Below, one piece after another: positions 1 through 10,986 of a stretch of 10,986 nt of DNA; the first letter of the stretch is position 1; each line of letters starts with the position of its first letter. The notes beneath the pieces are model-generated. The model had not been told where the DNA came from. It made no database searches and worked only from the letters and a program-made list of their open reading frames with translations. Both the position numbers and the translations under genes were made by a program. The DNA is from Promethearchaeota archaeon (GTDB lineage Archaea > Asgardarchaeota > Odinarchaeia > Odinarchaeales > JBHLKK01). The stretch lies in NCBI GenBank assembly GCA_048939465.1, contig JBHLPL010000064.1, positions 1 to 10,986 of the forward strand, read 5' to 3'.

Positions 1-39
1 AAGGAACCAATAGCCTTTTGATCTGAGGGCAGACTTCAT

Positions 40-678
40 TCAGAAAAGAATCGAGTTTTTGAGCAAATTCAATGTTCCAATCTTTGTGGGGTTTACATTG
101 TGGTGCAAACTGCCCTCTGGATGGGGGCTGAACAGTATGACTTTTCCTTTGCCGAAATTTGAGAGCAAAATTGCCCCCTCGGCCGTTTCATACACCGCGA
201 GAACTTCAACACCGGGGCCTGCCTTCATCAAAGGACCATTTTGATAATAGATTCTAATAGAACCATAATATCCGCTGACTATCGGATGTTCTGGTTTCAC
301 TATCTTGATTTTTCTTATACCTCTTCCTTTTGCTCTCTTGATTTCAACGTCGATTATGTCAAGTCCGGTTTGAACCTCGTTAAATTCTGATGGTAATATA
401 ACTAGCTTTGGGGCAATATAAGCTCCTGAACATATACCTATGAATTTCCCCCCTTGAGCAACGAAACTTCGTATCCTCTTTCGTCCAAGGTTTCCCAGAC
501 TAGGCATATACAGCCAGGTATAACCCCCTGGAACAACAAGTATGTCATGCCCCAGAAGTTTGCCCTCCTGGATATCTTTTTCGTTGACTTCCTGATGTGT
601 GACTGTTAGTCTTTCTAAAGCAATCCTGACATCAGGAGCGGTTTTGACACCTGTTCCGGCAAATACTGCAACCTTCAA
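40..678 (-). CDS. Stand-alone BPL_N-type class I glutamine amidotransferase-like protein
   Basis: 212 aa ORF, TTG start with SD-like AGGTGA 6 nt upstream (685-690, minus strand). Motifs VVPGG, GICSGAY (nucleophile-elbow Cys) and SPHPE (His-x-Glu) match the GATase1-like biotin-protein-ligase N-terminal family. No ligase catalytic domain is present. Confidence 0.8.
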   Translation of the reverse strand: MKVAVFAGTGVKTAPDVRIALERLTVTHQEVNEKDIQEGKLLGHDILVVPGGYTWLYMPSLGNLGRKRIRSFVAQGGKFIGICSGAYIAPKLVILPSEFNEVQTGLDIIDVEIKRAKGRGIRKIKIVKPEHPIVSGYYGSIRIYYQNGPLMKAGPGVEVLAVYETAEGAILLSNFGKGKVILFSPHPEGSLHHNVNPTKIGTLNLLKNSILF

Positions 679-797
679 TCGATTTCACCTGTCACTTCGC
701 GATGCTACCAATAGTTGATAGACGGAATATGTTTTAACTCTTATCAAATAGATTTAAAACGTTCAAGACCATAATCTTTCAAAGGTATTCGAGAAGA

Positions 798-1928
798 ATG
801 GCTCTTCGCCAGGAGACTCATCGAGGGAGAGAATTGGTCTCAAAAAAAGAACATAAGAAATATATGAAAAAAGCATATGGCGCTGAGCAAAAGGCTTTCA
901 AAGCTTGGGATAAATCAAAGTATAAGGAAGCCGCTGATTTCTTTAAGGAAGCCGCTGATCTCTTTGAAAAAGCCATAGACGGGGCTCCTTCCGTCGGAAA
1001 GAAAAAGATGGCTGTTACCAACACGTACGTTGAAAGATGCAATTACTACTGGGTTTACGGGTTGAAGTATTACTTTGAAGATGAGGACCACGAAAAAGCA
1101 GCACAAAACTTCAAGAAGGCCATTCAGGTCAAGCAGAAGATGTTCAGGGTTGAAAAGTACAAGAAAGGACAAGATAAGCCGGATCCTTGGCTGGTTCGCC
1201 AACAAGCTTCGCTTCGTGAACTTTATGCTCTTTTTTATCTATCTTCAGCGATTTTGGCAGAAAAAGGAAAGAAGATTGAGAAAGCAGCCGAGCTTTTTGA
1301 GAACGCTGCCAGGAGTTATTTAAGACAAGCAACCTTGTACGAGCAAATTGGTAAACCACTACACGGTTCCAGAATCCACGCTTATAGCGCGTATCTCCGG
1401 ACCGGTGAGTGCTACAGAAGAATGAAGCAACTGAAAAAGGCTCTGAACTACTATATGATGATAATAGAAGCCTATGAAAATGCCTCTGGTGCGCTTAAGA
1501 AGCGTCTCAAGACGGTTGTAGCATTAACACACGGCGAGCTGGGAGAGTACCATAAAACACAGGGCAATCTTGGAAAGGCCATTGAAGAATATCAGAAATT
1601 CTTCAATTGGGCCAAAAAAATTAAGCTAGACCAAGAGCAAGCCGACGAAGTCACAAGATCTATCTGTATCTTTGCTGCCATACAGGTAAAGCAAGACAGA
1701 CCCAACGAAGCCCAAAAGATTGTCAAGGCTTTTAAGGGACAAGGTGTAGGAAAGGACGTTAAACCTTTCACGGAACATAACTGGTATAAGCTTGCTGTTC
1801 TAATCGCCGAGTTTGGAATGAAAGAAGACGACGAAGTGCTCCGAGAAGCCAAACTGGCTTACAATTCAATGGAGGACAAAAAAAAGGATCCATTTGTTTC
1901 GTCCTTTTTCGAAGAGTTTTCCAAATGA
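798..1928 (+). CDS. TPR/helical-repeat protein, SNAP (Sec17)-like
   Basis: 376 aa, Ala/Lys/Glu/Tyr-rich. TPR-like helix pairs (EAADLFEKA, KAAQNFKKAI, KAAELFENAA, TGECYRRMKQLKKALNYY, LGEYHKTQGNLGKAIEEYQK). The C-terminal ~55 aa resembles the alpha-SNAP C-terminal bundle by eye. TPR call is firm; SNAP relationship is tentative. Confidence 0.75.
   Translation: MALRQETHRGRELVSKKEHKKYMKKAYGAEQKAFKAWDKSKYKEAADFFKEAADLFEKAIDGAPSVGKKKMAVTNTYVERCNYYWVYGLKYYFEDEDHEKAAQNFKKAIQVKQKMFRVEKYKKGQDKPDPWLVRQQASLRELYALFYLSSAILAEKGKKIEKAAELFENAARSYLRQATLYEQIGKPLHGSRIHAYSAYLRTGECYRRMKQLKKALNYYMMIIEAYENASGALKKRLKTVVALTHGELGEYHKTQGNLGKAIEEYQKFFNWAKKIKLDQEQADEVTRSICIFAAIQVKQDRPNEAQKIVKAFKGQGVGKDVKPFTEHNWYKLAVLIAEFGMKEDDEVLREAKLAYNSMEDKKKDPFVSSFFEEFSK
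923..964 (+). repeat. In-frame 21-bp tandem duplication (2 copies, 1 mismatch)
   Basis: TAAGGAAGCCGCTGATTTCTT (923-943) followed directly by TAAGGAAGCCGCTGATCTCTT (944-964), encoding KEAADFF-KEAADLF. Confidence 0.9.
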
Positions 1929-2085
1929 GTAAAGAGCACTTCTTCAAACCACTGCCAAAATCGAAGAGTGAATCTGCTTTAGCTGGAACGGACTGTTTGG
2001 CAATAGACAATGTGAAACTTATTATATTACTTTATTTTATATCTGCTATGAAAAAAGAACCTATCAGGATCTTGGATAGTTTTAG

Positions 2086-2802
2086 GTGAAGCAATTGAAG
2101 ATTCTCGTAACCGGTCCGACGAGGGCTGGAAAGAGCACAATCGTCAGCGCTTTGACCCGTGGAAAGAGTGTAAGTATCGACAAGCATGGGACAACAGTTG
2201 CACTGGATCATGGAGTTATTGAAGTTCGAGGAATAAAGATGTATCTTTTTGGCACACCAGGGTTAGAGCATTTCTCAGCGTTGCGAAAAATCTTGGCAAC
2301 AGGGGCTGACGGAATACTTTTCATGGTTGATAGTAGTGAAAAGAAGAATGATTCTCTGGCTAAACGTATATGGAGAGAGATAAGCATTCTAGCACCCACA
2401 ATACCGTGTATTGCTGTGGCAAACAAGCAAGATTCGCCTAAGGCTCGAAAACCAGATGAGCTCCGCCGCGATCTAAACTTTCTTGTAGGTGTTCCGGTGA
2501 TTCCCGTGAGTGCTGCTAAGGGCACGAACCTAAGAACACTGATGGGTGCTCTGCTCCTTCTGATTGTAATGGAATGGAGTCCGTTGCTCAGAAAAGTCGA
2601 TTCACGTAGCGGCTCTGCCAGAGGTCTGGAGCTTTTTGCCGAGGACCTGCAAGTGAAATTGGATAAAGCTAAAAACTATCTTAGGTGGCTTGAGTTTAGG
2701 GAACTAATCAAGGTTGACTGGAACAAGAATGTCTTTTACTTAAAGAAAGAGCTCAAGGATATGTTGGATACACCTAGTTCGGCACTTACCGCTCATCGCT
2801 AA
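2086..2802 (+). CDS. Small Ras-superfamily GTPase (MglA/CvnD-like, COG2229 type) with C-terminal putative winged-helix extension
   Basis: G1 GPTRAGKST, G2 TTVALD, G3 FGTPGL, G4 NKQD, G5 SAA. About 75 extra C-terminal residues follow. True start may be TTG at 2095 (MKILVTG), because AGGTGA at 2084-2089 fits as its SD. Confidence 0.9.
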   Translation: MKQLKILVTGPTRAGKSTIVSALTRGKSVSIDKHGTTVALDHGVIEVRGIKMYLFGTPGLEHFSALRKILATGADGILFMVDSSEKKNDSLAKRIWREISILAPTIPCIAVANKQDSPKARKPDELRRDLNFLVGVPVIPVSAAKGTNLRTLMGALLLLIVMEWSPLLRKVDSRSGSARGLELFAEDLQVKLDKAKNYLRWLEFRELIKVDWNKNVFYLKKELKDMLDTPSSALTAHR

Positions 2803-2875
2803 ATTGCTAGTGTTGTCCTGTGAAGATATAATCAGTATGGAAGAAAGATCGGAAACATCAAGAATAAATAAGGCT

Positions 2876-3133
2876 TTATCTCTCGAATATTTTTTCAATA
2901 TCTAAACAGACTGTTGTTTCTGCATCTATAATTCCTGGCATACTTCTTATCTTGATAGCTAATTGAACGCCTTCCTTCAGAGTACCCGCTTCGTGTATGA
3001 TAACGATGTCATGAGCGCCGATTGTTAAATAAACTCCCTCCACTCCTGGAAGTTCAGGTATTTTATGCGCCATTGCCAGATAAGCCTCATGTTCTCGTTT
3101 TGCTTCTATATCTGCAAAGGTTATGAATTTCAC
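2876..3133 (-). CDS. Stand-alone Lrp/AsnC ligand-binding (RAM) domain protein
   Basis: 85 aa with the beta-alpha-beta-beta-alpha-beta pattern and motifs IPELPGVEGVYLTIGAHDIVI and IRSMPGIIDAETTV; no N-terminal HTH. GTG start with GAGGTGA SD 6 nt upstream (3140-3146, minus strand). Confidence 0.85.
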   Translation of the reverse strand: MKFITFADIEAKREHEAYLAMAHKIPELPGVEGVYLTIGAHDIVIIHEAGTLKEGVQLAIKIRSMPGIIDAETTVCLDIEKIFER

Positions 3134-3202
3134 TAGCCTTCACCTCTAAACGCAATTGATTTAAAACTCTATATATAGAACGATAGTAATTATAAATACT
3201 AT
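3134..3202. promoter_or_regulatory. Compact divergent promoter region (Lrp-like gene / acdA)
   Basis: 69-bp gap with three TATA-like elements: TTTAAA 3160-3165, palindrome TCTATATATAGA 3168-3179 and TTATAAAT 3190-3197. Spacings to the two starts are compatible with archaeal TATA boxes. Not experimentally located. Confidence 0.5.
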
Positions 3203-4627
3203 TTGAGGCGAAGAATCGTGAAGACGCTCAATAAGGATTTTGTTAAAAGAACCTATGCCCAGATTAAGTCCATAATTCAGCCAGAGTCAATTGCGATAAT
3301 TGGGGCGTCAAACAAGATCAATACAATAAATGGCATAATAACAAGAAACGCCCTTACGGGGGGCTATCTTGGAAGGATTTACTTGGTTAATCCGAACACA
3401 AATAACATATTCGGAAGAACAGTGTATCCCACTATCAAAGAAATCCCTGATAAGATCGATCTGGCCGAAATTGTCGTTCCTGCGCGTATTGTCCCGAAGA
3501 TTATGAATGAGGCGGCGGAAAAAGGAGTCAAGGGGGTAGTTATCGTATCGTCAGGATTTGCTGAGGTGGGGAACAACAGACTTCAGGATGAGATTCTGAA
3601 AATAGCAAGAGAAGGCAATGTGCGGATCATTGGCCCAAACTGCTTTGGATTGATTAACACGGAATCTGAATTGGACATCACCTTCACATTTTCAAAAGCA
3701 ATCAAGGGTTCTATAGCATTTATCTCTCAGAGTGGAGCCATTTGTAGCGGAACCTTGGATTGGGCTTCTAGAGAGGAACTGGGATTCTCCAAATTCGTAA
3801 ACCTTGGGAATAAATCTGATGTCGATGAGGCCGATTTGCTGCTCTACCTGGCCAAAGATAAACAAACAAAGGTAGTAACTTTATACATGGAAGGAATCAA
3901 AGAAGGCCGAAAACTCTTCAATGTTGCAAAGGAAGTGACCAAGGATAAGCCCGTAGTTGCCATAAAATCGGGAGTGAGTGATGTTGGTGCAAGAGCAGCC
4001 CTTTCCCATACTGCGTCAATTGCTAGCTCGGACGAAATAGTTGAAGCTGCATTCAATCAGGCAGGCATTATAAGAGTCCATGATCTCGAAGAATTGTTTG
4101 ATCTTGCAGTCGCGTTTGCTTATCAGAAACCGGCCAAGGGCAAGAATGTTGCACTAGTCTCGAATACCGGTGGACTGGCCGTAATAACTGCTGATTGGTG
4201 TAGGAAAATCGGATTAGATATTCCTGTTTTTAGGGACGAAACCGTAGAAAGACTGAAAGAGGTCTTGTTACCAATTGCCTCTCCATTCAATCCTGTTGAT
4301 ATGACAGGGACAGCTGACTACGATGTCTATCGACATGTACTTGAGTGTGCTTTTCGTGAAGAGAATATCGATTGTGTTATTGCCATCTTTGCCTCTCAAG
4401 GCGTAATAACTGCGGATGAACCTGCCAAAGCTGTCGTTGATGTTTCCAAACGGCATAACAAGCCCGCTTTGGCCTTCTGGATGGGTGGTTCAAGCATAGT
4501 GGAGGCTTTGGAAATCTTCAAGGAGAACCAGATTCCTGTATACTCCTCACCCAAAAGAGTTGCCAAGGCTGCATATTTCTTGTCAAGATATGGCATCTAC
4601 AAGGAAAATCTGCATAACTGTGATTGA
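3203..4627 (+). CDS. acdA: Acetate/acyl-CoA ligase (ADP-forming), alpha subunit
   Basis: CoA-binding SIAIIGAS and YLVNP, RIIGPNCFG, AFISQSGA, VNLGNKSDVDE, phospho-His segment ALSHTASIAS, SNTGG and NPVDMTG. No fused ATP-grasp (beta) domain. Likely true start is GTG 3218 (GAGGCGA SD-like element 6 nt upstream). Substrate range cannot be read from sequence. Confidence 0.9.
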   Translation: MRRRIVKTLNKDFVKRTYAQIKSIIQPESIAIIGASNKINTINGIITRNALTGGYLGRIYLVNPNTNNIFGRTVYPTIKEIPDKIDLAEIVVPARIVPKIMNEAAEKGVKGVVIVSSGFAEVGNNRLQDEILKIAREGNVRIIGPNCFGLINTESELDITFTFSKAIKGSIAFISQSGAICSGTLDWASREELGFSKFVNLGNKSDVDEADLLLYLAKDKQTKVVTLYMEGIKEGRKLFNVAKEVTKDKPVVAIKSGVSDVGARAALSHTASIASSDEIVEAAFNQAGIIRVHDLEELFDLAVAFAYQKPAKGKNVALVSNTGGLAVITADWCRKIGLDIPVFRDETVERLKEVLLPIASPFNPVDMTGTADYDVYRHVLECAFREENIDCVIAIFASQGVITADEPAKAVVDVSKRHNKPALAFWMGGSSIVEALEIFKENQIPVYSSPKRVAKAAYFLSRYGIYKENLHNCD

Positions 4628-4759
4628 TTCACACAGCATCTTCGAAAAACGGATTGCAGAAACGAAAGACTAAATTATATTTATTAAGGAAATAATAAAT
4701 AAAATGAAAGACCATTCTCCAAAAGAGTATGCCGGGCGGGTGGTCTAGGTGGTTATGAC

Positions 4760-4779
4760 ATCCTCAAAAGAGACATAAG
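4760..4779 (+). other. tRNA-Val intron 1, position 25/26 (20 nt)
   Basis: 4-bp central helix TATG (4754-4757)/CATA (4774-4777) with 3-nt bulges AC^A and AG^A; short inner stem. Outer exon helix is weak (relaxed BHB). Boundaries could slide by 1 nt on sequence alone; BHB geometry favours these. Confidence 0.8.
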
Positions 4780-4799
4780 ACCGCGCTTACAACGCGGAG

Positions 4800-4826
4800 A
4801 TTTGACAACAGAATGTCAGACCGGAA
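4800..4826 (+). other. tRNA-Val intron 2, position 45/46 (27 nt)
   Basis: 5' bulge AG^A, 7-bp inner hairpin TTTGACA/TGTCAGA, central helix GCGG/CCGG (3 of 4 pairs), 3' bulge AA^G. Excision restores AGGTC. Confidence 0.75.
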
Positions 4827-4910
4827 GTCCGGAGTTCAAATCTCCGCCCGCCCACCACCTCCTTGAAAAGCAATCGTGTGTTCTATCCTTTATGCTAGGG
4901 GCTGAAGAAG

Positions 4911-5582
4911 TTGAATTGGGAGAAAGCATCTGAAAACGTAAAAAGTGAATCTCCTAGAGTAGGCAGAATCAAGCAACTTAGCGGGATAGATCCTAAACTG
5001 ACCTTTAACATTTGCTATTGGGCAGCAAATTCGATTAGAAGTAAGTGCGTTGAACTCTCCGAGACCGAAAATCCATATTCGGGAAATGCAACACTTCTTA
5101 GGTCAGAAGAGGATGATAAGATTGTCGCTAGTGTGAGCGTCAGTGAAGAATCAAAGACAGTTGGTGTTAATGTTTGGTGCACAAACCCGGAATATCTTGA
5201 ACCGACCTTGAATGATATCGAGGACTTGATAGAAGAAAGTCTGGATAATGCTAGAAATCTGAGTGATGAGAAACAAGACCTCGTACTCCGCCTAATCGAT
5301 ATTGAAAAGGAATTAGATGCTGGTCTAAGATCGATTCTTTCTGGTGGGAATATGCGCAGCGTATACTTCTCCTTGGCAGACAGTCGGGAAACCTTATATA
5401 AACTGCTGGGCCCTGATCACTTCGATCCAATTCTCTTATCCATGGGTCGGCTGTTGGAAACGCTCTATGGCTATGATGATAAACAGACTCTCGACAAAGA
5501 AGGCCAAGGAAGAATCGCTCTGAATGTGTTGAGATGGAAAAAGCGAATAGATGAATTGATAAAACAGAATCTCGCTTCCTGA
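4911..5582 (+). CDS. Hypothetical protein (alpha/beta N-terminal half, helical C-terminal half)
   Basis: 223 aa ORF, TTG start, globular-protein-like composition, fills the gap between tRNA-Val and the next gene. No family recognised with confidence. Confidence 0.75.
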   Translation: MNWEKASENVKSESPRVGRIKQLSGIDPKLTFNICYWAANSIRSKCVELSETENPYSGNATLLRSEEDDKIVASVSVSEESKTVGVNVWCTNPEYLEPTLNDIEDLIEESLDNARNLSDEKQDLVLRLIDIEKELDAGLRSILSGGNMRSVYFSLADSRETLYKLLGPDHFDPILLSMGRLLETLYGYDDKQTLDKEGQGRIALNVLRWKKRIDELIKQNLAS

Positions 5583-5644
5583 TTATCAGAGAATTTAATA
5601 GGCAATTGAGGATTATGGTTGTGTTCTGATTGGAGGTCAGGTAG

Positions 5645-5863
5645 ATGGGCAAGATCAAAAAGGGGATAAACTGCAGTGTGGAATCATGCAACGAGAATGC
5701 AGTTCGTTCCTTGTCTCCTGAATTAGTCAAGAAGGCTAACCTGCGAATAGATATTGGAAAATCCACCAGAGTATACGTGTGTATGACTCATTACAAGGAA
5801 ATCAAAAAAGTGATGAGAAAGGAAAAGCAAAAGGAAAAATGGAGACATGGAACACCTTTCTAA
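5645..5863 (+). CDS. Small basic C2CH zinc-finger protein (archaeal conserved hypothetical)
   Basis: 72 aa, ATG with GGAGGT SD 7 nt upstream (5632-5637). C10-x4-C15-x30-C46-x2-H49 plus Lys/Arg-rich C-terminal helix. Resembles small conserved hypotheticals I recall from TACK archaea (unverified). Confidence 0.8.
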   Translation: MGKIKKGINCSVESCNENAVRSLSPELVKKANLRIDIGKSTRVYVCMTHYKEIKKVMRKEKQKEKWRHGTPF

Positions 5864-5896
5864 TTCCACGCAAAACTATGAGGACTCTTGATGTTT

Positions 5897-5947
5897 GATA
5901 GCTTGTCATGATGTGATTGCGTTGAAACCAAGCGCCGATAGCTTGTC
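5897..5947 (+). repeat. 11-bp exact direct repeat, 40-bp period
   Basis: GATAGCTTGTC at 5897-5907 and 5937-5947 in the intergenic gap before ileS. Confidence 0.7.
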
Positions 5948-6156
5948 TGTATTCCAAAAGAACGAAGAAAAAAGATAAATGCTATTGAAAGGCTTTTATG
6001 AAGTGCGAAAAGCTTAAAAATGAGGCTATTATATGGAAATTTGCAGGGTGACAGTGTTGGCGAGGGATAGAGAAATTCAGAGCTAAATGTCTGAAAAGCC
6101 TCCTTTTGGTAGTTCACCTTCCATCTTACGAAATACTTTGTCTGCTGAGCCCTGAT

Positions 6157-6177
6157 TATTTAAGATTAAAAGGCGAT
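6157..6177 (+). promoter_or_regulatory. Putative TATA box / SD-like element of ileS
   Basis: TATTTAAG at 6157-6164 (-29 to -22 from the ATG) and AGGCGAT at 6171-6177. Confidence 0.35.
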
Positions 6178-6185
6178 GTATCCCC

Positions 6186-9161
6186 ATGGTAACCGTAAAG
6201 GAAATATCAAAAGCTGTATCCTTTCCAGATTTAGAAAGTGCAATAATGAAATCTTGGAAAGATAATAAAACCTATGAGAAGGTCAAAGCTTTACGAAAGG
6301 AATCTCCGGAGTACTTGTTCATAGATGGTCCTCCATATACAACAGGACACATTCATGTTGGTACAGGCTGGAACAAGGTATTGAAGGATTTTATTCTGAG
6401 ATATAAGCGCATGAGGGGATACAATGTAAGAGACACGCCGGGTTATGACATGCATGGACTTCCAATCGAAGTGCGCGTCGAACGTGAAATGAAGATTACA
6501 AATAAAAAGCAAATTGAAGAGATTGGAATCGATAAGTTTGTATCCAGTTGCAAAGAATTTGCTTTGAGCTTTCTGGATACCATGACAGATGAATTTAAAC
6601 GCCTGGGTATCTGGATGAACTGGAAGAAGCCATATGTGACCCTCGAAAATGATTATATTGAAGGGGTTTGGTGGGCGATCAAGAAAGCTTTCGAGAATGG
6701 CTATCTGTATAAGGGCTTACGCCCTCTGAACTGCTGCCCCAGATGTGAGACGGCAGTGGCCAAACACGAGTATGAGTATCAATCTGTCGAAGATTACTCT
6801 ATTTTCGTGAAATTCCCAGTTGAAGGAAAAGCTAATGAATACATAGTCATTTGGACTACTACTCCATGGACTCTCCCGGCAAATCTATCAGTCATGGTCC
6901 ATCCTTTCTTTGAGTATGTCAAGGCTGAAGTTGGCGACGAGGTTTGGATAATGGCCAAAGGGATGACTACTTCCTTCATTCAGGGCCTCTTGGGAAGGGA
7001 TTTCAGAATACTGGAAGAATTCGCTGGAGAGAAGCTTTCGGGATTGAAGTATGTCCATCCGCTGAGGGAGGAGGTGCCGAGGCAAGAGGAATTAGAGGGA
7101 GAATTCGAATATGTCCATCGGATAATTCTAACTGATGAATTTGTAACTCTGGAACAAGGAACAGGATGTGTGCATTCTGCGCCGGGACATGGTCCAGAAG
7201 ATTTCGCCGTGGGACAGAAGTATGGTCTGCCTGCTTTTTGTCCTGTGGATGAGTCTGGTCACATGACCGAGGAAGCTGGAAAATACGCTGGGATGACTTT
7301 GGAAAAGACAAGCGAAGCTGTCCTCGAGGATTTGAAACGGAAGGGACTTCTGATTAATGTGGGAAGAGTGAAACATGATTATGCTCATTGCTGGCGGTGT
7401 AAAACCCCCCTGATTTATCGTGCCACTGAACAATGGTTCCTGAAAATGAGCGCACTAAAGGACAAGATGAAAAGCGAGAACAATGGAGTTTATTGGATGC
7501 CTCAATGGGCTGGCAATCCTTGGTTCAATAATTGGATTGAGAACATTCAGGATTGGTGTATATCAAGGCAGAGATACTGGGGCACTCCTATGCCTATTTG
7601 GATGTGCGACAAATGTGGTTATGCTGAAGTCATAGGTTCCGCCAAGGAGCTAAAAGCCAAGAGCAAAATGGAACCTGAAGACCTCCACCGACCTTGGATA
7701 GACAAAGTAACTTGGAAATGCAGCTGTGGGGGGACAATGAAAAGAGTTGAAGACGTTCTGGACGTCTGGGTCGATAGCGGATCATGCGTCTGGTCTTCAA
7801 TTCCTGCAATGTTAGGAAAAAAGGAATTTGAGAATTGGAAGCAAGCGTCATTGATTCTGGAGGGAAAGGATCAGATTCGTGGTTGGTTTAATACACTAAT
7901 GAGTTTGGGTATTGTCACATCGGGAAAGCGTCCATACAATGCAGTCTATATGCATGGAATGACCAATGATGAGAATGGCAAACCAATGAGCAAATCTCTA
8001 GGAAACTTCACTTCACCAGAGGAGGTTACAGAAAAATTCGGTTCGGAGACCTTCAGGTTTTATTCAGTAGGTACAGCAAATCCGGGGGAAGATATGAGAT
8101 TTAGCTGGAGGGCGATAAAGGATACTCATCGAGTCTTGAACATACTCTGGAATACATATGTATTCGCGACTACCTTCATGAGGAGTGCAGATTTCGATCC
8201 AAAGAAACACCCTCTTGAAAAGACCGACCTTCAGCCAGAAGACAGGTGGATTCTGTCGCGGGTAAATACGCTCGTTGAACAAGTGACTGATCGATTTGAA
8301 ATGCTGGATCTGCAAGCAGTACCTAGACTCTTACGTGACTTCATCGTGCTTGATTTGAGTAGGTGGTACATCAAGCTCATAAGAGAAAGAACTTGGGTAA
8401 CCGCAAGAGGACCTGAGAAGATTGCTGGTCTTGCAACCCTTTATTATGTACTGCATAGACTTCTCCGATTACTGGTTCCGTTAACACCCGTACTAGCTGA
8501 AGACTTCTATCGACATCTAGTAAGACCAGTTGATCCTAATGCTCCTGAAAGCGTTCACATGACAGATTGGCCTGAGGCTGAGAATGATCTAATAAACTCT
8601 GAGCTCGAAGATCAAATGAATCTTGTTCAAGATATTGTTGAGGCTTCCCTTGCCATAAGACAAGAGGAGGGAATAAAAAGAAGATGGCCTTGCGGGAGTT
8701 TGTTTGTCAAATTAAAGGCAGGTGTGAGCCTCGGCGAGGAGTTATTAGAAATAGTCGGAAAGATGGCTAATGTGCACGAGATCCAGACAGTTGGAGAGGT
8801 AAAGCCATCTGAAAGCCTTAAAGAGCGGGAGCTTGCTCAATGCTGGGTATATCTTGATACGGAGGTCACAGAGGAGCTGAGGGCTGAGAGATTTGTTAGA
8901 GAGCTGATAAGGAATGTTCAATTCACAAGAAAGAAGAATTCATACCATGTTGGAGAAGAGATTGAGCTTGTGATACTGCTTGAAGACAAGAAACTTCAAG
9001 AATACGTAGAACAGTTTGAAGAGTCAATAAAGAGCAAAGTAACCGCTAAAACTCTCAGTGTATTATTGCGGCCACCCCAAGAACCTGACAAATATGCCAA
9101 GGGAAAAATGAACTACGAAGGTAAAGACATTGTGATTTATTTTAGACGAACGTCTCAGTAA
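6186..9161 (+). CDS. ileS: Isoleucyl-tRNA synthetase (archaeal/eukaryote-like type 2)
   Basis: 991 aa: DGPPYTTGHIHVGT (HIGH variant), GYDMHGLPIE, editing-domain WTTTPWTLPAN and GTGCVHSAPGHGPEDF, DWCISRQRYWGTP, EGKDQIRGWF, GKPMSKSLGN (KMSKS variant), WYIKLIRER. No bacterial type-1 C-terminal Zn finger. Confidence 0.98.
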   Translation: MVTVKEISKAVSFPDLESAIMKSWKDNKTYEKVKALRKESPEYLFIDGPPYTTGHIHVGTGWNKVLKDFILRYKRMRGYNVRDTPGYDMHGLPIEVRVEREMKITNKKQIEEIGIDKFVSSCKEFALSFLDTMTDEFKRLGIWMNWKKPYVTLENDYIEGVWWAIKKAFENGYLYKGLRPLNCCPRCETAVAKHEYEYQSVEDYSIFVKFPVEGKANEYIVIWTTTPWTLPANLSVMVHPFFEYVKAEVGDEVWIMAKGMTTSFIQGLLGRDFRILEEFAGEKLSGLKYVHPLREEVPRQEELEGEFEYVHRIILTDEFVTLEQGTGCVHSAPGHGPEDFAVGQKYGLPAFCPVDESGHMTEEAGKYAGMTLEKTSEAVLEDLKRKGLLINVGRVKHDYAHCWRCKTPLIYRATEQWFLKMSALKDKMKSENNGVYWMPQWAGNPWFNNWIENIQDWCISRQRYWGTPMPIWMCDKCGYAEVIGSAKELKAKSKMEPEDLHRPWIDKVTWKCSCGGTMKRVEDVLDVWVDSGSCVWSSIPAMLGKKEFENWKQASLILEGKDQIRGWFNTLMSLGIVTSGKRPYNAVYMHGMTNDENGKPMSKSLGNFTSPEEVTEKFGSETFRFYSVGTANPGEDMRFSWRAIKDTHRVLNILWNTYVFATTFMRSADFDPKKHPLEKTDLQPEDRWILSRVNTLVEQVTDRFEMLDLQAVPRLLRDFIVLDLSRWYIKLIRERTWVTARGPEKIAGLATLYYVLHRLLRLLVPLTPVLAEDFYRHLVRPVDPNAPESVHMTDWPEAENDLINSELEDQMNLVQDIVEASLAIRQEEGIKRRWPCGSLFVKLKAGVSLGEELLEIVGKMANVHEIQTVGEVKPSESLKERELAQCWVYLDTEVTEELRAERFVRELIRNVQFTRKKNSYHVGEEIELVILLEDKKLQEYVEQFEESIKSKVTAKTLSVLLRPPQEPDKYAKGKMNYEGKDIVIYFRRTSQ

Positions 9162-9255
9162 AATATATGGAAAAGATTTTAAGGAGCCACAGTAAATCTC
9201 AGATACAGTGGGTGTCGGCAATCTTTGACCGGTGGGGCCGTAGCTCAGCCTGGAT

Positions 9256-9273
9256 AGCATAAGAGGCCCGGAT
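9256..9273 (+). other. tRNA-Ile intron 1, D-loop 20a/21 (18 nt)
   Basis: Central helix CTGG (9250-9253)/CCGG (9268-9271), 4 pairs including one G-U; bulges AT^A and AT^G; 2-bp inner stem GC/GC. An 18-nt excision shifted by 1 nt would give A21 instead of G21 but has no BHB. Confidence 0.7.
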
Positions 9274-9290
9274 GGAGCGCCGGCCTTATA

Positions 9291-9327
9291 AGACCACGTT
9301 CCAAACAAGAGTTTCATGCTCTAAGAA
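9291..9327 (+). other. tRNA-Ile intron 2, canonical 37/38 (37 nt)
   Basis: Textbook BHB: central helix CTTA (9285-9288)/TAAG (9322-9325), bulges TA^A and AA^A, outer helix is the anticodon stem. This fixes the anticodon register as UAU. Confidence 0.92.
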
Positions 9328-9335
9328 AGCCGGAG

Positions 9336-9365
9336 ATACCTTGTGAATTCCACAAGGTAATGAAC
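9336..9365 (+). other. tRNA-Ile intron 3, position 45/46 (30 nt)
   Basis: 5' bulge AG^A, perfect 9-bp hairpin TACCTTGTG/CACAAGGTA, then 4+2 nt before exon GTC (exact BHB spacing). Central helix CCGG/ATGA has only 2 of 4 pairs. Confidence 0.65.
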
Positions 9366-9463
9366 GTCGTGGGATCGAAGCCCGCCGGCCCCACCACTCA
9401 TTCTTAGACAATGATGCTTTGAATGAATGACTGAACGCGTATGACTATATCTTACGGTATGAT

Positions 9464-9928
9464 TTGAGTCGGGTGATTGGGTTGGAAGACAAATCTAAGT
9501 CTGCCTCCAAGTATGAAGTTGAACTGATTTGGGACAAGCAAACAGGCGGGGTGGCACAGATTGAGGGTCAACCTCAATTGAAGTTTGACATCCCCCAGAA
9601 ATACGGAGGATTAGGACGGTATTACTGCGCAGACGAAGTATTCCTTGCTTCGTTAGGATGGTGCATTCTTGCGACATTCATCGACTTCAGAAGAAAGTTT
9701 AGATTACTCTCAAAAGATGTTAAAGTGTCGTTGAATTCATCGATCGAGTCACGTAATGACGGGTATCACATTACAAGAATACGGGGCTCTTTGGATGCAA
9801 TTGTCAAAAGGGGCCAAAAAGCCAATGCAGAAAGGTGTGCAGCGCTGGCCAAAGAATATTGCCATCTTACTCGTGCGATTCGAAAAACGATTCCAATTGA
9901 AATCTCAATAAACATCCTAGAAGGCTAG
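9464..9928 (+). CDS. OsmC/Ohr family protein
   Basis: 154 aa with ADEVFLASLGWCILATF and EYCHLTRAI, the two conserved Cys regions of the OsmC fold. Alternative start TTG 9482 (GGTGAT SD at 9472-9477). Confidence 0.85.
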   Translation: MSRVIGLEDKSKSASKYEVELIWDKQTGGVAQIEGQPQLKFDIPQKYGGLGRYYCADEVFLASLGWCILATFIDFRRKFRLLSKDVKVSLNSSIESRNDGYHITRIRGSLDAIVKRGQKANAERCAALAKEYCHLTRAIRKTIPIEISINILEG

Positions 9929-9965
9929 ACACAATTCTTCTCAAGGTTTGTTAATACGCGTTGTT

Positions 9966-10015
9966 TTTATATTAAGAGCGAGAATATCCAAAATAATAGT
10001 TAGAGGGAGGCCCTC
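9966..10015 (+). promoter_or_regulatory. Putative hsp20 TATA box and SD-containing hairpin
   Basis: TTTATATT at 9966-9973; GGAGG SD at 10006-10010, 7 nt before the ATG, inside GAGGG-AGG-CCCTC (10003-10015). Confidence 0.45.
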
Positions 10016-10017
10016 AA

Positions 10018-10467
10018 ATGTCTGAGCGTAGAAGGCGGAAAACCATTTTTGATGAATTGAAGCGAATGAGAAGGGCGATTGACAGCATGTTTAAAGATTT
10101 CTTTGGGACAAGATTTTCAGAATCCGAACTATCTGAGGCTGGAGTCTGGACTCCGCCGACAGATATTACTGAAACGGAAAATGAAATAATAATAACGACA
10201 GATATTCCGGGGGTTTCTAGAGAAAACATTGATCTAAGAGTGTCGGAGGACACGGTTGAAATCAGTGCTCAAGTCAAACATGAGGAAAAAGAGGAAGAGC
10301 GCGGTTATCTGAGGCAGGAACGGAGCTATAAACGATTCTATAGACGCCTACCGATACCTGTAACTGTTAAGCCGGAAGAAGCGAAAGCAACATGCAATAA
10401 CGGTGTGTTGGAAATCAGAATTCCAAAAATGGAGCCGAAGAAAAAGGTTAGCATAAAGATAGAGTAA
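10018..10467 (+). CDS. hsp20: Small heat-shock protein (Hsp20/alpha-crystallin)
   Basis: 149 aa: PPTDITETENEIIITTDIPGV, ERSYKRFYRRLPIP, ATCNNGVLEIRIPK and C-terminal IxI motif (SIKIE). Confidence 0.97.
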   Translation: MSERRRRKTIFDELKRMRRAIDSMFKDFFGTRFSESELSEAGVWTPPTDITETENEIIITTDIPGVSRENIDLRVSEDTVEISAQVKHEEKEEERGYLRQERSYKRFYRRLPIPVTVKPEEAKATCNNGVLEIRIPKMEPKKKVSIKIE

Positions 10468-10508
10468 AACCGGCGGATCGTGCTGAATAATCAGCAAAGG
10501 TCGAAGAC

Positions 10509-10515
10509 TTTTTTT
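10509..10515 (+). terminator. Possible U-rich archaeal terminator after hsp20
   Basis: Run of 7 T, 41 nt after the hsp20 stop, in the gap between convergent genes. Confidence 0.35.
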
Positions 10516-10534
10516 CAATAGGTGCCCTCGAGGG

Positions 10535-10986
10535 TTAAGATCTCTTTCGAACGATGAGTTTCTGAATCTCTACAATTACGAGAGCTGAAGATGAGACTAA
10601 GATAATTAATAGCCACTCGAATAGCCCTATGGGTACAGTTCCGAATACTCCCTGAAGGAAGGGTACGTAAATCACTGCCAGCTGGAGTAGGATTGAGCTA
10701 AATACCGCTCCTATCAGGTGTTTATTTGTAAGCACTCCTATTTCGAACAGAGAGTTCCTTTCTGATCTGAAGTTGAGAACACTGAACATTTGAAACATCA
10801 TTAGTACAGTGAAAGCTATCGTTCTGGGTCCTGCCAACTCAGGATCTGGGGGATATAAATTCAGGCCGTATATGAATAGGGCCAGTGTGCCTACGCACAT
10901 TATCGCTCCCACACCTATGGCATAGACTAGTGACTTCCTGGACAGAATCTCTTCCCTAGGATCCCTAGGCTTACGCTCCATTATAT
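10535..10986 (-). CDS. Cation-transporting P-type ATPase, C-terminal part (type II, Ca2+-ATPase-like); partial, continues beyond the window
   Basis: (I)MERKPRDPREEIL, RTIAFTVLMMFQMFSVLNFRS, NKHLIGAVFSSILLQLAVIYVPFLQGVFGTVP and W-L-IILVS match the Cation_ATPase_C transmembrane region. The frame is open to the window edge (ATA precedes the ATG at 10981), so that ATG is internal. Confidence 0.92.
   Translation of the reverse strand, partial: IMERKPRDPREEILSRKSLVYAIGVGAIMCVGTLALFIYGLNLYPPDPELAGPRTIAFTVLMMFQMFSVLNFRSERNSLFEIGVLTNKHLIGAVFSSILLQLAVIYVPFLQGVFGTVPIGLFEWLLIILVSSSALVIVEIQKLIVRKRS

Follow-up and report, generated by a model that had tools for sequence, protein, structure and literature searches.

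A predicted tRNA-Ile(UAU) gene split by three introns behind ileS in an Odinarchaeia-type Asgard archaeon

Introduction

Most archaea rely on TiaS to make the tRNA-Ile(CAU) that reads AUA codons. An encoded tRNA-Ile(UAU) in genomes without TiaS has been described for Nanoarchaeum equitans, Korarchaeum cryptofilum and the ARMAN lineages (PMC6000648; Fujishima et al. 2011, PMC3239211), and the tRNA-splicing endonuclease (EndA) of ARMAN-2 cleaves its own pre-tRNA-Ile(UAU) in vitro (PMC3239211). In Asgard archaea, the study by Kaneta et al. (2018, PMC5829648) predicts disrupted tRNAs and reports incomplete tRNA sets for four genomes, including Odinarchaeota LCB_4, and describes an (alpha-beta)2 EndA with the L1 loop. 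Complete genomes of Atabeyarchaeia and Freyarchaeia carry introns in 92 to 95% of their tRNA genes, with several introns in more than half (Valentin-Alvarado et al. 2024, PMC11291895). In a preprint of October 2026, single genes have as many as five inserts, and it is those in the D-arm that annotation programs miss; tRNAscan-SE recovers nearly all introns of Thermoproteales but often misses Asgard D-arm inserts (bioRxiv 10.64898/2026.10.13.758758). Triple-intron tRNAs are also known from Thermoproteales, for which Sugahara et al. (2007/2008) and Marck and Grosjean (2003) are cited as sources.

The stretch of DNA analyzed here (the window; 10,986 nt) derives from the genome of an Odinarchaeia-type Asgard archaeon. 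An earlier note, made from the letters alone, had proposed a triple-intron tRNA gene at positions 9234-9396. The gene is a clear example of a kind already described in Asgard archaea and not a new kind of element.

Results

Structure of the gene and its spliced product

The locus spans 163 nt on the plus strand (9234-9396), and excision of 9256-9273, 9291-9327 and 9336-9365 leaves a 78-nt cloverleaf. When the four exons (9234-9255, 9274-9290, 9328-9335 and 9366-9396) were joined, ARAGORN called a tRNA-Ile(tat) with an encoded CCA end, and RNAfold returned a clean four-arm cloverleaf at −35.8 kcal/mol. The coordinates proposed earlier, with inserts of 18, 37 and 30 nt at positions 20a/21, 37/38 and 45/46, were confirmed. 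In the unspliced order, 5′ to 3′, the locus reads GGGGCCG, UA, GCTC, a 28-nt "D-loop", GAGC, G, CCGGC and CUUAUA, followed by the 37-nt insert, A, GCCGG, 35 nt, the T-arm, CGGCCCC, A and CCA.

Exon 1 (9234..9255) supplies the 5′ acceptor strand, U8/A9, the 5′ D-stem strand GCTC and the D-loop up to position 20a. Exon 2 (9274..9290) contains G21, the 3′ D-stem strand, G26, the 5′ anticodon-stem strand CCGGC and C32 to A37, with the anticodon TAT at 9287-9289. The 8-nt exon 3 (9328..9335) holds A38, the 3′ anticodon-stem strand GCCGG, A44 and G45, and exon 4 (9366..9396) comprises G46 to C48, the T-arm (GTGGG/ATCGAAG/CCCGC), the 3′ acceptor strand, the discriminator A and the encoded CCA (9394-9396). 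All 21 stem pairs of the mature form are standard, and U8, A14, G18-G19, U33, A37, C56, A58 and G15:C48 are present. The anticodon loop, C-U-UAU-A-A, is fixed by the anticodon stem together with the strict motif at 37/38, and the exons are close to those of other archaeal tRNA-Ile(UAU) genes. Two positions, G21 (not A21) and A54, are uncommon; the T-loop lies at 9374-9380 (ATCGAAG).

Upstream, on the same strand, ileS (6186..9161) encodes a 991-aa isoleucyl-tRNA synthetase with the Pfam domains tRNA-synt_1, Anticodon_1 and DUF5915, and stops 72 nt before the tRNA. An open reading frame on the minus strand that overlaps the tRNA (9063-9317) had no Pfam match and was taken as spurious. As judged from its letters and its relatives, 9234-9396 is a genuine predicted tRNA-Ile gene for the AUA codon, split into four pieces by three putative introns.

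Splice motifs

The splice sites were assessed against the canonical bulge-helix-bulge (BHB) geometry, in which a central helix of 4 bp is flanked by two 3-nt bulges, one on each strand, and cleavage follows the second base of each bulge. Intron 1 (9256..9273, 18 nt, D-loop position 20a/21; cuts after 9255 and 9273) has a BHB core on both cut sites, with the central helix CUGG/CCGG (4/4 pairs, one of them G-U), bulges AUA and AUG, a 2-bp inner helix and a 1-bp outer helix. Its boundary is uncertain by one base, the alignment giving 19 nt and the motif 18 nt. Intron 2 (9291..9327, 37 nt; cuts after 9290 and 9327) occupies the canonical 37/38 position and shows a strict hBHBh′ motif, in which the central helix is CUUA/UAAG and the 5-bp anticodon stem serves as the outer helix. 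The motif of intron 3 (9336..9365, 30 nt, variable loop 45/46; cuts after 9335 and 9365) is relaxed. Both of its cuts are set in canonical register by an inner hairpin of 9 bp (9337-9345 with 9351-9359), and the central helix forms only two of its four pairs, with a 5′ strand that doubles as the 3′ strand of the anticodon stem. The earlier description of a BHB or relaxed BHB at every insert therefore stands, with a full core at the first, a strict motif at the second and a relaxed one, weak in this genome, at the third.

Shuffled sequence contained as many bare BHB cores as the locus (13 ± 5 versus 12), and their number was dropped as evidence for this reason. In shuffles, a core of this quality coincided with any one pair of cut sites at a rate of about 1.5e−3, which makes the two exact coincidences of core and cut site, at introns 1 and 2, informative. 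What counts is thus the match of cores to independently defined insert boundaries rather than the cores as such. For intron 3, a combination of hairpin and register this good arose in shuffled sequence at about 2e−4 per site pair. Splicing would take place at exactly the three predicted sites; cleavage at the sites of intron 3 is the least secure point of this prediction.

Orthologs and motif-independent evidence

Since three free deletions give much freedom and bare cores are common, tests independent of the motif were relied upon. The compact tRNA-Ile(UAU) of a Thermoprotei MAG (L060), from which the canonical intron was removed beforehand, was aligned globally to the locus. It matched 67 of 74 exon bases and placed inserts of 19, 37 and 30 nt in the D-loop, anticodon loop and variable loop.

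Orthologs were found in four genomes of the genus Odinarchaeum (L002-L005), which belong to the same order but to another family. Each carries introns at the same three positions and splices to a 78-nt tRNA-Ile(tat); the sequence of one matches a contig of a 'Candidatus Odinarchaeota archaeon' MAG exactly. The mature window and Odinarchaeum tRNAs share 65 of 78 bases, and all 21 stem pairs are standard in both. Seven of the differences lie in stems and keep pairing, three pairs being altered on both sides and one on a single side (U-G to U-A). Intron 1 measures 15 to 17 nt in Odinarchaeum (n = 4), and position 45/46 has a strict BHB core with the central helix CCGG/CCGG in all four orthologs. 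The reading of the 30-nt insert of the window as an intron rests mainly on this strict core. The CCGG/CCGG helix and the anticodon stem are mutually exclusive, so that the Odinarchaeum RNA would have to refold between two cleavages.

Between the window and Odinarchaeum, identical columns number 11 of 18 in intron 1, 26 of 37 in intron 2 and 13 of 32 in intron 3. Introns 1 and 2 thus look homologous between the two families, and intron 3 appears to have diverged. With all three positions in common, the introns are probably older than the split of the families. The 37/38 intron (9291-9327) shares with L002-L005 the blocks GACCRCG and ACAAGAG, which exceeds what the pairing constraint alone requires. 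A C/D-box guide, considered because of this conservation, was rejected, as no C box (RUGAUGA) was seen by eye in either family.

Position 55 of tRNA is almost universally U or pseudouridine; the T-loops of L002-L005 carry C55 (TCCGAAT). In two further genomes of the window's own genus (G001 and G002; 78% and 82% complete), the tRNA pattern and the end of ileS were both absent; with the whole ileS region missing, these genomes are uninformative. In a collection-wide search with a 16-mer from the anticodon arm, the matches listed were dominated by bacterial genomes and also contained the Odinarchaeota MAG and compact archaeal relatives. Metagenomes were scanned with the 3′ exon and, separately, with the anticodon arm together with the conserved beginning of intron 2; neither scan gave a match.

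Genes for tRNA-Ile(UAU) with three or four introns were also found behind ileS in other Asgard families. Those of L146 and L147 (family f16) and L139 (family f12) are 198 to 205 nt long; with a further insert in the T-loop, each has at least four inserts.

Alternative readings of the locus

The weakness of the third motif leaves room for a reading in which only the D-loop and 37/38 inserts are introns and the 30-nt insert is kept as a long arm, or is removed elsewhere or by other means. Its half-formed central helix, which competes with the anticodon stem, speaks for such a reading, as does the stable 9-bp hairpin, which resembles the variable arm of class II tRNAs; in the variable region and the D-arm, some inserts have no canonical motif and may not be introns (bioRxiv 10.64898/2026.10.13.758758). 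A tRNA-Ile is, however, a class I tRNA. Excision at 45/46, where every Odinarchaeum ortholog has its strict core, leaves a variable loop of 5 nt, and the insert differs between the families in length (30 versus 19 to 20 nt) as well as in sequence. The hairpin, moreover, sets both cuts in exactly the canonical register, which shuffled sequence seldom does. Taken together, retention or another mode of removal is improbable.

A decaying pseudogene, or a cloverleaf assembled by chance from three free deletions, would account for the silence of standard tools on this locus, and the freedom of three deletions and the abundance of chance BHB cores lend it some plausibility. Against both readings stand the alignment to L060, for which no motif was used, and the stem pairs, all 21 of them standard in two families and three of them changed on both sides. 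The position behind ileS is constant in ten loci, the CCA is encoded, and TiaS was not found despite heavy use of AUA (see below). The chance of either is accordingly very slight. A functional tRNA-Ile(UAU) gene that serves as the AUA decoder of an Odinarchaeia-type Asgard archaeon, and whose transcript is spliced by the EndA/RtcB pathway proposed below, is on these comparisons very likely.

Candidate splicing enzymes and proposed pathway

The genome encodes two EndA paralogs, each with an N-terminal and a catalytic-type domain. The putative alpha subunit (contig C90, 204 aa) has its best match in the catalytic subunit of the Aeropyrum pernix (alpha-beta)2 enzyme (3P1Z_B; E value, 1.5e−44) and keeps the Tyr, His and Lys residues, the His column being where 3P1Z_B and the variant chain 3AJV_B differ. 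Its N-terminal domain contains an insert of 11 residues in which a Lys aligns with A. pernix K44; this insert corresponds to the Crenarchaea-specific loop (L1). The putative beta subunit (contig C139, 191 aa) has Val at the catalytic His column and lacks the insert. The match to 3P1Z_B and the residues of the two paralogs point to the (alpha-beta)2 type, and the broad-specificity heteromeric EndA that had been postulated for this lineage is upheld, with alpha and beta presumably assembling as a heterotetramer. The pair agrees with the Asgard (alpha-beta)2 type with L1 as described in PMC5829648.

Two matches to the ligase RtcB were found. One of them (G000 contig C31: 2961-5708, minus strand) lies in a 973-aa open frame, and a gap of about 1.4 kb divides its Pfam match in two, suggestive of an intein or a different large insertion.

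In the proposed pathway, a precursor of at least 163 nt would be transcribed from an A/T-rich upstream element of its own or together with ileS. The heteromeric (alpha-beta)2 EndA, its alpha subunit bearing the Crenarchaea-type loop, would cut the BHB-type sites at 20a/21, 37/38 and 45/46, and ligation of the four exons by RtcB would then yield the 78-nt tRNA, its CCA end already in place. Charging would presumably be carried out by the IleRS encoded just upstream.

AUA decoding and the distribution of TiaS

AUA accounts for 72 of the 210 Ile codons (34%) in the ORFs of the window. Searches with PF08489 did not find TiaS in the window genome (91% complete) or in five genomes of its order, one of which is a single contig with a completeness rating of 98%; the four archaeal control genomes all scored. 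ARAGORN found no CAU tRNA in the window genome, tRNA-Met included, so all CAU tRNAs escape detection and a tRNA-Ile(CAU) may be hidden.

Among Asgard genomes at least 90% complete (drawn from G000-G209), 62 of 101 have TiaS (PF08489). At the family level within G000-G209, it was not found in f1 (which includes the window genome), f2, f9, f12, f13, f16 and f23. Exact-pattern matches to the anticodon arm of tRNA-Ile(UAU) were confined to f1, f2, f12, f13 and f16 and never occurred in a TiaS-positive family. On this pattern, TiaS and tRNA-Ile(UAU) look mutually exclusive across Asgard families; no report of such exclusivity in Asgard archaea was found in the literature searched.

The order ileS then tRNA-Ile(UAU) was seen in 10 of 10 loci from five Asgard families (the window, L002-L005, L138, L139 and L145-L147). 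In the TiaS-less family f9, no tRNA lies downstream of ileS in three genomes, and these rule out a tRNA behind ileS as a universal trait of TiaS-less Asgard genomes.

Annotation and tRNA interruption across the genome

The suspicion that standard annotation misses this gene proved well founded. ARAGORN made no call on the locus with its intron mode on or off, and the Rfam tRNA model gave no match at the gathering score, nor under limits of E ≤ 10 for the local stretch and E ≤ 1 for the whole genome. In the 1.96-Mb assembly (152 contigs, 43% G+C, 91% complete), only 24 tRNAs reach the Rfam cut-off. A signature of intact T-arm, matching acceptor stem and encoded CCA identified 18 tRNA genes; 15 of them exceed 100 nt, and the longest, on contig C66, measures 186 nt.

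A second hidden tRNA was observed in the window at 4734-4857 on the plus strand. Two excisions, of 20 nt at position 25/26 (4760-4779; strict BHB core) and of 27 nt at 45/46 (4800-4826; central helix 3/4 pairs, inner helix 7 bp), leave a 77-nt tRNA-Val(UAC), in which a 37/38 intron is absent. ARAGORN in intron mode miscalls this locus as tRNA-Leu(CAA), and Rfam gives it only 18 bits.

Discussion

The gene shares with the multi-intron tRNAs of Asgard archaea its several BHB-type introns, many of which lie at non-canonical positions in these genes, a D-arm insert missed by annotation programs and an (alpha-beta)2 EndA with L1. The earlier note had placed multi-intron tRNAs and introns at non-canonical positions mainly in Thermoproteales; the rarity that this implies was overstated, as the host is an Odinarchaeia-type Asgard archaeon and heavy interruption in Asgard archaea is published (PMC5829648, PMC11291895). 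Those Asgard surveys that quantify interruption center on Atabeyarchaeia, Freyrarchaeaceae and Jordiarchaeaceae, and the text of the preprint does not include Odinarchaeia. Because they center on other lineages, and because multi-intron Asgard tRNAs are already in print, the gene adds a lineage and not a new kind. With the Thermoproteales it has in common up to three BHB introns per tRNA, motifs both strict and relaxed, and an (alpha-beta)2 EndA that carries the Crenarchaea-specific loop, but it comes from a different phylum.

Its closest parallels in decoding are the tRNA-Ile(UAU) genes of N. equitans, K. cryptofilum and ARMAN, which likewise encode UAU in the absence of TiaS and contain a 37/38 intron that base-pairs through its 3′ part with the anticodon loop (CUUA/UAAG). 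Those examined here from Nanoarchaeota and the Thermoprotei MAG, and that of ARMAN-2 as described in PMC3239211, have the canonical intron only, whereas the window gene has two more and lies directly behind ileS.

Documented heavy tRNA interruption in Asgard archaea is hereby extended to an Odinarchaeia-type family. Were the tRNA-Ile(UAU) gene left out, the genome would seem to have no AUA decoder, a concrete case of the under-annotation of Asgard genomes by standard finders. With one strict, one near-strict and one relaxed site in a single transcript, the gene also offers a compact substrate for probing the range of Asgard EndA.

In eukaryotic tRNA-Ile(UAU), pseudouridylation depends on the intron. 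TiaS-less Asgard lineages, that of the window among them, might read AUA in the eukaryotic manner, with a 37/38 intron that pairs with the anticodon, is always kept and is needed for modification of the anticodon before splicing. We consider this unlikely; its observed part is the complementary distribution of TiaS and tRNA-Ile(UAU), and the intron-dependent modification is speculation. If true, the eukaryotic arrangement for AUA decoding would already have existed in Asgard archaea. The evolution of AUA decoding near the base of the eukaryotes is a question to which the UAU anticodon, the failure to find TiaS and the constant place of the gene behind ileS are all relevant.

Follow-up and report, generated by a model that had tools for sequence, protein, structure and literature searches.

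The stretch of DNA analysed here (the window; 10,986 nt) belongs to the MAG of an Odinarchaeia (Asgard) archaeon (G000, 91% complete). Its plus strand carries the gene of an isoleucyl-tRNA synthetase (ileS) and, 72 nt downstream, a precursor tRNA with three introns (9234–9396). The interval singled out in a preliminary description of this DNA (9285–9328) corresponds to tRNA positions 32 through 38. The features of the locus, with the basis for each assignment, are the following:

6186–9161, plus strand: ileS, isoleucyl-tRNA synthetase (NCBIfam TIGR00392, 936.7 bits)
9234–9255, plus strand: exon 1, with the acceptor 5' strand GGGGCCG, U8, A9, the D-stem 5' strand GCUC and the D-loop AGCCUGGAU (sequence reading)
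9256–9273, plus strand: intron 1, 18 nt, in the D-loop between positions 20b and 21 (BHB scan)
9274–9290, plus strand: exon 2, with G21, the D-stem 3' strand GAGC, G26, the anticodon stem 5' strand CCGGC and loop positions C32–A37 (sequence, BHB scan and spliced fold)
9287–9289, plus strand: anticodon U34-A35-U36 (BHB cleavage geometry; ARAGORN call of tRNA-Ile(tat) on the spliced product)
9291–9327, plus strand: intron 2, a canonical 37/38 BHB intron of 37 nt (top-scoring BHB in the precursor)
9328–9335, plus strand: exon 3, with A38, the anticodon stem 3' strand GCCGG, A44 and G45 (sequence and spliced fold)
9336–9365 (about), plus strand: intron 3, 30 nt, at 45/46, a relaxed BHB with inferred boundaries (hairpin and bulge count)
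9366–9393, plus strand: exon 4, with G46-U47-C48, the T-arm GUGGG-AUCGAAG-CCCGC, the acceptor 3' strand CGGCCCC and A73 (sequence and spliced fold)
9394–9396, plus strand: genomically encoded CCA end (sequence)

The spliced product is 75 nt long, folds into a perfect cloverleaf and is recognized by ARAGORN as tRNA-Ile(tat) with a score of 118.1. Its acceptor strands (9234–9240 and 9386–9392) form 7 of 7 pairs and are followed by A73 and the encoded CCA. When the precursor was scanned systematically for BHB motifs (a 4-bp helix between two 3-nt bulges, with a further helix on either side), the one at 37/38 ranked first. The outer helix of this motif is the 5-bp anticodon stem (CCGGC/GCCGG, 9280–9284 and 9329–9333), the central 4-bp helix (CTTA/TAAG, 9285–9288 and 9322–9325) is entirely Watson-Crick and pairs C32–A35 with intron bases 9322–9325, and the bulges are TAA (9289–9291) and AAA (9326–9328). 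Cleavage past the second bulge nucleotide removes 9291–9327 and leaves the loop C32-U33-U34-A35-U36-A37-A38. Because A's flank both cuts, shifting the splice by one base in either direction does not change the product. The preliminary description had held that a perfect canonical BHB fixes the anticodon as UAU; the geometry and the anticodon stand, but "perfect" is slightly generous for a motif with an inner helix of 2 bp (GA/TC). It had also correctly read A73 (9393), the U12-A23 pair (9245/9276) and the AUA at ileS codon 7 (ATA, 6204–6206).

The two other introns, not listed in the preliminary description, are non-canonical. Intron 1 has a central helix with one G-U pair (CTGG/CCGG), bulges ATA and ATG, an inner helix of 2 bp and an outer helix of 1 bp. 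An interruption at this site also occurs in the Odinarchaeum orthologues (helix CTGG/CCAG) and in a tRNA gene with a CAU anticodon from another Asgard family (G022, described below). Intron 3 has a 9-bp hairpin (9337–9345/9351–9359) as its inner helix and 3-nt bulges AGA and ACG. Since only 2 of the 4 positions of its central helix are paired, the boundaries are inferred; cuts at 9335|9336 and 9365|9366 would give the variable loop AGGUC, as in the tRNA-Ile(GAU) paralog of the same genome.

Enumerated splice boundaries yield products that ARAGORN scores equally as Ile(UAU), Leu(UAA) or Ser(UGA); the anticodon must therefore be settled by the BHB geometry, and a full BHB exists in the canonical register only. 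A BHB as strict as that of the precursor arose somewhere in 6 of 300 shuffled precursors; the motif by itself is therefore modest evidence and it is conservation that carries weight. What decides in favour of the gene is that 25 further genomes have this arm and loop, with the insert at the same site and with compensatory changes in the stems.

The adjacent IleRS probably charges the UAU tRNA with isoleucine, as suggested by A73, by features shared with tRNA-Ile(GAU) and by the proximity of ileS in three lineages. Outside the anticodon stem, the UAU tRNA is about 80% identical to the tRNA-Ile(GAU) encoded on contig C77 of G000. The two tRNAs have the D-arm and G26 in common, as well as an unusual T-loop (AUCGAAG) found in this genome only in this pair. 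Both Ile tRNAs of Ca. Odinarchaeum (G003, a closed sister genome) have a common T-loop as well (UCCRAAU). Furthermore, ileS precedes the tRNA-Ile(UAU) gene in G003 (61-nt gap) and in G043, from family f16, although this synteny is not general and is absent from G013, G016 and G017. The adjacent IleRS is 89% identical to a protein from a 'Promethearchaeota' MAG, 65% to one from an Odinarchaeia MAG and 54% to that of Ca. Odinarchaeum yellowstonii; a related-loci search with this protein retrieved distant relatives only (identity ≤45%). The genome also encodes two EndA-family splicing endonucleases (PF01974, contigs C90 and C139) and the RtcB ligase (C31 and C78), which would cut and rejoin the precursor.

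The way AUA is kept apart from AUG is a textbook difference between the domains: bacteria use lysidine, archaea agmatidine, and eukaryotes IAU or pseudouridine-A-pseudouridine. In these genomes AUA ranks first or second among the Ile codons, with 37% of the Ile codons of G000 (29.7 per 1000 codons) and 49% of those of G003 (45 per 1000), which makes an AUA decoder indispensable. Both TiaS domains (PF08489, TiaS_FLD; PF22641, TiaS_TCKD) scored below cut-off in G000, as judged with two Pfam models that a very divergent or non-homologous C34-modifying enzyme would escape; the same models matched 4 of 4 archaeal control genomes. TiaS was found in 0 of the 7 genomes of the order, closed G003 included. 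We extended the survey to 301 Asgard genomes and found PF22641 in 173 of the 191 genomes (91%) of most families and in none of the 110 genomes of eight families (f1, f2, f9, f12, f13, f16, f23 and f28; G000 included), so that about a third of the sampled Asgard species have no TiaS match. PF08489 was also missing from all 5 closed or near-complete genomes examined from the TiaS-negative families.

The tRNA complement agrees with the loss of the agmatidine route. The closed G003 genome contains 46 tRNA loci by Infernal and by T-arm- and D-arm-anchored finders, and 46 is the canonical archaeal number. Only two carry a CAU anticodon, the initiator and the elongator Met, the latter with its anticodon loop between two non-canonical introns; there is in addition one GAU (900378–900480) and one UAU gene. 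All remaining CAU- or UAU-like heptamers of G003 fall in introns that interrupt the tRNAs for Thr, Leu, Gln/Pro, Lys and Pro. The four orthologous genes (initiator Met, elongator Met, GAU and UAU) are present in G000, and no third CAU gene is among the tRNA loci found in this 91% complete genome, for which the census is not exhaustive. The preliminary description had proposed that the TiaS route was replaced or supplemented, and had named tiaS and a third CAU tRNA of Ile identity as the genes to look for. With no TiaS, no third CAU tRNA in closed G003 or among the G000 loci, and a high use of AUA, replacement is well supported, whereas supplementation is not.

Orthologues of the UAU gene follow the same divide. 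We verified them in 26 genomes from seven TiaS-negative families; no UAU arm was found in the TiaS-positive genomes, where every match proved not to be a tRNA. In all four genomes of the Odinarchaeum family the orthologue has the same stem as here (CCGGC/GCCGG) and the same loop (CUUAUA), with 35 nt inserted at 37/38; a 14-mer search with manual validation identified true UAU tRNAs in f12, f13, f16, f23 and f9. When the f9 gene was in turn used as a probe within its family, 13 additional genomes from six other genera were recovered, and their anticodon stems are compensated (CGGGU/RCCCG, CAGGU/GCCUG and CUGGU/ACCAG). In each of the 13 tabulated orthologues the acceptor stem is paired, and positions 3:70 to 7:66 show two to four kinds of pair; the loop CUUAUA.A, G26 and A73 never vary, and the CCA is encoded in 10. 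Two same-genus genomes (78–82% complete) had no UAU match.

A tRNA with a CAU anticodon appears to occupy the corresponding place in other families. The TiaS-positive genome G022 (f15) matched the window precursor through the anticodon region, and the match, read by eye, is a CAU tRNA with an Ile-type acceptor (GGGCCCG/CGGGCCC-A-CCA), a D-loop intron at the site used by the UAU gene and no 37/38 intron. As a phylum-wide probe, this gene retrieved Ile-type CAU tRNAs from 21 genomes of f5, f6, f15, f17, f20 and f21, a count that leaves out weaker probe matches in f9, f12 and f13. One carrier of the CAU gene (G049) has no TiaS match, and the same is true of some other members of the CAU-carrying families. 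In TiaS-negative f16, the best match of the probe was a tRNA-Thr(CGU). Since the elongator Met of these lineages has the acceptor stem GCCGAGG, unlike GGGCCCG, the most plausible identity for the GGGCCCG-type CAU tRNA is Ile2, an assignment that draws on the likeness of its acceptor stem to that of tRNA-Ile(GAU). The presence of UAU in TiaS-negative families and of Ile-type CAU in generally TiaS-positive ones makes the two versions complementary, tracking TiaS. The reciprocal 14-mer GCGCCGGCCTCATA did not serve as an Ile2 probe: its matches were elongator Met, rRNA or coding sequence, and an exact match in G154 is not a tRNA.

The spread of the UAU gene over seven families suggests that it is old within the Asgard archaea. 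In a one-gene RpoA' tree (29 genomes from 28 of the 30 families), the TiaS-negative label clustered beyond chance (2 of 500 shuffles as low) and 6 of the 9 TiaS-negative rows fell in a single, weakly supported group. Resolution is lacking at the deep branches: four changes are required on the best tree, and the well-supported branches are compatible with one; counting of loss events was dropped as the resolution was too weak. IleRS was abandoned as a phylogenetic marker, since Asgard genomes contain IleRS of two length classes side by side.

Taken together, we estimate a probability of roughly 85% that the window encodes, as a precursor, the sole tRNA with which this archaeon reads AUA, an 'Ile3'-type tRNA-Ile(UAU) used in place of Ile2(CAU) and TiaS. 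The transcript would lose three BHB-type introns, with cutting by the EndA-family enzymes and rejoining by RtcB, to give the canonical 75-nt cloverleaf with its CCA. Once charged with isoleucine by the adjacent IleRS, the mature tRNA would decode AUA by U34-A pairing and stand in for the agmatidine system missing from the lineage. The most economical origin would be a C34-to-U34 switch coupled to the loss of TiaS. Misreading of AUG by U34 might be prevented by pseudouridine, by another modification or by adaptation of the ribosome or the IleRS, as in Mycoplasma mobile. The intron at 37/38, strictly retained and holding U33–A35 within the central BHB helix, may steer or block modification of U34 as in yeast.

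A role of the 37/38 intron in anticodon modification is suggested by its distribution. All 25 parsed Asgard UAU genes (that of G313 was left unparsed) have an insert after position 37, against 1 of the 21 CAU genes, although related genomes are not independent samples and the association is circumstantial. The exception is the CAU gene of G032, with about 15 nt. In the UAU orthologues the insert measures 29–57 nt (77 nt in G293, by an uncertain parse), and the 37/38 motifs of f9 are out of the canonical register, a point against a special role. The genome encodes an Elp3-type U34 modifier on contig C84 (33861–35414), so U34 is potentially exposed to xm5U-type modification. We found no box C motif (RUGAUGA) in the intron, and that of the window has no box D motif (CUGA) either, which rules out a box C/D guide like the one formed by the tRNA-Trp intron of Haloferax.

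The intron could instead be neutral, one more BHB intron in intron-riddled lineages that the UAU genes keep by common descent, an explanation to which we give somewhat less than an even chance. Intron-sized tRNA loci are indeed very common (36 of 46 loci in G003, and about 10 of 35 Infernal matches in G164 and about half in G293), and a preprint describes heavily interrupted tRNA genes in Asgard archaea (10.64898/2026.10.13.758758). Common descent also accommodates the retention of the insert among non-independent relatives, and no extra Pus1/TruA paralog was found in the TiaS-less lineages, each genome having one gene of this family in TiaS-negative and TiaS-positive lineages alike. Against neutrality, the other introns of the UAU gene come and go among families (G164 has only that at 37/38, the window has three), whereas the 37/38 insert persists in every parsed UAU gene despite strong divergence in length and sequence. 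It is also nearly confined to them, even where the D-loop intron is common to the UAU and CAU versions. Furthermore, the published UAU genes of Korarchaeum and ARMAN-2 have an intron (PMC6000648; PMC3239211).

The comparison with eukaryotes bears on the same question. In eukaryotic tRNA-Ile(UAU), a 37/38 intron is obligatory and the pseudouridines at 34 and 36 depend on Pus1 (PMC6582322); in yeast, the intron and Pus1 prevent xm5U-type modification of U34 (PMC6582322). The archaeal gene is alike in using UAU for AUA, in placing the intron one base 3' of the anticodon, with which it pairs in the precursor, and in sharing the cell with an Elp3-type modifier from which U34 would need protection. 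It differs in that splicing follows the archaeal BHB rule, that the partner isoacceptor is an archaeal GAU tRNA (on C77 in G000 and the single GAU gene in G003) rather than AAU converted to IAU, and that, in a comparison made at the level of genes, only one archaeal TruA-family gene is present (C88:8845–9150 in G000). It is conceivable, if rather unlikely, that UAU and its obligatory anticodon-adjacent intron were already set in TiaS-less Asgard archaea, including a family labelled Hodarchaeota, that the eukaryotic system descended from them and that the intron acts as in yeast. The intron duplex would then let U34 (and U36) gain a restrictive modification, or escape the Elp3-type one, before splicing, and misreading of AUG would be avoided. 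The family in question is f12, whose IleRS is 100% identical to a protein labelled 'Candidatus Hodarchaeota'.

That the UAU tRNA merely supplements a CAU route, with a divergent TiaS or unrelated enzyme and an Ile2(CAU) overlooked, appears very improbable. G000 is incomplete, the TiaS search used two Pfam models only, and multi-intron tRNAs are easily overlooked, Infernal and ARAGORN missing the UAU gene itself. Nevertheless, both CAU genes among the exactly 46 loci of closed G003 are assignable to Met, the same model that detects TiaS in 91% of the other genomes finds 0 of 110 in the eight families, and the CAU probe readily retrieves Ile-type genes in TiaS-positive families and just a tRNA-Thr in f16. 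Least probable of all, and largely refuted, is that the gene is a pseudogene (decaying or without expression) or in fact another isoacceptor, Leu-UAA or Ser-UGA, read with a shifted splice. In favour of this, shifted products score equally in ARAGORN, the inner BHB helix at 37/38 has 2 bp and the central helix of intron 3 is poor. Against it, only the canonical register gives a full BHB, and across 26 genomes every stem is maintained, with compensatory changes, and A73 and the loop CUUAUA.A are retained. In its body the tRNA is like tRNA-Ile(GAU) and unlike the class II tRNA-Leu and tRNA-Ser, and the genome requires an AUA decoder.

Ikeuchi 2010 and Mandal 2010 are reportedly the original sources for the UAU tRNAs of Nanoarchaeum equitans and Candidatus Korarchaeum cryptofilum. 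In both organisms, a tRNA-Ile(UAU), named 'Ile3' in tRNAscan-SE 2.0, replaces Ile2 and TiaS (PMC6000648; 10.1101/614032). The preliminary description named these two exceptions correctly and omitted the ARMAN/DPANN lineages (PMC3239211). ARMAN-2, -4 and -5 (Micrarchaeota/Parvarchaeota) have a pre-tRNA-Ile(UAU), no TiaS and no tRNA-Ile(CAU), and the 25-nt 37/38 intron of ARMAN-2 forms a strict hBHBh' motif that its own endonuclease cleaves in vitro (Fujishima et al., 2011; PMC3239211). As UAU decoding without TiaS is thus published for Nanoarchaeum, Korarchaeum and ARMAN, the window gene is in this respect an ordinary example of a known archaeal exception. It shares with Nanoarchaeum and Korarchaeum the genomic UAU anticodon in a genome without TiaS and tRNA-Ile2(CAU), and with the Korarchaeum gene an intron and a close relationship to the tRNA-Ile(GAU) paralog. 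Unlike these genes, it is from an Asgard archaeon of the Odinarchaeia, has three introns and is linked to ileS, and its type recurs in at least seven Asgard families instead of being a single-species oddity. The ARMAN genes are alike in anticodon, in the lack of TiaS and tRNA-Ile(CAU) and, in ARMAN-2, in the 37/38 BHB intron; the window gene differs in its two extra non-canonical introns and weaker inner helix, and two separate EndA-family genes take the place of the three-unit epsilon-2 endonuclease of ARMAN. The tRNA-Ile(UAU) of the bacterium Mycoplasma mobile, which lacks tilS, is presented as a different system of AUA decoding (Taniguchi et al., 2013; PMC3575796). There, loss of the C34-modifying enzyme (TilS) is similarly offset by a UAU anticodon, in a tRNA gene that has no intron.

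Our literature search found no paper linking the loss of TiaS or agmatidine, or a UAU tRNA, to Asgard archaea, nor do Ile, UAU or TiaS come up in the 2026 preprint that deals with tRNA introns of this group (10.64898/2026.10.13.758758). Neither the Asgard-wide complementary pattern nor the association of the intron with U34 appeared in the papers searched. All seven TiaS-negative families in which the gene was found have the UAU tRNA and, among parsed genes, always keep the anticodon-adjacent intron, while the remaining families generally have TiaS and almost always a CAU version without a 37/38 intron. Eukaryotes have no closer known relatives than the Asgard archaea, and their tRNA-Ile(UAU) needs just such an intron for its anticodon pseudouridines; the system could offer a concrete archaeal model in which to test how eukaryotic AUA decoding arose and, an old question, what purpose tRNA introns serve.

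The locus also illustrates how standard tools handle heavily interrupted tRNA genes. ARAGORN (default settings) and Rfam (gathering threshold) both missed the tRNA of the window because three introns interrupt the gene. With the -i option, ARAGORN reported just 25 tRNAs in G000 and 34 in G003, several with the wrong anticodon; an "Ile tat" call (G003:634681), for example, is actually Thr-GGU, and the initiator was labelled Gly. Automatic BHB removal followed by ARAGORN scoring was dropped for anticodon assignment as too noisy, and genome-wide regular-expression scans for CAU arms returned mostly coding-sequence false positives. Multi-intron genes are thus missed or mis-called by standard tRNA finders, and automated annotation would consequently report such genomes as having no AUA decoder. 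Finders anchored on the T-arm or the D-arm outperformed the CAU-arm regular expressions.

Both isoleucine isoacceptors within each genome, that of the window and the closed sister genome (Ca. Odinarchaeum), have an unusual T-loop in common that is absent from other tRNAs:

Window genome, contig C77, 4032-4128, minus strand, and window 9369-9385: Ile pair with T-loop AUCGAAG (A54, G60)
Sister genome, 900378-900480 and 153891-154034: Ile pair with T-loop UCCRAAU

This departure from other T-loops may serve as an Ile-specific identity or modification signal. In the tRNA-Ile(UAU) precursor, a segment in the 5′ portion of intron 2 (CCACGTTC, window 9294-9301) matches by complementarity window 9362-9372 (GAAC-GTC-GTGG), a stretch that takes in the 3′ splice region of intron 3 and the first bases of the T-stem. 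A bulge-helix-bulge (BHB) scan of the precursor gave this pairing, an alternative BHB-like fold, a score of 9. The sequence that opens intron 2, N-G-R-Y-C, is kept across families.

Multiple inserts interrupt other tRNA genes of the window and the two genomes:

Window 4734-4857, plus strand: second multi-intron tRNA gene, acceptor GGGCGGG...CCCGCCC-A-CCA
Window genome, contig C63, reverse-complement coordinates about 1180-1445, minus strand: initiator tRNA-Met, AGCGGGG...CCCCGCU-A-CCA
Sister genome, near 701,600-701,760: initiator tRNA-Met orthologue
Window genome, contig C88, 5638-5824, plus strand: elongator tRNA-Met
Sister genome, 581302-581477, minus strand: elongator tRNA-Met

The window gene, interrupted by inserts in both its D-arm and variable regions, scored only 18 bits with Infernal. 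ARAGORN made no call at default settings and, with -i, assigned it to Leu(CAA), whereas its anticodon arm (CCGCG-CUUACAA-CGCGG) reads as Val(UAC). The initiator tRNA-Met of the window genome has at least four inserts, some of them in the T-arm and the 3′ strand of the acceptor, and its orthologue in the sister genome was wrongly called Gly by ARAGORN. Elongator tRNA-Met, which every standard tool left undetected in both genomes, has non-canonical introns on both sides of the anticodon loop (after 30 and after 38/39) and a further intron in the T-loop.

Protein-coding genes are, or may be, interrupted as well:

L223/L229 (G043), L225/L230 (G017) and L224 (G239), all in other Asgard genomes: interrupted RNA polymerase A′ loci
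Window genome, contig C31, 2961-5708, minus strand: one of two RNA ligase (RtcB) loci, family match in two pieces

In three families that lack TiaS hits (f16, f13 and f28), the gene for RNA polymerase A′ has a long in-frame insert at the same residue (about 451), which looks like an intein, in open frames of 1389-2317 aa. Similarly, about 1.4 kb separates the two RtcB pieces within a single 973-aa open frame, suggesting an intein or other in-frame insert.

Asgard matches to the window isoleucyl-tRNA synthetase (IleRS) fell into two classes, one of about 985-996 aa (50-57% identity to the query) and another of about 1045 aa (45-46%). Because some labels (Thor, Hod) occur in both, their distribution suggests paralogy or gene transfer. 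The IleRS of one Asgard genome (G164, family f23; C22:190018-193050) matched in two blocks within a single open frame; the approximately 170 nt between them could represent either a short insertion or an mRNA intron of the BHB type.
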